Shown in pieces: positions 1 to 64,000 of a stretch of DNA of 64,000 nucleotides. The stretch lies in contig JACPDH010000050.1 of assembly GCA_016184115.1 (NCBI GenBank), positions 1,701 to 65,700 on the forward strand, in the 5' to 3' direction. Position 1 is the stretch's first letter. The number at the start of each line of letters is the position of its first letter. The notes beneath the pieces are model-generated. The model was not told the DNA's origin, did not search any database, and saw nothing but the letters and a program-made list of their open reading frames with translations. Source of the stretch: Acidobacteriota bacterium. GTDB lineage: Bacteria; Acidobacteriota; Thermoanaerobaculia; Gp7-AA8. The translations under genes and the position numbers were made by a program.

Positions 1-29
1 GCATCGCGGAGTCTCTCGCGCCGGAGGAG

Positions 30-1334
30 ATGCCTCGCGCGGCCGGAGGCAACGAGGTCGTGGAGCGCTTCCTCGCGAGCCGCGATCTTCACGGCGACGA
101 ACGGCGCATGGCGCGCTACTGGTTCGAGCTGCGCCTGGTCGATCCGAGCGCTGACCGGGCCCCGCTCGCCGCGCTCGCCGACCGGAGTCCAACGGTTCGC
201 CACGCCAATGAGCTGCTCGCACGCGCGGCGTTGCTCGACTCGAACCTCGGTGAGGCGGCGCGGCGCTATGAGCGCGAGGGATTCGCATTCCCGGGGCAAG
301 CGGAAGACGACCTTCGCCGCGCGCTCGAGATCTGGAAGAGACTCGATGCCTGGGACGAGATCCGCGCTCGCGTCAGCGATCCGCGGTATCGAGGAGTGAG
401 CGGGCCGAGGTTGCGCGTGGCCCTCGCTGAGCACGATCGCAATTGGGGACCGATTCTGCTTTGGATCTGGCCGGCGAGCTTCGAAGGAGTGACTGCGTGG
501 CCTGTCGGACTGGCGATTCTCTCCGGAGCTCTCTGGTTTTTGATCGTGGGAGGATTAGGCCGCATCGCCGAACCTGAGCGAGGACGTCGCGCGCTCTACG
601 CGTTCGCGTTTGTTCTTGGCGTCTTGAGCGTGTATCCAACCCTGCTGGTCATCACACTGGAGGAGTCGCTCCTCGGCCTTCGCGAAACGGGGGAGGTCAT
701 CCCCGATGCGATCTACTACATCTTCGGTGTCGGACTTCGGGAGGAAGCGTGCAAGCTGCTGCTGTTTCTCCCGTTGATGCCGCTGCTGAGGCGTCGCGGT
801 CAGCGCCTCGAGGCACTGACCTGCGGAGCGCTCGTAGGACTCGGCTTCGCCGCAGAGGAGAATGTCCTCTACTTCCAGAATTTCGATGCATCGGTAGCGC
901 TGACGCGCTTCCTGACCGCGAATCTCCTACACGTCTCACTCACTGCGATCGCGGGTCTTGCCGTCTACGATGCGGCACGGGCGTGGAACAGGTCGGCGGA
1001 GATTCTGAATTCGACATTGCCGATGGTCGTGCTGCTGCATGGAGGCTACGACTTTCTGCTGTCGAGCCCACAGTTCGGAGACCTCTCGTTCCTGGCCATG
1101 ACCCTCTTCGTGCTGATTGCTCAGCGATTCCTTCGCGAGCTCACTGGCCTTTCGACGTCGCAGCAGCAGGAGCGGGTTCTCAGGCTGTTCATCGTCGCGA
1201 TCACGCTCATTGCCGGAGCATCGTACGTCTACGCGACGACTCTCGTCGGCCCGCTGCTCGGTTTCGCGTACGTCGCGACCGGCCTGCTCGGCGTCCTCAT
1301 CTTCGCCTACATGTTCGTGAGGGAGCTCGCGTAG
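30..1334 (+). CDS. PrsW-family intramembrane protease-like membrane protein
   Basis: 434-aa ORF with a soluble N-terminal region followed by multiple hydrophobic helices. PrsW-type motifs are visible (REEACK = EExxK, FAAEENVLYF, HGGYDF). Confidence 0.65.
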   Translation: MPRAAGGNEVVERFLASRDLHGDERRMARYWFELRLVDPSADRAPLAALADRSPTVRHANELLARAALLDSNLGEAARRYEREGFAFPGQAEDDLRRALEIWKRLDAWDEIRARVSDPRYRGVSGPRLRVALAEHDRNWGPILLWIWPASFEGVTAWPVGLAILSGALWFLIVGGLGRIAEPERGRRALYAFAFVLGVLSVYPTLLVITLEESLLGLRETGEVIPDAIYYIFGVGLREEACKLLLFLPLMPLLRRRGQRLEALTCGALVGLGFAAEENVLYFQNFDASVALTRFLTANLLHVSLTAIAGLAVYDAARAWNRSAEILNSTLPMVVLLHGGYDFLLSSPQFGDLSFLAMTLFVLIAQRFLRELTGLSTSQQQERVLRLFIVAITLIAGASYVYATTLVGPLLGFAYVATGLLGVLIFAYMFVRELA

Positions 1335-2518
1335 GTCAGGCTCCGCTTCGCCCGCATCGCCGCCACGAGCCCTGGTACGCCTAACGCCATCGTCATCCAG
1401 AAGAAGGCGACGAATCCCAGGCTTTGAGCGAGGATGCCGCTCGAAGTGCCCGCGAGTGAGCGCGACAGCCCCATGAGTGCCGTGAGGAGCGCGAACTCCG
1501 TGGCAGCATCCTCTTTGTCGCACGACGTCATGAGGTACGAGAGAAAGGCGGCGGTTCCCATTCCGCCCGCGAGATTCTCGACGACGGAAGCCGTGTACAT
1601 GGCACCGCGCTCGGCGCCGGTTGCCGCCGCGATCGCGTAGGTTGCGTTCGACGCGAGCTGGAGCACGCCTACCTCCACGAGCGCACGGCCGAGGCCCCGC
1701 CGGATGACCCAGATGCCTCCCGCGATCGCGCCGACGATAGTGCAGCCGATGCCGATCACCGTGGTCGCGGTCCCGATCTCTGCAACGCCATAGCCGCTAT
1801 CGACCCAGAATGGTTTGATCATGTGCGCAAGCATCGAGTCGCCGAGCTTGTAGAGGAGGGAGACGGAGAGGATCGTTGCCATGTCGGGGCGGGCGAGCCA
1901 ACGGCGGAGCGAGGGGAGAGGCGAGAGCGTCGCGCGCGGCGCCCGCTCGTGACGTAGCCACGCCGTCGAGATGAGGCTCACAATCGCGAGGGCAGATCCT
2001 GCCATGAACGCCGCGTGCCAGCCCCAGTAACCCGCGATTGCGGAGAGCCCACCGCCGGCGACGATGATCGCTGCCCGATAGGTCGCGATGCGCACCGAGT
2101 TCACGAGTCCGACGTTTGCAGGGTTGCTCCTGGCAACCGCGATGGCGTCGATCGCGACGTCCTGCGTCGCAGACGCAAACGCGAGCAGAGTGGCCGCAGC
2201 CCAGAAGAAGGGTGAACCCGCCGCACCGGAGATTCCGATTGCCGCCATTGACCCGGCCACAGCCAGGAGCGAGCCGCGCACCCACATGGCGTAACTGCCG
2301 AGTCCATCCACAAGTGGCGCCCAGAGAAACTTCAGTGTCCAGGCGAGGCCGATCGTTCCGAGGAAGCCGATCTCCGCCAGCGGTACGCCGTGGGCGCGGA
2401 GGTAGAGGGGGAGTAGCTCCGAGACGACTCCGTAAGGCAGCCCTTCTGCGAAATAGAGGGTTCCGATCAGGAGCAGAAGCGGCACGTGCGTCCGGATCTC
2501 CCCTCTCGGATCGTTCAT
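1307..2518 (-). CDS. AmpG-like MFS transporter
   Basis: 12-TM-like hydrophobic ORF with the AmpG/MFS signature LAWTLKFLWAPLVD. Start chosen at MNDPRGE (ATG at 2518); the ORF extends to 2587. The 3' end overlaps the convergent PrsW-like gene by 28 nt. Confidence 0.7.
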   Translation of the reverse strand: MNDPRGEIRTHVPLLLLIGTLYFAEGLPYGVVSELLPLYLRAHGVPLAEIGFLGTIGLAWTLKFLWAPLVDGLGSYAMWVRGSLLAVAGSMAAIGISGAAGSPFFWAAATLLAFASATQDVAIDAIAVARSNPANVGLVNSVRIATYRAAIIVAGGGLSAIAGYWGWHAAFMAGSALAIVSLISTAWLRHERAPRATLSPLPSLRRWLARPDMATILSVSLLYKLGDSMLAHMIKPFWVDSGYGVAEIGTATTVIGIGCTIVGAIAGGIWVIRRGLGRALVEVGVLQLASNATYAIAAATGAERGAMYTASVVENLAGGMGTAAFLSYLMTSCDKEDAATEFALLTALMGLSRSLAGTSSGILAQSLGFVAFFWMTMALGVPGLVAAMRAKRSLTYASSLTNM

Positions 2519-2678
2519 CGGTAGGGCATCCTCGCAGAACCCGCCGACTCCCTGCAACTGATTGGTGCCCGTTCCGTGAATTCCCATTCCTACGGCGCGG
2601 CCCTCGGGGCGAAACAGTGGAAATCCCCGCCTTCCCTGCTAGAATGCGCCGCTGATTCGTCCCCTAGGAAGGGGTAAC

Positions 2679-3419
2679 GTGCCGGAGCGGATATTGAAGG
2701 TAACGGCCGTCGTCGCCGCCTACAACGAGCAGCAGACGATTGCGAACGTACTCGGTTCGCTTCAGCGGAGCCCTCTCATCGACGAGATCATCGTCGTGAG
2801 TGACGGCTCCACAGATGCCACCGTCGAGATCTCTCGAGCTCACGACGTTCGCACGATCGCCCTCCGCAGGAACCAGGGGAAGGGCTACGCGATGCGGCTC
2901 GGAGTCGAGCACGCGTCGAACGACGTGATCTTCTTCGTCGATGCCGACATGCTCGATCTCAGCGAGGAGCACATCTCGGCTCTGGTGGGTCCTGTCCTCG
3001 AGCGGCGATGCGAGATGAACGTCGGGATCCGCCATCGAGGTCCTGTACGCAACTTTCTCCACCTCAAGGCGCGCATGGGCCCGGTCTTGTCGGGAATCCG
3101 CGTGATGCGTCGCGAGGTCTGGGAGTCGGTTCCTGCGATGTACATGGAGCGCTTCAAGATCGAGCTCGCGCTGAATTACTTCTGTGCGATGGCCGGCTAC
3201 AGGCAGCGGAACACGGTCATCTACGAGCTCGGGCACGTCATCAAGGAATCGAAGCGGGGGCTTCTGCGAGGTCTAGCCGCGAGGGTCGAGATGACCCGCG
3301 AGGTCATCCTCCTGCACTTCGACCTGTATCTCTTCCAAACGTGGCGCTGGCCGGTCCAGGGCGACGTCCTTTCGACTGGCCACGAGTACGAGCTGTTCGA
3401 AGCCGAGCTGGTCGACTGA
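2679..3419 (+). CDS. family 2 glycosyltransferase
   Basis: Motifs VVAAYNEQ, VVSDGSTDAT, NQGKGYA and FFVDADM (DxD) are typical of GT2. GTG start. Confidence 0.8.
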   Translation: MPERILKVTAVVAAYNEQQTIANVLGSLQRSPLIDEIIVVSDGSTDATVEISRAHDVRTIALRRNQGKGYAMRLGVEHASNDVIFFVDADMLDLSEEHISALVGPVLERRCEMNVGIRHRGPVRNFLHLKARMGPVLSGIRVMRREVWESVPAMYMERFKIELALNYFCAMAGYRQRNTVIYELGHVIKESKRGLLRGLAARVEMTREVILLHFDLYLFQTWRWPVQGDVLSTGHEYELFEAELVD

Positions 3420-3493
3420 TCGCTCTAGCTGCCCGTTCCGGCGCTCCGCGGCGCTATCATCCGCGCTGTTTTTTGCACTGACGAGGTGAATCG

Positions 3494-4738
3494 ATGACCA
3501 CGAGCGACAGCGCCGCGGCCCTATCTCTCGACGAGGAGCTCGAGTTTCTCCGCAAGGGCTGCGTCGACCTGATCGAGCCGGCCGACCTCAAGGCAAAGCT
3601 GAAGCGCGCCCGGGAACAAGGGAAGCCGCTTCTCGTCAAGGTCGGGTTTGATCCGACAGCACCCGACATTCATCTCGGACATACGGTGGTCATCCGCAAA
3701 ATGCGGCATTTCCAGCAAATGGGCCATCGCGTCGTCTTTCTCATCGGCGACTTTACCGGCATGATCGGCGATCCTAGTGGCAAAAAGGCAACGCGACCGG
3801 CACTTACGCGTGACGAGGTGATGGCGAACGCCGAGACGTATCGGCGACAGATCTACAAACTGCTCGATCCGGTTACGACCGAGGTTCGGTTCAACTCGGA
3901 ATGGCTTGGAACGCTGGGAGCCGAAGGCATGGTGAGGCTCTGCGGCAAGTACACACTCGCGCGGATCATGGAGCGCGACGACTTCCGGAAGCGATGGGAA
4001 AGCCACCAGCCGATCTCCATGCACGAGCTGCTTTATCCGCTCGCACAGGGATACGACTCAGTCGCACTACAGTGTGACGTCGAGATGGGGGGCACCGACC
4101 AGCTGTTCAACCTCCTCGTCGGTCGCGATCTGATGCGCGAGTATGGCCAGGAGCCGCAGGTCGTCCTGACGATGCCGTTGCTCGAAGGACTCGACGGAAT
4201 CGAGAAGATGTCGAAATCGCTCGGCAACTACATCGGAATCGACGAGGCGCCCGATGCGATCTTCGGGAAGGTGATGTCGATCTCAGACGACCTCATGTGG
4301 AAGTACTACCTTCTCTCCACGGATCGCACGCCCGGCCAGATTGAGGAGCTTCGCGCCGAAGTCGCAAACGGGAAGCTCCATCCGATGGACGCGAAACGCT
4401 CGCTCGCGAAGTCGATCATTGCCGACTTCCACGATGCGGAGGCAGCTGAACGGGCGGAGGCGGAGTTTCGTCGCATCTTCAGCGAGCGCCAGGCGCCGAC
4501 CGATATCGAGACGGTGACACTCGAAGCCGGCGAGGGTGTGATGGCAGTCGCGAAGATCGTCGTCGCTGCCGGCCTCGCGCCGAGCAACAGCGAGGCGCGG
4601 CGTCTCCTCGAACAGGGTGGCGTGTATGTCGACGACGCGAAAGTTGCCGACGTCAAGTCGGCGCTCGCGTGCACGGCGGGCAAAAGCTATCTGTTCAAAG
4701 TCGGCAAGCGCCGCTTCGCGCGCATCTCCTTCGCGTAA
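3494..4738 (+). CDS. tyrS: tyrosyl-tRNA synthetase
   Basis: Class I aaRS motifs HLGH (DIHLGHTV) and KMSKS (KMSKSLGN), plus a C-terminal S4-like domain. Confidence 0.95.
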   Translation: MTTSDSAAALSLDEELEFLRKGCVDLIEPADLKAKLKRAREQGKPLLVKVGFDPTAPDIHLGHTVVIRKMRHFQQMGHRVVFLIGDFTGMIGDPSGKKATRPALTRDEVMANAETYRRQIYKLLDPVTTEVRFNSEWLGTLGAEGMVRLCGKYTLARIMERDDFRKRWESHQPISMHELLYPLAQGYDSVALQCDVEMGGTDQLFNLLVGRDLMREYGQEPQVVLTMPLLEGLDGIEKMSKSLGNYIGIDEAPDAIFGKVMSISDDLMWKYYLLSTDRTPGQIEELRAEVANGKLHPMDAKRSLAKSIIADFHDAEAAERAEAEFRRIFSERQAPTDIETVTLEAGEGVMAVAKIVVAAGLAPSNSEARRLLEQGGVYVDDAKVADVKSALACTAGKSYLFKVGKRRFARISFA

Positions 4739-4825
4739 GGGCGCTCCTTGCGGTCCAGCCGCCCCGTTACCACGGAGGCGCGGGAATGGCGTATGCTCCA
4801 TCAATCGAAACGATTGGAGGTACGC

Positions 4826-5443
4826 GTGAAGAGAGATCTCTGGATTCCTGCACTCGTCTGCCTGTTTCTTGCGGTCCCGGCCCTGGCTGGCGATATCGAG
4901 CTGACTCCGACTCTCGGTTACCGCTTCGGCGGTGACTTCGAACACCTCGCGCTGAACGGAACCCCTGCAGACTTGTCGCTCGACGATGGAGAGGAGTACG
5001 GGCTGATCGTCACGCTTCCGGTATCGAGCTGTGTCGACGTCGAATTCCGCTGGACACATCAGGGAACCGATCTCTCGCCGAGTCTCGAGAACGCCATGGG
5101 ACCGACCGAGGTGAGCTCCGACAGCTATCTGGGAGGAGTCGTCGTCTTTTTCCCGGTCGAGAACAAAGCCGTGAAGCCGTTTCTCAATGTGGAGTTGGGC
5201 ACAACCCAGTACGACGTGAACAACGGCTTTTCCGGCGACGCAGGCTTCACGTATGCAGTCGGCGGCGGTTCGAAGTTCTACTTCGGCGAACATTTCGGAG
5301 TCCGCGTCCAGGGGAGCTACCTGTCGGGCAACATCCCGGGCGGGAAGGATGTGTTCTGCAACGCTGATGTCTGCTATACCGGCACGTCCCGCAACTCGGT
5401 CGGGCAGTTCGAGCTCACGACCGGGTTCGTCTTCAAGTTCTGA
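4826..5443 (+). CDS. small outer-membrane beta-barrel protein (OmpW/porin-like)
   Basis: Signal peptide (WIPALVCLFLAVPALAG), alternating beta-strand pattern and C-terminal ...GFVFKF. GTG start chosen because GGAGG lies 5 nt upstream; the ORF opens at 4748. Confidence 0.6.
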   Translation: MKRDLWIPALVCLFLAVPALAGDIELTPTLGYRFGGDFEHLALNGTPADLSLDDGEEYGLIVTLPVSSCVDVEFRWTHQGTDLSPSLENAMGPTEVSSDSYLGGVVVFFPVENKAVKPFLNVELGTTQYDVNNGFSGDAGFTYAVGGGSKFYFGEHFGVRVQGSYLSGNIPGGKDVFCNADVCYTGTSRNSVGQFELTTGFVFKF

Positions 5444-5477
5444 CGCGACTTGCTCGAAATCGAGGTCCACCGACGTG

Positions 5478-5506
5478 AAAAAGCCCGGCGACGCGCCGGG
5501 CCTTTT
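5478..5506. terminator. bidirectional rho-independent terminator
   Basis: Stem GCCCGGCG/CGCCGGGC (5483-5501) flanked by AAAAA upstream and TTTT downstream, between convergent genes. A second 14-bp GC hairpin follows at 5516-5546. Confidence 0.65.
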
Positions 5507-5568
5507 CAGTTGGAGACACCCCGGAGCGCGATGCGCTCCGGGGTGTGATTGGAGCGGATCCTCCGGGG

Positions 5569-6651
5569 CTAGTAGTAGAGAACGGGGATCGTGAAGTCGA
5601 TCGAGTCGATTCCGTCGGAAACCCGGATGACGAGCTTGCCGGTCGTGCCATTGAGCGCCGCGCTCGGCCACCAGGTGATGAGGCCTGCCGAGTCGAGGAA
5701 GCGAACGCTTCCGTCGCTCTCGGCGATCGTGAAGGTCACGTTCGCCTTCTCGGGGTCCGCGGCGAGAATCCTGAAGTCGTTCGGGAAGCGCCCCGTGGCG
5801 ATCTTCAGCGTTTCGTCGAGCACGCCGTCTCCGTTCGCGTCGAGGTAGTCGAGCACGCCGTCACGGTTGGTGTCGATGCCGAGCACCGAAGGAAGCAGGT
5901 TCTCGCGCGTCTTGCCGGACGGAACGTAGGTCGGATCGCCGGTCTGGTTGTTCACGACGCTGCCGTAGATCCAGACCTGGCCGCTGCGAACGAGGGCGTG
6001 AATGACATCGTTGTCCTGCGCGTTGTCGCCGAAGAGTGCGGAGACGCCGCCGTTATACTGCGTGTGAGCTCCCGCCTTATGGCTCTTCAGTACGCTCTTC
6101 GCCATCGTGCCGTCACGACGGATCAGGCGCCACTCGATCGTCGCGTCCTGAGCGACGAACAGACCGAAGTTGAAGCGATTCGCAGCTGCGTTTGCGGGCC
6201 CGTTCAGGATGCCGGTGTCGCCGAGCAGCAACGACTGGGCGGACGTGAGCGCAGGAATGTCCTGGCCGAATTCGCCGGTCGGTGAGAGGTTGAAGGTGCG
6301 GCTCGTGATCGCGAGCTTGCCGCGGAACTCGTCGTCGGTGTCGATGACGATCGCGCCGGTCGACTGCGTCTGTGCGAAGTCGTTCTTCACCGTGTCGTGG
6401 AGCGACTTCGTCGAGCGCGCCGGCATCGGCAGGTCGATCGATTTCAACGCGCCTGTCCCGTCGTGATACGTGAGCTTGAGCAGCAGGACGTTCTGCCCCG
6501 CGTTGTGAATCGTCACCTCAGACTGCCACTGGCTATTGTTGGCACCTGGGCCGGTTCCTGCGGCCGGAATGAGAAAGTCGATGCTGTCGGCCGAGGCAAA
6601 GCCGGCCGTGAGGGCGATGGATGCGGCGATGAGGCTCTTCTTGAAGTTCAT
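5569..6651 (-). CDS. secreted hypothetical protein with EF-hand/thrombospondin-like Ca-binding loops
   Basis: N-terminal signal peptide MNFKKSLIAASIALTAGFASA and tandem DTNRDGVLD / DANGDGVLD loops. No recognisable catalytic motif. Confidence 0.6.
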   Translation of the reverse strand: MNFKKSLIAASIALTAGFASADSIDFLIPAAGTGPGANNSQWQSEVTIHNAGQNVLLLKLTYHDGTGALKSIDLPMPARSTKSLHDTVKNDFAQTQSTGAIVIDTDDEFRGKLAITSRTFNLSPTGEFGQDIPALTSAQSLLLGDTGILNGPANAAANRFNFGLFVAQDATIEWRLIRRDGTMAKSVLKSHKAGAHTQYNGGVSALFGDNAQDNDVIHALVRSGQVWIYGSVVNNQTGDPTYVPSGKTRENLLPSVLGIDTNRDGVLDYLDANGDGVLDETLKIATGRFPNDFRILAADPEKANVTFTIAESDGSVRFLDSAGLITWWPSAALNGTTGKLVIRVSDGIDSIDFTIPVLYY

Positions 6652-6946
6652 GGTTCTTCTCCTGGTCTGATCGTTGTTTGTGTCGCGGGGCTCGATCCGC
6701 CGTCCCGGCCGGTGGCCGGCGTCTCGTCATGCTTCGTTGCGTTGTTTCCCGCGCCATTCGCCCTTTGATACGAGTCGAAGAAATAGGGCGTCTATACGAT
6801 TTATGCTTTTCAGGCATATGAAATACTGCGAATAAATGGGCACACATATGCTTGCTGACAATGATGAGCAATTCCGAGGGCTTCGAGGCGGGAGGCGCGT
6901 ACTGCGCCGTTGTCAGCGATTGATACGACAGTGCGCGGACGAGCGT

Positions 6947-7000
6947 CTAGTGGCCTGTATTGGAGGAACCGGTACCAATTCCTCCAATACAGACCACTAG
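6947..7000. repeat. 54-nt near-perfect palindrome with CTAGTGGCCTGTA termini
   Basis: Arms 6947-6968 and 6979-7000 pair at 21 of 22 positions around a 10-nt loop containing GGTACC. The first 13 nt are identical to the element at 9523. Confidence 0.8.
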
Positions 7001-7079
7001 ACGTGTTAGGGGTCACCTCCACGAGCACTCGACCTGCGATAAGATCCGCGCAGCGTTCGAGTCACGAAAGGTGCCTGCC

Positions 7080-8207
7080 ATGGCTGTTCCTCTTCTCGAT
7101 CTGAAACTCCAGTACCAGCAGATCCGTGACGAAGTCATGACGGTCACGGAGGAGATCTACGAATCGCAGATGTTCATTCTCGGCAAGCGTGTCGAGGAGT
7201 TCGAAAAGGACTTCGCCACGTACTGCCAGACGAAGTACTCGGTTGGTGTCTCGTCGGGTACTGACGCGCTCCTGATCGCGCTGATGGTGCTCGATCTCGA
7301 GCCGGGCGACGAAGTGATCGTCCCGGCGTACTCCTTCTTCGCCACCGCGGGCGTCGTCGAACGGCTCGAGCTGATCCCTGTGTTCGTCGACATCGAGCCC
7401 GACTCCTTCAACATCGATCCGGCGCAGATCGAGTCGCACATGTCGTCGCGTACGAAAGTGATCATTCCGGTGCACCTCTTTGGCCAGGCCGCGGAGATGG
7501 ATCTGATCAACGAGATCGCGACGCGGCGCGGAGCCATGGTCATCGAGGATGCCGCGCAGGCCGTCGGCGCGGAATGGGACAACAGGCGAATCGGCAGCAT
7601 CGGGAAGCTCGGCGCGTTCTCGTTCTTCCCATCGAAGAACCTCGGCGCGTTCGGCGACGCCGGCGCGGTGACGACCGACGACGAGGCGCTGTTCCAGAAG
7701 CTCATCGACTACCGTGTCCATGGGATGCGGCCGAAGTACTTCCATCACTACGTCGGCGGAAACTTCCGGATTGACGCGCTGCAGGCGGCAATCCTTCACA
7801 TCAAGCTCAAGTATCTCGAGGAGTGGCACCTGGGGCGGCAGCGTAACGCCGACATCTACCGTGCGCTTTTCGCCGACACGAAGGTGGGCGATCGCGTGCG
7901 GCTTCCGCACGCGCTGCCTCGCCGGCGGCACATCTACAACCAGTTCTGCCTCCGCTTCCCCGAAGGGCGGGCCGTCCGAGACAAGGTGATGGATCACCTC
8001 AGGGCGAAGGGCATCGGCTGCGACATCTACTATCCGCTCACCCTCCCGCAACAGACCTGCTTCAAGGAGCTGCCGTCGGCGAAAGAGGCATTCCCGCATT
8101 CGGAAGCGGCGGCGGAGCAGTCGCTCGCCGTGCCGATCTTCCCTGAGCTCACGAAAGACCAGATTGCGGAAGTCGTGCGCGAGATCGCACACGGGCTCGG
8201 CGCCTGA
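7080..8207 (+). CDS. DegT/DnrJ/EryC1/StrS-family sugar aminotransferase
   Basis: Start at MAVPLLDLKLQY (typical N-terminus). Fold-type I PLP enzyme layout with an FFPSKNLG lysine motif. The track ORF start at 6960 runs through the palindrome and was rejected. Confidence 0.85.
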   Translation: MAVPLLDLKLQYQQIRDEVMTVTEEIYESQMFILGKRVEEFEKDFATYCQTKYSVGVSSGTDALLIALMVLDLEPGDEVIVPAYSFFATAGVVERLELIPVFVDIEPDSFNIDPAQIESHMSSRTKVIIPVHLFGQAAEMDLINEIATRRGAMVIEDAAQAVGAEWDNRRIGSIGKLGAFSFFPSKNLGAFGDAGAVTTDDEALFQKLIDYRVHGMRPKYFHHYVGGNFRIDALQAAILHIKLKYLEEWHLGRQRNADIYRALFADTKVGDRVRLPHALPRRRHIYNQFCLRFPEGRAVRDKVMDHLRAKGIGCDIYYPLTLPQQTCFKELPSAKEAFPHSEAAAEQSLAVPIFPELTKDQIAEVVREIAHGLGA

Positions 8208-8323
8208 GGCTCTTGAAGAGAGGGCACAATGGGTGCGCCTCCTCCGGCGGCGGTCGCGTGGGAACCGCCGCCCGGAGCTGCCTTGCTCTGCGATAACATT
8301 CCGCCGATTTCGTGGAGGCTCAC

Positions 8324-9337
8324 GTGGGCAAGCGGATTCTCGTTACCGGCGCGGCCGGCTTCATCGGGTATCACCTCTCGCGCCGGCTCGTCGAGCGCGG
8401 CGACGAAGTACTCGGCGTCGACAACGTCAATGACTACTATGACGTCGCGCTCAAGGAAGCGCGGCTCCGGCAGCTCGAAGCGTGCGACGGCTTCACGTTC
8501 CGGCGTCTCGATATTTCCGACACTGACGCGGTCGCCACGCTCTTCAACGACGTCAGGCCCCAGGTCGTCGTGAATCTCGCCGCACAGGCGGGCGTGCGTT
8601 ACTCGCTGCAGAACCCGTACGCGTACGTGCAATCGAATCTTCTGGGCTTTACGAACATCCTCGAAGGGTGCCGCCACCATCCTGTCGAGCATCTCGTCTA
8701 CGCCTCGTCGAGCTCGGTTTACGGCGCCAACACGACGATGCCGTTCTCGGTGCACCACAACGTTGATCACCCGGTGAGCCTCTACGCGGCGAGCAAGAAA
8801 TCGAACGAGTTGATGGCACATACCTACAGCCACCTCTTCGGTATCCCGACGACGGGGCTCCGCTTCTTCACCGTCTATGGTCCGTGGGGGCGGCCCGACA
8901 TGGCCCTCTTCCTGTTCACGAAGGCGATCCTCGAGGGACGGCCGATCGACGTATTCAACCTGGGAAGGATGCGGCGTGACTTCACCTACATCGACGACAT
9001 CGTCGAAGGGGTCGTCCGGACCGCCGACCGCCCCGCGAAGGCCGACCCGGCGTGGCGCGGCGACGCACCCGATCCGGGAGCGAGCGCGGCTCCATATCGC
9101 ATCTACAACATCGGGAACCATGAGCCGGTCGAGCTGATGGAGTTCATCGCGGTACTCGAGTCGAAGCTCGGCATGAGTGCGAAGCTCAACCTTCTGCCGA
9201 TCCAGCCGGGCGACGTGCCCTCAACATGGGCCGACGTCGACGATCTGATGCGCGACGCCGGCTTCAGCCCGTCGACTTCGATCGACGTGGGCATCGAGCG
9301 CTTCGTTGAATGGTACCGAGACTACTACCGCGTTTGA
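8324..9337 (+). CDS. NAD-dependent nucleotide-sugar epimerase (UDP-glucuronate 4-epimerase-like)
   Basis: Rossmann motif ILVTGAAGFIG and SDR catalytic YAASK. GTG start with GGAGG 5 nt upstream. Confidence 0.85.
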   Translation: MGKRILVTGAAGFIGYHLSRRLVERGDEVLGVDNVNDYYDVALKEARLRQLEACDGFTFRRLDISDTDAVATLFNDVRPQVVVNLAAQAGVRYSLQNPYAYVQSNLLGFTNILEGCRHHPVEHLVYASSSSVYGANTTMPFSVHHNVDHPVSLYAASKKSNELMAHTYSHLFGIPTTGLRFFTVYGPWGRPDMALFLFTKAILEGRPIDVFNLGRMRRDFTYIDDIVEGVVRTADRPAKADPAWRGDAPDPGASAAPYRIYNIGNHEPVELMEFIAVLESKLGMSAKLNLLPIQPGDVPSTWADVDDLMRDAGFSPSTSIDVGIERFVEWYRDYYRV

Positions 9338-9348
9338 CGACCATCACG

Positions 9349-9526
9349 CTAGTGTAGTGTTTCATTAATCCCTTGCCTTTCGTTGCGGCGGAATGGAGCC
9401 GATTTCGCGAAGCGCCGACGAGTCGATGTGGTACATCGGCGAGGAGGCGCGACAAAGAAAGCGGCTCCATTCCGCCGCAACCCGGAGGGCTGCGAAAGCC
9501 AAGGGATTAATGAAACACTACACTAG
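9349..9526. repeat. 178-nt highly structured palindromic element (CTAGTGTAGTG termini)
   Basis: Outer arms 9349-9382 and 9493-9526 pair at 33 of 34 positions. Inner arms 9383-9401 and 9462-9480 pair at 19 of 19. An apical mini-hairpin CGATGT-GGT-ACATCG is also present. Confidence 0.8.
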
Positions 9527-9801
9527 TGGCCTGTAACAGTGAATTCGGCACCACCGCTGGTGGCGCTTGCGAGGCGAGGTCAAGGAGTGAGGAGGAGGCG
9601 ATGCGGTGGCATCGTCGACGACGAACGACGCGGAGATCGCCTCGCAACCGCCACCAGCCCGAAGGGTTGCGGGCGGCGCCGGGTCGTCTGCGTCGTTGCC
9701 GCTCCTCGCCGATGCCACCGCATCGACTCGTCGCGGCGCCTTGCATCCGACTCGGCGGCGTCCGCAACGGTGGTACCGAATTCGCTGTTACAGGCCGCTA
9801 G
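9523..9801. repeat. 279-nt long imperfect palindrome / MITE-like element (CTAGTGGCCTGTAACAG termini)
   Basis: 33-nt terminal inverted repeats 9523-9555 and 9769-9801 match at 30 of 33 positions, with further internal complementarity (e.g. CGATGCGGTGGCATCG / CGATGCCACCGCATCG). It shares its left CTAG with the preceding element. Its right CTAG contains the stop codon of the gene at 9798. Confidence 0.75.
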
Positions 9802-10223
9802 TGAGGGAACGGCAGCCCCCAGAAGAAGCGTGAAAGGCGGATAGTCCACGGCTCGACGCCTTCCCTCTCCGCCTCGTTGTATTCGGTGACCTCCTCGCGG
9901 ATTCGCGCGAGCTCCTTGCCGTCGAGCCAGAAGCCACCGCACTTTTCGCAGTAGTCGAGAATGATGTTGCTCTGAATGTTGAACTCGACTTTTTTCATCG
10001 AGTGGGCGGAGTTTGCGGGGCAGGTGATCGGGCCGTAGTCGTCTTCGTGCTCGAACGTGTCGAGGTCGACTGTGGAGAACTCGAGGTCACCCGCGGTCTC
10101 GCCGGCGACTTTGTTGAGCTCACCCGGCTCGAGGAACATTCCTCCACATTGGGCACACCACGCGACTGCTGCGCCACCGAGCTCTCGGTTCGTGAGCATG
10201 CCGTCGTCTTTCGGACAGTTCAT
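9798..10223 (-). CDS. double zinc-ribbon (TFIIB-type zf) protein
   Basis: Two CPxx...C..CGG(M/F)(F/W)L(D/E)xGEL modules (CPKDDG...CAQCGGMFLEPGEL and CPANS...CEKCGGFWLDGKEL). Confidence 0.75.
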   Translation of the reverse strand: MNCPKDDGMLTNRELGGAAVAWCAQCGGMFLEPGELNKVAGETAGDLEFSTVDLDTFEHEDDYGPITCPANSAHSMKKVEFNIQSNIILDYCEKCGGFWLDGKELARIREEVTEYNEAEREGVEPWTIRLSRFFWGLPFPH

Positions 10224-10313
10224 CGCGCACCTCCCTCACCAAGTATAGAAGAGCCAGCGTGACGATGGCGGAGTCCTCCTCGCTTCGACGAAAGAGGAAC
10301 CTCACCCCGCCGG

Positions 10314-11153
10314 TTGAGTAAGATTGACGGGAAGGCGACACGAGTGGACGGCGAGAGACGAACGGGCGGAATCCAGGCGATCCGCGACATGAACCGCGAG
10401 GAGCTTTCCGCTCATCTCGCGGGGAACCTCGCAGAGCTGGGAGAAGACGAGGCTGTGGCGATCCTTGCGAACCGTTTCTGTCCGCTCGCTGTCTGCGTGG
10501 CGATTGCGTCGAGCTCGCGCCTCGCGTCGTATTACGATGTGAAGCTGAAGCTCGTGCTCTGCCGTGCGACGCCGCAGCATCTCGCGCTGAAGTTCGCGCG
10601 CCACCTCTACTGGGCCGATCTTCTTCGATACGCGACCGACGTCCAGATTGCACCGCCGATACGCGCCGCGCTCGACGCGCAACTGCTGAACGCGCTTCCG
10701 AAGCTGACGCTCGGCGAAAAGATATCGACCGCGAAGAGCTGTAGCCGCGATGTCGGCAAGGCGCTCGCCGGCGATCCTGACCTGCGCGTGTTCTCGGGAC
10801 TCCTCAACAACGCGCGGCTGCGCGAGGACGACCTCGTCGGTTTCCTTCAGTCGGATCGAGCCGGTGCCGAGCATCTGAAGCTCGTCGCCGGACACGCCAA
10901 ATGGGGTTTCCGCTATGCGATTCGCTGCGCGCTCGCGAGCAGTTCGCTCACGCCACGCGCGCTCGCCGCCTCGCAGCTCCGCTTTCTTCGTCGGGAGGAC
11001 CTCGACGCACTTTTCCGACACCCCGCGACTTCGGTGTACATCCGCCGATGCATCGAGCGCCTCGTGGGGAATGAGGGGCGTGAAGACGAGAGCTCCGATG
11101 CGGACGAGCCGGCCTCTGGACGAATTGGCTACAATGGCGGGTCGAATGGATGA
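10314..11153 (+). CDS. hypothetical protein (helical-repeat-like), weak paralogue of 11958-13037
   Basis: High GC3 in this frame, and the antisense ORF is Arg-rich noise. TTG start at 10314 in the track; ATG at 10389 (MNREEL) is an alternative. Confidence 0.5.
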   Translation: MSKIDGKATRVDGERRTGGIQAIRDMNREELSAHLAGNLAELGEDEAVAILANRFCPLAVCVAIASSSRLASYYDVKLKLVLCRATPQHLALKFARHLYWADLLRYATDVQIAPPIRAALDAQLLNALPKLTLGEKISTAKSCSRDVGKALAGDPDLRVFSGLLNNARLREDDLVGFLQSDRAGAEHLKLVAGHAKWGFRYAIRCALASSSLTPRALAASQLRFLRREDLDALFRHPATSVYIRRCIERLVGNEGREDESSDADEPASGRIGYNGGSNG

Positions 11154-11961
11154 GCCCGTCAATATCGATGCGCCCCAGCTTGGAGACTCTCTTGGAGCCG
11201 AGTTGCGGAAGCAGCGCGAGATTCGCCACGTCACGCTGAAAGAGATCGCCGACGCAACGAAGATCAGTAAACGCTATCTCGAGGCGCTGGAGCAGGATGA
11301 CTACTCAGGACTTCCCGCCCCGGTGTTCACGCGCGGGTTCGTGCGCGAGTACGCCCGCTACCTCGGCCTGAACGCCGAAGAGATGGCCGCGCGCTACTCC
11401 CAGCTCGTCGGCGCACAACCGGAGACATCTTCGACTCCCGTGCTGCCCCAGACGGAGAAGAAAGCGGAGGGACTTCCCTTCGTCAGGATCGACCGGAACA
11501 TCGTCGGTTTCGCCGCGCTGCTCGTCGTGTTTGGAGCGGTCATGTGGTGGCTCGGAGGGCGCGCAGACCAGCGAAGGCGGGCGGCGACGCCACAGGTGAC
11601 GGCGACCGCGGTTGCGCCTGCGGTGGCGCCGGTTGTCGTGACCGAACCAGTCGTCAGCGCGACAGCACCAGCGGAGTCGTCCGACAGGCTCGAGCTCGAC
11701 GTCAAGGTGATCGAAGACACTTGGGTGATCCTCCAGGTCGATGGCCAGCCCGCGTTGAACCAGGTGCTGCGAGCTGGAGAGACGAGAAAGCTCGAGGCGG
11801 AGAACGAGATTCGTTTCGAGGTCGTCGGAAACGCGGGAGGTCTCGAGCTGACGCTCAATGGTCACCGGGTGCCCGCGATGGGACCGCGCGGCAAAGTCGT
11901 GCGCGGGTTTGGACTGGATTGGGAAGCGCTGAAGCGACTCGAAGGCGGTACGACTCCATGA
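11134..11961 (+). CDS. RodZ-like HTH membrane protein (XRE HTH + TM + DUF4115-like C-terminus)
   Basis: HTH segment LRKQREIRHVTLKEIADATKISKRYLEALE, one TM helix, and a C-terminal LELDVKVIEDTWVILQVDG...LELTLNG. Start at 11134 or 11146; the upstream part of the track ORF was rejected. Confidence 0.7.
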   Translation: MAGRMDEPVNIDAPQLGDSLGAELRKQREIRHVTLKEIADATKISKRYLEALEQDDYSGLPAPVFTRGFVREYARYLGLNAEEMAARYSQLVGAQPETSSTPVLPQTEKKAEGLPFVRIDRNIVGFAALLVVFGAVMWWLGGRADQRRRAATPQVTATAVAPAVAPVVVTEPVVSATAPAESSDRLELDVKVIEDTWVILQVDGQPALNQVLRAGETRKLEAENEIRFEVVGNAGGLELTLNGHRVPAMGPRGKVVRGFGLDWEALKRLEGGTTP

Positions 11962-13037
11962 ACGAAGCTCCCGAACTGAATGCGCGAATGCTGATCGACC
12001 GGATGGAGCGCGGCGAGCTGCCGCGCGACTTTACGATGTTCGCGGCGCAGGGAATGCTGCCTCTTCCGCAGGATGACCTGATCGCCGTGCTTGCCCACCT
12101 TTCGACGAATTCCGACACCGAGGTCGCGGCGCTCTCGACGAAATCACTCCGCGAGATTCCGCCGCGTACCGTGGCAGCGTTTTGCGGCTCGGAGCTCGCC
12201 GACGAAGCGAGCCTCGACGCGATCGCGACGAAGAGTGGCGATCCCGCGATCCTCGAGGCGGTCGTTCGCAGCCGCGGGGTGTCCGACGCAACGATCGAAC
12301 GGCTCGCACGTGCCGTGCAGCCGGGAATTCAGGAGATCATTATCGTCAACCAGGAGCGGATCATCCGCAGGCCTGGAATCCTCGACGCGTTGCTCGAGAA
12401 TCCCGCGATTACGCCCGACGTGAGGCGACGAGTCGGTGAGGCGCGCGAGGAGTTCTTCGAGAAAAAAGCGCGCCGTGCTCTCTCCGCAGAGGCGGTTGCG
12501 GCGCTCGAGATCGAGGAGAGCATCGATATCGGCCCCGTTGCGGATCTTCTCGACGAAGCGGAAAGCGAGCCGCAGCCCGAAAACACGCTTTCGCCTCTCG
12601 AAGGTGACGCGGGCGACAGCGACAAGCTCTCGGTCTGGAGCATGATCGCCGAGATGACTGTCGGCGAGCGGGTGCAAGCCGCATACAAGGGTGGGAAAAC
12701 GGTTCGAGGGATCCTCGTGCGCGATCGGAACAAGCTCGTCTGTACCGCAGTGCTCAAGAGCCCGCGAATCACCGAATCGGAGATCGAAGCGTTTGCCGCG
12801 ATGCGAAATCTCGACGAGGCGGTGCTGCGGTTGATCGGTACGAAGCGCGAATTTCTGAGTAAGTACGTGACCGTCCACAACCTCGTGAAAAATCCGAAGA
12901 CGCCCGCCGGGATTGCTCTGAACCTCACCGGTCGACTAACCTCTAAGGATCTCAAGCAGCTGAGTACGAGCAAGGAAGTTGCCGAGGTCATTCGGGTGCA
13001 CGCGAGAAAGCTGCTTCAGGCGAAGGAAAGACACTAG
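11958..13037 (+). CDS. hypothetical helical-repeat protein
   Basis: ATGA overlap with the preceding stop. 359 aa with repeated alpha-helical units. The C-terminal region resembles the protein at 10314-11153. Confidence 0.6.
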   Translation: MNEAPELNARMLIDRMERGELPRDFTMFAAQGMLPLPQDDLIAVLAHLSTNSDTEVAALSTKSLREIPPRTVAAFCGSELADEASLDAIATKSGDPAILEAVVRSRGVSDATIERLARAVQPGIQEIIIVNQERIIRRPGILDALLENPAITPDVRRRVGEAREEFFEKKARRALSAEAVAALEIEESIDIGPVADLLDEAESEPQPENTLSPLEGDAGDSDKLSVWSMIAEMTVGERVQAAYKGGKTVRGILVRDRNKLVCTAVLKSPRITESEIEAFAAMRNLDEAVLRLIGTKREFLSKYVTVHNLVKNPKTPAGIALNLTGRLTSKDLKQLSTSKEVAEVIRVHARKLLQAKERH

Positions 13038-13043
13038 GCCGCA

Positions 13044-13664
13044 ATGCGAGTCAACTACTACGAAGTCCTTGGAGTCGAGAGAACTGCGACCGAGGACGAG
13101 ATCCGCGACCATTTCCGAAAGCTTGCGCGCGAGCACCATCCCGATCGATACCGAGGAACAGACAAGGCGGAAGCCGAGCGCAAGTTCCAGGTGCTGACCG
13201 AGGCGATGAACGTGCTCACGAATCCGCAGCGACGGAAGGCTCACGATTCGGAGCTTTCCGGAGGTGCGGGCGCGCGCGCGATGAGCGATCCGAAGGAGCT
13301 CGCGAAGGTCTACTTGTCGAACGGAGTGAAGGCGTTCAAGTCAGGCGACGTTCCGGCAGCGATCGAAGCGTTCGATATGGCCGTCAAGCACAATCCCGAC
13401 GACCCGAGAGCGCACCACTATCTCGCGCTCGCTGCGGCGAAAGTTCCCTCGATGCTCCGGCAGGCCGTGCAGGCGGTTGAAACCGCGGTACAAAAAGAAC
13501 CGTACAACCCGCTGTTCCTCAAAGATGCGGGGACACTCTGTCGTAGGGTAGGACTATTCTCAAAAGCTGAGCGATACTTTGAAGAAGCCTTAAAATGGGA
13601 TCAGGGGAACGCGGAGATCGAGACTGCTCTCGCCGAGATACGTCAGGCGAGAGCGAAGAAGTAA
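13044..13664 (+). CDS. J-domain protein with TPR C-terminus
   Basis: YYEVLGV...HHPDRY (HPD motif) followed by TPR-like helices. Confidence 0.8.
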   Translation: MRVNYYEVLGVERTATEDEIRDHFRKLAREHHPDRYRGTDKAEAERKFQVLTEAMNVLTNPQRRKAHDSELSGGAGARAMSDPKELAKVYLSNGVKAFKSGDVPAAIEAFDMAVKHNPDDPRAHHYLALAAAKVPSMLRQAVQAVETAVQKEPYNPLFLKDAGTLCRRVGLFSKAERYFEEALKWDQGNAEIETALAEIRQARAKK

Positions 13665-13697
13665 CTCGCGACGTTCGGATCCTCGAAGGTAGGACGG

Positions 13698-14465
13698 ATG
13701 GAAGTTAAGGCGTGCGGTCTCAGCCATGTCGGCAGGCAGCGCCAGCACAACGAGGATTCGTTCCGCGTTGACGAGGCGACGCGTCTGTTCCTCGTGGCAG
13801 ACGGGATGGGTGGACATGCGGCGGGAGAGATCGCGTCACGGATCGCCGCGGAGTCAGTCGCGGAGTTCGTGACCAACACCGAGCAAGACGACGGCACCTG
13901 GCCGTATGCGTATGACGAGACTCTGACTCGGGCGACGAACCGTCTGATGGCAGCACTCAAGCTCGCGAACACGCGCGTGCTCGAGGCGATGCGCAAGGAC
14001 ACGAGGCTGCGCGGAATGGGCACCACGGTCGTTGCATCGCTCGTCGACGGGAACTCGATCTCGGTGGCTCACGTGGGCGACTCGCGTGCATACCTGGTCA
14101 GAAACGGCGCGATCGAGAGGATCACGGACGACCACTCGTGGGTCTTCGAGCAAGTCCAGGCGGGAATGCTCAGCGCCGACGAGGCAGAGCGCCATCCTCT
14201 CCGAAATGTGATCACACGCGCGCTTGGCGGCGCGCTCACAGTCGTTCCCGACGCGTCGGAGATCGATCTGCGCGACGGCGACATCTTCGTACTCTGTTCC
14301 GACGGGCTCACCGGCATGCTCCCCGAGCCGGAGATCCTCCGAATTGTGAGCGAGAATGCGGGAAACCTCGAGGCGGCGTGTCAGATCCTGATCGACTGCG
14401 CCAATGAGCGGGGCGGCTACGACAACATCACCGCGGTACTCATCAAAGCGACCGAAACCCAATGA
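13698..14465 (+). CDS. PP2C-family Ser/Thr protein phosphatase
   Basis: Motifs NEDSF, VADGMGGHAAGE, GTTV, LCSDGL and DNIT. Confidence 0.85.
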   Translation: MEVKACGLSHVGRQRQHNEDSFRVDEATRLFLVADGMGGHAAGEIASRIAAESVAEFVTNTEQDDGTWPYAYDETLTRATNRLMAALKLANTRVLEAMRKDTRLRGMGTTVVASLVDGNSISVAHVGDSRAYLVRNGAIERITDDHSWVFEQVQAGMLSADEAERHPLRNVITRALGGALTVVPDASEIDLRDGDIFVLCSDGLTGMLPEPEILRIVSENAGNLEAACQILIDCANERGGYDNITAVLIKATETQ

Positions 14466-14689
14466 ACGTCATCATTCACTACTGCGGCGTCTGAAACTAC
14501 CTTCCCCGGGCCTCCAGTCTGGCGGCCGAGATCAAGGCACAACTCGGACACGAGTCGAAACTCGTCCGCGGAAGCGGCGGTATCTTCGACGTCTTCGCCG
14601 ACGATGTTCGCATTTACTCGAAGCACGAGACGGGGCAATTCCCCGACGAGAGCGAGATCATCGCTGCGCTTCGGGCGATTGCGCAGTGA
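14462..14689 (+). CDS. Rdx/SelW-like selenoprotein (in-frame UGA = Sec at codon 11)
   Basis: Translation MNVIIHYCGV-U-NYLPRASSLAAEIKAQLGHESKLVRGSGGIFDVFADDVRIYSKHETGQFPDESEIIAALRAIAQ*. The TGA at 14492-14494 sits at the CxxU redox position of the Rdx fold. The frame stays open and family-like for 64 more codons. ATGA overlap with the PP2C stop. Not in the ORF track. Confidence 0.7.
14509..14527 (+). promoter_or_regulatory. candidate bacterial SECIS hairpin
   Basis: GGCC-UCCA-GUC-UGGC-GGCC begins 14 nt after the UGA (first stem base 15 nt downstream). The GC stem has one U.C mismatch, and the apical loop is GUC (14517-14519). Folded by eye only. Confidence 0.35.
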
Positions 14690-14753
14690 GCCTGCTCGGG
14701 CTCACCACCCTGGCGCTTGCCACCCATTCGCTGATCCCCTACGCTTTTCCCGG

Positions 14754-15041
14754 ATGAAGATCGGCATCGACGAAGTCCGGCGTGTCGCCGCGCTCGCCTG
14801 CCTCGAATTCGAGGCGGGAGGCGAGGCGCAGATGGCTGAGGAGATGTCGCGAATCCTCGACTACGTCGATCAGATCCGCGATGTGCCCTCCGATCCTGAC
14901 GGTTCGTCGTTGCAGCAGCCGCCGGTTCGCCTTCGCGACGACGTCGCGGGCGAGTCTCTTCCTGCGGATGTAGTCGGCGCGTCGGCGCCCCGTTTCTCCC
15001 GGGGGCATTTCATCGTGCCGAAGGTGATCGGCGGTGAGTGA
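14754..15041 (+). CDS. gatC: Asp/Glu-tRNA amidotransferase subunit C
   Basis: 95 aa, MKIGIDEVRRVAALACLEF...ILDYVDQI...FIVPKV, immediately upstream of and overlapping gatA. Confidence 0.8.
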   Translation: MKIGIDEVRRVAALACLEFEAGGEAQMAEEMSRILDYVDQIRDVPSDPDGSSLQQPPVRLRDDVAGESLPADVVGASAPRFSRGHFIVPKVIGGE

Positions 15042-16482
15042 CACCGGACCTGTTGGCGCGAGAAGCGCCGCATCGATCAGTCGCGACGTTAGGCGAGGGA
15101 CACTCGCGCTTCGTACCCTCGGAGGCGACGTCATCGACGCAGTCGAGAAGCGCAACGACGAGCTTCGCGCGTTCGTCCACTTTGACGCCGGCGAAGCGCG
15201 CGCTGCATGCGACGCGTCGCATGCCGAAGGCGCGTTGGCTGGCGTCCCGATCGCGGTAAAAGACAACATCGCGACGCGCGGCACGCTGACGACGTGCGCG
15301 TCGCGGATTCTCTCGAGCTATCGCTCGCCGAACGACGCCACGGTGATCGAGCGCCTCGCGGCGGCGGGTGCGTGGGTCGCGGGGAAGACGAATCTCGACG
15401 AGTTCGCCATGGGATCGTCCACCGAGCACTCCGCGTTCGGCCCGACTTCGAATCCGTGGGACCCGACGCGCGTACCTGGCGGATCTTCCGGCGGTTCCGC
15501 GGCGGCGGTGGCGGCGGGGCTCGTCCCTGTGGCGCTCGGCTCCGACACGGGAGGCTCCGTGCGGCAGCCGGCGGCGTTTTGCGGGGTCACGGGACTGAAG
15601 CCGACCTGGGGGCGGGTCAGCCGGTCGGGGCTCGTTGCATTCGCGTCGTCGCTCGATCAGATCGGCATCTTCGCGCGGTCGGCGCGCGACTGCGCCCGCG
15701 TTCTCGGCGTGATTGCCGGACACGATCCACGAGACGCAACGACATCCATCGAGCCTGTTCCCGATTACGAATCCGCGCTCGAGGGAGGGATCGCAGGGCT
15801 CAGCGTCGGCATCGTCGAAGGAACGTGGGAAACACTCGACGACGAGATGCGCGTCTGCTTCGAGCGCTCGCTCACGATCCTCCGCGACCTCGGTGTGACC
15901 GTCACGCACGTGGCGCTCCCATCGCTCGGCCTTTCGATCGCGGTCTACTACATCATCGCGAATGCGGAAGCGAGCGCGAACCTCGCACGCTTCGACGGTA
16001 TTCGCTATGGCCGCCGCGCGGAGGGCGATCACACGCTGCGGGAGGGCTACGTCCGCTCACGCACGGAAGGGTTCGGCGACGAAGTGAAGCGGCGAATCAT
16101 GCTCGGGACGTTCGCGCTTTCGTCCGGCTACTACGACGAGTACTACGGGCGAGCGCAGCATGCACGCGCGATGATTACGGCCGAATTGCGCGCCGCATTC
16201 GGAGGGGTCGACCTGATCGCGATGCCGACGACGCCGACCGTGGCATTTCGCAAGGGCGAGAAACTCGCGGATCCTCTCTCGATGTATCTTTCCGATGTCT
16301 ATACGGCTCCCGCGAACCTAGCTGGCATCCCGGCAATCTCGGTGCCCGCGGCGCTGTCTTCGGAGGGACTTCCGATCGGTTTGCAGCTGCTCGGCCCGCA
16401 CTTCGCGGAGCCGCTGCTGCTGCGCGCTGCAGCCGCATTCGAGAGCTCTCTCGGCGTGCCGGTAATGGTTCCGCCGCGATGA
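15034..16482 (+). CDS. gatA: Asp/Glu-tRNA amidotransferase subunit A
   Basis: Amidase signature GGSSGGSAAAVAAG...GSDTGGSVRQPAAFCG. Confidence 0.95.
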   Translation: MSDTGPVGARSAASISRDVRRGTLALRTLGGDVIDAVEKRNDELRAFVHFDAGEARAACDASHAEGALAGVPIAVKDNIATRGTLTTCASRILSSYRSPNDATVIERLAAAGAWVAGKTNLDEFAMGSSTEHSAFGPTSNPWDPTRVPGGSSGGSAAAVAAGLVPVALGSDTGGSVRQPAAFCGVTGLKPTWGRVSRSGLVAFASSLDQIGIFARSARDCARVLGVIAGHDPRDATTSIEPVPDYESALEGGIAGLSVGIVEGTWETLDDEMRVCFERSLTILRDLGVTVTHVALPSLGLSIAVYYIIANAEASANLARFDGIRYGRRAEGDHTLREGYVRSRTEGFGDEVKRRIMLGTFALSSGYYDEYYGRAQHARAMITAELRAAFGGVDLIAMPTTPTVAFRKGEKLADPLSMYLSDVYTAPANLAGIPAISVPAALSSEGLPIGLQLLGPHFAEPLLLRAAAAFESSLGVPVMVPPR

Positions 16483-16583
16483 ATCCCATTCTGTGGCGCG
16501 CGCCGCCGCGCTCGCGATTCGCCCGCGACGAAGGAGCTGTTGTAGAATACCGCTGTGTGAGGGTGTGTCGGGTGCGTAGGGTC

Positions 16584-18419
16584 ATGCTGTCCGTCGCGAT
16601 CGCGATGTTTGCCGCGACAGCGGGTGCGGCAGCTCCGCGTCTGAAGGCCATTGTCGAACCGGGCATCGACGCTGTCGTTACATCCGAGCTTCAGATTGAG
16701 CTCGCCGTGTCTCCGCGGCGCTCCGAGGCGTTTTCGACACTTGCCCGGCGGATCACCGGCGACGGCGCGAACTGGAAGGTACTCGCCGAGCTCAATGATC
16801 TTGGTTCCAATCTGCTTCTCGACCGCCGTGTCCGCGTTCCGCTCTCCCTCGTTAGGCCGAAGCTGCAACGCGCGACGATGGACTCGCTCTTCACCCACGA
16901 CCACGCATCCGAGGCTGGTTGGCTCCACCGCGTGACGACAGGTAATACCGTGGAAGGCGAGCCGCTTTGGAAGATCGCGGAGTGGTTTACCGGCGACGGC
17001 GCGAACTACTCTGCGATTCGCGCTGCGAATGGGCGTCAGCAGCTTTCAACCAGGCCGGGTGAGGTCATCCTGGTTCCCGCGTCGCTGTTGTCCGAAGCGT
17101 ACCGCTGGTCGGGGCCGGCGAAAAACGCGCGGCTACCCGAACCGTCGATTGCCGAAGACGATCCCCCCGTCGCACCCGTCGATACGGTCTCTGCCCTCGA
17201 CATGCCGTCTACCTCGCCAACGATCGAGCTTGCCGCGACGAGAACGATCGAGCCTGCCTCGCTGCGCTACGTCCGGACTGGCGAGCGACCGTTTGCAACG
17301 TACAGGTTGAAGAAAGGTGAGGCACTCTACTCGTCCGTCGTCATCCGATTCACCGGCCGGCTTTTCGCGAAGGATGTCAATGAGGTCGTCGACCAGCTCG
17401 TCGCATTTAACGGCATCGCCGATGTATCGAAGCTGCCGGTCGGATACGACGTGAGAATCCCGGTGGATCTTCTCCTGCCGGAGTATCGCCCCCTCGATGA
17501 TCCGCGCCGCGTCGAGATGGAGCAGGTACGCCGCGAGAGCGCGAAGCTCACGCGGCGCGTCGAGGCGAGGAACCTCGAAGGGGTGCACGTCATCCTCGAC
17601 GCGGGCCACGGCGGGCGCGACGTCGGAACGGAGCACAAAGGTATCTGGGAGTCGAGCTACGTTTACGACGTTACCTGCCGTCTCAAGAAGCGCCTCGAAG
17701 AGACGAGCGGCGCAAAGGTCTACCTCACGACGAAGTCGACGTCGAACGGCTGCAAGATTCAGAGTCGCGACAAGCTGAAGAACTACACCGACCACCAGGT
17801 GCTGACGACACCTGCGTACCCGCTCGAGGATTCGATCGTCGGAGTGAACCTCCGCTGGTATCTCGCGAACTCCATCTTCCGCAAAGCGTCGAAGAAGGGC
17901 GAGCCGGAGAAGGTACTGTTTCTCTCGATTCACGCCGACTCCCTCCATCCGTCGATCCGAGGCGCGATGGCCTATGTTCCAGGCGCGCGCTTTACGAAAG
18001 GGACCTTCCAGAAATCGGGTGCGATCTACCTCGCGCGCGCCGAGGTGAAGGAAAACCCCGTCGTGATGCACTCGAAGGAAGATGCACTCCATGCCGAAGG
18101 GCTGTCGACCGAGCTCGCCGAGGCGATCATTGGCGAATTCGGCGAGGCAGGGCTCGGGGTACACCCCTTCAACCCGGTGCGCGACAACGTCGTGCGAGGG
18201 GGGAGGGAGTGGGTTCCCGCGGTGATCCGCTACAACAGCGTGCCGACCCGAGTGCTGCTCGAGATCTGCAACCTCGGGAACGCCGAGGATCGCACGCAGA
18301 TCCAGACACGGAAAAACCGCGATGCGATCGCCTCCGCGATCCATGATGGGATCGTCGCCTACTTCGGCGCGAAGGGGAGCGACGACTCCCGGAGCGTCAT
18401 GACGGTCGCGGGACGCTGA
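16584..18419 (+). CDS. N-acetylmuramoyl-L-alanine amidase with LysM-like repeats
   Basis: Signal peptide MLSVAIAMFAATAGAAA, LysM-like segments, and Amidase_3 motifs VILDAGHGGRDVGT and LFLSIHADS. The upstream 459 codons of the track ORF were rejected. Confidence 0.8.
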   Translation: MLSVAIAMFAATAGAAAPRLKAIVEPGIDAVVTSELQIELAVSPRRSEAFSTLARRITGDGANWKVLAELNDLGSNLLLDRRVRVPLSLVRPKLQRATMDSLFTHDHASEAGWLHRVTTGNTVEGEPLWKIAEWFTGDGANYSAIRAANGRQQLSTRPGEVILVPASLLSEAYRWSGPAKNARLPEPSIAEDDPPVAPVDTVSALDMPSTSPTIELAATRTIEPASLRYVRTGERPFATYRLKKGEALYSSVVIRFTGRLFAKDVNEVVDQLVAFNGIADVSKLPVGYDVRIPVDLLLPEYRPLDDPRRVEMEQVRRESAKLTRRVEARNLEGVHVILDAGHGGRDVGTEHKGIWESSYVYDVTCRLKKRLEETSGAKVYLTTKSTSNGCKIQSRDKLKNYTDHQVLTTPAYPLEDSIVGVNLRWYLANSIFRKASKKGEPEKVLFLSIHADSLHPSIRGAMAYVPGARFTKGTFQKSGAIYLARAEVKENPVVMHSKEDALHAEGLSTELAEAIIGEFGEAGLGVHPFNPVRDNVVRGGREWVPAVIRYNSVPTRVLLEICNLGNAEDRTQIQTRKNRDAIASAIHDGIVAYFGAKGSDDSRSVMTVAGR

Positions 18420-18498
18420 ACGGCGGCGGAAAGCGGGCCGATCACCGCGAATTTGCCACTCTCCCGTTCTCCGGCGTTCCGACTATAATGCGCCTCCC

Positions 18499-18972
18499 GT
18501 GACTGCTCTTTTTACGACGATTGAGGGAGATACGGCGGCGGAAGGACTCCGCGTCGCCGTGGTCGCGAGCCGCTTCAACGACGAGATCGTCTCCGCGCTG
18601 CTCGACGGGGCGGCCGACTGTCTTGCCCGGCACGGGGCGAAAACGGACGACGTGACGATCTATCGCGTGCCGGGAGCATTCGAGATCCCGCAGGCGGTGT
18701 CAAGAATCGGCCGTAAGGGAGAGCTCGATGCAGTGGTCACGCTCGGCGCACTGGTGCGCGGCGAGACGCCTCACTTCGAGCTCATCTCGGCCCAGGTCAC
18801 GGACGAGCTGTCGCGCGTCGCGCGCGAGCTCGGGATTCCGGTCGCGTTCGGCGTGATCACCTGCAACACCATGGAGCAGGCGGTTGCGAGAACGCAAAAG
18901 GGAAGCAACAAGGGCTGGGAAGCGGCGCTCGCCGCCATTGAGATGGCGAACCTCTACCGCAGGCTGGCTTAG
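18499..18972 (+). CDS. ribH: 6,7-dimethyl-8-ribityllumazine synthase
   Basis: VVASRFNDEI...VPGAFEIP...LGALVRGETPHFE. Confidence 0.9.
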   Translation: MTALFTTIEGDTAAEGLRVAVVASRFNDEIVSALLDGAADCLARHGAKTDDVTIYRVPGAFEIPQAVSRIGRKGELDAVVTLGALVRGETPHFELISAQVTDELSRVARELGIPVAFGVITCNTMEQAVARTQKGSNKGWEAALAAIEMANLYRRLA

Positions 18973-18989
18973 GGAGCGGGAGATTCGAC

Positions 18990-19400
18990 ATGGGTGCCCG
19001 ACGCAAGGCAAGAGAGCTCGCTCTGCAAATGCTCTTCCAGCACGATGTTGCTGGCAACGATCCCGATGAGATCATCGAGACGTTCGAGGATATTCAGCGC
19101 GTTCGACCGAACATCCGCGAGTTTGCGATTCGGGTCTTTCGCGGCACGCTCGAGAAGCAGGCCGAAATCGACACGATCGTCGTCGAGCAAACCGAGAACT
19201 GGCGAATCGAACGTATGCCCGTCGTCGATCGCAATCTGATCCGGATGGCGATCTACGAGATGAAGTACCTCGACGACACGCCGAAGCTCGTCATCCTCGA
19301 CGAGGCGATCGAGATCGCGAAGCGATTCGGAACGAACAAGTCGTCGCAGTTCATCAACGGAATACTCGACGGCGTCTTGAAACGCTACAATCTGGTCTGA
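18990..19400 (+). CDS. nusB: transcription antitermination factor NusB
   Basis: RRKARELALQMLFQ...VDRNLIRMAIYE...FINGILD, in the conserved ribH-nusB order. Confidence 0.9.
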   Translation: MGARRKARELALQMLFQHDVAGNDPDEIIETFEDIQRVRPNIREFAIRVFRGTLEKQAEIDTIVVEQTENWRIERMPVVDRNLIRMAIYEMKYLDDTPKLVILDEAIEIAKRFGTNKSSQFINGILDGVLKRYNLV

Positions 19401-19478
19401 ACCAGCGGCCGACCGGCGGCCGGCGCGGAGGAGCCGCGTCCCCGCGGGTGCCGCGTTCGCGCGTGTGAGGAGAGACCG

Positions 19479-21434
19479 TTGAGCCTTCTGGGGCGTCTCG
19501 AAGATCTGTCCCTGACAGACATCGTTCAGATCGTTTTCCTCAGCAGGAGAACGGGCGTCCTCGAGATCATCGATTCTCGCGGCCGTCATTCGGTGATGTT
19601 CCAGCAAGGGCTCATCGTCAACGCGACCTCGCCGAAGACTCCCGACCTCGGCGCCTATCTGCTCGCATGCGGCATGGTCGATGCCGCCACGCTTCAGACG
19701 ATGAAGCAGGCCGAGGATTCAGGAATCCCCCTTGGCACCGCGGTCATCGACATGAATGTCGTGACGGTCGACGCCTTGTCGGACGCGATCCGGCTCCACG
19801 TCCTCGATGTGATGACGCCCCTTCTCTCGAGTCGCGATGGCGAATTCAACTTCATCCTGAGTGAATCGCTCACGGCACTCGACATCGAGTACGAGCCTCA
19901 GCGCATCTTCAAGGAAGGGGGAATCGCTCCGGCGAGAATCCTGGGAGAAGGCGAGAAGCTCAAGCCGTTGAAAGGTCTCGAAGACTCGATGCGCGCCGGC
20001 AAGGAGCTGCTTCGCGGCAACGTGGCGCAGACGACTCCACCAGGCCGTCTCGACCTCACGATGACCGAGGCGCCCCCCGCCCCCAGGTTTGCTCCGCTGC
20101 CGCCGTCGCCGATGGAGCCGCCCGACCTTTCGGAGAACGAGCTGGCCTCGATCGACGACGAGCCGTTCGACCTCGGGCTCGACGCCGCGCTCGAGGCGAT
20201 GGCGCCAACGCCAGGAACGCGTGGCGCGGAGCCGGCTGCTGCTCCTCTCGAGTCTCTCGTCGACTCGGTGCTCGAGCCTCCAGTCACTCCCGAGCCTCCC
20301 GTCGCGGAACTGCCGGCCGACGCAAGGCCTGTTGATTCCTTACCCGCGTCGCACCCTGACGTCGTAGCGCCGAGAGGACCAGCGACCGAGTTTCGAATCA
20401 CCGAGCAGCCACCGATCCAGGACATGGAGCGCGTCGTCGTTCTCTATCAGCAGGACCCGCTGCTCCGCGTCTCGGCACGACGAGCCTTTACCCGGCGCGG
20501 AATGACGACTGCACAGTACGGGGCGATGGAGGATGCCCGCGACGAAGTCGTCGAGCTCTTGAAGAAGAATCGATTCTTCGTGACGTTTCTCGATCTGGGC
20601 CCGCCATCGGGAGGTGGCACTGGTGAGGTGTTGCAGCTGCTCGCGCAGGTCAAAAGGCGGAATCACCGGCTCCCGGTCGTGGTGATCGACCGCGTGGCCG
20701 ATCTCCGCCGCCGTCACGATCTGCTCAAGAGCGGCGCCGACCTCTACCTCACGAAGCCTGCCGAAGGACATCTTCAGCCCGGCATGGTCGAGGAACAGCT
20801 CGCACTCTTCGCCGACGAGCTCGTGCTGTTCGCACAACGCGCCTTCGCCGAGCAGATCGAAGCAGGGGGAGGCGATCCCGATGCGTCGTACCAGATCTCG
20901 GCGCAGGAGAAGAGCGAGCGGAATTCGCAGGTCCTCATGCAGCTGATCAATGAGCTGAGCGACCCGAACGATATCAGCCAGGTGTCGCAGACGATCTTGC
21001 GGCTGACCGGACAGTACCTGGAGCGAGGAGCGATCTTCGCCTCCGCGATGGTGCAGTATGTCGGCATTGGAGGCTTTGGGCCGACAGGCGGTGCGGGCGA
21101 CATGAATGAGCGCGCCCGCGGCATCAAAGTGGGGCGCAACGAGCCCTCGGTGCTCAAAGACGTGACCGAATCGAGGAAGCCGCACCGCGGCAAGCTGCGG
21201 AAGACAGACGCGAACGTGAGGCTGATCGGCGGGCTCGGAACGCTCATGCCGAGCGAGGTGCTCGTTCTCCCGATCCTGAATAAGGACGAAGTGGTCGGTA
21301 TACTCTACGCGGACAACGCGTCGAACCGCGCGCCGATCGAAGAAGTCGCCGGGTTGGAGATTTTCCTTTCGCAGGCGGGGTTCGCGCTTCGGAACGCGAT
21401 GATCGCGAACCGGGGCCGTTACGGGCTCGAATGA
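19479..21434 (+). CDS. DUF4388-like N-domain / degenerate receiver / C-terminal GAF protein
   Basis: N-terminus LEDLSLTDIVQIVFLSRRTGVLEI (DUF4388-type) and a long Pro-rich linker. The receiver-like fold has QQD in place of the DD pair but retains FLDLG and LYLTKP. GAF-like C-terminus. TTG start with GAGGAG upstream. Confidence 0.65.
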   Translation: MSLLGRLEDLSLTDIVQIVFLSRRTGVLEIIDSRGRHSVMFQQGLIVNATSPKTPDLGAYLLACGMVDAATLQTMKQAEDSGIPLGTAVIDMNVVTVDALSDAIRLHVLDVMTPLLSSRDGEFNFILSESLTALDIEYEPQRIFKEGGIAPARILGEGEKLKPLKGLEDSMRAGKELLRGNVAQTTPPGRLDLTMTEAPPAPRFAPLPPSPMEPPDLSENELASIDDEPFDLGLDAALEAMAPTPGTRGAEPAAAPLESLVDSVLEPPVTPEPPVAELPADARPVDSLPASHPDVVAPRGPATEFRITEQPPIQDMERVVVLYQQDPLLRVSARRAFTRRGMTTAQYGAMEDARDEVVELLKKNRFFVTFLDLGPPSGGGTGEVLQLLAQVKRRNHRLPVVVIDRVADLRRRHDLLKSGADLYLTKPAEGHLQPGMVEEQLALFADELVLFAQRAFAEQIEAGGGDPDASYQISAQEKSERNSQVLMQLINELSDPNDISQVSQTILRLTGQYLERGAIFASAMVQYVGIGGFGPTGGAGDMNERARGIKVGRNEPSVLKDVTESRKPHRGKLRKTDANVRLIGGLGTLMPSEVLVLPILNKDEVVGILYADNASNRAPIEEVAGLEIFLSQAGFALRNAMIANRGRYGLE

Positions 21435-21444
21435 GGCGGACAGA

Positions 21445-21828
21445 ATGAAGATACTCGTTGTTGAGGATTCGCCCTCGATGCGCGCGTACGTGACGACGCT
21501 CGTGGAGAGCTTTCACGACGAGGAAGAGGTTGAGATCGTCGAGGCCTCGAGCGGCTTCGAGGCGCTCAAGGTTCTGCCTCACCACAAGCTCGACGCAATC
21601 CTCACCGACATCAACATGCCCGACATCAACGGGCTCGAGCTCGTCAGCTTCATCAAGAACCACCCGGGATACAAAGCGATCCCGATCCTCGTGATTTCCA
21701 CCGAGTCGAGTGAGGAAGACCGGAAGCGCGCGGAGGCGCTCGGCGCCGAAGAGTACCTCGTGAAGCCGTTCGCGCCGGAGGACCTGCTCGACAAACTGCG
21801 TCGGCTGCTCGGGAAACCGTCCGCATGA
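21445..21828 (+). CDS. cheY: CheY-like single-domain response regulator
   Basis: Canonical receiver residues: LVVEDS, ILTDINMPDINGLE, VISTE, YLVKP. Confidence 0.85.
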   Translation: MKILVVEDSPSMRAYVTTLVESFHDEEEVEIVEASSGFEALKVLPHHKLDAILTDINMPDINGLELVSFIKNHPGYKAIPILVISTESSEEDRKRAEALGAEEYLVKPFAPEDLLDKLRRLLGKPSA

Positions 21829-23852
21829 CGAAAGACGACGATCGCGTCAAAGAGGAGTTCACGTCCGAAGCCGAAGAGCTTCTCGACGCGCTGTCGAACG
21901 ACCTGGTCGAGTTCGAGTCGCAGGGACGGAACGTCCGGCCCGAGCTCGTCAACAAGATTTTCCGTGAGATCCACTCGCTGAAGGGTCTTGCCGGGATGCT
22001 CGGCTTCGTCCAGATCTCCGAGCTCTCACACAATCTCGAGGACATGCTCGACAAGCTCCGGATGGGGAAGGTCGAGATCTCGCGTGATCTTCTCGACCTC
22101 CTTTACGACGCGGTCGACAGTCTCAACCGCCTCGTCATCGCGATCCACGATCCCGCGATGGAGGCGCTCGTCGATGTGCCGAAGCTGACGAGCCGCATTC
22201 ATGCGCTCGTCTCGCAAAAGGCTCCCGAGCAGAAAGGCGATCCACTCGCCGGGCTCGAGATCGACGAACAGACGCGCAAGTCGCTGACCGAGTACGAGGA
22301 GCACCGACTCGTCGAGAACGTCAAGAGCGGTCGTGCGATCTATCTCGTCGAAGTCACATTCGACTTCAGCGATTTCGACGAGAAGCTTCGCGCGATTACG
22401 GCCGCGCTCAGCCCGTTAGGCGAGGTGATCTCGACGCTTCCCGCGATCGATTCGAGCGGCGGAAACGGAATCTCGTTCCGCCTCCTCTACGGCTCCGACG
22501 CCGACAAGGCCGCAGTGATCGACACCGCGGGGCGGGAGGCGAACGTCCGTTCACTCCGCACGGGAGCTTCCGCTGTCGCGCCGGCGGACGAAGCCGTCGT
22601 CGCCGAACCGGGCGCCGAAGAGGACTTCACACTTCGATCGATGTCGCGCACGGTTCGCGTCGACATCGGCAAACTCGATCACGTGATGAACATCGTCGGC
22701 GAGCTGATCATCGAGAAGAACCACCTCGAGGGCGTTACGCGCACGCTTCAGCTCCAGAACCAGAGGATGGTCTCGCACGAGCTCGTGAAGATCTCCCGCA
22801 ACTTCGACCGGAAACTCAACGAGCTGCAGAAGTCGGTGATCGAGACGCGCATGGTGCCGATCGGGCAGATCTACTCGAAACTCGGCCGCACGGTCCGCAA
22901 GGTAGCGCGCGAGCTCCGGAAGGAGATCGATCTCGTTCTTCGGGGCGAGGATACCGAGCTCGACAAGATGATGGTCGAGCAGCTGACCGATCCGCTGATG
23001 CACATCATCCGCAACGCGATCGATCACGGGATCGAGCCACCCGAGCAGCGCGTCGCCGCGGGCAAGCCTGCGACTGCACGCGTCGTGCTCAACGCCTACC
23101 AGAAGGGGAACTCGGTCGTCATCGACGTGATCGACGATGGGCGTGGCATCGATCCCGAGAAGGTCAAGCAGGTTGCAGTCAAGCGTGGCCTCATGCAGCC
23201 GAAAGAGCAGATCGACCTGCCGCGCGCCTGCGAGCTTCTCTTCACTCCGGGCTTCTCGACGGCGGCGGAAGTGAGTGAGATCTCGGGACGCGGCGTCGGC
23301 CTCGATGTTGTTCGAAAGAACCTGCAGGAGCTCAAAGGCTCGATCGACATCATCTCCGACATCGGTAAGGGGTCGACGTTTCGGATCATGCTGCCGATCA
23401 CGCTCGCGATCATCCAGGCGCTCGTCGTGCGCGCCGGTGATGAGAACTTCGCGATTCCACTCACGTCGGTCGAGGAGTCACTCCGGATCCGCGGGCGCGA
23501 GATCACCACGGTCGAGAGACGCGAAGTCTTCAGCCTCCGGAACTTCGCGCTGCCGCTGCTGCGGCTCTCCGACGCGTTTCAGGTGCGCGACGGACGAGAC
23601 ACGAGCTCACCCGACACCAAGTGGTTCATCGTCGTCACGCGAGCCGGCGAGCGTATGGTCGGCATCCTCGTCGATGCACTCGTGCGGCAGCAGGAGATCG
23701 TCATCAAATCGATCGGTGACCGTCTCAAGGCGATTCCCGGGATTGCGGGGGCGACCGAGATCGGTGAGAACGAGATCATCCTCGTGGTCGACGTCGGTTC
23801 ACTGATTGACAACTACGGGCCGACCGCACGGATGGCTCGAAGCGGTCGCTAG
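21825..23852 (+). CDS. cheA: chemotaxis-type histidine kinase CheA
   Basis: HPt FREIHSLKGLAGMLGF, dimerisation region, HATPase boxes (HIIRNAIDHG, DDGRGID, GRGVGLDVV, GKGSTF) and a C-terminal CheW-like domain. ATGA overlap with cheY. Confidence 0.9.
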   Translation: MTKDDDRVKEEFTSEAEELLDALSNDLVEFESQGRNVRPELVNKIFREIHSLKGLAGMLGFVQISELSHNLEDMLDKLRMGKVEISRDLLDLLYDAVDSLNRLVIAIHDPAMEALVDVPKLTSRIHALVSQKAPEQKGDPLAGLEIDEQTRKSLTEYEEHRLVENVKSGRAIYLVEVTFDFSDFDEKLRAITAALSPLGEVISTLPAIDSSGGNGISFRLLYGSDADKAAVIDTAGREANVRSLRTGASAVAPADEAVVAEPGAEEDFTLRSMSRTVRVDIGKLDHVMNIVGELIIEKNHLEGVTRTLQLQNQRMVSHELVKISRNFDRKLNELQKSVIETRMVPIGQIYSKLGRTVRKVARELRKEIDLVLRGEDTELDKMMVEQLTDPLMHIIRNAIDHGIEPPEQRVAAGKPATARVVLNAYQKGNSVVIDVIDDGRGIDPEKVKQVAVKRGLMQPKEQIDLPRACELLFTPGFSTAAEVSEISGRGVGLDVVRKNLQELKGSIDIISDIGKGSTFRIMLPITLAIIQALVVRAGDENFAIPLTSVEESLRIRGREITTVERREVFSLRNFALPLLRLSDAFQVRDGRDTSSPDTKWFIVVTRAGERMVGILVDALVRQQEIVIKSIGDRLKAIPGIAGATEIGENEIILVVDVGSLIDNYGPTARMARSGR

Positions 23853-23855
23853 ACG

Positions 23856-24668
23856 ATGTTTCGCGAATTCTTCGGCTTCCGTCACAAGCCGTTCGGCAAG
23901 ACGCCGAACCCGGCGTTCCTTTACGAAAGCCCACAACATCGGGAGGCGCTCGCGCGGTTGGAGTACGCCGTCGAGGAGAAGGAGCTCGCTCTTCTCTGTG
24001 GCGACGTCGGTTCGGGCAAGACGACGCTCTCCCGCGCGCTGATCGACCGGATCGGCGAGGCGCGCCCCGTCATTCTCATCGTCAATCCGGCGCTCTCGCC
24101 CGCGCAACTGCTGCGCTCGATCGCTTCAGGGTTCGGCCTCACGCCGAAGCATCATCGCGCCGACCTGCTCGACCAGCTCTACACGAAGCTCTTCGAGCTC
24201 TACGAGAGCGGGCGCGAGCCGGTGCTGATCATCGATGAAGCGCAATTGATTCCGACGAAAGCGACCTTCGAGGAGATTCGCCTGCTGACGAACTTCCAGC
24301 TCGACGACGACAATCTCCTCTCCATCGTCCTAATCGGACAGCCCGAGCTCAAAGAGCGTCTCGGCCACCGCGCCTATCGGGCGCTGCGGCAGCGCATCGG
24401 AATCCAGTACTCGCTCTCTCCTCTATCCGAGGAAGAGACGGTGCGCTACGTCCAGCATCGCCTTCAGGTGGCGGGCGGCGGCACAAATCCCTTTACCATA
24501 GATGCAATGTCGGCGATCCACCGCTACAGTGAGGGGATTCCCCGCGTCATCAACACGCTTGCGACAACCGCGTTACTCGACGCGTTTGGCGATGAGTCGG
24601 TTACGATCGATGGCGCGAGGATCGCGGCCGCCGCGCGCGAGCACGGCCTCGACGGGAGACAGCGCTGA
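23856..24668 (+). CDS. ExeA/GspA/MshM-like AAA+ (AAA_22-type) ATPase
   Basis: FGF...PF N-terminus, Walker A GDVGSGKTT, Walker B LIIDEAQ, QPEL and GIPRVIN motifs typical of ExeA-like ATPases. Starts 3 nt after the cheA stop, and its stop overlaps the cheW start (TGATG). Confidence 0.75.
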   Translation: MFREFFGFRHKPFGKTPNPAFLYESPQHREALARLEYAVEEKELALLCGDVGSGKTTLSRALIDRIGEARPVILIVNPALSPAQLLRSIASGFGLTPKHHRADLLDQLYTKLFELYESGREPVLIIDEAQLIPTKATFEEIRLLTNFQLDDDNLLSIVLIGQPELKERLGHRAYRALRQRIGIQYSLSPLSEEETVRYVQHRLQVAGGGTNPFTIDAMSAIHRYSEGIPRVINTLATTALLDAFGDESVTIDGARIAAAAREHGLDGRQR

Positions 24669-25537
24669 TGGTCGATCTCGTCAAGATTCGGAAGAAGGCG
24701 AAGAACGCGAAAGAGCCCGCGCCCGAGGTGGCCGAGGCTCCGCCTGTCGCAGTGGGCGCACAGCCTGCCGCGACGCCCGTGACTCCTCCCGCCGTCGCGC
24801 CGCCGTCACCCGACGAATCCGAGCCGGCGGCGACGATTGACGTTGAGCCTGCACCGCTCTCTCCCCCACAGCCGGCGCCCGCGTCGGCGAAACCGAAGAA
24901 GCAGCCGAAGGCCGCGCCGAAGGAGCAGGCACCCGTGCCGCCTCCGCGCGAGGAGTCCCCTCCGACACCGAGTCGGGCAGAAGCTCCTCTTCTCGAGCCC
25001 GAGGACGCAGGCGAAGACCGGCTCGTGAGGTTCAAGCGGCTCGCAGGGAAGCGGCGCAGTTGGGGAGCGGCTTCGAAGGCAGCGGGGCAGGAGGAGACGG
25101 CAGCAGCAGAAGGCGACCTCGAGCTGTTGCGCTTCCGCGTGGCGGGGGAAGACTACGCGGTCGACATCGACAAGATTGTCGAGATCGTGCCACCACGCGC
25201 CACGACACGAGTTCCGAACGCCGACGATGCGATCGTGGGCATCATGTCACTTCGCGGTACGATCGTCACGGTGATCGACTTGCGGCGAAAACTGGGCCAC
25301 CCGAGGGTCGATCTCGACACGCTGAAGGATGCAAGGATGATCGTCGTCGAGCGTGCCGGCGAGACCGCAGGCTTCCTCGTCGACAGGGTGTCTCGCGTCG
25401 TAAAGCTCGATCGCGGTCAGATCGAGAGCCACCCGGTCGTCAGCTCGCAGGAACAGAGCGAGTACGTCTCGGGCGTCTTCCAGTCGAATGACGGTTTGGT
25501 CATCCTCCTCGACATTGAGAGAATACTGGCAGGGTAG
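24668..25537 (+). CDS. cheW: CheW coupling protein with Pro/Ala-rich N-terminal extension
   Basis: The C-terminal ~150 aa is CheW-like (LLRFRVAGEDYAVDIDKIVEIV...SLRGTIVTVIDLRR...GLVILLDI). The N-terminal ~130 aa is low-complexity P/A/E-rich. Confidence 0.8.
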   Translation: MVDLVKIRKKAKNAKEPAPEVAEAPPVAVGAQPAATPVTPPAVAPPSPDESEPAATIDVEPAPLSPPQPAPASAKPKKQPKAAPKEQAPVPPPREESPPTPSRAEAPLLEPEDAGEDRLVRFKRLAGKRRSWGAASKAAGQEETAAAEGDLELLRFRVAGEDYAVDIDKIVEIVPPRATTRVPNADDAIVGIMSLRGTIVTVIDLRRKLGHPRVDLDTLKDARMIVVERAGETAGFLVDRVSRVVKLDRGQIESHPVVSSQEQSEYVSGVFQSNDGLVILLDIERILAG

Positions 25538-25550
25538 GCAACGCACCTTC

Positions 25551-26387
25551 ATGGAAATCACCTGCAAGCAGTGCTCGGCAACGTATCGAGTCAACGTGCA
25601 GCTGCCGCTGACCGGTCCGGTCAGGGTCGCATGTCCGTCGTGCGGGAAGCAGAAGACGTTGCGTCCGGTCGCCGCGGAGCCCGCCGGAGCGGGAAGTGCC
25701 GCGCCTGCGCCACGACCGTCCGGAAGGCGACGGAACGCGGTCATCGCGGACGAGCCACGACCGTTCCGCGAGTTCCTCGTTGCCGAGCTCAGCAAGCTCG
25801 GCTTCGAGCCTCACGTCTTCGAGACGGGCGACAAGGCACTCGAGCGCGTGCGCGAGACGGGCGCGGAGCTCGTGATCCTCAATGTCTACCTGCGTGGCAA
25901 GCTCGGCGTGGAGATCTCCGAAGAGATCAAGGCCGACCCTGATCTGAAGCACTCGAAGGTCGTGCTCATCGGCGCACTCTTCCGCGCAAACCGTTTCCGT
26001 GCGAATCCGACGAATCTCTACGGCGCCGACGAGTACATCGAGGAACAGATCCCGGCGGTCGAGTTTCACCGGATCGTTCGTAAGCTCTTCCCATCGGTGA
26101 GCGACCACGAGGAACCGGAACCTCGCGAGTACGACGAGGCGAAGCGCCTCGCGCGCCTGATCCTCTCCGACATCATCATTTACAACGCGGAGAAAGTAGA
26201 GCGCGGCATCCGCGAAGGTACCTTCTTCGAGCTTCTCCGCGCGGAGATCGAAGACGGTCGCAACTACTACGAGAGCCGTGTGCCTTTCAAGGTCCGCCAG
26301 CGCACCGAGTTCTTCCACGAGACGCTGCAGCATTTCGTCGAAATGAAGCGCGAGGAAGTACTCGGGCCGCGACGAGCGGAAGCGTGA
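25551..26387 (+). CDS. zinc-ribbon + degenerate (pseudo-)receiver protein
   Basis: MEITCKQCSATYRV...VACPSCGKQ zinc ribbon. The receiver-like fold has N at the phospho-Asp position (LVILNVYL) and no conserved KP. Conserved-looking helical C-terminus. Confidence 0.6.
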   Translation: MEITCKQCSATYRVNVQLPLTGPVRVACPSCGKQKTLRPVAAEPAGAGSAAPAPRPSGRRRNAVIADEPRPFREFLVAELSKLGFEPHVFETGDKALERVRETGAELVILNVYLRGKLGVEISEEIKADPDLKHSKVVLIGALFRANRFRANPTNLYGADEYIEEQIPAVEFHRIVRKLFPSVSDHEEPEPREYDEAKRLARLILSDIIIYNAEKVERGIREGTFFELLRAEIEDGRNYYESRVPFKVRQRTEFFHETLQHFVEMKREEVLGPRRAEA

Positions 26388-26391
26388 CGCG

Positions 26392-28617
26392 ATGACGATC
26401 GATCCCCAACTGCTCGAGCAGGCCCGGTCGGCGGATTCCGACGCGCGCCACCGTGTCGCCGCGACCGTCGCGAAGAGCGACGACGGCGAGCATCTCGCAC
26501 TCGCATTCGAGCTTCTGGGCGACCGTGACTGGCGCGTTCGGAAGGCGATCGTCGAGGGGTTCCTGCAGCACACATCGGATGACATCATCCGCGGCTTGAT
26601 CCTCGCGCTTCACGATGACGCGAATGCGGGTAAGCGCAACTCCGCGACCGAGGCGCTCATTCGGATCGGTCAGCGCAGCCTCGAGATCATCCTGCGTGAG
26701 TTTCACCAGGAGCGCGATCCCGACGTCCGGCTCTCACTCGTCAATCTGCTCGGCGACCTCCGGAGCGACGACGGCCTTACATTGCTTCTCCACGTTCTCG
26801 ATGGCGAGGATGACATCAACGTACTCTCCTCGGCGGTCGCGTCGGTCGGCAAGTATCGCGACTCGCGCACGATCTCGAAGCTTCTCCAACTTCTCGGTCG
26901 CGACGATCTCTGGCTGAAGTTTCACGTCGTCGAGGCACTCGGACACATTGGCGACCGTGCGGCGTTGCCGTCGATCCTGCCTCTATACGCGGAGCCGTCG
27001 TTGCGCAAACCGGTGCTCGAGGCGATCGGACGCATCGCCGACGTCGGAACGGTCAACTTCCTGCTCCGGATCCTCAACGAGGAGTCGAAGCTCAACCTGA
27101 CCGCGCTTCGTGCGCTGATTCGCATCGCCCGCTCCGACAAGCCTCGCGTAATCGAGGCCGCGGAGAGGCAGATCATTCAGAGGATGTTCCGCGAGGCGTT
27201 CCCGAAGACCAAGATCGACGCGCTCGTCGACCACCTCGTGTCGACGCCAAAGCGCGACGTGAAAAACTTCATTCTGACGTTCCTTGGCTGGTCGGGCGAT
27301 GTGAGAGCGACGCACCCGCTTCTCGACCACCTCCAGCAGCCTGAGAGCGCCGACCTGGCCGCACAGGCGTTGATCGACCTCGGCGCCGTCGCGTCGCAGC
27401 AGGTGCTCGAAGCGTTGCAGAACAGCGACGACGACGAGATCACAGCGCTACTGATTCGCATCGTGAACATGGCGGGAGGCCCGGAGGCGATTCCGACGAT
27501 CCTCCAGTTCCTCGACCACGACAACTCCATGATCCGGAGGCTCGCGATCGAAGCTCTCGGCGAGATCCTCGATCCCGGCACGGTCGATTACCTCCTCGTC
27601 AAGCTCGACGATCCCGACGTCGCCTGCCAGCAGGCGGCGGTGAACTCCACTTCGGCGCTCGTCGCCGCGTTCCCGGAGATCAAAGCGGACACGCTCGCGA
27701 AGATCCGGCGCCTGCTCGGCTCGAATAACGTCCCGACGAAGCTCAACTCCCTGTCGATCTACGTCAACATCCAGGGCGAGGGCTATCACGACGAGCTTCT
27801 GCTCGCGTCGAAGGACGAGGACGCCGTGATCCGGCAGAAGGCGATCTCGCTGATGGGGAAGTTCAGCGACGAGCGTTTTGCCGACACGATGGTGCTATCC
27901 CTTGCCGACGAGTCGACCACAGTTCGTCTCGCGGCGATCGAGGCCATCCAGACGCTGAAGCCGGAGACGGGCCTGGCACCGCTGATCTCGTCGCTCGAGG
28001 ACACAGACATCTGGCTCCGCACGGCGGCGGCGCAGGCGCTCGGCGAGTACCGCGACGCGGCGATCGTCGAGCCCCTTGTGAGGCACCTCGAGACCGACGT
28101 GACCCCGGTGAAGATTGCCGTGATCGACGCCCTCGGCAAGTCGGAGAGCGAAGGCGCGCGCGACGCATTGCTGCAGCGGCTCGACGAGTCGGACATCGAG
28201 ATCCGTAAGGCGGCGATTCTGGCGCTTTCGCGGATTCCGGGCGAGACCATCTTCGAACGGCTCTCGGGCTTTCTGCTCGATCCTGATTGGCGGCTCCGCG
28301 CCGCCGCGGCGCTTGCGCTCGGGCAACGCGGGGACGAGCGGGCGCTCGGCGCGCTCCACCATGCGATGGAGACGGATCCCGACACCTTCGTGCGGCAATC
28401 GGTCGTCGCCGGCCTGGAGAAAATGGCGAGCCGCTCGTCGTTCCCGTATCTACTCGCGGCGATCGAGGATCAGGCTGTCCTCGACGAGATCTCCCACATG
28501 TTCGTGAAGCACAAGGAGAGCTACAGGGACCTTCTCGAAGATGCGTGGCGTCACGCCGGGAGCCGGCACGAGGTGATCATCGCGGCGATCCTTCAGTCGA
28601 TGCGAGCGACGGTGTGA
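26392..28617 (+). CDS. 741-aa HEAT-repeat (PBS-lyase-type) protein
   Basis: About 20 repeats of the D-x-x-V/I-R-x-x-A-x-x-A-L-G pattern (e.g. DWRLRAAAALALGQRGD, DIWLRTAAAQALGEY, DIEIRKAAILALSRI). Confidence 0.8.
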   Translation: MTIDPQLLEQARSADSDARHRVAATVAKSDDGEHLALAFELLGDRDWRVRKAIVEGFLQHTSDDIIRGLILALHDDANAGKRNSATEALIRIGQRSLEIILREFHQERDPDVRLSLVNLLGDLRSDDGLTLLLHVLDGEDDINVLSSAVASVGKYRDSRTISKLLQLLGRDDLWLKFHVVEALGHIGDRAALPSILPLYAEPSLRKPVLEAIGRIADVGTVNFLLRILNEESKLNLTALRALIRIARSDKPRVIEAAERQIIQRMFREAFPKTKIDALVDHLVSTPKRDVKNFILTFLGWSGDVRATHPLLDHLQQPESADLAAQALIDLGAVASQQVLEALQNSDDDEITALLIRIVNMAGGPEAIPTILQFLDHDNSMIRRLAIEALGEILDPGTVDYLLVKLDDPDVACQQAAVNSTSALVAAFPEIKADTLAKIRRLLGSNNVPTKLNSLSIYVNIQGEGYHDELLLASKDEDAVIRQKAISLMGKFSDERFADTMVLSLADESTTVRLAAIEAIQTLKPETGLAPLISSLEDTDIWLRTAAAQALGEYRDAAIVEPLVRHLETDVTPVKIAVIDALGKSESEGARDALLQRLDESDIEIRKAAILALSRIPGETIFERLSGFLLDPDWRLRAAAALALGQRGDERALGALHHAMETDPDTFVRQSVVAGLEKMASRSSFPYLLAAIEDQAVLDEISHMFVKHKESYRDLLEDAWRHAGSRHEVIIAAILQSMRATV

Positions 28618-28678
28618 GGCGAGCGCCGAGCCCTGGGGCCGACGCGCGGCCTCAGATCCCGGCACTTGGACGACCTGG

Positions 28679-29533
28679 ATGACTAGCGGATTCAACTTGG
28701 GGCTGAACCACCACCTCGATCTGCCGGACGACGTGTTCCGGCAGATGCGGGACGCGATCTACGCGCGCAGTGGCCTCTGGTTTGCCGAAACGTCGAAGTA
28801 CCTCCTGCAAAAGCGGCTCTCACCCAGGGCCCGCGAGCTCAACTTCGACTCGTTTCAGAAGTACTTCTATTTCCTTCAATACGATCCGCGAGCTGCGGCG
28901 GAGTTCGACCACATCTTCGATCTCGTCACCACGAACGAGACCTACTTCTTCCGCGAGCCGGCGCAGCTATCGGCCTTCATCGACGAGATCGTCCCGGAGC
29001 TGATCGCGGCGCGGCAAGTCAAGAAGGTTCGCATCTGGAGCGCTGGCTGCTCCTCAGGCGAGGAGCCATACACGATCGCGATGCTCCTCACCGAGCGCGG
29101 ATACTACGAACAGGCAGCGTTCGAGATATTCGCGAGCGACATTAATCAACAGGTCCTGTCGAAGGCTCGCAAGGGTCACTATCGCGAGAACGCATTTCGC
29201 GCCACGACACCCGAGCTGCGAGAGAAGTACTTCGCAAGAGAGGCCGACGGTTCGTGGCGTGTCGTGGACAGCATCAAGAACAAGGTCTCGTTCGGGCGGC
29301 TCAATCTCTACGACGCGTCGCGTGTTGCGCTCCTCGGTTATCTCGACATCATCTTTTGCCGGAACGTGATCATCTACTTCGACGACTCGTCGAAGAAGGT
29401 GGTGGTGGGGAACTTCTACGGGCGGCTGAACGTCGGCGGCTACCTGCTGCTCGGACATTCTGAATCGTTGATTTCCCTCTCGAGCCAGTTCAAGCTGAAG
29501 CACCTGAAGAACGACATGGTCTACCAGAAGTAA
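28679..29533 (+). CDS. cheR: CheR-type protein-glutamate O-methyltransferase
   Basis: TNETYFFRE, IWSAGCSSGEEPYTIAM, IFCRNVIIYF. Confidence 0.9.
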   Translation: MTSGFNLGLNHHLDLPDDVFRQMRDAIYARSGLWFAETSKYLLQKRLSPRARELNFDSFQKYFYFLQYDPRAAAEFDHIFDLVTTNETYFFREPAQLSAFIDEIVPELIAARQVKKVRIWSAGCSSGEEPYTIAMLLTERGYYEQAAFEIFASDINQQVLSKARKGHYRENAFRATTPELREKYFAREADGSWRVVDSIKNKVSFGRLNLYDASRVALLGYLDIIFCRNVIIYFDDSSKKVVVGNFYGRLNVGGYLLLGHSESLISLSSQFKLKHLKNDMVYQK

Positions 29534-29555
29534 CGGGAGGAAGGGCCCGCGACTC

Positions 29556-30590
29556 TTGATTCGAGCCATAGTCATCGACGACTCCGCGTACAACCGCGTG
29601 ACGATCTCCAGGCTTCTGGAGAAGCAGGGCGACGTTCGCGTGGTCGCAACCGCGGTCAATGGCGAAGACGGGATCAAGCAGGTCCTCAAGCACAAGCCCG
29701 ACGTCATCACGCTCGACCTCGAGATGCCGCTGCTCGACGGCTTTGCCTTCCTGCGCTGGCTCATGGCGAACAACCCGACCCCGGTCATCGTCGTTTCCTC
29801 GCGCGCGAGCGATCGCAGTGTGTTCAAGGCACTCGAATTCGGCGCAGTCGACTTCATCGCCAAGCCCGGCGGCCGCGTCTCCTCGAAGCTCGAAGAGATC
29901 GAACGCGATCTGATCGCCAAGGTGCGTCAGTGCGCCGAGGTGAAGCTCGAGAATGTGAAGTCGAGAATCGTCGAAGAGACGAAGCCGGAGGAACCTCGAC
30001 CGATGGTGGCGGGGCGCGCGGTCGATCTCATCACGATCGGCGCATCGACCGGCGGCCCTCCCGCGCTGCAACTCGTCTTCCAGAAGCTCCCTCTGATGCG
30101 AGTGCCAATCGTCGTGGCGCAACACATGCCGCCTACGTTCACGAGGCTCTTCGCGGAGCGCGTCGACCGGCTCACACAGTACAAGGTCAAAGAGGCCGAG
30201 AACGGAGAGGCGCTCGTGCCAGGTGTCGTTTACATCGGTCCCGGCGGGCGGCAGACCGAAGTCGTCCGCAACGGCGACGTCCTGAGGATCCGCCTCGCCG
30301 ACAAGGCGGGGGACGACCTCTATGCGCCTTCGGTCAATCGGCTCTTCGATTCAGCAAGTGATGCATGTGGCGACCGGCTGCTTGCGATCATCCTCACGGG
30401 TATGGGCGACGACGGATCGATCGCGATCAAAAAAGTCGCAGCGCGCGGCGGAAAGACCGTTGCCGAGGCCGCGGAAACAGCGGTGATCTTCGGAATGCCT
30501 GGGGAGGCAATCCGTACCGGAGTCGTGCAAAAGGTGCTCCCTCTCCCCGAGATTCCGGACGCAATCTTCGAAATCTGCACCACCGCCTGA
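29556..30590 (+). CDS. cheB: CheB-type protein-glutamate methylesterase (receiver + esterase)
   Basis: Receiver (VIDDS, ITLDLEMP, DFIAKP) plus esterase (IGASTGGP, QHMP, LTGMGDDG). TTG start. Confidence 0.9.
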   Translation: MIRAIVIDDSAYNRVTISRLLEKQGDVRVVATAVNGEDGIKQVLKHKPDVITLDLEMPLLDGFAFLRWLMANNPTPVIVVSSRASDRSVFKALEFGAVDFIAKPGGRVSSKLEEIERDLIAKVRQCAEVKLENVKSRIVEETKPEEPRPMVAGRAVDLITIGASTGGPPALQLVFQKLPLMRVPIVVAQHMPPTFTRLFAERVDRLTQYKVKEAENGEALVPGVVYIGPGGRQTEVVRNGDVLRIRLADKAGDDLYAPSVNRLFDSASDACGDRLLAIILTGMGDDGSIAIKKVAARGGKTVAEAAETAVIFGMPGEAIRTGVVQKVLPLPEIPDAIFEICTTA

Positions 30591-30650
30591 AGGCGCAGGG
30601 ATGGTTCGGGCGGTTCCAGTTGTGCTAGATTCTGCAAAAGGGCCGGACCG

Positions 30651-31469
30651 ATGACTACCGACGACTACAACCGTAAGGGTGAGAAGTTCCTCGAGCTCTT
30701 TAACAAGGGGAAGGAATTCACCGAGGAGCTCCTGAAGGAAAACCAGCGACTCCGCTATCGGCTTGCGTCGATGGAAGCGACCGGAACGCCAGTCGCGAAC
30801 CAGGAGGAGATCCAGCAGCTCCGGTCGCAGATCCAGAATCTTGCCGACGAGAATCGACGGCTTCACGAGCGCTTTCGCGAGGTTGAGGAAGAGAACAAGG
30901 ACTTCGCCTCACGCTACGTCGAGATCGAAGAGCAGAACAACAACCTCGCGAACCTCTACGTGGCGAGCTACCAGCTTCACTCCACGCTCGACTTCCGCGA
31001 GGTGATCCAGATCGTTCAGGAGATCGTGATCAACCTCGTCGGTGCGGAAGCGTTCGCGATTCTGCTTCTCGATGAGAAGACGAACGAGCTGAAGACGATC
31101 GCCTGCGAGGAGGAGAAGCCCTGGACGGGGCTCGAGAATCTCACCGTTCGCTGGGGCGAGGGAGTTCTCGGTAAGGTGGCAAAGAGCGGGGAAGCGTACT
31201 ACGTCAACCAGGACATCGAAGGTGGAGAGATCACGTTCGAGAAGCCGCTGGCGGCCGTTCCGCTCAAGATCAAAGAACACGTCATCGGGCTGATCGTGAT
31301 CTACAGCCTGCTGCAGCAGAAGGACTCGTTCTCCGCAGTCGATTACGAGCTCTTCTCGCTGCTCGCCGCGCACGCCGCGACGGCGATCTTCTCGTCGAAG
31401 CTCTATTCGCAGTCCGAGCGGAAGCTCAACACGATTCAGAGCTTCCTCGACCTGCTTACGACCACATAG
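30651..31469 (+). CDS. coiled-coil + GAF domain protein
   Basis: The N-terminal ~110 aa is heptad-rich and E/Q/N/R-rich coiled coil. The C-terminal domain is GAF-like (FREVIQIVQEIVINLVGAEAFAILLLD...VPLKIKEHVIGLIVIY). Confidence 0.7.
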   Translation: MTTDDYNRKGEKFLELFNKGKEFTEELLKENQRLRYRLASMEATGTPVANQEEIQQLRSQIQNLADENRRLHERFREVEEENKDFASRYVEIEEQNNNLANLYVASYQLHSTLDFREVIQIVQEIVINLVGAEAFAILLLDEKTNELKTIACEEEKPWTGLENLTVRWGEGVLGKVAKSGEAYYVNQDIEGGEITFEKPLAAVPLKIKEHVIGLIVIYSLLQQKDSFSAVDYELFSLLAAHAATAIFSSKLYSQSERKLNTIQSFLDLLTTT

Positions 31470-31517
31470 GATGCTGGAGCGCGAGGGCGCTCACGGAACC
31501 CGGGGTCAGAGGACCAG

Positions 31518-31907
31518 TTGATGGAAAATACAACGTTTCTCGTCGTAGAAGACTCGCCAACGATGAGACAGCTCATCTCGTTCTCGCTGAAGCGCTTCAA
31601 GAATGCGCGCATCATCGAGGCCGTCGATGGCGTCGATGCGCTGAAGAAGCTCTCCGGCGAAAGAATTGACCTGATCCTCACCGACATCAACATGCCGGTC
31701 ATGGATGGCCTCAAGCTCGTGTCGCTCGTCAGGCAGAACGCGCAGCTCCAGAGCATTCCGATCATCATCATCACCACGGAAGGCGCCGAGGAGGACCGCG
31801 AGCGCGGTCTCGCTCTCGGCGCCAACGCCTACATCTCGAAGCCCATCCAGTCGTCACACCTGATCAAGACGATCTCCGAGCTCCTCAGTACCGGCGCGAT
31901 CGGCTGA
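31518..31907 (+). CDS. CheY-like single-domain response regulator (second copy)
   Basis: LVVEDSPTMR, ILTDINMPVMDGL, IITTE, YISKP. Confidence 0.85.
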   Translation: MMENTTFLVVEDSPTMRQLISFSLKRFKNARIIEAVDGVDALKKLSGERIDLILTDINMPVMDGLKLVSLVRQNAQLQSIPIIIITTEGAEEDRERGLALGANAYISKPIQSSHLIKTISELLSTGAIG

Positions 31908-31930
31908 GGCTCACTCCCGCCGCGTGAATC

Positions 31931-31965
31931 AACGCCCGCCCTGGACGAGGCGGGCGTTTCGTTTC
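31931..31965 (+). terminator. rho-independent terminator ending the Che-like operon
   Basis: Perfect 10-bp stem AACGCCCGCC/GGCGGGCGTT with an 8-nt loop, followed by TCGTTTC. Confidence 0.7.
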
Positions 31966-32206
31966 AGAGGGGGCTTCGCGCATGTTTCAACTGTTTCAAC
32001 GTTGGCGTCGCGCTGCATTCCGCTGGAATTCGAGTGGCGATTTCTCTATATTCTCGGTTTCTGCGGCCTTGATCAGCCGCTGAACCCCTTAGCGCGAGCG
32101 TGTTTCTGGAACACGCCCGAAGCTCGCGCGGTTGAGATTCCGTAACCGGCGTCACACGCCGATGCGGCGTGCATCACGGCGCCGCATGTCCAGGCGAAAG
32201 GAACCG

Positions 32207-33151
32207 ATGCAACACGAAGACACGCAGTCCACGCCCGCGTGGCTCCGGCGCTTCACGAAGGTGACCGCGTTCTCCACGCTTTTTCTCATCTTCGCGGGCG
32301 CAATGGTCACCAGCACGTCTTCGGGTCTTGCCGTTCCCGATTGGCCGCTTTCGTACGGCAAGCTCTTTCCTCCGATGGTTGGCGGCATCTTGTTCGAGCA
32401 CGGCCACCGGCTCATTGCCGCGACCGTCGGTTTGCTCGTACTGCTGCAGGCATTCATGCTGCAGATGGCCGAGCCGAAACCGGTCGTACGAAACCTCGGC
32501 TGGCTCGCACTCGCCGCGGTCGTCGTGCAGGGCGTGCTCGGCGGTGTGACCGTGATCTTTCACCTCCCGGTCGCCGTCTCCGTCGGCCATGCGTCACTCG
32601 CGCAGATTTTCTTCTGCCTTGCTGTTTCGATCGCGTTCCTCACGTCGCGCTTCAACGACAGTCTCGAAATTGCTCCCGGGCTGACCGGCCTTCGCACGGT
32701 GTCGAAGCTCATCGTCGGAGCGATCTTCATTCAGATTGTGATCGGGGCGCTGATGCGGCACATGGGTGCGGGTCTAGCGATTCCCGATTTCCCACGTTCT
32801 CTCGGCCGGATCGTTCCGGAGTTTGCGAATGCCGCGATTGCGATCAACTTCGCACACCGCGCGTGGGGCGTCGTCGTCGCGATCGCGATTCTCGCGCTCG
32901 GGCCGATGGTGCTTCGGCGCGCCGTCGGACCGCTGCGTAGTATCTATGTGACGATGATGGCTGCCGTGGCCGCGCAGGTTCTCCTCGGTGCGTTCACTGT
33001 CTGGACTGCGAAGTCGCCGATCGTGACGAGCATGCACGTGATGTTCGGTGCCTTCGTTCTGGCGAGCTCACTCATCTTTGCCCTGACTGCCTGGCGAATC
33101 GAGCGCGACGCCGCGAAGCGCGCGCCGATCGGGCAGGAGGCGATGGCTTGA
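32207..33151 (+). CDS. ctaA: heme A synthase (COX15/CtaA family)
   Basis: Multi-TM protein with GLAVPDWPLSYG and HR...A His motifs, upstream of and overlapping ctaB. Start at MQHEDTQ; the track ORF opens at 32132. Confidence 0.8.
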   Translation: MQHEDTQSTPAWLRRFTKVTAFSTLFLIFAGAMVTSTSSGLAVPDWPLSYGKLFPPMVGGILFEHGHRLIAATVGLLVLLQAFMLQMAEPKPVVRNLGWLALAAVVVQGVLGGVTVIFHLPVAVSVGHASLAQIFFCLAVSIAFLTSRFNDSLEIAPGLTGLRTVSKLIVGAIFIQIVIGALMRHMGAGLAIPDFPRSLGRIVPEFANAAIAINFAHRAWGVVVAIAILALGPMVLRRAVGPLRSIYVTMMAAVAAQVLLGAFTVWTAKSPIVTSMHVMFGAFVLASSLIFALTAWRIERDAAKRAPIGQEAMA

Positions 33152-34035
33152 GCGCCGCGATCGCACTGGAGCGCCGTCCAGCGTCGTCCGTCGTACGCGA
33201 CTATCTCGAGCTTTCGAAAGCCCGGATCGTCTTCATGATCCTGATCACGACCGGCGCGGGCTATCTGCTTGCCGAGCCGTTCTCGTGGGCCATTCTCGCG
33301 CACGTCCTCATCGGCACCGCGCTCGTGGCTGGCGGCACGAACGCGCTCAATCAATGCTGGGAGCACGGCCTCGACGCACGCATGGCGCGCACGAAAAGGC
33401 GGCCCCTTCCCGCAGGGCGAATCACGCTTCGCGCAGCGATCGCCTATTCGGTCTCGATCTCCGTGGTTGGCATTGCGTACCTCGCGGTCGCGGTCAATCC
33501 GCTCTCCGCGCTGATCGCATTCATCACGCTCGTGTCTTACGTCTTCATCTACACGCCGATGAAGACGCGCTCGACGTTCTGCACGCTCGTCGGGGCATTG
33601 CCGGGTGCGATGCCGCCGCTCATTGGATGGGCAGGCGCCACGGGAGCGCTTGCGACGCCGGCATGGCTCATGTTCGGCATCATGTTTCTCTGGCAGTTGC
33701 CGCACTTCCTCGCGATCTCGTGGATCTATCGTGACGACTACGCGCGGGCCGGGTTCGAAATGACGTCGGTCCATGATGGCGACGGAAAGGCCACGGGCCG
33801 CCACGCCGTCGGGTACAGCATCGCGCTGTTGACGTTCAGCATGCTCCCCGCACTGCTCGGTCTCGGCACGGTCGCGTACTTTGCCGGTGCTCTTCTCGCG
33901 GGAGGCGCGCTCCTCTGGATCGCCGGCGTGTTTGCCGCGACGCGGACGATCGCGAGCGCGAGGAAGCTCTTCATGGTCTCGAACATCTACCTTCTCGTCA
34001 TCATGGCGCTGATGCTCGTTGGCCGGGTCAGCTAG
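33148..34035 (+). CDS. ctaB: protoheme IX farnesyltransferase
   Basis: UbiA-family motifs NQCWEHGLDARMARTKRRPLP and YTPMKTRS. Confidence 0.9.
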   Translation: MSAAIALERRPASSVVRDYLELSKARIVFMILITTGAGYLLAEPFSWAILAHVLIGTALVAGGTNALNQCWEHGLDARMARTKRRPLPAGRITLRAAIAYSVSISVVGIAYLAVAVNPLSALIAFITLVSYVFIYTPMKTRSTFCTLVGALPGAMPPLIGWAGATGALATPAWLMFGIMFLWQLPHFLAISWIYRDDYARAGFEMTSVHDGDGKATGRHAVGYSIALLTFSMLPALLGLGTVAYFAGALLAGGALLWIAGVFAATRTIASARKLFMVSNIYLLVIMALMLVGRVS

Positions 34036-34058
34036 CGGGCACGGAAAGGACGACCACC

Positions 34059-34631
34059 ATGCGTCGAGCGGCGTTCGCCGCGCTTCTCCTCATCAGCCTC
34101 ACTGCGTCGTCGTGTAAGTCGAGACGCGAGCTTCCGGTTCTCTACCCGGTCCCCGCGGAAACGCTGACGGACGACGCTGGACGCCCGAAGTCGCTCGCTG
34201 AGCTCACGGGACACGCGACGGTCTACGCGTTCATCTTCACGCGATGCGCGGGTGTTTGCCCGACGATGATGCTTTCGATGAAGTCGCTGGCAGCGGAAGT
34301 ACCGCAGAATCTCGCGGTTCGTTACGTCCTGGTCTCCGTCGATCCCGCATACGACTCGCCCGCGGTGCTTGCTGCGTACCGGAAGAAACACGGAGTGGGC
34401 GACGCCTGGACTTTTCTGACCGGAACCCGAGAACAGGTATCGACGCTCTCGATCGGTGGATTCAAGCTTGCCGCGCCACGAGATGGGGGAGAGCCTGACG
34501 AGCCGATCGTGCACAGCACGAAATTCGTTGTCGCGGATAAGAAGGGACAGATCCGCGGATACTACGACTCGTTCGATGCGGAGCAGCTTGCGGCGCTGCG
34601 AGAGGCGGTTGTGGCGCTCGCAAAGGAGTAG
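34059..34631 (+). CDS. SCO1/SenC copper chaperone (lipoprotein)
   Basis: Lipobox LTASSC, CxxxC motif FTRCAGVCP and a conserved downstream His (IVHST). Confidence 0.8.
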   Translation: MRRAAFAALLLISLTASSCKSRRELPVLYPVPAETLTDDAGRPKSLAELTGHATVYAFIFTRCAGVCPTMMLSMKSLAAEVPQNLAVRYVLVSVDPAYDSPAVLAAYRKKHGVGDAWTFLTGTREQVSTLSIGGFKLAAPRDGGEPDEPIVHSTKFVVADKKGQIRGYYDSFDAEQLAALREAVVALAKE

Positions 34632-34635
34632 TGCG

Positions 34636-35067
34636 ATGGATTGGGTGAGCTCGCTTCCGGCAGTGAACGCGTCGCTCAACGGCTTGAGCACGCTTCTGCT
34701 TCTCGCCGCTTACGTGCAGATCCGCCGAGGGAATCGCGAGGTGCACAAGAAGCTCATGCTTTCCGCATGCGCCTCTTCGGTGCTCTTTCTGATCTCCTAC
34801 CTCGTCTACCACAACAGCTCGGGGATGACGAAGTTCCTCGGTGAGGGGTGGAGTCGAACAGCGTACTTCTTCATTCTCGCCACGCACGTTCCTCTGGCCA
34901 TTCTCGTGGTGCCGTTCGCGGTCGCGACGCTCACGTTTGGATTGACGGAGCGTTTCGACAAGCATCGTCGCATTGCCCGGATCACGTTCCCGATCTGGCT
35001 CTACGTATCGGTCACCGGCGTGCTCGTCTATTTCTTTCTCTACCAGTGGTTCCCGTCGACACGCTGA
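34636..35067 (+). CDS. DUF420 membrane protein (cytochrome oxidase-associated)
   Basis: Four TM helices with NASLNGLST...HKKLM...YLVYH, in a cytochrome oxidase assembly gene context. Confidence 0.7.
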   Translation: MDWVSSLPAVNASLNGLSTLLLLAAYVQIRRGNREVHKKLMLSACASSVLFLISYLVYHNSSGMTKFLGEGWSRTAYFFILATHVPLAILVVPFAVATLTFGLTERFDKHRRIARITFPIWLYVSVTGVLVYFFLYQWFPSTR

Positions 35068-35101
35068 ACGCGGGTCGCGCGCCTTACGAGGCTAGTAGAC
35101 A

Positions 35102-35629
35102 CTACACAAGTGAGCGGCTGTTCGACATACGGTCGGCGAGAGACCTTCCGCCCGGCAAGATGCCGGCGACGAAGCCAAGCCCGCACGTCGCGACTGACAC
35201 GAGCATCCACACCCACCGAAGCGTCGCATTCCGGAAGTCGATCGGCGATCCGTCGACGAGCGTAACTCGCGTGTCGAAGATCGAGCCGCCGACGGTGCGG
35301 CCCCAGATCGCCCAGCTCACCACGAAGTAGTGGAACGAGAGCAAGGTGATGAAACCAACGAACGCCAGGAGCGCAGGCCACTCGGCGCGAACCGTTTCCG
35401 TCACGTCGACGCGCAGGTTGAGCAGCGGACTCATCGCGAGCGCTAGCGCGAGGAAGAGCGACGCGTCGGTAGCGAAGGCAAGGGAACGCCGCCATCGCGG
35501 CGCCGGCGCGAGCTCGTGTGCCGTAGCGGCTTTCGGGGCAGGCTCCTCTCGGGTCGCGTTGGCTCGAGCTGTCGCTGGCTCTTCAGCGGGATCCTTGAAG
35601 AGCTCCATCTCGTCGAATCGCACCGTCAT
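35102..35629 (-). CDS. RDD-family membrane protein
   Basis: RRSLAFATDASLF...WGRTVGGSIFDTRV pattern with three TM helices. Confidence 0.6.
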   Translation of the reverse strand: MTVRFDEMELFKDPAEEPATARANATREEPAPKAATAHELAPAPRWRRSLAFATDASLFLALALAMSPLLNLRVDVTETVRAEWPALLAFVGFITLLSFHYFVVSWAIWGRTVGGSIFDTRVTLVDGSPIDFRNATLRWVWMLVSVATCGLGFVAGILPGGRSLADRMSNSRSLV

Positions 35630-35664
35630 CCCTTCCTCCCGTCACCCCGTGCGGTCGTCTCGCC

Positions 35665-37785
35665 TTACCGGATCGGCAGGTACCTCACGTAAATCCTGTA
35701 GAGCAGATCCTTCGGTTCGCCGTCGTAGCGCTCTGCCAGATCTTTCGACCTCTGCGCCAGGTCGTCCTGCGGGTTGAACTCGAGCGCGCGACTGAACTCC
35801 TCGCCCGCCTGTTTGAGCTGTTCGGTCTCGAGCAACGAGCGTCCGAGATTGAAGTGCGCATTTCCGAGAAGGAGGCGCACGCTTACGTTCTCCGGATCCT
35901 CGGCGAGAAGCTGCTCGAGGGCGGCGATTGCTTCGACGTACTTCCCTTCCTTGAAGAGCAACTGTGCGGCGTCGAGCTTCGCAGCCTGTTGCGTGGCAAC
36001 CTGGTAGTTCGTCTGGTCTTCGGGAGGCAGCGCCTTGATCGCCGAGGCTGACTCGTATTGTGTCTTCGCTTCGAGGAAGTTCTTGATGCCGAATGCTTCG
36101 CGCGCCTTCGCGAGCCGGTTGTCGTAATCGGCCTGCGCTGCCTTGTCCCTGGCGCGTGCCTTTTGACCCTGGTACTCGTCGATCATCTCGAGCGCGCGGT
36201 TGTGCAGTGGATCCGCGGGATTGATTCCCTTCAGCACATCGATCGCACGGTCAAACTCGCCGTGCGTCGCATAGGTGCTCGCGCGGTCGAAGTCCGACTG
36301 CGTCGCAGCAGGGTCGAACTTCGGCCCTTTAGGCGTGAACATGAACCAGCCGGCCACCGCGAGGATTGCGACGAGTGCCACGGCCCCGCCAATGATCGCA
36401 ATCTTCGGAATGCCCTTCTTTGCGTGACGCGTCGGCGGCGTCGCCTTGGGCCGCGAGACCGAAGCGGCCGCGGCGGTGCTGTCGGGTGGGGCGAAGGTAT
36501 CTTCGCTTGATTCGTAGCCGTCATCGTAGATGTCATCGAGCGGCGGTGCGGCCGCGGGGGCCGGACGCGCCGGTTCGCTCACGGCAGGACCGGCCTGCAT
36601 CTCGTTGAGCTTCTCGATGTACTCGTTTGCGTTGAAATGCGTCGGGTCGAGCCTCAGGACGTCTTCGAATTTCTCGCGTGCCGTGGCCGAGTCGCGCTTT
36701 TCGAACGCGAGCGTGCCCGCAACCATCAGGTCGTCGATCTGCTGGTCGACCTCGAGCCGCTTCTTCCGCGCGAGCTCGATCCGCTGCGATGCTTCGTCGT
36801 TCGTGACGTCGATGAGGAAGATGCGCGACCAGAGATCGATCGCCTTCTGAAACTCCTGCCTGCCGTACGCAGCGTCGCCCTCGGAGAGGTACTGCTTGAT
36901 CTTTGACGCATCGTCAGGGGAGAGATCGACTGCCGCGGTCGTGAAGTCGAACTCCGTCATTCCGCCTCCACCGAATGGTGAGTCGGATGCGGCGGGAGGA
37001 GGCTCGAAGGCGGCGGGAGGGGCGATGGGAGCTTCCGGAGGCGCCGGTTTCTGCTCCTCTTCAAACGTAAAGCCGAAGTCCGATGCCTGCGCCGTGCTCG
37101 ACGCGGAGGCACCGGACGCGGGGACCGACGGAGCGGGGGAATCGACGACGAATGCGGACGAAAAGTCGAAGCCCGATGGAGCTTCCGCCGGCGGTTGTGC
37201 CTCGAATGACGGCGCAATGCCGCCGCCCGATCGTGCGGCCTCGAGCGATGCGATGGTCGCGGCCACGGCAGGGTGATCGTCATCGAGCGACGACGCCTTG
37301 TCGAGCGCGGCCTTCGCAGAGTCGAGGCGACCGGCGGCGATCTCGTTCCGTGCCTGGTCGACGAACTGCATCACGAACGGTTCCGCCTCGAGTTTCTCTG
37401 TCGCCGCGGCACCAAGCTCGCGCGCTGCCGCATTCGACGGATCGGCGGCGAGGATGCTTCCGCAGAGCTCCATCACGCGGCGGAAGTCGCGCGCGGCGAA
37501 TGCACTCCTTGCGTCTCCGACCGCACCTGTCTCGGCAGTACCGAGGCTCGTGAGGAGCTCGTCGACGTCAACGAGCGAAAACGGATTGTCGAGTTTGTCG
37601 ATCAGCCCCTTGGCTGGATCGAAGAGCGGATCCATCTTCAGCATCAGGTCGCAGCCCGCGCGCACCTCGTCATTCCGTCCCTGTCTGTACAGGTCGACGG
37701 TATGGCGAAAGGTCTGCGCAACGCGCTCCCTGACTTCAGATGGCAGCGAAGCATTGCCTGGGTATGTCACGTGTCCACCTTGCAA
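35665..37785 (-). CDS. large TPR-repeat protein with one TM segment
   Basis: Multiple TPR-like helical pairs, Pro/Ala-rich linkers, and a TM helix IAIIGGAVALVAILAVAGWFMF. Confidence 0.7.
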   Translation of the reverse strand: MQGGHVTYPGNASLPSEVRERVAQTFRHTVDLYRQGRNDEVRAGCDLMLKMDPLFDPAKGLIDKLDNPFSLVDVDELLTSLGTAETGAVGDARSAFAARDFRRVMELCGSILAADPSNAAARELGAAATEKLEAEPFVMQFVDQARNEIAAGRLDSAKAALDKASSLDDDHPAVAATIASLEAARSGGGIAPSFEAQPPAEAPSGFDFSSAFVVDSPAPSVPASGASASSTAQASDFGFTFEEEQKPAPPEAPIAPPAAFEPPPAASDSPFGGGGMTEFDFTTAAVDLSPDDASKIKQYLSEGDAAYGRQEFQKAIDLWSRIFLIDVTNDEASQRIELARKKRLEVDQQIDDLMVAGTLAFEKRDSATAREKFEDVLRLDPTHFNANEYIEKLNEMQAGPAVSEPARPAPAAAPPLDDIYDDGYESSEDTFAPPDSTAAAASVSRPKATPPTRHAKKGIPKIAIIGGAVALVAILAVAGWFMFTPKGPKFDPAATQSDFDRASTYATHGEFDRAIDVLKGINPADPLHNRALEMIDEYQGQKARARDKAAQADYDNRLAKAREAFGIKNFLEAKTQYESASAIKALPPEDQTNYQVATQQAAKLDAAQLLFKEGKYVEAIAALEQLLAEDPENVSVRLLLGNAHFNLGRSLLETEQLKQAGEEFSRALEFNPQDDLAQRSKDLAERYDGEPKDLLYRIYVRYLPIR

Positions 37786-37883
37786 CGGCGTTCAGAGATC
37801 CGATCAAGTATATCAGGGCCGCCGTGGAGGACCGGGCGATATACTCTCGCGTCGGATCCCGCCAGCGGGACAGCGGAGGAATC

Positions 37884-38261
37884 ATGAATTTTTACAGCAG
37901 TGACAAGGCACCCAAGGCGATCGGGCCCTACTCCCAGGCCGTCAGCGTTGGCAACACATACTACCTCTCGGGTCAGACGCCGATCGACCCTGCGACTGGC
38001 AAACTCGTCGAAGGCGGCTTCGAAGCCTCCACGCGTCAGGTTTTCAGAAACCTCGGCGCCGTGCTCACCGAGGCCGGGCTCTCGTATAGCAACGTCGTCA
38101 AGGTGTCGGTCTTCCTGATCGACTTTGCCGACTTCGCTGCGATGAATGCCATCTACGCCGAGTACTTCGGCGATCACAAGCCCGCGCGCAGCACCGTACA
38201 GGTCGCGAAGCTACCGCTCGGCGCACCAATCGAGATTGATTTCATTGCGGTCAAGGAATAG
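37884..38261 (+). CDS. ridA: RidA/YjgF-family reactive intermediate deaminase
   Basis: APKAIGPYSQAV...SGQ...ARSTVQVAKLPLGAPIEID. Confidence 0.85.
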   Translation: MNFYSSDKAPKAIGPYSQAVSVGNTYYLSGQTPIDPATGKLVEGGFEASTRQVFRNLGAVLTEAGLSYSNVVKVSVFLIDFADFAAMNAIYAEYFGDHKPARSTVQVAKLPLGAPIEIDFIAVKE

Positions 38262-38302
38262 GCGAGAGGCGGTGGACGAACGGTGCTGAGCGAGCGAACA
38301 CA

Positions 38303-39475
38303 CTACTCCCCGTCACTCTGACGCATTGCGGCCGCGATCTGCGCCGCGATCCGCGGTGCAGATCGGCGAATGTGGCGAAGCGCCGGTGCTGTGCCGCATA
38401 GCCACAGGTTGGGTTTGTCCGGAACTGCGCCGTCGCGCAGAGGCGAAGAAGACTCGCCTGCGATTCTGAACCGGCTCTCTTCCAGCCCGATCGACGGGAG
38501 AATGGCATCGAACGACTCACGCGTTCCATCGATGAACTCGACTGCCTCGGGTGTGATGCGAGCAATCTCCGCGCGTACGCTCAATGAACCTTCGCGGAGC
38601 AGTCGGGTCCAGGCCCCTCCGACGACCGGCGGATGGCCATTCTTCTGGTCGGCCAGGATCTCCTCGGACGAAGCGAGCTCCAGCCCATAGGCGCGAAGGT
38701 CGCCGAACCCTCGTTCCTGGACTGTCGCCCAGACGATTGCCGAGAGGCGCGCGACACGAGCCGCGACTCCTTCACCGACGCGCCGTGCCGCCGCAACGGA
38801 GAGCTCCGGCAGCCACTGTGCCCATCGGAATACATTGACGCCGACGATCTCGAGCGGCACGGCGTGAACGGGGCCGCGCACCGAGACCGTGACGCGTGCG
38901 CCGCGCCGCGCAAGCTCTGCAATCATGTCCGCGCCGGTGTTGCCTAACCCGACGACGAGAGCCTTGCGGCCATTCAGATCGTTTTCCGCCCCGAGATCGC
39001 CCGGTGAGAGCCAGACTCCCTGAAATTGCTCGCGGCCCGGCCATTCCGGCACACGGGGACCGGAAAAGAAGCCTGTAGCCACGACAACGTGCTGTGCGAA
39101 GTAATCGCCTTGCGACGTCTCGACGCACCAGCGCTCCCCATCGCGTCGCAGTGCCATAACGTCATGGTCCGGAGCCACGTCGAGCGCGAGCTCGCGCGCG
39201 TAGTTCGCGCAATAGCGCAGCAGTTCTTCGCGATCTGGATACGATGTTGCCGATTGGAGAGTGAGGCCGGGGAGCTGCGAGATTGCTCGCGACGTGTGGA
39301 GGCGGAGTGTCGGATAGTGCCCGACCCACGACCAGGCTGGGCTGCCGCCCCGTTCGAAGATCCGCGGCCGAAGTCCGTGCCGCGCGAGCGACGCCGCGAC
39401 GGCGAGGCCTGCCGGCCCCGCACCTACGATGACGATGTCGATGGCCTTCTCCAACGGGTTGCCTTTCGCGCGCAT
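38303..39475 (-). CDS. flavin-dependent monooxygenase / NAD(P)-FAD oxidoreductase
   Basis: Two dinucleotide-binding motifs, IVGAGPAGLA and VVGLGNTGAD. The start ATG at 39475 overlaps the rsmA stop (TGATG); the longer track ORF was rejected. Confidence 0.7.
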   Translation of the reverse strand: MRAKGNPLEKAIDIVIVGAGPAGLAVAASLARHGLRPRIFERGGSPAWSWVGHYPTLRLHTSRAISQLPGLTLQSATSYPDREELLRYCANYARELALDVAPDHDVMALRRDGERWCVETSQGDYFAQHVVVATGFFSGPRVPEWPGREQFQGVWLSPGDLGAENDLNGRKALVVGLGNTGADMIAELARRGARVTVSVRGPVHAVPLEIVGVNVFRWAQWLPELSVAAARRVGEGVAARVARLSAIVWATVQERGFGDLRAYGLELASSEEILADQKNGHPPVVGGAWTRLLREGSLSVRAEIARITPEAVEFIDGTRESFDAILPSIGLEESRFRIAGESSSPLRDGAVPDKPNLWLCGTAPALRHIRRSAPRIAAQIAAAMRQSDGE

Positions 39476-40245
39476 CAACCGCGTGAGCGAATCACGGTCG
39501 CGAGCGCGTCGAACTGCTCGAGCGACAACGCCTCGGCACGGACACGCGGATCGAAGGATGCGGCCTCGATACTCTCCTCCGCGCCCCGCTTGTCGAGATC
39601 GCGAAAGCCCGCAAGATTGTTCGCGAGCGTCTTCCGGCGCATGCGGAACGACCATGAGACGAGGGCGACCAAATCCTCCTTCGCGCTCTGCAGCGGCCGA
39701 TCGACCGGGTCGAGCAGCACCACCGCACTCCACACTTTCGGCTTCGGAAAGAAGGAGTTAGGCGGGAGAGTGAAGAGCTGCCGCGCGTCGGCGTAGATTC
39801 GGACGAAGAGGCTCAGGTAGCCATACTCCTCTTCCGATGGCCGCGCCACGATCTTGTCGACCACTTCCTTCTGCAGCATGAAGACGGCGCGTCTGCAGTT
39901 CGGGTTCGTGATCACGCGCCTCACGATCGGAGTCGCGACGTTGTAGGGGAGGTTTCCCGCGGCACGGAACGGTTCCTCGGGCAGCGGTGCGTCGGTGGCG
40001 TCACCTTCGACGAGGTCGAGCTTGTCACCGAACGTTTTCCGGAGTCTCGCGGCGAGCTCCGGATCGATCTCGATCGCGCGGACCGGCCGGCCGAGGGTGA
40101 CCAGCTCCCGGGTCAGCGCGCCGTCTCCTGGCCCGATTTCGAGCACGATGTCGTCCCCGGCGGGCTGGAGCGCCGCGACGATGTCGCGTGCCGCCCTCGG
40201 GTTGCGAAGGAAGTTCTGTCCCCACATCTTTTTTGGATTCAGCAA
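39475..40245 (-). CDS. rsmA: 16S rRNA (adenine1518/1519-N6)-dimethyltransferase
   Basis: GQNFL, VLEIGPGDGALT, GNLPYNV. Confidence 0.9.
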   Translation of the reverse strand: MLNPKKMWGQNFLRNPRAARDIVAALQPAGDDIVLEIGPGDGALTRELVTLGRPVRAIEIDPELAARLRKTFGDKLDLVEGDATDAPLPEEPFRAAGNLPYNVATPIVRRVITNPNCRRAVFMLQKEVVDKIVARPSEEEYGYLSLFVRIYADARQLFTLPPNSFFPKPKVWSAVVLLDPVDRPLQSAKEDLVALVSWSFRMRRKTLANNLAGFRDLDKRGAEESIEAASFDPRVRAEALSLEQFDALATVIRSRG

Positions 40246-40256
40246 CAGTGACTCCG

Positions 40257-40286
40257 TTGTTCACCTTGAGAACTGGGCGCTAAAAT
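40257..40286 (+). promoter_or_regulatory. candidate sigma70-type promoter for the trxA-moxR-bat operon
   Basis: TTGTTC, 18 nt, TAAAAT, located 55 nt upstream of the trxA ATG. Confidence 0.3.
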
Positions 40287-40340
40287 CGCCCGGGTCGCGG
40301 CCTCGCTGGCCGAGTCGACACGAGAGAGGATACCGAACGG

Positions 40341-40652
40341 ATGCGAGAACTGAACGAAAACGAATTCGACGGCGCGATCGCGCAGGGTTACACGCTGATC
40401 GACTTCAGTGCGGAATGGTGCGGGCCCTGCAAGGCGCTCCTCCCGACGATCCAGAAACTGGCCGGTGAGTACTCCGGCAAGATCAGCGTCTACTCGGTCG
40501 ACATCGACAAAACGCAGTCGATCGCCCTCAAGAGCGGAGTGATGAGCGTTCCGACGCTCATCCTCTACAAAGACGGCAGAGCAGTCGAGCGGGTCGTCGG
40601 CATGGTCTCGGAGAGCGCACTCCGGAAGAAGATCGACGCGGCGCTGTCGTGA
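40341..40652 (+). CDS. trxA: thioredoxin
   Basis: WCGPCK active site, 103 aa. Confidence 0.9.
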   Translation: MRELNENEFDGAIAQGYTLIDFSAEWCGPCKALLPTIQKLAGEYSGKISVYSVDIDKTQSIALKSGVMSVPTLILYKDGRAVERVVGMVSESALRKKIDAALS

Positions 40653-41650
40653 GCGGAGAGAGGACAGAGGTACTCGGCGCCGGGGAGATCGCGCAGGGAC
40701 ACGAGTCGATTGCGCGACTTCGCGCCGAAGTTGCACGCGCGGTCGTCGGCCAGCAGACGCTCGTCGACCGGCTCGTCGTCGCGCTGCTCGTGCGCGGCCA
40801 CGTGCTGCTCGAGGGGGTTCCGGGACTCGCGAAGACGCTCGTCGCGCGGACGATGGCGCGCGCGATCGAAGCATCGTTCAAGCGCGTTCAGTTCACTCCT
40901 GACCTGCTTCCCGCCGACATCACGGGAACGCTGATCTTCGACCCTGCCGGAGGGAAGTTCAATGCCAGGCCCGGCCCGGTCTTCACGAACTTCCTCCTTG
41001 CCGACGAGATCAATCGCGCGCCCGCCAAGGTGCAGAGCGCGCTACTCGAGGCGATGCAGGAACGTCAGGTGACGATCGGCGACCGCTCGTATGCGTTGCC
41101 CGACCCGTTCGTCGTCGTCGCGACGCAGAATCCGATCGAGCACGAGGGAACCTACGCTCTCCCCGAGGCGCAGGTCGACCGCTTCCTGATGAAGCTCGTC
41201 GTCGGTTATCCGACGAAGGACGAAGAGCTGAAGATGCTCGGCATTTACCTCGATCCCTCGAAGGGGGAGGTTCCCGTGTCGCGTGTGGTGCCGCGGGAGG
41301 CGATGCAACAGCTCACGTCGATGGTCGCTCGCGTGCACGTCGATGAGCGGCTCGCGCGCTACATCGTCGACCTCGTCGCGGCGACTCGTAAGCCTGCCGA
41401 GCACAAGCTTCCTCACCTCGCGCCGCTCGTCGAATTCGGGGCGAGCCCGCGTGCGACGATCGCTCTGGCGCATGTCGCGAAGGGGCACGCGTTCCTCCGC
41501 GGGCGTGAGTACGTCGTTCCCGAGGACGTGAAGGAGATCGCTGCCGACGTGATGCGTCATCGGATCATCCTGACGTACGAGGCGGCGGCGGAACGGGTGA
41601 CGCCTGACGACATCCTCCGCCAGGTGCTCGCGTCGGTGCCTGTGCCGTGA
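40649..41650 (+). CDS. MoxR-family AAA+ ATPase
   Basis: LLEGVPGLAKT, LLADEINRA, QNPIE..GTY.LPEAQ.DRF. GTGA overlap with the trxA stop. Confidence 0.9.
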   Translation: MSGERTEVLGAGEIAQGHESIARLRAEVARAVVGQQTLVDRLVVALLVRGHVLLEGVPGLAKTLVARTMARAIEASFKRVQFTPDLLPADITGTLIFDPAGGKFNARPGPVFTNFLLADEINRAPAKVQSALLEAMQERQVTIGDRSYALPDPFVVVATQNPIEHEGTYALPEAQVDRFLMKLVVGYPTKDEELKMLGIYLDPSKGEVPVSRVVPREAMQQLTSMVARVHVDERLARYIVDLVAATRKPAEHKLPHLAPLVEFGASPRATIALAHVAKGHAFLRGREYVVPEDVKEIAADVMRHRIILTYEAAAERVTPDDILRQVLASVPVP

Positions 41651-42555
41651 GGCTGAACCTCTTCAGATCGACACCACCGGTCGAGTGGAAGGTGCCGGTC
41701 GCGCGACGGATGCGCGAGCTGGAGATCGTGACGGCGCGCCTCGTGCGTGCCGGCTTTGCGGGGCAGTACCACAGTGCGATCCACGGACGGGGCGTCGAGT
41801 TCTCACAGGTGCGTGAGTACCAGCCAGGCGACGACATTCGAACGATCGATTGGAACGTCACCGCGCGTAGCGGAGTACCGCACGTGAAGGAGTTCGTCGA
41901 GGAGCGCGACCTCTCAATATTGCTCGCCCTCGACGTCTCGGGCTCGATGACGTTCGGATCGGTCGACCGGCGCAAGATCGACCTCGCGGTCGAGATCGCG
42001 TCCGTACTTGCCTTCAGCGCACTCGAGAACGGCGATCGCGTCGGGCTCGCGCTCGTCGGCGACGGAGTGTCGCGGATGATTCCACCGCGTCGCGGCCGCG
42101 TTCACGCGCAGGCCGTGATCCGCACCGCGCTCGGTGCGTCGCGCGCCGCATCGGGACGAAGCGACCTCGAGAAAGCGGCCGGCTTCATGTCTCGCGCCTT
42201 GCGCAGGCGGACCGTCGTCGTGATCCTCTCCGATTTTCTCGGTAGCGAGGGTTACTCGCGTGCGCTTCGCCGTCTCGCGACGCGACACGATGTCATCGCG
42301 GTCCGCATCGCCGACCCGCGCGAGATGCACTTCCCGCGCAGTGGGATCGTCACCCTCGTCGACGCGGAGTCGGGCGAGGCACGGACGATCGACCTCCGCA
42401 CGGGAGAGCCGGCACGCGCGGCGGCCGCCATGCTCCGAGATTCCGATGAAGCGATCGCGGCGAGCGGCGTCGATGTCGTCGACGTTTCGACCGCGGTTCC
42501 CTATGAGCGCGCCCTCGTTCGCTTCTTCGAGCGGCGGAGTGGGAGGAAGCGGTGA
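41647..42555 (+). CDS. DUF58 (vWA-like) protein, MoxR partner
   Basis: REYQPGDDIRTIDW motif and a vWA-like LDVSGSM. 4-nt overlap with moxR. Confidence 0.8.
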   Translation: MRLNLFRSTPPVEWKVPVARRMRELEIVTARLVRAGFAGQYHSAIHGRGVEFSQVREYQPGDDIRTIDWNVTARSGVPHVKEFVEERDLSILLALDVSGSMTFGSVDRRKIDLAVEIASVLAFSALENGDRVGLALVGDGVSRMIPPRRGRVHAQAVIRTALGASRAASGRSDLEKAAGFMSRALRRRTVVVILSDFLGSEGYSRALRRLATRHDVIAVRIADPREMHFPRSGIVTLVDAESGEARTIDLRTGEPARAAAAMLRDSDEAIAASGVDVVDVSTAVPYERALVRFFERRSGRKR

Positions 42556-43334
42556 TCGCTGTATTGCTTTTCACCCTCGTGGCAGCGCCATTCAATGTCT
42601 CGCCGGCGACGCCGACGATCGGCGATTCGATCACGATCGCGGCTCGAGGCACACCGTTCGAGCTGCGGCCCTCGCCAGAGTTCGAGGTCGTGTCGGCCGT
42701 ACCGGATGAGATCGTGATCCGAACGTTTCGACCAGGGCCGCTCCGCGTCGAATGGTCGACGCATCGTCCGGGCGAACTTCCGGAGTCGGGGACGCTCGAG
42801 ATCGAGGTCGCATCGGTCCTCGCGCGCGATGACAAGCTCGAGCCGGCGCCGCTCCGGCCTCCGAAGCCGCTTCCGAGAGAAGGCACCGCGTGGATCGCGA
42901 CTGGAATCACGGCGGGCATCGCGGTACTCCTCTGGGGGCTGCTTGCGCTGCTGCTACGACGGCAGGCGAATCCTGCCCTCCCCGCGCTTCCGGCGATCGA
43001 GGATCCATCCGCGGCGTTCCGGGCGGCACTCGTGAGGCTGAGGACGTTTCAGGATGACGAGTCGAAGTGGGTGATGCTCTCGGCGGCGACGCGTCGCTAT
43101 CTCGCGGCGACCGATTCTGCGCTCGGCGCGGAGCTGACGAGCTTCGAGCTTCTCGTGGCGATGCGGCGCGCGGCGCGTCGCGAGCCCGACGTCGCGACGG
43201 TGGAGGCAATCCTTCGCGGGGGCGATTGGACGAAGTTTTCGCCGTTCGGTGCGCCGCGGCTCTCGATCGACGATCTGGTTGACGCCGCGGGCGAGTTGAT
43301 TCCGCGCGTAGCCGAAGGCGAGGCCGCGGCATGA
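42552..43334 (+). CDS. hypothetical membrane protein of the Bat operon
   Basis: Position between DUF58 and batA, one TM helix (WIATGITAGIAVLLWGLLALLL), overlapping starts and stops. Confidence 0.5.
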   Translation: MIAVLLFTLVAAPFNVSPATPTIGDSITIAARGTPFELRPSPEFEVVSAVPDEIVIRTFRPGPLRVEWSTHRPGELPESGTLEIEVASVLARDDKLEPAPLRPPKPLPREGTAWIATGITAGIAVLLWGLLALLLRRQANPALPALPAIEDPSAAFRAALVRLRTFQDDESKWVMLSAATRRYLAATDSALGAELTSFELLVAMRRAARREPDVATVEAILRGGDWTKFSPFGAPRLSIDDLVDAAGELIPRVAEGEAAA

Positions 43335-44335
43335 ACCGGCTCGCTGCGCCCGAATGGCTCTTCGCGCTCGTGCCTGTCGCGCTCTGGTGCGTCGTTGCGT
43401 TTCACGCACGGCGGCGGGGAATCGCGGCCTTCCGGATCTCGTCGTTAGGCCTCGCGGGTGAGCGACGCGGGATCCTCGTGCGCTTCGCCTGGTTGCCCTC
43501 ACTGCTCGGAGTCGTGGGACTGGCACTGATCGCGTTCGCGCTCGCGCGGCCCCAGCGCATCTTCACGTTCTCGACCGAACGTCGTGGAATCGACATCGTC
43601 GTCGCGCTCGACGCGTCGGGAAGCATGGGAGCCGAGGACTTCCGTCCGCGCAACCGATTCAGCGTCGCGAAGCAGCTGATCGCCCGGTTCGTCGAGAAAC
43701 GTGTCGACGACCGGATCGGAATCGTCACGTTCGGAGCGCGCGCTGCGACGCGCGTTCCCGTTTCGTTCGATCACCGAATCGTCATCGCCGCGCTCGAGCG
43801 ATGCGACCTGGGTGACCACGGCGACGGGACGGCGATCGGCCACGCGCTCGCGACCGCCGTGAACCGTCTTCGCACGTCGCGCGCAAAGAGCCGCGTCATC
43901 ATCCTTCTCACGGATGGGATCAACAACGCCGGCTCGGTCGACCCGGCGACTGCCGCCGAGCTCGCGAAGACGCTCGGAATTCGTATCTACGCGATCGGAG
44001 TCGGAAGCCGCGGAATCGTGCAGATGCCGGTGCGCGTGCAGAACCGTCTTACCGGTGACGTCGAGACGATCTACCGTCCGATGCGTGCCGACATCGATGA
44101 AGCGATGCTCACGTCGATCGCCGGCTCGACTGGCGGCGCCTACTTCCGCGCAACCGACGAACAGGCGCTCGAGTCGATCTTCGCGCGCATCGACGAAATG
44201 GAACGGACGAGCCTCGAGGCGCCGAAGACGACGAGTATCGACGAGCTTTACCAGGCGCCGCTCGCTGCGGGGCTCGCGCTGATCGCCATCGCGCTTCTGG
44301 CCGGAGAGACGATATGGATGCGTTTGGCGGCTTGA
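43331..44335 (+). CDS. batA: vWA-domain membrane protein BatA
   Basis: N- and C-terminal TM helices with a vWA MIDAS motif (ALDASGSM...LLTDGINN). Confidence 0.8.
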   Translation: MNRLAAPEWLFALVPVALWCVVAFHARRRGIAAFRISSLGLAGERRGILVRFAWLPSLLGVVGLALIAFALARPQRIFTFSTERRGIDIVVALDASGSMGAEDFRPRNRFSVAKQLIARFVEKRVDDRIGIVTFGARAATRVPVSFDHRIVIAALERCDLGDHGDGTAIGHALATAVNRLRTSRAKSRVIILLTDGINNAGSVDPATAAELAKTLGIRIYAIGVGSRGIVQMPVRVQNRLTGDVETIYRPMRADIDEAMLTSIAGSTGGAYFRATDEQALESIFARIDEMERTSLEAPKTTSIDELYQAPLAAGLALIAIALLAGETIWMRLAA

Positions 44336-45288
44336 GCTTCGCCGAGCCGCAACGGCTCTGGCTACTCGTCGCGGCTCCGGCCGTGGCGATGCTTCTCGTC
44401 GCTGCGGAACGGCGCCGTGCGGCCGCAGCGGAGCTATTCGTCTCCACGCGCGTGCGGGGCAGCTCGAATGGTTTGCGTCCCCTCCGTCCCTGGCTGCTCG
44501 TCGTCGCGCTCACGTTAGGCGTAGCTGCATCGGCGGGCCCGAGATTCGGCGACGAGCTGCGCGAGCTGCCCGCGATCGAGTCGAACCTCGTCGTCGCCCT
44601 CGACCTTTCCCAGAGCATGGATGCGCGCGATGCGGGCACGTCTCGCCTCTCTGCCGCCAAGGCGATCGCGCGAGGGTTGACCGAGTCTTCCGACGCGCGC
44701 GTCGGCTTGATCGTCTTCGAGTCGACGGCCGAGACGGTCTCGCCGCTCACCGAGGATCATGCGGCGGTGGCGACGCTCATCGACTCGCTCGAGACGGGAG
44801 AGCTCGCCGAATCGGGGAGCGATTTCGCGAAGGCGATCGACGAGTCGATCGAGCTCGCCAAGAGCGTGGGCGACCGTGCGGTCGATGTCGTGATCATCAG
44901 CGACGGTGAGCATCGGGGCGGCCGATGGGAGGAGTCGCTCGGGGTCGCGCGGGCGCGCGGCCTTCGAATCTCGGCGGTCGTCGTCGGGACCTCGCAGGGG
45001 GCGGCGATCCCCGCAGAGGATGGCGCCAGCCTCGAGGACGCATCGGGCAACGTCGTGAAGACGCGCGCGAGCGAGGAACCTCTCCGGACGATCGCGAAGG
45101 AGTGCGGCGGGCGTTTCTGGGCGAATCCTTCGGAGCCGGTCACCGCGCAATTGGTCGTCGCCGCGGAGGCCGCGAACGCGGGCAAGGGACGAGTCGAGCG
45201 GATTCCGATCGAGCGCTATCAGTGGCCGTTAGGCGCGGCCTTCGTCCTCTTCCTCGCCGGGATGGTCGTGAACAGGGGGGCGGAATGA
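44314..45288 (+). CDS. batB: vWA-domain membrane protein BatB
   Basis: ALDLSQSM vWA motif and terminal TM helices. Confidence 0.75.
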   Translation: MDAFGGLSFAEPQRLWLLVAAPAVAMLLVAAERRRAAAAELFVSTRVRGSSNGLRPLRPWLLVVALTLGVAASAGPRFGDELRELPAIESNLVVALDLSQSMDARDAGTSRLSAAKAIARGLTESSDARVGLIVFESTAETVSPLTEDHAAVATLIDSLETGELAESGSDFAKAIDESIELAKSVGDRAVDVVIISDGEHRGGRWEESLGVARARGLRISAVVVGTSQGAAIPAEDGASLEDASGNVVKTRASEEPLRTIAKECGGRFWANPSEPVTAQLVVAAEAANAGKGRVERIPIERYQWPLGAAFVLFLAGMVVNRGAE

Positions 45289-45923
45289 ACGGCGCCGCGG
45301 CCCTCCTTGCGCTCGCCCTCGTCGCGATACCTCCGGCGCTCCAGGCGTGGATACGCTCTTCGAATTCGCGGGCGAGCACGCAGAAGGGGATCGGACAGTA
45401 CGAAGCGAAGAAGCATGCCGAGGCTGCGTCGTCTTTCGCCGAAGCGGAACGAATCGATCGCAGCGCGATCGCGCGCTACAACCTCGGAACTGCGCGCATT
45501 GCCGCGGGAGAGGGCTCGCGGGCGACCGAAGACTTTGGCGATGCGATCAAAGACGATGCGCTGGCGACCGATGCGTTTTACAACCGAGGCTCTGCCTCGT
45601 TGCAGGCATCGTCGTGGGACGACGCCATCCGCGACTTCTCCGATGTCCTCCGACGGAATCCCGCCGACGCCGACGCGAAGCGGAATCTCGAGATCGCCCT
45701 GCGAAAAAAGAAACAGGCAGAAGACAAGCGTCGCGAGCAGCAACAGCAGTCGAGTCGGGGCAACGACCGGAAGCAGGAGCAGCCTAAAGCGGGTGAGAAG
45801 GGCGAACAGCAGCCGGGCGGCGAGGTCGACGTCGAGTCGCTTCTCCGTTCGGTCAGCCAGCAGGAGCAGGAAGAGCTCTCTCGCATGCGCCGCTCGGCCG
45901 CGACGAGGGGACGCAACTGGTGA
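45285..45923 (+). CDS. batC: TPR protein BatC
   Basis: Signal/TM segment, TPR units (YNLGTA, FYNRGSA) and a charged K/E/Q-rich tail. Start at MNGAAALL; the upstream part of the track ORF was rejected. Confidence 0.7.
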   Translation: MNGAAALLALALVAIPPALQAWIRSSNSRASTQKGIGQYEAKKHAEAASSFAEAERIDRSAIARYNLGTARIAAGEGSRATEDFGDAIKDDALATDAFYNRGSASLQASSWDDAIRDFSDVLRRNPADADAKRNLEIALRKKKQAEDKRREQQQQSSRGNDRKQEQPKAGEKGEQQPGGEVDVESLLRSVSQQEQEELSRMRRSAATRGRNW

Positions 45924-47503
45924 TGGCGCGGCGGGCGCTACGGCTCCTGATCGTCGCGAGTCTCGCGCTCTCCGCGCGCGGAGAGAACGAGCTCAGGGTC
46001 GAGCCGCGCCGCGTTCCACTCGACGAATCGGTCAAGATCACCGTAGTCTTGCGCGACGCATTCGCCGGGATCGATGTGGTCGATCTTCCTCTCGAGAATC
46101 TCGAACTGCGGGGGGCCGCGGCGACGTCGGTCGAGATGTCGTTCATCAACGGAACGGGATCGAAACGCAAGACTCTGACCTGGTGGGCATCGCCGAAGAG
46201 AGAGGGAGCTGCGCGCGTGGGCCCGGTCGTGCTCAGAACGAAGGACGGAGCGCGCGACGAGTTGCCGGCGGTGGAGATCGTCGTGGCGCCGCAGCCCGCG
46301 ATTGATTCGTCGAACCTCGCGCAGGCATTCGACCAGCTCTACATGGCGGGTCGCGACCAGGTGCTGCTCGCGGTCGACACACCAAAGCTCGAGGTCTGGC
46401 AGGGCGAGGCGATCGACGTCGACTGGAGCCTCTATACGGCGGCATCGATCCGGCGCTATGCGATCACGTCGAGCCCGAAGCTCGACGGTTTCTGGATCGA
46501 AGAAGACCCGATCCGCGACGCGATGCCGGTGGACGTGACCCTAGGCGGCCACGCCGCGCAGAGGATCGCGATACGGCACGCGACGCTTTTTCCGCTCAAG
46601 TCCGGCACGGTCGAGATTCCCCCGCTCGAGGCCGGCATCGAAGTGATCCGGCCGTTGAACGATCCGTTCGGCGGGTTCAGCCTGCTGGAGGGGCGCGTCG
46701 TCGACGTTAGGCGGCGGACCGCGGCGACGACACTCGTCGTCAAGCCGTTGCCGGGTGCGTTCGACGCGGTCGGCCGCTTCACGATGAAGCGTTCCACGCC
46801 GCAGGTCTCGCCCTCCGGAACCGTCGTGCTCGACGTCACCGTGAGCGGAGCGGGGAACCTCCGTTCGACGAGCCCTCCCCGTTGGATCGAGCCGGTCGCC
46901 GGCGACGTGGAGGTCGAGGAGCTCGGCACGGAGATCACCTCGCGCGCGCCGCTGTCGATGTCACGCCGCTGGCGCTACGTCGTGTTTCCCCGTTCCGACG
47001 GCGCGATGCAGCTTCCCGGCCTCGAGCTTCGCACGTTTGATCCCGTCACCGCGACTCCCACATCTGTTTCATGCGCCGCGGCACGTGTCGTCGTACGGCG
47101 GGCGGTTGCGAAGGAGTTAGGGAGCGAGGGCAACGCGGTCGCGCGGCCGGCGGAGCGCTCGAACGACATGGCAGCGATTGTCGCGGCGCTCGCGGGCCTT
47201 CTCGGCTGCACTCTCGTCGCCGCGTGGCTGCTTCGAGGGCGCGGGCACGACGCGCGGGAGCTCGCGTCGCTTCTCTCGCGAGCCGACCAGCCTCGCGAGC
47301 TTCGCCGCGCACTTACCGACCTGGCAACCAGGCACGGCCGCGATCCGCGTGCGCTCTTCCACGAGGCAGGCGAGCTCGGAGACGCCTGGCGTTCGGTCCA
47401 TTCGCTCGCCGATCTCGTCGAGAAAGAGCCGGCATCGGTCGACGACGCACGGCGCGAGCTCGAGCGACGTGCGCGCCGGCTCCTGCAACTGCTGCCGAAT
47501 TGA
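45920..47503 (+). CDS. batD: BatD-like oxygen-tolerance protein
   Basis: Signal peptide, large beta-rich ectodomain, C-terminal TM helix and cytoplasmic tail, in the position after batC. Confidence 0.65.
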   Translation: MMARRALRLLIVASLALSARGENELRVEPRRVPLDESVKITVVLRDAFAGIDVVDLPLENLELRGAAATSVEMSFINGTGSKRKTLTWWASPKREGAARVGPVVLRTKDGARDELPAVEIVVAPQPAIDSSNLAQAFDQLYMAGRDQVLLAVDTPKLEVWQGEAIDVDWSLYTAASIRRYAITSSPKLDGFWIEEDPIRDAMPVDVTLGGHAAQRIAIRHATLFPLKSGTVEIPPLEAGIEVIRPLNDPFGGFSLLEGRVVDVRRRTAATTLVVKPLPGAFDAVGRFTMKRSTPQVSPSGTVVLDVTVSGAGNLRSTSPPRWIEPVAGDVEVEELGTEITSRAPLSMSRRWRYVVFPRSDGAMQLPGLELRTFDPVTATPTSVSCAAARVVVRRAVAKELGSEGNAVARPAERSNDMAAIVAALAGLLGCTLVAAWLLRGRGHDARELASLLSRADQPRELRRALTDLATRHGRDPRALFHEAGELGDAWRSVHSLADLVEKEPASVDDARRELERRARRLLQLLPN

Positions 47504-47669
47504 GCTCTCCGCCGGGCCGCGGGTAAAGCGCCGTGAGCGGGGATCGCTGAGGTCACGCGAGGGCGCTGCTTCCGTTCCGACGGCTGAGGCAGTTGTCCGA
47601 TTCGTGACGGTGCGGTCGCGGTCGGCGTCCCCTCGATCTCACGTCGGCGCGTTGCGTCTACGCTGCGGC

Positions 47670-47697
47670 TTGACTCCCCGCACGGCGGGCATATTGT
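47670..47697 (+). promoter_or_regulatory. candidate sigma70-type promoter
   Basis: TTGACT, 16 nt, TATTGT. GAGGAGG Shine-Dalgarno sequence before the ATG at 47730. Confidence 0.3.
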
Positions 47698-47729
47698 GGA
47701 CGTAGCGTCACACAGAGGAGGCTGCGTCG

Positions 47730-48215
47730 ATGATTGAACAGAAGACGGAAATCGCTCCTATTGTCGTGAACACAGTCGTCAACCTCTCCGCATCCGAGGC
47801 CTTCAAGCTCTTCACCGACGGGATGGCGGAATGGTGGCCGCTCCAGTCGCACTCGGTTGCTCCCGGATCATCGAAGACTTGTGTCTTCGAAGCGAAGGAG
47901 GGGGGCGAGATCTACGAAGTTGCTGCGGACGATGAGCAGCATCTCTGGGGTACGGTCGAGGAATGCGCCGAACCGGAGAGCATCGCCTTCAGCTGGCACC
48001 CAGGCCGCGAAGCGGCGACAGCGCAGCAGATCGAAGTGCTCTTCGATGCCGATGGCGACGTCACACACGTGGAGCTGGTCCATTCGGGCTGGGAGAGCTA
48101 CGGTGAGGGCGCAGAGGAAATGCGCGATAACTACGACGGTGGCTGGCAGTACGTACTCGGCGAGTGCTTCCGCAGCGCGGCGGCGAGGGCGGGAACGCTG
48201 GACGCTGAGCGCTGA
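47730..48215 (+). CDS. SRPBCC/AHSA1-like (START-fold) protein
   Basis: V.N.V.NLSASEAFKLFTD....WWP and WG.V.E..P...IAFSW pattern of Aha1/BPI-like SRPBCC proteins. Confidence 0.7.
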   Translation: MIEQKTEIAPIVVNTVVNLSASEAFKLFTDGMAEWWPLQSHSVAPGSSKTCVFEAKEGGEIYEVAADDEQHLWGTVEECAEPESIAFSWHPGREAATAQQIEVLFDADGDVTHVELVHSGWESYGEGAEEMRDNYDGGWQYVLGECFRSAAARAGTLDAER

Positions 48216-48484
48216 ACGCGAAACGCTGAACCGACTGGTCGCGCGAGTGCTACGGGAGGCGCCGCTCGTGCAGACTGTCGTCCCGAGCCCGCGAAGCGGG
48301 AGAGGGACCTCTCAGGCTGGTGCGGTCAGGCCACGGGGCAGTAGAAGCGCGCGGCTCAAGTTCACGATGGTAGAAGGCTGCGAGGTCCTTCGTCGCTCTT
48401 CCGCTTCGCGAAGTCGCTCCTCAGGGCGACCGGGCAAGCGGGTTGCGCATGAACCTGCAGCAGCGCGGCGTTACAGGTTCGCGG

Positions 48485-49156
48485 TTACTTCATTCCCGCC
48501 AGCATCTCCTTCGCGAGCGGCCTAACGCCATCGATGATGAACTGGACGCCGATGGCGCCGACGAGGAGGCCCATGACCTTGTCGAACACGACGCGGCCTC
48601 GCACGCCGATGAAGCGCGAGATCGGAAGAGCGGCGAGAAGCACGAGGTAGCTGGCGACGCCGATCGCGGCAATACCTCCGAGGACTGCGAGCCTGGCCTC
48701 GAACGTCTTGTGGAGCGCGACGAGGAGCATCACCGACGTGATCGCGCCGGGTCCCGATAGGAGCGGAATCGCGAGCGGCACGACGGCGACGCTGAATGCG
48801 TCCTGCGCCTCGGCTGCGTGCACCATCTTCTCGTCGGGCGCGCGATTCGATCGCGTAGTCTCCGGACGTGACTCGTCTTCGAGGAGCGACATCACCGAGC
48901 TCGCGAAGAAGTAGACGCCGCCCATGATCTGGAACGCCGGTAGCGTGATCCCGAAGAACTTGAAGACGACATTGCCGAAGAAGAGAAATATCGTCAGAAC
49001 CGCGGTCGTCGCGAGGCCGGCGATGAGCGCGACACGCGCTCTCGTCCCCTTCGTCATATTTCCCGTCATCGCAACGAACGATGGAACGACGGAAAGAGGG
49101 TTCACCATCGCGAAGAGCGCGGTGAATGTGACGAGAGAGATCTCCCAGAGCGGCAT
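48485..49156 (-). CDS. MarC-family (UPF0056) membrane protein
   Basis: FAMVNPLS, PLAIPLLSGPGAI, six TM helices. Confidence 0.85.
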   Translation of the reverse strand: MPLWEISLVTFTALFAMVNPLSVVPSFVAMTGNMTKGTRARVALIAGLATTAVLTIFLFFGNVVFKFFGITLPAFQIMGGVYFFASSVMSLLEDESRPETTRSNRAPDEKMVHAAEAQDAFSVAVVPLAIPLLSGPGAITSVMLLVALHKTFEARLAVLGGIAAIGVASYLVLLAALPISRFIGVRGRVVFDKVMGLLVGAIGVQFIIDGVRPLAKEMLAGMK

Positions 49157-49290
49157 GCCTGTGGAACTTTAGCAGGGGAGTTGATGGAAGGGGAAAGGGC
49201 CGGGCTCGGGCTCGCTCAGGAAGAGGGTTCGGAGTGACAGTGCGTCGCCGAGGGGCGTAGGACGAATACCCACGAGCTACCCGACGGAAA

Positions 49291-49392
49291 CCCTGAATTT
49301 AGAAGTTAGAACGCTGAAGGTTGAATCCAGAAAGAGAGGCGCGCAGTTCTTTCTGGATTCAACCTTCAGCGTTCTAGCTGCTAAATTCAGGG
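49291..49392. repeat. 102-nt palindromic repeat element (GTTAGAACG...TTGAATCCAGAA family)
   Basis: 44-nt arms 49291-49334 and 49349-49392 pair at 42 of 44 positions around a 14-nt loop. The core is about 85% identical to the element at 57571. The right arm encodes the last 6 codons and stop of addA. Confidence 0.8.
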
Positions 49393-52300
49393 TCTCGAGC
49401 CTCGATCATGCGTTCGGTGTCCGCGGATACGTACCAGAGAAGCCCGCGGCATGGTTCGCCGGCGAGATCGGTGACGATCTCGCAGTAGCGCCGCACCTGC
49501 GACTTGTCCTTTTCAAGTCGCCACTCATCAGCGCGTCCACTCTTGTAGTCGAGAACGACAAGCTGGTCTCCATCGCGGAGGAGCCTGTCGATCCGCAGCT
49601 CCTCGACCGCGCCACCCTTTGCGACATGGATGACGACCTCGCGGCCGAGCGTCTCGATGGAGCTCAGCCACTGCCAGTTGTCCGACGCGCAGAGCGCCAC
49701 GACGCGGTCACGGACGATCGCGGCGTCGTTCGCGCCGAGTGCGGCCTCGACGCGCAGAGCCTCAACGAGCGGTGCGAGCGTCGCCGCGTCGCCGTCCCAC
49801 CGCTCGAGCACGCGGTGAAGCATCGAGCCGCGCTCGCGGTAGCGAGCGGCGGCGAGCCGTTGTTCGACGACCTCGGCTGCAAGGCGATCGGGCTCCGATG
49901 GTGGAGGACGGAGCGCAGCGCAGAGCGCGTCGGTGATCGACGACGGCGCCGAGTGCGCGTCGACAATCGCTCGTGCGTCGTCATTCGCGAAACGCGAAGG
50001 CTCAGCCGCGTCTGCCGGGGCCGCGCATCGCTCGAACGCAACCTCAATCGACTGCCCGCCAATCGCGAGAGACTCGATGCTCTCACCCGGCGCATCGGGA
50101 AAGTGATCCGGCAGCTGCCCCTTGTCGATGCAGAGGCAAAGTCGAAGTCGCTTGAGGAAGTTCTGGTCCTTCTGAGAGCTTTTTCCCGGATGCGTGACGA
50201 AGACGACACGCGAGGCGGCTCGCGTGACCGCGACATAGAAGAGGCGATCGGTCTCTCCGCTCATCCGGTCGCTCATGACGCTCGCAAGCGTCGCGTCGTC
50301 ATGCCCGGGTCTCTCTTCGCCCGACGAGACCGTCGCCGCGCTGCCCGTCATGACGAGGCGCTTCGGCTCCGCCGTCGCGAAGGCGGGACGCGATCCTCCG
50401 CCTACCTGTGATGAGAGATCGGGGAGAAGAACCGTATCGAATTCGAGCCCCTTCGAGCCGTGTACCGTCATGATCCGGACCGCGTCGGCGTCGTGGTCGG
50501 CGAGGTTAGGCTCAGACTCGACCTCCTCTTCGCGTCGGACCGCGAGGTCGTCGACGAACTGCGCGAGGGAGCCGCCGGACGTTCGGTCGTACGACACGGC
50601 GATCTCGCGGATCCTGTCGAAATGCGACAGCCGCGAGCCTGCATCGCGCAGTAGCGATGCCGTTGCCGCGACATCGGTCTCCGCGAGCACGAAGTCGATG
50701 ACGTCACCGACGCTGCTGCGCCGTGCGACCTCGCGCCAGGCGTCGAGGCGCGCCTCGAACGCGCTCCAGATGCACGCGCATTCTCGTTCGCATGCAACGT
50801 GATGGGCGCCGATCTCGTCGTCGGTGATCGCGAAGAGCGACGAGCGCGCGGCCGACACGCGGGCCGCGAGGTCGAACGGATGTGCGACTGCGCGCAGCGT
50901 TGCCATCAAGTCGACGATCGCTGGCTGCTCGAGTAGTGAGCCCGCCGACTGCGTCACGCTCGCAATCCCGCGCGCGGCGAGCGCAGCGGCAATCGCCGCG
51001 ATCGGCTTGTTCTTTCGCGGCAGGATCGCATAGCGCGACAGCGCACCCGGCCTTACGGCGAGGTCGCGCGCGATCCACTCCGCCATCGCGGCTGCCTCGT
51101 CGTCAGTTGCGTCGCTCTCCGAGTCGTGGGAGAGAAGAATGCGAACGACGGGGCCGTCTTCGTCGCCGTCTTCCCGCCTCGCCTCGAGCGGCTGATAGAC
51201 GGGATGGACGACGTTCGGGTCGCGCTCTCGTTCGGCGAGAAGCACACCGAACATCGCGTTGATCGCAGCGACGAGGCGCGGCGCGCTCCGGAACTGCCCC
51301 CCGAGGAATTCCTTGGTCGCGCCGGCCTCGACGAAACCCTCAACGGTCGCGCGATAGGTCTCCGGGTCGGCGCTGCGGAACGCGTAGATCGACTGCTTCG
51401 GATCGCCGACGACGGTCACACGCCCAGGGACGAGATTCCCCGCGCTTTCGCGCGCAAGGAGGTCGACGATCTTCGCCTGTACGCGATCGGTGTCCTGGAA
51501 CTCGTCGACGAAGATGTGGTCGTACCGTGCGCGAACCTGTGCCAGCACCCGAGGGTCGTCGAGGAGCGCCGCCGACAGTGTCAGCAAATCGTCGAAGTCG
51601 ACCGCGCCGAGCTCCTCTTTCGCGCGTTCGCGGAAGGTCGCGAAGCGGACCGCAACCTCGCGAAGCGCTTCGCCGACACGATGGCTGCGAAGCAGCGCGA
51701 ACGGAGAAGGACGCTTGCCCTCCTTGCCGTCGGTGCCGCGGAGTTGCTGCAGCTCCGCGCGGCCGGTGTAGGTCCTGGGCCCCTTCTGAAACGAGAGGAG
51801 GTCGAGGAGCTTCTCGAACGGACGCGACCATTCGAGCCAGTCGCCGATCGAATCGGAGGCGGGAGGTTCGTGTGTCCGGAGCCATTGCGCTGCGTCGAGC
51901 GCTTCCCTCGGTACCTTTCCCAAGGGGTCGGCTCGAAGCTCGCAGACGACGGCCAGCATCGCGCGCAGCGACCCGATCAGCACGCCGGGATCGCCGAGCG
52001 TCAGCTCCTCGTCGCGCAAGAGCTCAGCGCGCGACGAAAGCTCGAAGACTTCCTCGCGAATCGAGTCGAGTTTTGCGAACTGGCGAAAGAGGGTCGTCCA
52101 CTCGCCGATCCACCCAGGGTCGGCAGTTGCCGAGAGCTCCTCCTCGAGCCAGTCACTCCAGATCTCGTCGAGCACGCGGTTCTTCTCGTATCCCTCGATG
52201 ATTCGGAACTGTGCCGGCAGGCCTGCTTCGATCGGGTAGAGGCGGAGCAGAGACTGGCAGAACGAGTGAATCGTCTGTGAGCGGAGACGATCGATCTGCT

Positions 52301-52604
52301 GAAGGTGCCGCGCGCAGGCGACGCGCGCCGTTGCCACGTCTTCAGGTGCGACGCGATATGCGGGTGAGTCGCGATTCGATGGCCAGCGAGGATCGTCGTC
52401 CATCGTCGCGTCGATGTCGGTCAGCGCCTCGCGGATTCTGTCTGCGATCTCCGCCGCGGCCTTTTCGGTGAAGGTCGTGAGGACGATCCGCTCGGGATCG
52501 GCGTCGGGATCGCGCAGCAGCAGGTCGAGCACGTGGCGGACGATCGTGGTCGTCTTCCCTGTACCGGCTCCCGCCTCGATGACGCGGTTGGCGCGCGCGG
52601 TCAC
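49374..52604 (-). CDS. addA: AddA-like UvrD/Rep helicase-nuclease
   Basis: Walker A AGAGTGKTTT, UvrD motifs (FTEKAA, DEFQDT, VGDPKQSIY, TVHGSKGLEF) and a C-terminal PD-(D/E)XK motif (VVLDYKSG). GTG start at 52604 overlaps the addB stop (GTGA). Confidence 0.8.
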   Translation of the reverse strand: MTARANRVIEAGAGTGKTTTIVRHVLDLLLRDPDADPERIVLTTFTEKAAAEIADRIREALTDIDATMDDDPRWPSNRDSPAYRVAPEDVATARVACARHLQQIDRLRSQTIHSFCQSLLRLYPIEAGLPAQFRIIEGYEKNRVLDEIWSDWLEEELSATADPGWIGEWTTLFRQFAKLDSIREEVFELSSRAELLRDEELTLGDPGVLIGSLRAMLAVVCELRADPLGKVPREALDAAQWLRTHEPPASDSIGDWLEWSRPFEKLLDLLSFQKGPRTYTGRAELQQLRGTDGKEGKRPSPFALLRSHRVGEALREVAVRFATFRERAKEELGAVDFDDLLTLSAALLDDPRVLAQVRARYDHIFVDEFQDTDRVQAKIVDLLARESAGNLVPGRVTVVGDPKQSIYAFRSADPETYRATVEGFVEAGATKEFLGGQFRSAPRLVAAINAMFGVLLAERERDPNVVHPVYQPLEARREDGDEDGPVVRILLSHDSESDATDDEAAAMAEWIARDLAVRPGALSRYAILPRKNKPIAAIAAALAARGIASVTQSAGSLLEQPAIVDLMATLRAVAHPFDLAARVSAARSSLFAITDDEIGAHHVACERECACIWSAFEARLDAWREVARRSSVGDVIDFVLAETDVAATASLLRDAGSRLSHFDRIREIAVSYDRTSGGSLAQFVDDLAVRREEEVESEPNLADHDADAVRIMTVHGSKGLEFDTVLLPDLSSQVGGGSRPAFATAEPKRLVMTGSAATVSSGEERPGHDDATLASVMSDRMSGETDRLFYVAVTRAASRVVFVTHPGKSSQKDQNFLKRLRLCLCIDKGQLPDHFPDAPGESIESLAIGGQSIEVAFERCAAPADAAEPSRFANDDARAIVDAHSAPSSITDALCAALRPPPSEPDRLAAEVVEQRLAAARYRERGSMLHRVLERWDGDAATLAPLVEALRVEAALGANDAAIVRDRVVALCASDNWQWLSSIETLGREVVIHVAKGGAVEELRIDRLLRDGDQLVVLDYKSGRADEWRLEKDKSQVRRYCEIVTDLAGEPCRGLLWYVSADTERMIEARDPEFSS

Positions 52605-55564
52605 GCCGAGCCTCCGCGGAGAACGTCGAGCACTTTTCGCTGTTCGCCTGCCTGCACATGCCGTTCGCGGCACCAGTGCCGAATGAGACAGTACTTGCAG
52701 GCATCGATTGACGGGACGGCAGGGAAACGGCCGTCCATCGCTGCGCCGACGAGCGTATCGAGCACGCCAGTCAGCGTCTCCTCGACTGCGCCGAGATTGA
52801 ACGAGAACTTTTCTGGTTTCGCCTCCGGATCGCGCAGTGGCAAGATCCGCGCGCTGACCTGCGCTGGATCGAGACCGAAGACCCGCCTAACGACGAGCGC
52901 ATAGATCGCGGTCTGCAGATGTTCGCCAGCGGCGATCTTCTTCTCGAGGTCCTTCAGATGGTTGCCTTTGCCCGACTTGTAGTCGACGACGCGAAGGCTT
53001 CCGTCAGTGCGACGATCGATCCGGTCGATCCTCCCGCGAACGCCGATGGCAACGCCAGCGGCATCGATCCGAGCCGCGGAGTCGCGACTGTCGATCTCCT
53101 TCTCGTACTCCTGCGGCAGCCAGTCGCCTTCCGCGAGCTGCCGCATGTCGGAGCGGACGAGCTCCGCGAGCGAGGCAAGCGTCTCGGCTCGTTCGATCGC
53201 GCGGAGTGTGCGATTCTGCGGCGGAGTCTTCGCGTCCAGCTCATCGAATGCACGTCCGACCTCCTCCGCGAGACGGGCGCGAAGCGCGGGGGAGAGAGCG
53301 TCGGCCGTCGCCGCTGCGAAGTCGGAGCTCGCGAGAGAGCGGTAGAAGCGCTCGAGGATCAGGTGGTCGAGCGTTCCCTTCTCGCGCGACTCGATTGCGA
53401 TTCCGGCATCGGGCTCCTCGAGCTCTCTCGCGCCGATGAGTGCCGCGAGGAAGAAGCGCTGCGGACACTCACCGAGCTGCTCGATGATCGACGGAGAGAT
53501 CGAAGCGAAGAGCGAGCGTACGCGTGCCTCGAGCGCGCTGCCGGGTGCCAGATAGCCGTCAAAAGGCGTATCGCCTCCATGCATCGCCGCGAGCTGCAGT
53601 TGGCGGACGAACTGCGGCGTTGGGTGCGCGAGGAGCTCGCCGGCGCGGCGCTCCGAGGCGTTCTGTGGCCCGGCAGGCGGGGTGTGACGAGTACGAAGCC
53701 ACTTGCTGAAATCGTGTAGGATCTCGCGTCGCTCCGTCGGGAGGTGATCGATCGCGAAGTCCTTGAGCATCGCCGACGGGCGAAGCGCCTTGCCGACGCC
53801 GTCTGCCGCGGGGAACGAGAAATGGATCGACCCACGGGCGCTCGCAACGAGCGATTCAAAGAGGAATCGCTCTTCCTCGCGCCCATCGCCGACGGTGCGG
53901 ACGCCTAACCGCACCCGGTCGGAATCGGTGAGGAGAGGGTCGTCGACGCGGCGCTGGGGGAGCTTGTCGTGCGTTGCGCGCAGCACGAAGAGGTGCTCCG
54001 CGGTGCGCCCGCGAAAACGCATCACGTCGCCGGCCCAGATTGCCGCTGCGTTCTCGTCGCGGCCGAGCTCGCCCGAGCCGTCGATTGCGCGCCGTACGTC
54101 GTCGGCGTCGAGGCGCGACGCGGCAAACGGGTCACGTTCGAAGAGCGAGGCGACACGTCGCAGTCGGATCGCTGATGCGACGTCGTCCTCGGTCTCCACT
54201 TCGAAAAGGTTGATCCATCGCTCGATCTCCTCGGCCCAGGCGGAGCCGCGCAACTGCGTCGACGCCTTCTTCGTGAGGCGTGCGAGGCGCTCGACGAGCA
54301 ACGCGTAGCCGAGAAGATCGCCGTCAGGCCCAGGGCGCTCGCTTCCCGTGTGATCGGATATCGCGATCGCCCGAACTTCTTCCGCACTCGCACGCGCGAT
54401 CTTTGCTCTCCGTGTTGCACGCTCGAGCCGGGAAAGCTCCGGGATCGTGCCAAGCGCACCGGGGCGCACGCCGCTCCGCACGACTTCCATCACATCGCGC
54501 CGCTGCATGCCACCGCGGGCGATCCGAAGCAGGGAGAGTATGCCGCGGACGATCCTGTTGCCGGCCAGAGGAGGGCCCGGCGTGCCGCGAAAGCTGAGTC
54601 CGAAGTCGTTGCCCGCTCGTTCGATCAGCTCGAGATCGGTCGTGTCGGCCGAACGCATGACGACGGCGCAGGACGACGATGGCACACCCGCATCGAGCAG
54701 GCGCTTGATCTCGCGGCAGACTTCACGAATCTCGCTCGCCGGCGAACGATAGCTCCGAATGTCCCAGGCCGGCTTGGCGGACTCGGCCGCAGCCGCACTC
54801 ATCCGTGAAACGGCGTGCGCCGAGAACGCCTCGATGAACGGCCTGGCATACGACGATGCCGCTGCCTTGCTGCCTGCCGGCGCTTCGAGCGGTGCCGGTA
54901 TCCACACCGAATCGACCCGACCCGCTGCTGCAAGCGTTCGAAGCAGATCGAGCTGCGCCTCGGTTGCATCGTAGAAGCCGAAAACGATCTGCGGAGCGAC
55001 GAGCGCTCCCGCGCGAATCCGCGCCGCCGCTTCAGTCAGCGCGTCGGCCTCGACGGTTGCGCCCGCGTCAGAGAGGAGCGACTCGTAGCGCTTCCAGACG
55101 GCGAGAGCCGCAACGAGTCGATCGCGATTGTGGAGTCCCTTGTGCTTCGTGATCCGTCGCGAGAGCTCGGCGAGCGACACGCCGCTGTCGCGCACGTCGC
55201 GATGCGTGCGAAGCAGCATTGGAGCCGCGCCGTGGATCGACGAGAGATCGCCGCCCGCCGATCGCAGCGCAAGCTCCATCGCCAGCGACGCCTCCGTGCT
55301 TTCCGCCAGGCGGGGATAGATCCCCCCGTCGTTGAGGACGCGCAGCGCGAACTGCTCGACCTGGAGTGCGCGCAGCCCTGCGATCGCTCCGCCGTCGCCG
55401 ATTGCCCTGCGCGCTACTTCTTCCGCGGCCGAGCGCGACGGAACGATGATCTCGACCGGCTCTCCGGGCCGCGCGCCGGGTTGCTGCGCCGCGATCCGCG
55501 CGCCGAGCGCCGCGGCGATCTCGGCGTATGTGCCGTGGTAGATCGGCGCACCGGTCGGAAACAT
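52601..55564 (-). CDS. addB: AddB-like PD-(D/E)XK nuclease subunit (no Walker A; Fe-S Cys cluster)
   Basis: 987 aa upstream of and coupled to addA. C-terminal nuclease motif VVDYKSGKG. Cys quartet GECPQRFF...CKYCLIRHWC. No GxxxxGK[ST] motif found. Confidence 0.7.
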   Translation of the reverse strand: MFPTGAPIYHGTYAEIAAALGARIAAQQPGARPGEPVEIIVPSRSAAEEVARRAIGDGGAIAGLRALQVEQFALRVLNDGGIYPRLAESTEASLAMELALRSAGGDLSSIHGAAPMLLRTHRDVRDSGVSLAELSRRITKHKGLHNRDRLVAALAVWKRYESLLSDAGATVEADALTEAAARIRAGALVAPQIVFGFYDATEAQLDLLRTLAAAGRVDSVWIPAPLEAPAGSKAAASSYARPFIEAFSAHAVSRMSAAAAESAKPAWDIRSYRSPASEIREVCREIKRLLDAGVPSSSCAVVMRSADTTDLELIERAGNDFGLSFRGTPGPPLAGNRIVRGILSLLRIARGGMQRRDVMEVVRSGVRPGALGTIPELSRLERATRRAKIARASAEEVRAIAISDHTGSERPGPDGDLLGYALLVERLARLTKKASTQLRGSAWAEEIERWINLFEVETEDDVASAIRLRRVASLFERDPFAASRLDADDVRRAIDGSGELGRDENAAAIWAGDVMRFRGRTAEHLFVLRATHDKLPQRRVDDPLLTDSDRVRLGVRTVGDGREEERFLFESLVASARGSIHFSFPAADGVGKALRPSAMLKDFAIDHLPTERREILHDFSKWLRTRHTPPAGPQNASERRAGELLAHPTPQFVRQLQLAAMHGGDTPFDGYLAPGSALEARVRSLFASISPSIIEQLGECPQRFFLAALIGARELEEPDAGIAIESREKGTLDHLILERFYRSLASSDFAAATADALSPALRARLAEEVGRAFDELDAKTPPQNRTLRAIERAETLASLAELVRSDMRQLAEGDWLPQEYEKEIDSRDSAARIDAAGVAIGVRGRIDRIDRRTDGSLRVVDYKSGKGNHLKDLEKKIAAGEHLQTAIYALVVRRVFGLDPAQVSARILPLRDPEAKPEKFSFNLGAVEETLTGVLDTLVGAAMDGRFPAVPSIDACKYCLIRHWCRERHVQAGEQRKVLDVLRGGSA

Positions 55565-55602
55565 GAAGGTGATTGTAAACGCGATCGAAACGCGGCAAGT
55601 CA

Positions 55603-55812
55603 GTGCGGAATGCGGAGTGCGGAACGCGGAATGCGGAGTGCGGAATTCGGAGTGCGGAGTGCGGAACGCGGAGTGCGGAGTGCGGAACGCGGAACGCGAA
55701 ACGCGAAACCCGAATCGCGGAGTGCGGAGTGCGGAACGCGGAACGCGAAACGCGAAACCCGAATCGCGAAACCCGAATCGCGGAATGCGGGATGCGGAGT
55801 GCGGAATGCGGA
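55603..55812. repeat. 30-unit heptanucleotide tandem array (RYGCGGA/ACGCGAA variants)
   Basis: Exact 7-nt periodicity for 210 nt, including a 49-bp higher-order repeat (55673-55721 versus 55722-55770, one mismatch). Starts 38 nt upstream of the addB start codon. Confidence 0.9.
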
Positions 55813-55893
55813 GTGGGACGCGGCGAGAATGCTACCTGGTTGGCTGCTCCTGCGCCGTTGGTTTCACGCCAGGCTCTGTTCGGGGCCCTTCAT

Positions 55894-55956
55894 TTCGCAT
55901 TCCCCGTTTCGCGTTTCGAATTCCGCGTTTCGCGTTTAGCAATCGGCATTCCGCAC
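55894..55956. repeat. 9-unit inverted heptamer array (TTCGCGT/TCCGCAC variants)
   Basis: Reverse complement of the unit types at 55603-55812, so the two arrays form a long potential hairpin. Ends 33 nt before the vanZ-like ATG. Confidence 0.85.
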
Positions 55957-55989
55957 TCACTTCTCGCGCCTCAAGTACAATCGCCGAGC

Positions 55990-56466
55990 ATGGCCCGCAC
56001 AGTTCGAACGGTCACAATCAGTCGTCCGACGACGATTGCACTGCTCGTCTTCGCCACCGTCGTGATCGCATTGATCACGCTTTGGGCGTCGGGAAAGGCC
56101 TACGCGAAGGTCGATCCCGTGCCGTTTCACGACCTGCGACTGCTGGGTGACAAGCTTGCCGAAGGTCCGGTGCCGTTTCCGACGTTCGTGGCGCTGATCT
56201 CGCCGATGATCCTCAACATGCTCCTCTTCATGCCCTGGGGATTCCTGGCATTCATCGCGCTCGACACCCCTGCGCGACCGGCGCTGCAAAGCTACCTGTT
56301 GACGATCCTGCTCGCGCTCGGGCTCAGCTTCGCCGTGGAGGCGACGCAATACTTCCTTCCTGACCGGGTAACCGATGTGAACGACGTGATCTGGAATTCG
56401 GCCGGGGCGCTCGCGGGCGCCTTCTTCGGACATCTGCGCAAGCGGGTGCGCGTCGCATTCGAGTGA
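55990..56466 (+). CDS. VanZ-like membrane protein
   Basis: Four TM helices with FMPWGFL and EATQYFLPDRVTDVNDVIWNSAGALAG motifs. Confidence 0.7.
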   Translation: MARTVRTVTISRPTTIALLVFATVVIALITLWASGKAYAKVDPVPFHDLRLLGDKLAEGPVPFPTFVALISPMILNMLLFMPWGFLAFIALDTPARPALQSYLLTILLALGLSFAVEATQYFLPDRVTDVNDVIWNSAGALAGAFFGHLRKRVRVAFE

Positions 56467-56473
56467 GGCCGCG

Positions 56474-57553
56474 ATGACGTTGCCGATACTCCCCGGCGAG
56501 ATGTGTGACGAGCTCCGCAAGACCGTGCTCGGACAGGACGAGGCGACGCGCGAGATCGGCGTCGCGATCGTGAAGCACGTCGCAGGACAAGGGGGAGACA
56601 ACATCCTCCTGATCGGGAACTCCGGTTCGGGGAAGACGACGTTGATGCGGGCTGTCGAGCAGGTCTTGCGCGGCCGTCCCGATCTCGCCCGGTACTCGAA
56701 CGTGGTCCGGATCAACGCGAACGTGCTCGCCGAATCGCGCGAAGGCTATGGCCGCTCGGTGTTGACGCGGCTTTACGCGAACGCGCAGAAGGCGCTCGGT
56801 CCCGGCGCGCCGCTCGAAGAGCTGCTCCGCTGGGTAGAAGGAGGCATCGTCTTCATCGACGAGGTCGACAAGATCAGGGCGAGCGTCGGCGAGAGCGCGC
56901 ACGTCAAAGGTATCGTCGCCCAGGAAGCACTGCTCACGCTGATGGAGAACGAAAACGTCGAGCTCGAGATCGACCTACCCGAGCGCCGCACCGTCGCGAT
57001 CAACTCCTCGCAAATTCTCTTCGTTGCAGGCGGCGCATTCGAAGAGATGTACGACACCGTCTACCGGCGCGCGGTGTTAGGCACGGACGTGGCGCCGCTG
57101 CGGCCGGTCGTCGTCGTCTCGTCGACCGGCGTCGTCCGCGAAGAGACGACATTCCATCTGCGCGACTACATGAAGTACGAGGACTTGTTTCGTTATGGAA
57201 TGACGCCCCAGTTCGTCTCGCGATTCGAGTCGATCATCGTGTTGCGCGACCTTGGTGAAGAGGAGCTTGCAAAGATCTTCATCGAACCGGAAGGATCGAT
57301 CTTCAGGCGCTCGCGCGGCTGGTTCGCGAAGTTCGGACTCGACCTTCAGATCACACGAGGTGCGATGAAGATGATCGCGTGGGAGGCCGCGCGCCAGAAA
57401 CGCCTCGGCGCGCGCGCTCTCAAGGAAGTCTGGCGGCGGGTGATCCGCGATGCCGAATTCGACCCCGCGGCTGCCAACCCGACGCGAGGCGCCGACGGAC
57501 GTGGCGTGTTGACGGTGGACGAGGCGATGGTCAAGCGGGCAGTCGGGGGGTGA
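56474..57553 (+). CDS. ClpX-like AAA+ ATPase lacking the N-terminal zinc-binding domain
   Basis: Walker A LLIGNSGSGKTT, Walker B IVFIDEVDK, ClpX-like QEALLTLME and FVAGGAF segments, sensor-2 region. No Cys-cluster N-domain. Confidence 0.65.
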   Translation: MTLPILPGEMCDELRKTVLGQDEATREIGVAIVKHVAGQGGDNILLIGNSGSGKTTLMRAVEQVLRGRPDLARYSNVVRINANVLAESREGYGRSVLTRLYANAQKALGPGAPLEELLRWVEGGIVFIDEVDKIRASVGESAHVKGIVAQEALLTLMENENVELEIDLPERRTVAINSSQILFVAGGAFEEMYDTVYRRAVLGTDVAPLRPVVVVSSTGVVREETTFHLRDYMKYEDLFRYGMTPQFVSRFESIIVLRDLGEEELAKIFIEPEGSIFRRSRGWFAKFGLDLQITRGAMKMIAWEAARQKRLGARALKEVWRRVIRDAEFDPAAANPTRGADGRGVLTVDEAMVKRAVGG

Positions 57554-57570
57554 GGGGCATTCAGGAAAGG

Positions 57571-57660
57571 CTGAGGTGAGAGGTTAGAACGGCGAACGTT
57601 GAATCCAGAAGCCGGGCCTTTCTGGATTCAACGTTCGTCGTTCTAACTTCTCACTTCAAG
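57571..57660. repeat. 90-nt palindromic repeat element (second copy of the GTTAGAACG...TTGAATCCAGAA family)
   Basis: Arms 57571-57610 and 57620-57660. The only three substitutions are G (left) opposite T (right), giving G.U pairs in a + strand RNA. Lies 18 nt after the AAA+ gene stop. Confidence 0.8.
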
Positions 57661-57707
57661 ACGAAGTGGGCAGCTGGTTACAACCAGCAACCAACAACCG
57701 CCCCGGC

Positions 57708-57736
57708 TTGACCCCCGCTCCCCGATCGACTACAAC
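57708..57736 (+). promoter_or_regulatory. candidate sigma70-type promoter for ftsY
   Basis: TTGACC, 17 nt, TACAAC, located 19 nt upstream of the ftsY ATG. Confidence 0.35.
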
Positions 57737-57754
57737 CCGCCGCGGGAGACGCTG

Positions 57755-58684
57755 ATGGCCGAGAGATCATTTTTCCAGAAGCTGAAGCGCGGCCTTTTCA
57801 TGACCCACACCGAGGTCATCGAAAAGGTGAAGGAGGCGTTCACACCCGAGCTCGGCGTCGACCAGGGAGTGGTCGATGCGCTCGAGGAGGGGCTGCTGGG
57901 GGCTGATGTCGGCGCGGAGCTGACCGGCGAGATCATTGGCAAACTCGAAGGGCGGATTCGCGACAAAAAGATCAGCGACATGGACGAGCTCGCTCGCGTC
58001 GTCAAGGAAGAGACGCGCGCGCTGATCCCGCAGCACGTGATGCAAACGATCGATACGACGAAGGCGAAGCCATTCGTCATTCTCGTCGTCGGCGTGAATG
58101 GCACCGGCAAGACGACGACGATCGCGAAACTCGCAACGCGATGGAAGAACGAAGGAAAGAGCGTGCTACTCGGTGCGGCCGACACCTTCCGCGCCGCGGC
58201 GATCGAACAGCTCCAGATGTGGGCCGATCGCGCGGGTGTGCCGATGGTCAAGCACAAGACGGGCTCCGATCCGGCGGCAGTCGCGCACGACACAGTGGCG
58301 GCCGCGAAGTCGCGTGGCGTCGACGTGGCGATCATCGACACGGCGGGACGGCTTCACAACAAATCGCATCTGATGCAGGAGCTCGCAAAAGTCCATCGAG
58401 TCATCGACAAGGAGCTTCCGGGTGCGCCGCACGAGACGATCCTCGTCATCGACGGGACGACGGGCCAGAACGGCGTCAGCCAGGCGAAGGCGTTTCTCGA
58501 AGCCGCGAAGGTCACCGGACTCGTCGTGACGAAACTCGACGGCACGGCGAAGGGGGGCGTAATCCTCTCGATCATGCGTCACTTCAACATTCCGGTGAAG
58601 TTCGTCGGCGTCGGTGAAGGAGCCGACGACCTCATCCCGTTCGACCCGAACGACTTCGTCGACGGGCTATTCGACGCGGATTAG
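57755..58684 (+). CDS. ftsY: signal recognition particle receptor FtsY
   Basis: NG domain motifs GVNGTGKTTT, DTFRAAA, DTAGR, TKLDGTAKGG. Confidence 0.9.
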   Translation: MAERSFFQKLKRGLFMTHTEVIEKVKEAFTPELGVDQGVVDALEEGLLGADVGAELTGEIIGKLEGRIRDKKISDMDELARVVKEETRALIPQHVMQTIDTTKAKPFVILVVGVNGTGKTTTIAKLATRWKNEGKSVLLGAADTFRAAAIEQLQMWADRAGVPMVKHKTGSDPAAVAHDTVAAAKSRGVDVAIIDTAGRLHNKSHLMQELAKVHRVIDKELPGAPHETILVIDGTTGQNGVSQAKAFLEAAKVTGLVVTKLDGTAKGGVILSIMRHFNIPVKFVGVGEGADDLIPFDPNDFVDGLFDAD

Positions 58685-58689
58685 CGAGG

Positions 58690-58720
58690 GAGTGCTGAGT
58701 GCTGAGTGCTGAGTGCTGAG
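58690..58720. repeat. 4.4-unit heptamer array (GAGTGCT)n
   Basis: Perfect 7-nt tandem repeats starting 6 nt after the ftsY stop codon. Confidence 0.9.
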
Positions 58721-58860
58721 TTTGGCGAGTCTTCCGGGCGAAGCAAGAGAAAAGAGAAGAGATTCGAGTTGCGTCGCAGCGTGGCGCCTCGTCGTAGGTA
58801 GGTCGACCTCGTTCAAATCTCATTACTGTTCTCTTGTCTCTCGCTCCGGCACCGGTTACA

Positions 58861-58919
58861 ACTCAGCACTCAGCACTCAGCACTCAGCACTCAGCACTCA
58901 GCACTCAGCACTCAGCACT
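58861..58919. repeat. 8.4-unit inverted heptamer array (ACTCAGC)n
   Basis: Perfect repeats that are the reverse complement of (GAGTGCT)n. Ends 7 nt before the EamA-family ATG. Confidence 0.9.
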
Positions 58920-58926
58920 ACGTCCG

Positions 58927-59814
58927 ATGGCCCGCCCCTCCCACATCGCGTCGCTGACGATCGCCCTGCTCGCCGTCTCGGTCAGTGCGATCCTCATCAG
59001 GCTCTGCATCTCACCTCCGACGACGATCGCATTCTGGCGGCTGCTGATGGCGGGCGCGGTGTTCCTCGCCTGGTCGGGCGCCACCGGTCAGTGGCGCCCG
59101 TCGCGCCGCGACCTCGGGATCGCATTCGTCGCAGCGATTTTTCTCGCGGCGCATTTCTATCTCTGGATTGGATCGCTCTTCATGACGTCGATCAACTCGT
59201 CTGTCGTCCTTCTCGCGACGCAACCGCTTTTTGCCCTCGTACTCCAGGTGATCTTCGAGAGGGTTCCCGCGGCAGCGCGCAACATTCTCTCTCTCGTCGG
59301 CGGCCTCACCGGCGCCGCGATCCTCGCGCACGGCGACTTCCTCAAAGGGGGGCTCGCCGGTAAGGGCGATCTCTATTCGATCGCGGGGACGGCGATGGTT
59401 GCCGTCTATCTGCTCGTCGGAACGAAACGACGCGGGGCGCTCGTTCCGTACCTTGGCGCGGTCTACACGATGTCGGGGCTGATGCTCGCGCTGGTCGCTG
59501 CCGTCAGTGGCGACACGCTCGTCGCCGCGCGCCCCATCGACTGGCTCTGGCTCGCGCTCCTCGCGGCGGTGCCGACGCTGCTCGGCCATACGCTGCTCAA
59601 TCGCGCAATGCAGCACTTCCCGTCGTACGCGGTGAACCTCTCGATCCTCGTCGAGCCGCTGCTGACGAGCGTGCTCGCCTTCTTCGTATTCTCGGAAGTT
59701 CCGACCGGGAACGTCATCCTTGGCGCCGCGCTCATCATTGCCGCGGTGCTGGTGGAGCTGTTAGGCGGGCGCAAAGAAGCCAGGGCGAATGGAGCATCGA
59801 GTATTCTGAAATGA
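58927..59814 (+). CDS. EamA/DMT-family transporter
   Basis: Ten TM-like helices in two EamA-like halves. Start at MARPSH; the track ORF reads through the heptamer array and was rejected. Confidence 0.8.
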   Translation: MARPSHIASLTIALLAVSVSAILIRLCISPPTTIAFWRLLMAGAVFLAWSGATGQWRPSRRDLGIAFVAAIFLAAHFYLWIGSLFMTSINSSVVLLATQPLFALVLQVIFERVPAAARNILSLVGGLTGAAILAHGDFLKGGLAGKGDLYSIAGTAMVAVYLLVGTKRRGALVPYLGAVYTMSGLMLALVAAVSGDTLVAARPIDWLWLALLAAVPTLLGHTLLNRAMQHFPSYAVNLSILVEPLLTSVLAFFVFSEVPTGNVILGAALIIAAVLVELLGGRKEARANGASSILK

Positions 59815-59897
59815 GATTCGTGCGGAGGGGCGGCGCCCGCGCTCGCGTCGCAGGGGCGACCCGCCGGATCGCCCGATCTCGCGCCTTCCTGCAAATG

Positions 59898-59923
59898 AAA
59901 ACGGGCGACATGTCTCGTCGCCC
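59898..59923 (-). terminator. rho-independent terminator for the minus-strand pgm-ferredoxin unit
   Basis: 7-bp stem GGGCGAC/GTCGCCC, followed on the minus strand by TTTT. Confidence 0.55.
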
Positions 59924-59967
59924 CTACGGATGCCTGCTTTGACCTTCGGCCTCTCTCCTGCTTTGAC

Positions 59968-60297
59968 CTATGACCTTTGACCTTCGTCCTGAATCACCAG
60001 CTTCTTGTCCTCCGCGACCGGCCCGTCGCCCATCTCTCCTTCGTAGGCTCGCTTGGCCGACTCGCGGTCGAGGTGCGAATAGACCTCGCCGGACGGGTAG
60101 TGGATCATGTTAGGTCCGTGATCGCAGAGGTCGAGGCAGGAGACCTTGCAGACTCGGACGGTGCCCTTGCGCCCCTTCTCGCGATTGAGATCCTTGAGCG
60201 TCTCCTGGATCCGCTCGCCCCGCTCCTCGCCGCGCTCTTCCTTGTTGCAGCGGCCGCCGATGCAGACGAGGAAATGGTGCTCGAACTTGTATTTCAT
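59968..60297 (-). CDS. thioredoxin-like [2Fe-2S] ferredoxin
   Basis: HFLVCIGGRC...VSCLDLCDHGPN Cys pattern. Confidence 0.75.
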   Translation of the reverse strand: MKYKFEHHFLVCIGGRCNKEERGEERGERIQETLKDLNREKGRKGTVRVCKVSCLDLCDHGPNMIHYPSGEVYSHLDRESAKRAYEGEMGDGPVAEDKKLVIQDEGQRS

Positions 60298-60346
60298 CGG
60301 TATCGACTCTCCAGGTCGTGGCGTCGTGCGCCGCGTCGTGCGAGGC

Positions 60347-61831
60347 TCAGGAAAAGACCAGTCGGCGCCCGATGCCGACGAGGCTCTTCAGTTCCTTCGG
60401 GCTACCCGCTTCCGCGTACATGCGCGCGACGGGCTCAGTACCCGACGAACGGACGAGCAGCCAGCGGTTGCCCTCGAAGATCAACTTGACGCCGTCGGTC
60501 TTGACGACCTGCACCACCTTCAGTCCTTCGATCTCTCGCGGCGGATGCTTCAGCTTTCCCGCGAGCGCGTCGTCGAGCTGTGGCGTGAGCTTCACGTCGA
60601 CGCGTGCCGAGTAATGCGGTCCGAACTCTTCAAAGAGCTCGGAGGTCAGTTCGCTGATCCGTTTGCCGGATGTCGCCACCATCTCGGCGACGAGAAGGCA
60701 CGCAAGGATGCCGTCCTTCTCGGGCAGGTGTTTGTGAATCGAGAGCCCCGCGCTCTCCTCGCCACCCAGGGCAATCTTGTCCTCGAGGATCAGCTCGCCT
60801 ATGTACTTGAAACCGACGGGAGTCTCGTAGAGCGGCACGTCGAGTTTCTCGGCGATCTGGTCAATGACGTGCGTCGTCGCGACCGACCGCGCGAGGCCGC
60901 CGGGGAACTGACGCTGTCGCTTCAGGTAGAGCGCGACGAGGGCGATGACGTTGTTGGCGGGTACGAACCGGTCGCGCTCGTCGATGATGCCGAAGCGGTC
61001 GGCGTCACCGTCGGTCGCAAGACCGAGGTCGAGCTTCTCGTCGGCAACGAGCTTGCGGAGCTCGAGCAGGTTCTTCTGGTTGCACTCGGGGGAGTAGCCT
61101 CCGAAGTAGGGGTCGCGGTAATTGTGAATGCTTTTGATGGGGATGCCGGCACCGAGAAGAAAGAGATCGAGGTATTCGCGCGACGTGCCGTAGAGACAGT
61201 CGATGGCGATGCGAAGTCCCGACTTTCGGATCGCCTCGAGGTCGATCCGGTCGCGCAGCGCCGCGAGGTAGCGCTCGCGCGGGTCGATCGTCTCGATGAG
61301 CTCCTGCTTCGCATAGACGTCGAGGTTCGCCGCGTCCGCCTGCACTGCGTGGATCTCGCGCTCGATCGCCTGCGTGACTTCGGGGAGTGCCGGGGCTCCA
61401 CTCGCCGTCGAGAACTTCAGACCGTTCCACTCGGGCGGGTTGTGCGACGCGGTGAAGTTGATCGTGCCGTCGAGCCTGCGCCGTATCGCCTCGAACGCGG
61501 CGCATGGCGTCGGCACGTCACGATTGCAGAGATGCGCGCGAACGCCGTTCCACGAGAGGACCTTTGCGGCCTCCGCCGCGAACTTTTCCGAGAGGAATCG
61601 CGTGTCGTACGCGATCAGGATCCCCTTCTTGTCCTGACCCATGTGCCGCAGGTAGTTCACGATTCCCTGCGCGGCGATTCGCACGTTCGCAAACGTGAAG
61701 TCTTCCCCGATGATGCCGCGCCACCCTGAGGTGCCGAACCTGATCTTCTTCGTGGGCTGATGGGTCGCAGGAGACATAGGTGCAAGATTGCCCGCCGCCG
61801 CGGACATCGCTGACCCTTGAAAATACCCCAA
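60347..61831 (-). CDS. alpha-D-phosphohexomutase (phosphoglucomutase/phosphomannomutase)
   Basis: Active-site TASHNPPEWNG, GTSGWRG N-terminus, DGDADR Mg loop. Alternative starts lie at internal Met residues near the N-terminus. Confidence 0.9.
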   Translation of the reverse strand: MGYFQGSAMSAAAGNLAPMSPATHQPTKKIRFGTSGWRGIIGEDFTFANVRIAAQGIVNYLRHMGQDKKGILIAYDTRFLSEKFAAEAAKVLSWNGVRAHLCNRDVPTPCAAFEAIRRRLDGTINFTASHNPPEWNGLKFSTASGAPALPEVTQAIEREIHAVQADAANLDVYAKQELIETIDPRERYLAALRDRIDLEAIRKSGLRIAIDCLYGTSREYLDLFLLGAGIPIKSIHNYRDPYFGGYSPECNQKNLLELRKLVADEKLDLGLATDGDADRFGIIDERDRFVPANNVIALVALYLKRQRQFPGGLARSVATTHVIDQIAEKLDVPLYETPVGFKYIGELILEDKIALGGEESAGLSIHKHLPEKDGILACLLVAEMVATSGKRISELTSELFEEFGPHYSARVDVKLTPQLDDALAGKLKHPPREIEGLKVVQVVKTDGVKLIFEGNRWLLVRSSGTEPVARMYAEAGSPKELKSLVGIGRRLVFS

Positions 61832-61963
61832 AGCGAGAACGAAGTCACCGTTGCGGGACCTGGAGGAGCCCGGCCGGTCCCGCGGGATTTCGCCGCGCGG
61901 TCGTGGCGTTTCGGCTTTCGAAGGCGTTTCACTCGTAACACCCGTCGTCGAGAGAGGTGAGCG

Positions 61964-62521
61964 ATGAGGCTGTCTGCCCTGCCGTGGTTCGTCGCAGCGT
62001 TGATCGCATTCCCTGCGGCGGGCGAGTCCCGCATCCGCCTCGAGAACACTTCAGATCCATCGTCTCGCGTGACGATCGGCTTCGCGGACGCAGCTCGGAA
62101 TCCGGCGCGAGTCGAGGTCCGAGCCGATGGCGTCGCCGTGCTCGTGGTCGAGGCGCCATCGCCCAGGCTTCGCCTGCGCGGCGGCACGCTTCAAACCGAC
62201 CCGATGATCGACCTGATCGCGCGGCGGCAACTTCGCGAAGAATCGCACGCAGCGGTCCTCCACGTCGTCGACAGCTACGACACTCCGCCGCGGTTTTACG
62301 CGTTCGATGGGCCACTCGTGTACGACGACTGGGCTGGTTACCCGGCTGGCGGCGCGTGTTGTGGCGCCTACTTCGCGCCGGCGGGTGGCCATCGCGACTA
62401 CCGCTGGAGTGGAAGCCGGACGAGCGGTGGCAACCGCGGCGCGCCTACGCGGCCTGCGCGCCCTTCGACCTACGGCGGCTCGTTCCGCACGCAAGGCGTG
62501 ATCGCCCATCCGCGACACTGA
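61964..62521 (+). CDS. hypothetical secreted protein
   Basis: Signal peptide MRLSALPWFVAALIAFPAAGES, with an Arg/Gly-rich low-complexity C-terminal third. Coding status is moderately supported by GC3 only. Confidence 0.45.
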   Translation: MRLSALPWFVAALIAFPAAGESRIRLENTSDPSSRVTIGFADAARNPARVEVRADGVAVLVVEAPSPRLRLRGGTLQTDPMIDLIARRQLREESHAAVLHVVDSYDTPPRFYAFDGPLVYDDWAGYPAGGACCGAYFAPAGGHRDYRWSGSRTSGGNRGAPTRPARPSTYGGSFRTQGVIAHPRH

Positions 62522-62669
62522 CCGGGCGGCCGGCTTCGACTGAATTCCAGGCTCCGAAATCCGAATTCTTCTTTTCGCGTTACCCGCCCTGCCGCATGAC
62601 GCGGCAGATGACTTCAGCCCCGATGATTCATGAGGCTTCATGGATGACCGGGGCCAGCGTGGCGGGCCA

Positions 62670-64000
62670 ATGATCTCGTTTACAGACGTCTCGAAGCAGC
62701 ACGGCAAGCAGATTCTCTTCATCGACGCCTCGTTCCAGTTGAATCCGGGCGAGCGCATCGGCCTCGTTGGGCCTAACGGTGCCGGCAAGTCGACACTGTT
62801 CCGGATGATCGTCGGCGAGGAATCGCCCGACGACGGCGACGTGTCGATCCCGAAGAAGCTCTCGATCGGCTACTTCCGCCAGGAAGTCGATGAAATGCAG
62901 GGGCGCAGCGTCCTCGACGAGGCGATCGCCGGCTCCGGGCGCCTCGGCGACCTCCATCACGAGCTCGTCGACCTCGAGCACGCGATGTCCGATCCCGACC
63001 GCGCCGAGGAGATGGACACGATCCTCGAACGATTCGGCCACGTCCAGGAGGAGTACCAGCACCTCGGTGGCTATGAGCTCGAGGCCCGGGCACGCGAGTG
63101 CCTGCTCGGGCTCGGATTCGCGGAAGAGCAGGTCGACGGCGACGTTGGCGCACTCTCGGGCGGATGGAAGATGCGCGTCTCGATGGCGAAAGTACTTCTC
63201 GGCAGGTTCGATGTGCTGCTGCTCGACGAGCCGACGAACCATCTCGATATCGAGTCGATTCTCTGGCTGGAGAACTTCCTCAAGTCGGTCAGCTCGACGC
63301 TCTTCATGACCTCGCACGACCGCGACTTCATGAACCGGATCGTCTCGAAAATCGTCGAGATCGATGGCGGCGAGATCGTCACCTACTCGGGCAACTACGA
63401 CTTCTACGTTCGCGAGCGCGAGGTTCGTGAGGCGAACCAGGAGGCGGCGTACGCGCGCCAGCAGGCGAAGCTCGCGAAGGAACAGCGCTTCATCGAGCGA
63501 TTCTCCGCCCACGCCGCGAAGGCAGCGCAGGTGCAGAGCCGCGTCAAGGCGCTCGAAAAGATCGAGAAAGTCGAGCCGCCGAAGAAACGGCGTGTGGTGA
63601 AGTGGGACTTCCGTACACCGGGACGCTCGGGTGACGACGTCGCGATGCTCGAGAAGGTCTCGAAGAGCTTCGGCAAGCGGACGATCTATGAGTCGTTCGA
63701 CTTCCACGTCCGTCGCGGCGAGCGTTGGTGCGTGATGGGAAAGAACGGCGCGGGCAAATCGACCCTCTTGAAGATGGTCGCGGGGGCGCTCGCACCTGAC
63801 AGTGGCTCGGTCCGTCTCGGCGCGAGTCTCAGGCTCGGCTACTTCGCGCAGCAGGCGCTCGACCTCCTCGACCCGGAGCTGACGGTGATCGACCAGTTGC
63901 AGAAGGACTTTCCGATGGAGGGGCTGGGAACGATCCGCAACCTTCTCGGCGCGTTCCAGTTCTCGGGCGATGATGTCGACAAACGGGTCCGGACGCTCTC
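62670..64000 (+). CDS. ABC-F family ATPase (3'-truncated by the window end)
   Basis: Not in the ORF track because it is open-ended. Read from the sequence: MISFTDVSKQHG..., first NBD GPNGAGKST, LSGGWKMR, LLLDEPTNHLD, a coiled linker, and a second Walker A GKNGAGKST. Confidence 0.9.
   Translation, partial: MISFTDVSKQHGKQILFIDASFQLNPGERIGLVGPNGAGKSTLFRMIVGEESPDDGDVSIPKKLSIGYFRQEVDEMQGRSVLDEAIAGSGRLGDLHHELVDLEHAMSDPDRAEEMDTILERFGHVQEEYQHLGGYELEARARECLLGLGFAEEQVDGDVGALSGGWKMRVSMAKVLLGRFDVLLLDEPTNHLDIESILWLENFLKSVSSTLFMTSHDRDFMNRIVSKIVEIDGGEIVTYSGNYDFYVREREVREANQEAAYARQQAKLAKEQRFIERFSAHAAKAAQVQSRVKALEKIEKVEPPKKRRVVKWDFRTPGRSGDDVAMLEKVSKSFGKRTIYESFDFHVRRGERWCVMGKNGAGKSTLLKMVAGALAPDSGSVRLGASLRLGYFAQQALDLLDPELTVIDQLQKDFPMEGLGTIRNLLGAFQFSGDDVDKRVRTL

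Follow-up and report, generated by a model that had tools for sequence, protein, structure and literature searches.

The closest described counterparts of the repeats reported here are the heptanucleotide arrays of Xanthomonas. Arrays of (GGGAATC)n, with 2 to 26 units each, occur at about 186 intergenic positions in X. campestris and at 183 in X. axonopodis (Rehm et al. 2015, PLoS One, PMC4692102). About 70 to 75 convergent inverted pairs, capable of forming stem-loops, are present per genome; 89 to 93% of the arrays are intergenic, their mean distance from the upstream ORF is 28 nt, and they are under-represented between divergent genes (PMC4692102). Array positions are kept between the two species, length and sequence vary, and the arrays are transcribed, but a regulatory role was not found (PMC4692102). 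According to a later summary of the work of Mrazek (2007, cited via PMC4679880), heptanucleotides outnumber the other classes of long simple-sequence repeat in many bacterial genomes, and polymerase slippage has been proposed as the explanation. In Nostoc, heptamer repeats upstream of recF and recO modulate expression (bioRxiv 10.1101/2022.06.06.494920).

Here we describe an inverted heptamer element that lies between two divergent genes in a 64-kb stretch of bacterial DNA (the window, by which we mean the whole stretch that was analyzed). When AddB was used to search reference genomes, the window fell among MAGs of the Thermoanaerobaculia (Acidobacteriota), and the top match had 69% identity. 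A literature search for heptamer repeats in Acidobacteria or Thermoanaerobaculia found none.

Anatomy and sequence support of the addB/vanZ element

The arrays are flanked on the left by an addB-like gene, which is followed by an AddA/UvrD-type helicase-nuclease gene, and on the right by a VanZ-family gene; addB and vanZ are both transcribed away from the arrays (Table 1). An exact-sequence look-up of the VanZ-family protein returned no record. With tandem 7-nt units beyond chance at a noncoding site between addB and vanZ, the element at 55603-55956 is a heptameric simple-sequence repeat. Its arrays at 55603-55812 and 55894-55956 are of complementary type, close together and convergent, and so form an inverted pair.

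Table 1. Repeat elements, margins and flanking genes (window coordinates)
Feature	Position	Strand	Description
Unpaired weak array	48193..48231	+	GAACGCT x5.6; overlaps 3' end of called + strand ORF 47730-48215
addB-like gene	52601..55564	-	987 aa (ORF list); PD-(D/E)XK nuclease domain, Pfam PDDEXK_1 E = 4e-34; orthologues in Thermoanaerobaculia MAGs
addB-proximal nonrepeat margin	55565..55602	-	38 nt; -10-like TACAAT at 55577..55572, then CACCTTC, then ATG
Left arm	55603..55812	+	30 heptamers, single register, no indel; purine-rich; consensus RYGCGGA
Higher-order blocks	55673..55770	+	two tandem 49-bp (7-unit) blocks, starting at 55673 and 55722; 48/49 identical
Centre	55813..55893	.	unique, 81 nt; small local hairpins
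Right arm	55894..55956	+	9 degenerate heptamers, reverse complement of left-arm type; pyrimidine-rich
vanZ-proximal nonrepeat margin	55957..55989	+	33 nt; -10-like TACAAT at 55976-55981, then CGCCGAGC, then ATG; partial mirror of addB margin
VanZ-family membrane protein gene	55990..56466	+	158 aa (translation); Pfam VanZ E = 7e-19
Sister element 3	57573..57657	+	near-perfect palindrome, ~40-bp stem; purine arm first; z = -8.7
Sister element 2	58685..58926	+	occupies full gap from ftsY stop to EamA start; purine arm first; z = -8.4

The left arm is composed of nine unit types: GTGCGGA (10 copies), ATGCGGA, ACGCGGA and ACGCGAA (four copies each), ACCCGAA (three), TCGCGGA (two) and the singletons TCGCGAA, ATTCGGA and ATGCGGG. 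TRF assigned it a period of 7, 29.9 copies and a score of 160, with a unit match of 75%. When periods 4 to 12 were tried, 226 windows reached a self-match of at least 30/42 at period 7, and none did so at any other period. The pair of 49-bp blocks indicates that growth of the left array includes multiunit duplication. Read as reverse complement, the units of the right arm are GTGCGGA, ATGCCGA, TTGCTAA, ACGCGAA, ACGCGGA, ATTCGAA, ACGCGAA, ACGGGGA and ATGCGAA, and the outermost of them mirror the outermost units of the left arm. Comparison of the centre with the centres of other elements revealed no similarity. The initial annotation of this DNA had reported 210 nt of strict 7-nt periodicity, a 49-bp higher-order repeat and nine reverse-complement units. 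All of these were recovered, the last in degenerate form; its list of six left-arm units was correct for the types it named but was three types short of the full set.

Inverted complementarity extends over arms of 66 to 81 nt at 72 to 78%. RNA folding gave -212 kcal/mol for the + strand (z = -5.9) and -183 kcal/mol for the - strand (z = -4.9), and folding of the region as single-stranded DNA gave z = -4.0, all relative to dinucleotide shuffles. The minimum-free-energy fold extends beyond the arrays and pairs 55568-55577 with 55976-55985, that is, across the two nonrepeat margins. These values agree with the earlier prediction of a very long imperfect hairpin. The cruciform proposed together with it is unlikely in duplex DNA at 55603-55956, because the arms are only 72 to 78% complementary and lie 96 to 226 nt apart.

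The region was present almost letter for letter in four groundwater metagenome runs. The local sequence is supported by independent Logan contigs from one of these, run X2, which together cover 55540-56010, with the 49-bp block junction included, at 100% identity. Every 31-mer of this interval was found in independent contigs, the junctions being at approximately single- to double-copy depth. The right arm was found together with the centre and vanZ on a single contig, and one contig of 2980 nt spans exactly from the addB/vanZ element to the next element. Because short-read contigs, those of runs X1 to X6 included, stop within the array, the count of 30 units, with two rather than more 49-bp blocks, is that of this assembly. 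In the source metagenomes, the depth of heptamer 31-mers was 10 to 70 times that of the flanks, and other loci carried the same arms around a different short centre; the repeat is therefore present in many copies in the community.

Margins of the addB and vanZ genes

The arrays stop short of both genes, and the initial annotation gave the distances correctly: the addB ATG (55564) is 38 nt away and the vanZ ATG (55990) 33 nt. It had reasoned from them that both promoters must lie in or across the arrays, which the content of the margins makes doubtful. Each margin carries a -10-like TACAAT, picked by eye and by a TANNNT scan, at a spacing of 7 to 8 nt from the ATG, and a Shine-Dalgarno sequence is absent from both. 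Related loci repeat this layout: the addB gene of L001 is preceded by TAAAAT-CACCGTC-ATG, with heptamer-like sequence at the contig edge about 30 nt upstream of the ATG, and that of L002 by TATAAT-N8-GTG, with the array stopping about 45 nt upstream. Given the TACAAT boxes and the matching arrangement in L001 and L002, the -10 boxes are placed outside the arrays, and both margins probably hold compact, leaderless putative promoters. The arrays would then begin at about the position expected for the -35 region, and only the -35/upstream part of the putative promoters would touch them. A scan of 55400-56100 for the sigma-70 consensus produced no match, and among the public RNA runs searched none contained the 55603-55956 region. 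For annotation, the implication is that addB and vanZ probably have very short or leaderless promoters pressed against the array.

Several established classes of element were considered for this locus and set aside. CRISPR repeats are 23 to 50 nt in length and are separated by spacers, whereas the units here are contiguous 7-nt repeats with no spacers. Inspection by eye showed that the unit is unfit as a LexA box or a Chi-like site in both spacing and sequence and that it is not common to the genomes compared. A simple-sequence repeat of the promoter type that mediates phase variation was rejected on the basis of imperfect units, the position of the arrays upstream of the putative -35 region and unrelated gene functions. 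An intrinsic terminator was rejected because both genes point away from the element and a U-tract follows neither arm; a terminator scan of the element gave a sole match, inside the centre, that was no better than those in shuffled sequence.

A palindromic heptamer family in the window and in relatives

The initial annotation had made its reading depend on the existence of other copies, and further heptamer palindromes were found at 57573-57657 and 58685-58926. These are the next two intergenic regions, and both have the same handedness as the addB/vanZ element. The arms at 57573-57657 are formed by five distinct heptamers ending in GA (GGTGAGA, GGTTAGA, ACGGCGA, ACGTTGA and ATCCAGA), and the element begins 20 nt past the stop codon of an AAA ATPase gene. 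In the element at 58685-58926, (GAGTGCT)x4.6 at 58690-58721 and (ACTCAGC)x8.4 at 58861-58919 enclose a centre of 139 nt, which forms an imperfect palindrome of its own. The layout of the family is a purine-rich array, a short unique centre and a complementary pyrimidine-rich array.

Heptamer arrays were also found in eight of nine loci with addB homologues, mostly labelled Thermoanaerobaculia, where they usually form nested palindromes. The unit sequences are specific to the genome and include GCAGAAG, GAATTCA, GAACTCA, GCCAGAA, GGGGCTA and GAACGGA. A metagenome scan with (GAGTGCK)3 returned at least 120 contigs; the matches listed range from 32 to 72% G+C and come from many habitats. The intergenic DNA of Thermoanaerobaculia appears to contain palindromic heptamer arrays as a major and so far undescribed component. 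Short-read assemblies are systematically interrupted by them, several contigs having an end within or next to an array.

The family is polar with respect to transcription. The purine-rich arm came first in 24 of 28 detected inverted pairs (p = 2e-4), a set from a scan that did not detect the addB/vanZ element as a pair; with that element added, the count is 25 of 29. Among the 17 pairs for which both neighbors were called, 11 lie between tandem genes, five between convergent genes and one between divergent genes, the addB/vanZ element being a second divergent case. The distance from the array edge to the neighboring stop codon has a median of -2 nt (n = 25), and single arrays near a stop codon have a purine-rich sense strand in a ratio of 34:13 (p = 0.003). 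These context figures are approximate because the genes in the metagenome loci were called crudely, with a longest-ORF caller.

Comparison of orthologous elements from the related genomes L004 and L006 indicates how the arrays change. They can be aligned through their flanks, and the arrays show indels of 7 to 16 nt as well as unit substitutions. The two arms covary in mirrored order, GAAGCCA/TGGCTTC in L004 corresponding to GAAGGCA plus GAAGTCA/TGCCTTC plus TGACTTC in L006. Unit number and unit sequence therefore turn over while arm complementarity is kept. The suggestion that the repeat is variable in copy number consequently holds for elements of this kind, the change in unit number having been seen at the L004 and L006 orthologues.

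A U-rich tract follows the 3' arm in seven of 26 pairs, compared with 3% of controls, with a few genomes driving the difference; none of the three elements in the window has one. A strand-specific comparison of G.U with A.C mismatches, as a test of RNA-level selection, gave 3 versus 2; the mismatches in the stems are mainly transversions that distinguish one unit variant from another.

Counting against the reading preferred below, passive slippage alone accounts neither for the single handedness of the family nor for the recurrence of arrays upstream of addB (in the window, L002 and L005, and in L001, where the contig ends in heptamer-like sequence).

Origin of the element and relation to known repeats

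We consider it probable, though well short of certain, that the addB/vanZ element is an overgrown member of a genome-wide, lineage-typical, slippage-driven family of palindromic heptamer arrays that forms a tolerated spacer between two compact promoters, its adjacency to addAB being incidental. Change in the family proceeds in whole units or in multiunit blocks; this growth and shrinkage would be due to slipped-strand mispairing and unequal exchange, the usual explanation for the surplus of 7-nt repeats in bacteria, and one arm would be corrected against the other by intrastrand template switching, by selection for pairing or by both. The handedness of the pairs, the polarity of the sense strand and the position after stop codons suggest a transcript-end hairpin, and at operon borders the family may terminate the upstream mRNA or protect its 3' end; given how few pairs have a U-rich tract, classical intrinsic termination would be no more than a candidate mechanism. 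Since both of its neighbors diverge from it, the addB/vanZ copy cannot end the flanking transcripts. Repeat expansion may here have filled all of the unconstrained DNA between back-to-back promoters, in which case the element would be a spacer and at most an upstream modulator.

A different role for unit number is known from Haemophilus influenzae, where 7-bp repeats in the hmw promoters tune expression; repeats of that class are near-perfect, belong to surface or virulence genes, and are located either inside the promoter spacer or in the stretch from promoter to start codon. We think it unlikely that the addB/vanZ element is a contingency locus of this kind, in which unit number would tune or switch addB, vanZ or both through promoter geometry or upstream contacts. 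Both putative promoters do have an array directly against their -35 region, but the arrays lie neither between -35 and -10 nor between promoter and ATG. Variation in unit number at orthologous elements of related genomes would be in keeping with such a locus, although the units match each other at only 75%, an imperfection that lowers slippage rates. The flanking genes are of housekeeping or membrane type, with no surface antigens among them, and the family occurs at unrelated operon borders, mostly past stop codons. The precedents point in both directions: the Nostoc recF/recO heptamers affect expression (bioRxiv 10.1101/2022.06.06.494920), whereas the study of the Xanthomonas counterparts found none that is regulatory (PMC4692102).

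We are equally doubtful that the element acts at the RNA level, its approximately 400-nt hairpin serving either as a structured 5' leader, with one or both genes transcribed from a promoter beyond the arrays, or as an independent noncoding RNA such as a protein sponge rich in GGA. The folds of both strands are far more stable than those of shuffled sequences, and the family is polar relative to transcription; nevertheless, the -10-like boxes adjoin both start codons, a layout kept in L001 and L002. GGA is present in 23 of the 30 left-arm units, but arrays of relatives lack it (GAAGGCA and GAATTCA), which argues against a common sequence-specific partner. No Rfam family reached its gathering score anywhere in the 64-kb window, and relaxed thresholds yielded sub-threshold matches to miRNA-precursor models only, which amount to generic long hairpins.

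Of similarly low probability, in our estimate, is the proposal that the handedness (24/28), the sense-strand purines (34:13), the placement at stop codons and the covariation of the arms reflect a dedicated polar process instead of passive slippage. In one version, the arrays would be a widespread but unrecognized class of hairpin "punctuation" at operon borders, providing bidirectional termination or insulation in Acidobacteriota and beyond. In another, an intergenic site would break and a repeat-adding polymerase would extend both of its 3' ends with arrays, which would yield purine-first inverted pairs and nested layers directly.

It is very improbable that the element is a nonautonomous mobile element, of the MITE or REP/REPIN-like type, with the heptamer arrays as terminal inverted repeats. 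Intergenic palindromes in many copies with inverted ends have that general appearance. The centres are unrelated within one genome, however, and the borders show no direct target-site duplication, the flanks instead continuing the palindrome; both features argue against a transposable element. A MITE has a conserved body, and REP and REPIN elements are built on a conserved palindrome of about 20 to 40 nt associated with a RAYT transposase; across the heptamer elements no conserved sequence was found. Arm length and unit type vary continuously, and L004 and L006 carry elements at orthologous positions.

A recombination signal functionally linked to AddAB, such as an array of Chi-like sites or a substrate for programmed breakage or hairpin processing beside the genes concerned, has in our judgment scarcely any likelihood. 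The initial annotation had raised a recombination hotspot beside the recombination genes themselves, and arrays do occur directly upstream of addB in the window, in L002, in L005 and probably in L001, as well as directly downstream of addA in L001, L004 and L006. In L004 and L006, however, the DNA upstream of addB is free of arrays. Comparable elements lie in the next two intergenic regions of the window, beside the AAA ATPase gene, ftsY and the EamA transporter gene, and at many unrelated operon borders in relatives, at a similar density, which speaks against the hotspot. Unit sequence is wholly different between genomes, so that there is no common recognition sequence for AddAB. We saw no evidence of a functional tie between the arrays and addAB and regard the position beside these genes as incidental; the locus is a warning against reading a special link between repeat and addAB into such an arrangement.

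An assembly artefact, whether through collapse or expansion of the repeat or through a chimeric join, is just as improbable: the contig breaks in the left array leave the number of 49-bp blocks open to error, but the independent 100% tiling of 55540-56010 upheld the local sequence, the right arm, centre and vanZ share one contig, and the contigs of a related low-depth strain from a second study break at the same borders.

The addB/vanZ element, as an overgrown member of its family, can be set against the repeats described elsewhere. The initial annotation knew of no equivalent in this kind of genome and turned to cyanobacteria for a parallel. That comparison was apt, but bacterial heptamers are common and inverted pairs are found in Xanthomonas. 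What remains mildly interesting is the single handedness, the placement at stop codons and the question of what keeps the arms complementary. Handedness and stop-codon placement are common to these arrays and to the unexplained Xanthomonas repeats, and 7-nt palindromic arrays occur at the operon borders of distant phyla.

The STRR repeats of cyanobacteria are specific unit sequences of the heterocystous species. Like them and the heptamer repeats of Calothrix and Nostoc, the arrays reported here are heptanucleotide tandem arrays dispersed in intergenic DNA; they differ in unit sequence and in taxon, and Nostoc has only a few inverted pairs. The TAACTGA direct repeats of marine Beggiatoaceae are likewise abundant intergenic heptamers with strong polarity to genes (MacGregor 2015, PMC4679880), but they have a single fixed unit, occur in sets of 2 to 6 directly upstream of start codons, and include only one inverted case in 170. 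REP/BIME elements and bidirectional terminators resemble the family as post-gene hairpin repeats with an A/purine side at 5' and a U/pyrimidine side at 3', the handedness of an A-tract/hairpin/U-tract arrangement. The heptamer family differs from them in having no conserved sequence, in its arms of tandem heptamers and in the presence of a U-tract in only about a quarter of pairs.

The Xanthomonas arrays are the nearest match. They too are inverted 7-nt arrays that are intergenic, near upstream 3' ends, rare between divergent genes and kept in position, and we read their "convergent" G-rich arm as equivalent to the purine arm that comes first here. The proximity to stop codons and the rarity between divergent genes fit the family as a whole (median, -2 nt; 1/17 divergent), whereas the addB/vanZ copy is itself in the disfavored divergent context and is both larger (30 units) and asymmetric (30 versus 9). 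The units here contain GG at most (RYGCGGA), in contrast to the G-quadruplex motif GGGANTN of Xanthomonas, which makes the family an analogue and a different repeat family; lacking tracts of three or four G residues, it is not expected to form G-quadruplexes. Units also vary between genomes and, in nested layers, even within one element, and the phylum is Acidobacteriota. The 7-nt palindromic type of repeat is thus already known from Xanthomonas and from the related cyanobacterial and Beggiatoaceae phenomena; what is new is an analogue in the Acidobacteriota, with genome-specific units that are not of the G-quadruplex type and with nested layers.

Sister elements and minor repeats in the window

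Besides the array between addB and vanZ, the window contains two sister elements and several weaker repeats, which are listed in the table. The ftsY-EamA gap is occupied end to end by one of the sister elements, and the EamA ATG lies 7 nt beyond its last full unit. The centre of this element is an imperfect palindrome in its own right, with degenerate heptamers inside. In the palindrome that follows the AAA ATPase gene, the arms are built of five different heptamers, all with a GA end, and the purine arm comes first. We also noted that the two mismatches in its stem are G.U compatible on the plus (sense) strand only. The long hairpin lies downstream of the GAACGCT array, in a convergent intergenic region. 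At the short degenerate run, the sense strand of the overlapping gene is purine rich, matching the trend of the heptamer family.

Repeats, boxes and related features by position
Feature	Position	Details
Weak heptamer array, GAACGCT x5.6	48193-48231	unpaired; overlaps 3' end of a gene
Long imperfect hairpin	48290-48410	arms 48290-48318 / 48375-48410; not heptameric; separate from GAACGCT array
addB/addA longest-ORF overlap	52601-52673	73 nt
Near-perfect palindrome	57573-57657	stem about 40 bp; 20 nt past AAA ATPase stop codon
ftsY-EamA element	58685-58926	(GAGTGCT)4.6 and (ACTCAGC)8.4, both perfect arrays; 139-nt centre
Short degenerate run, CTTTGAC/CTATGAC x3.4	59940-59990	overlaps 3' end of minus-strand gene 59968-60297
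TANNNT boxes	55572-55577 (-); 55976-55981 (+)	
TANNNT boxes	upstream of 18499 (+); upstream of 49156 (-)	
Nested elements, two unit types	L004 7260-7480; L006 9900-10080	
Contigs with ends at arrays	L001 1-47; L002 1-320; L005 1-430; L010 (whole)	also metagenome runs X1-X6

Start codons and TANNNT boxes

Several window genes that lack a Shine-Dalgarno sequence carry a TANNNT box (TACAAT, TATAAT or TAAAGT) 7 to 9 nt 5' of the start codon. The proximity of the box to the start codon, together with the missing Shine-Dalgarno sequence, suggests that mRNAs in this organism are leaderless or have very short leaders. The same layout was found at addB of the related loci L001 and L002, and L004 and L006 have TAGAAT at 12 nt in its place. 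The longest addB and addA ORFs overlap, and the addA GTG start as called is probably too far upstream.

Arrays in related loci and metagenomes

The nested elements of L004 and L006 consist of (GGGGCTA)n/(TAGCCCC)n outer arms around an inner (GGCAGAA)n array that is unmatched on the opposite side; each layer appears to have been gained or lost independently of the other. Contigs of short-read MAGs and of Logan assemblies repeatedly have their start or their end in or beside heptamer arrays, which look like a systematic source of assembly breaks in this lineage.

(GAGTGCK)n also occurs in at least 120 metagenome contigs (L011 to L130), with a G+C content of 32 to 72%; the habitats among the matches listed are soils, sediments, peat and mats. 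Given this G+C range and these varied habitats, the heptamer is probably present in several phyla. Most of the unit types in the window elements and in the L002 to L008 arrays, if read along their purine-rich strand, can be rotated to a GA end (GTGCGGA, GTGCTGA, AGGCAGA, ATTCAGA, ACTCAGA and ACGGAGA), which may reflect no more than purine richness. Like these units, the Xanthomonas unit ATCGGGA and the Beggiatoaceae unit TAACTGA can also be rotated to end in GA.
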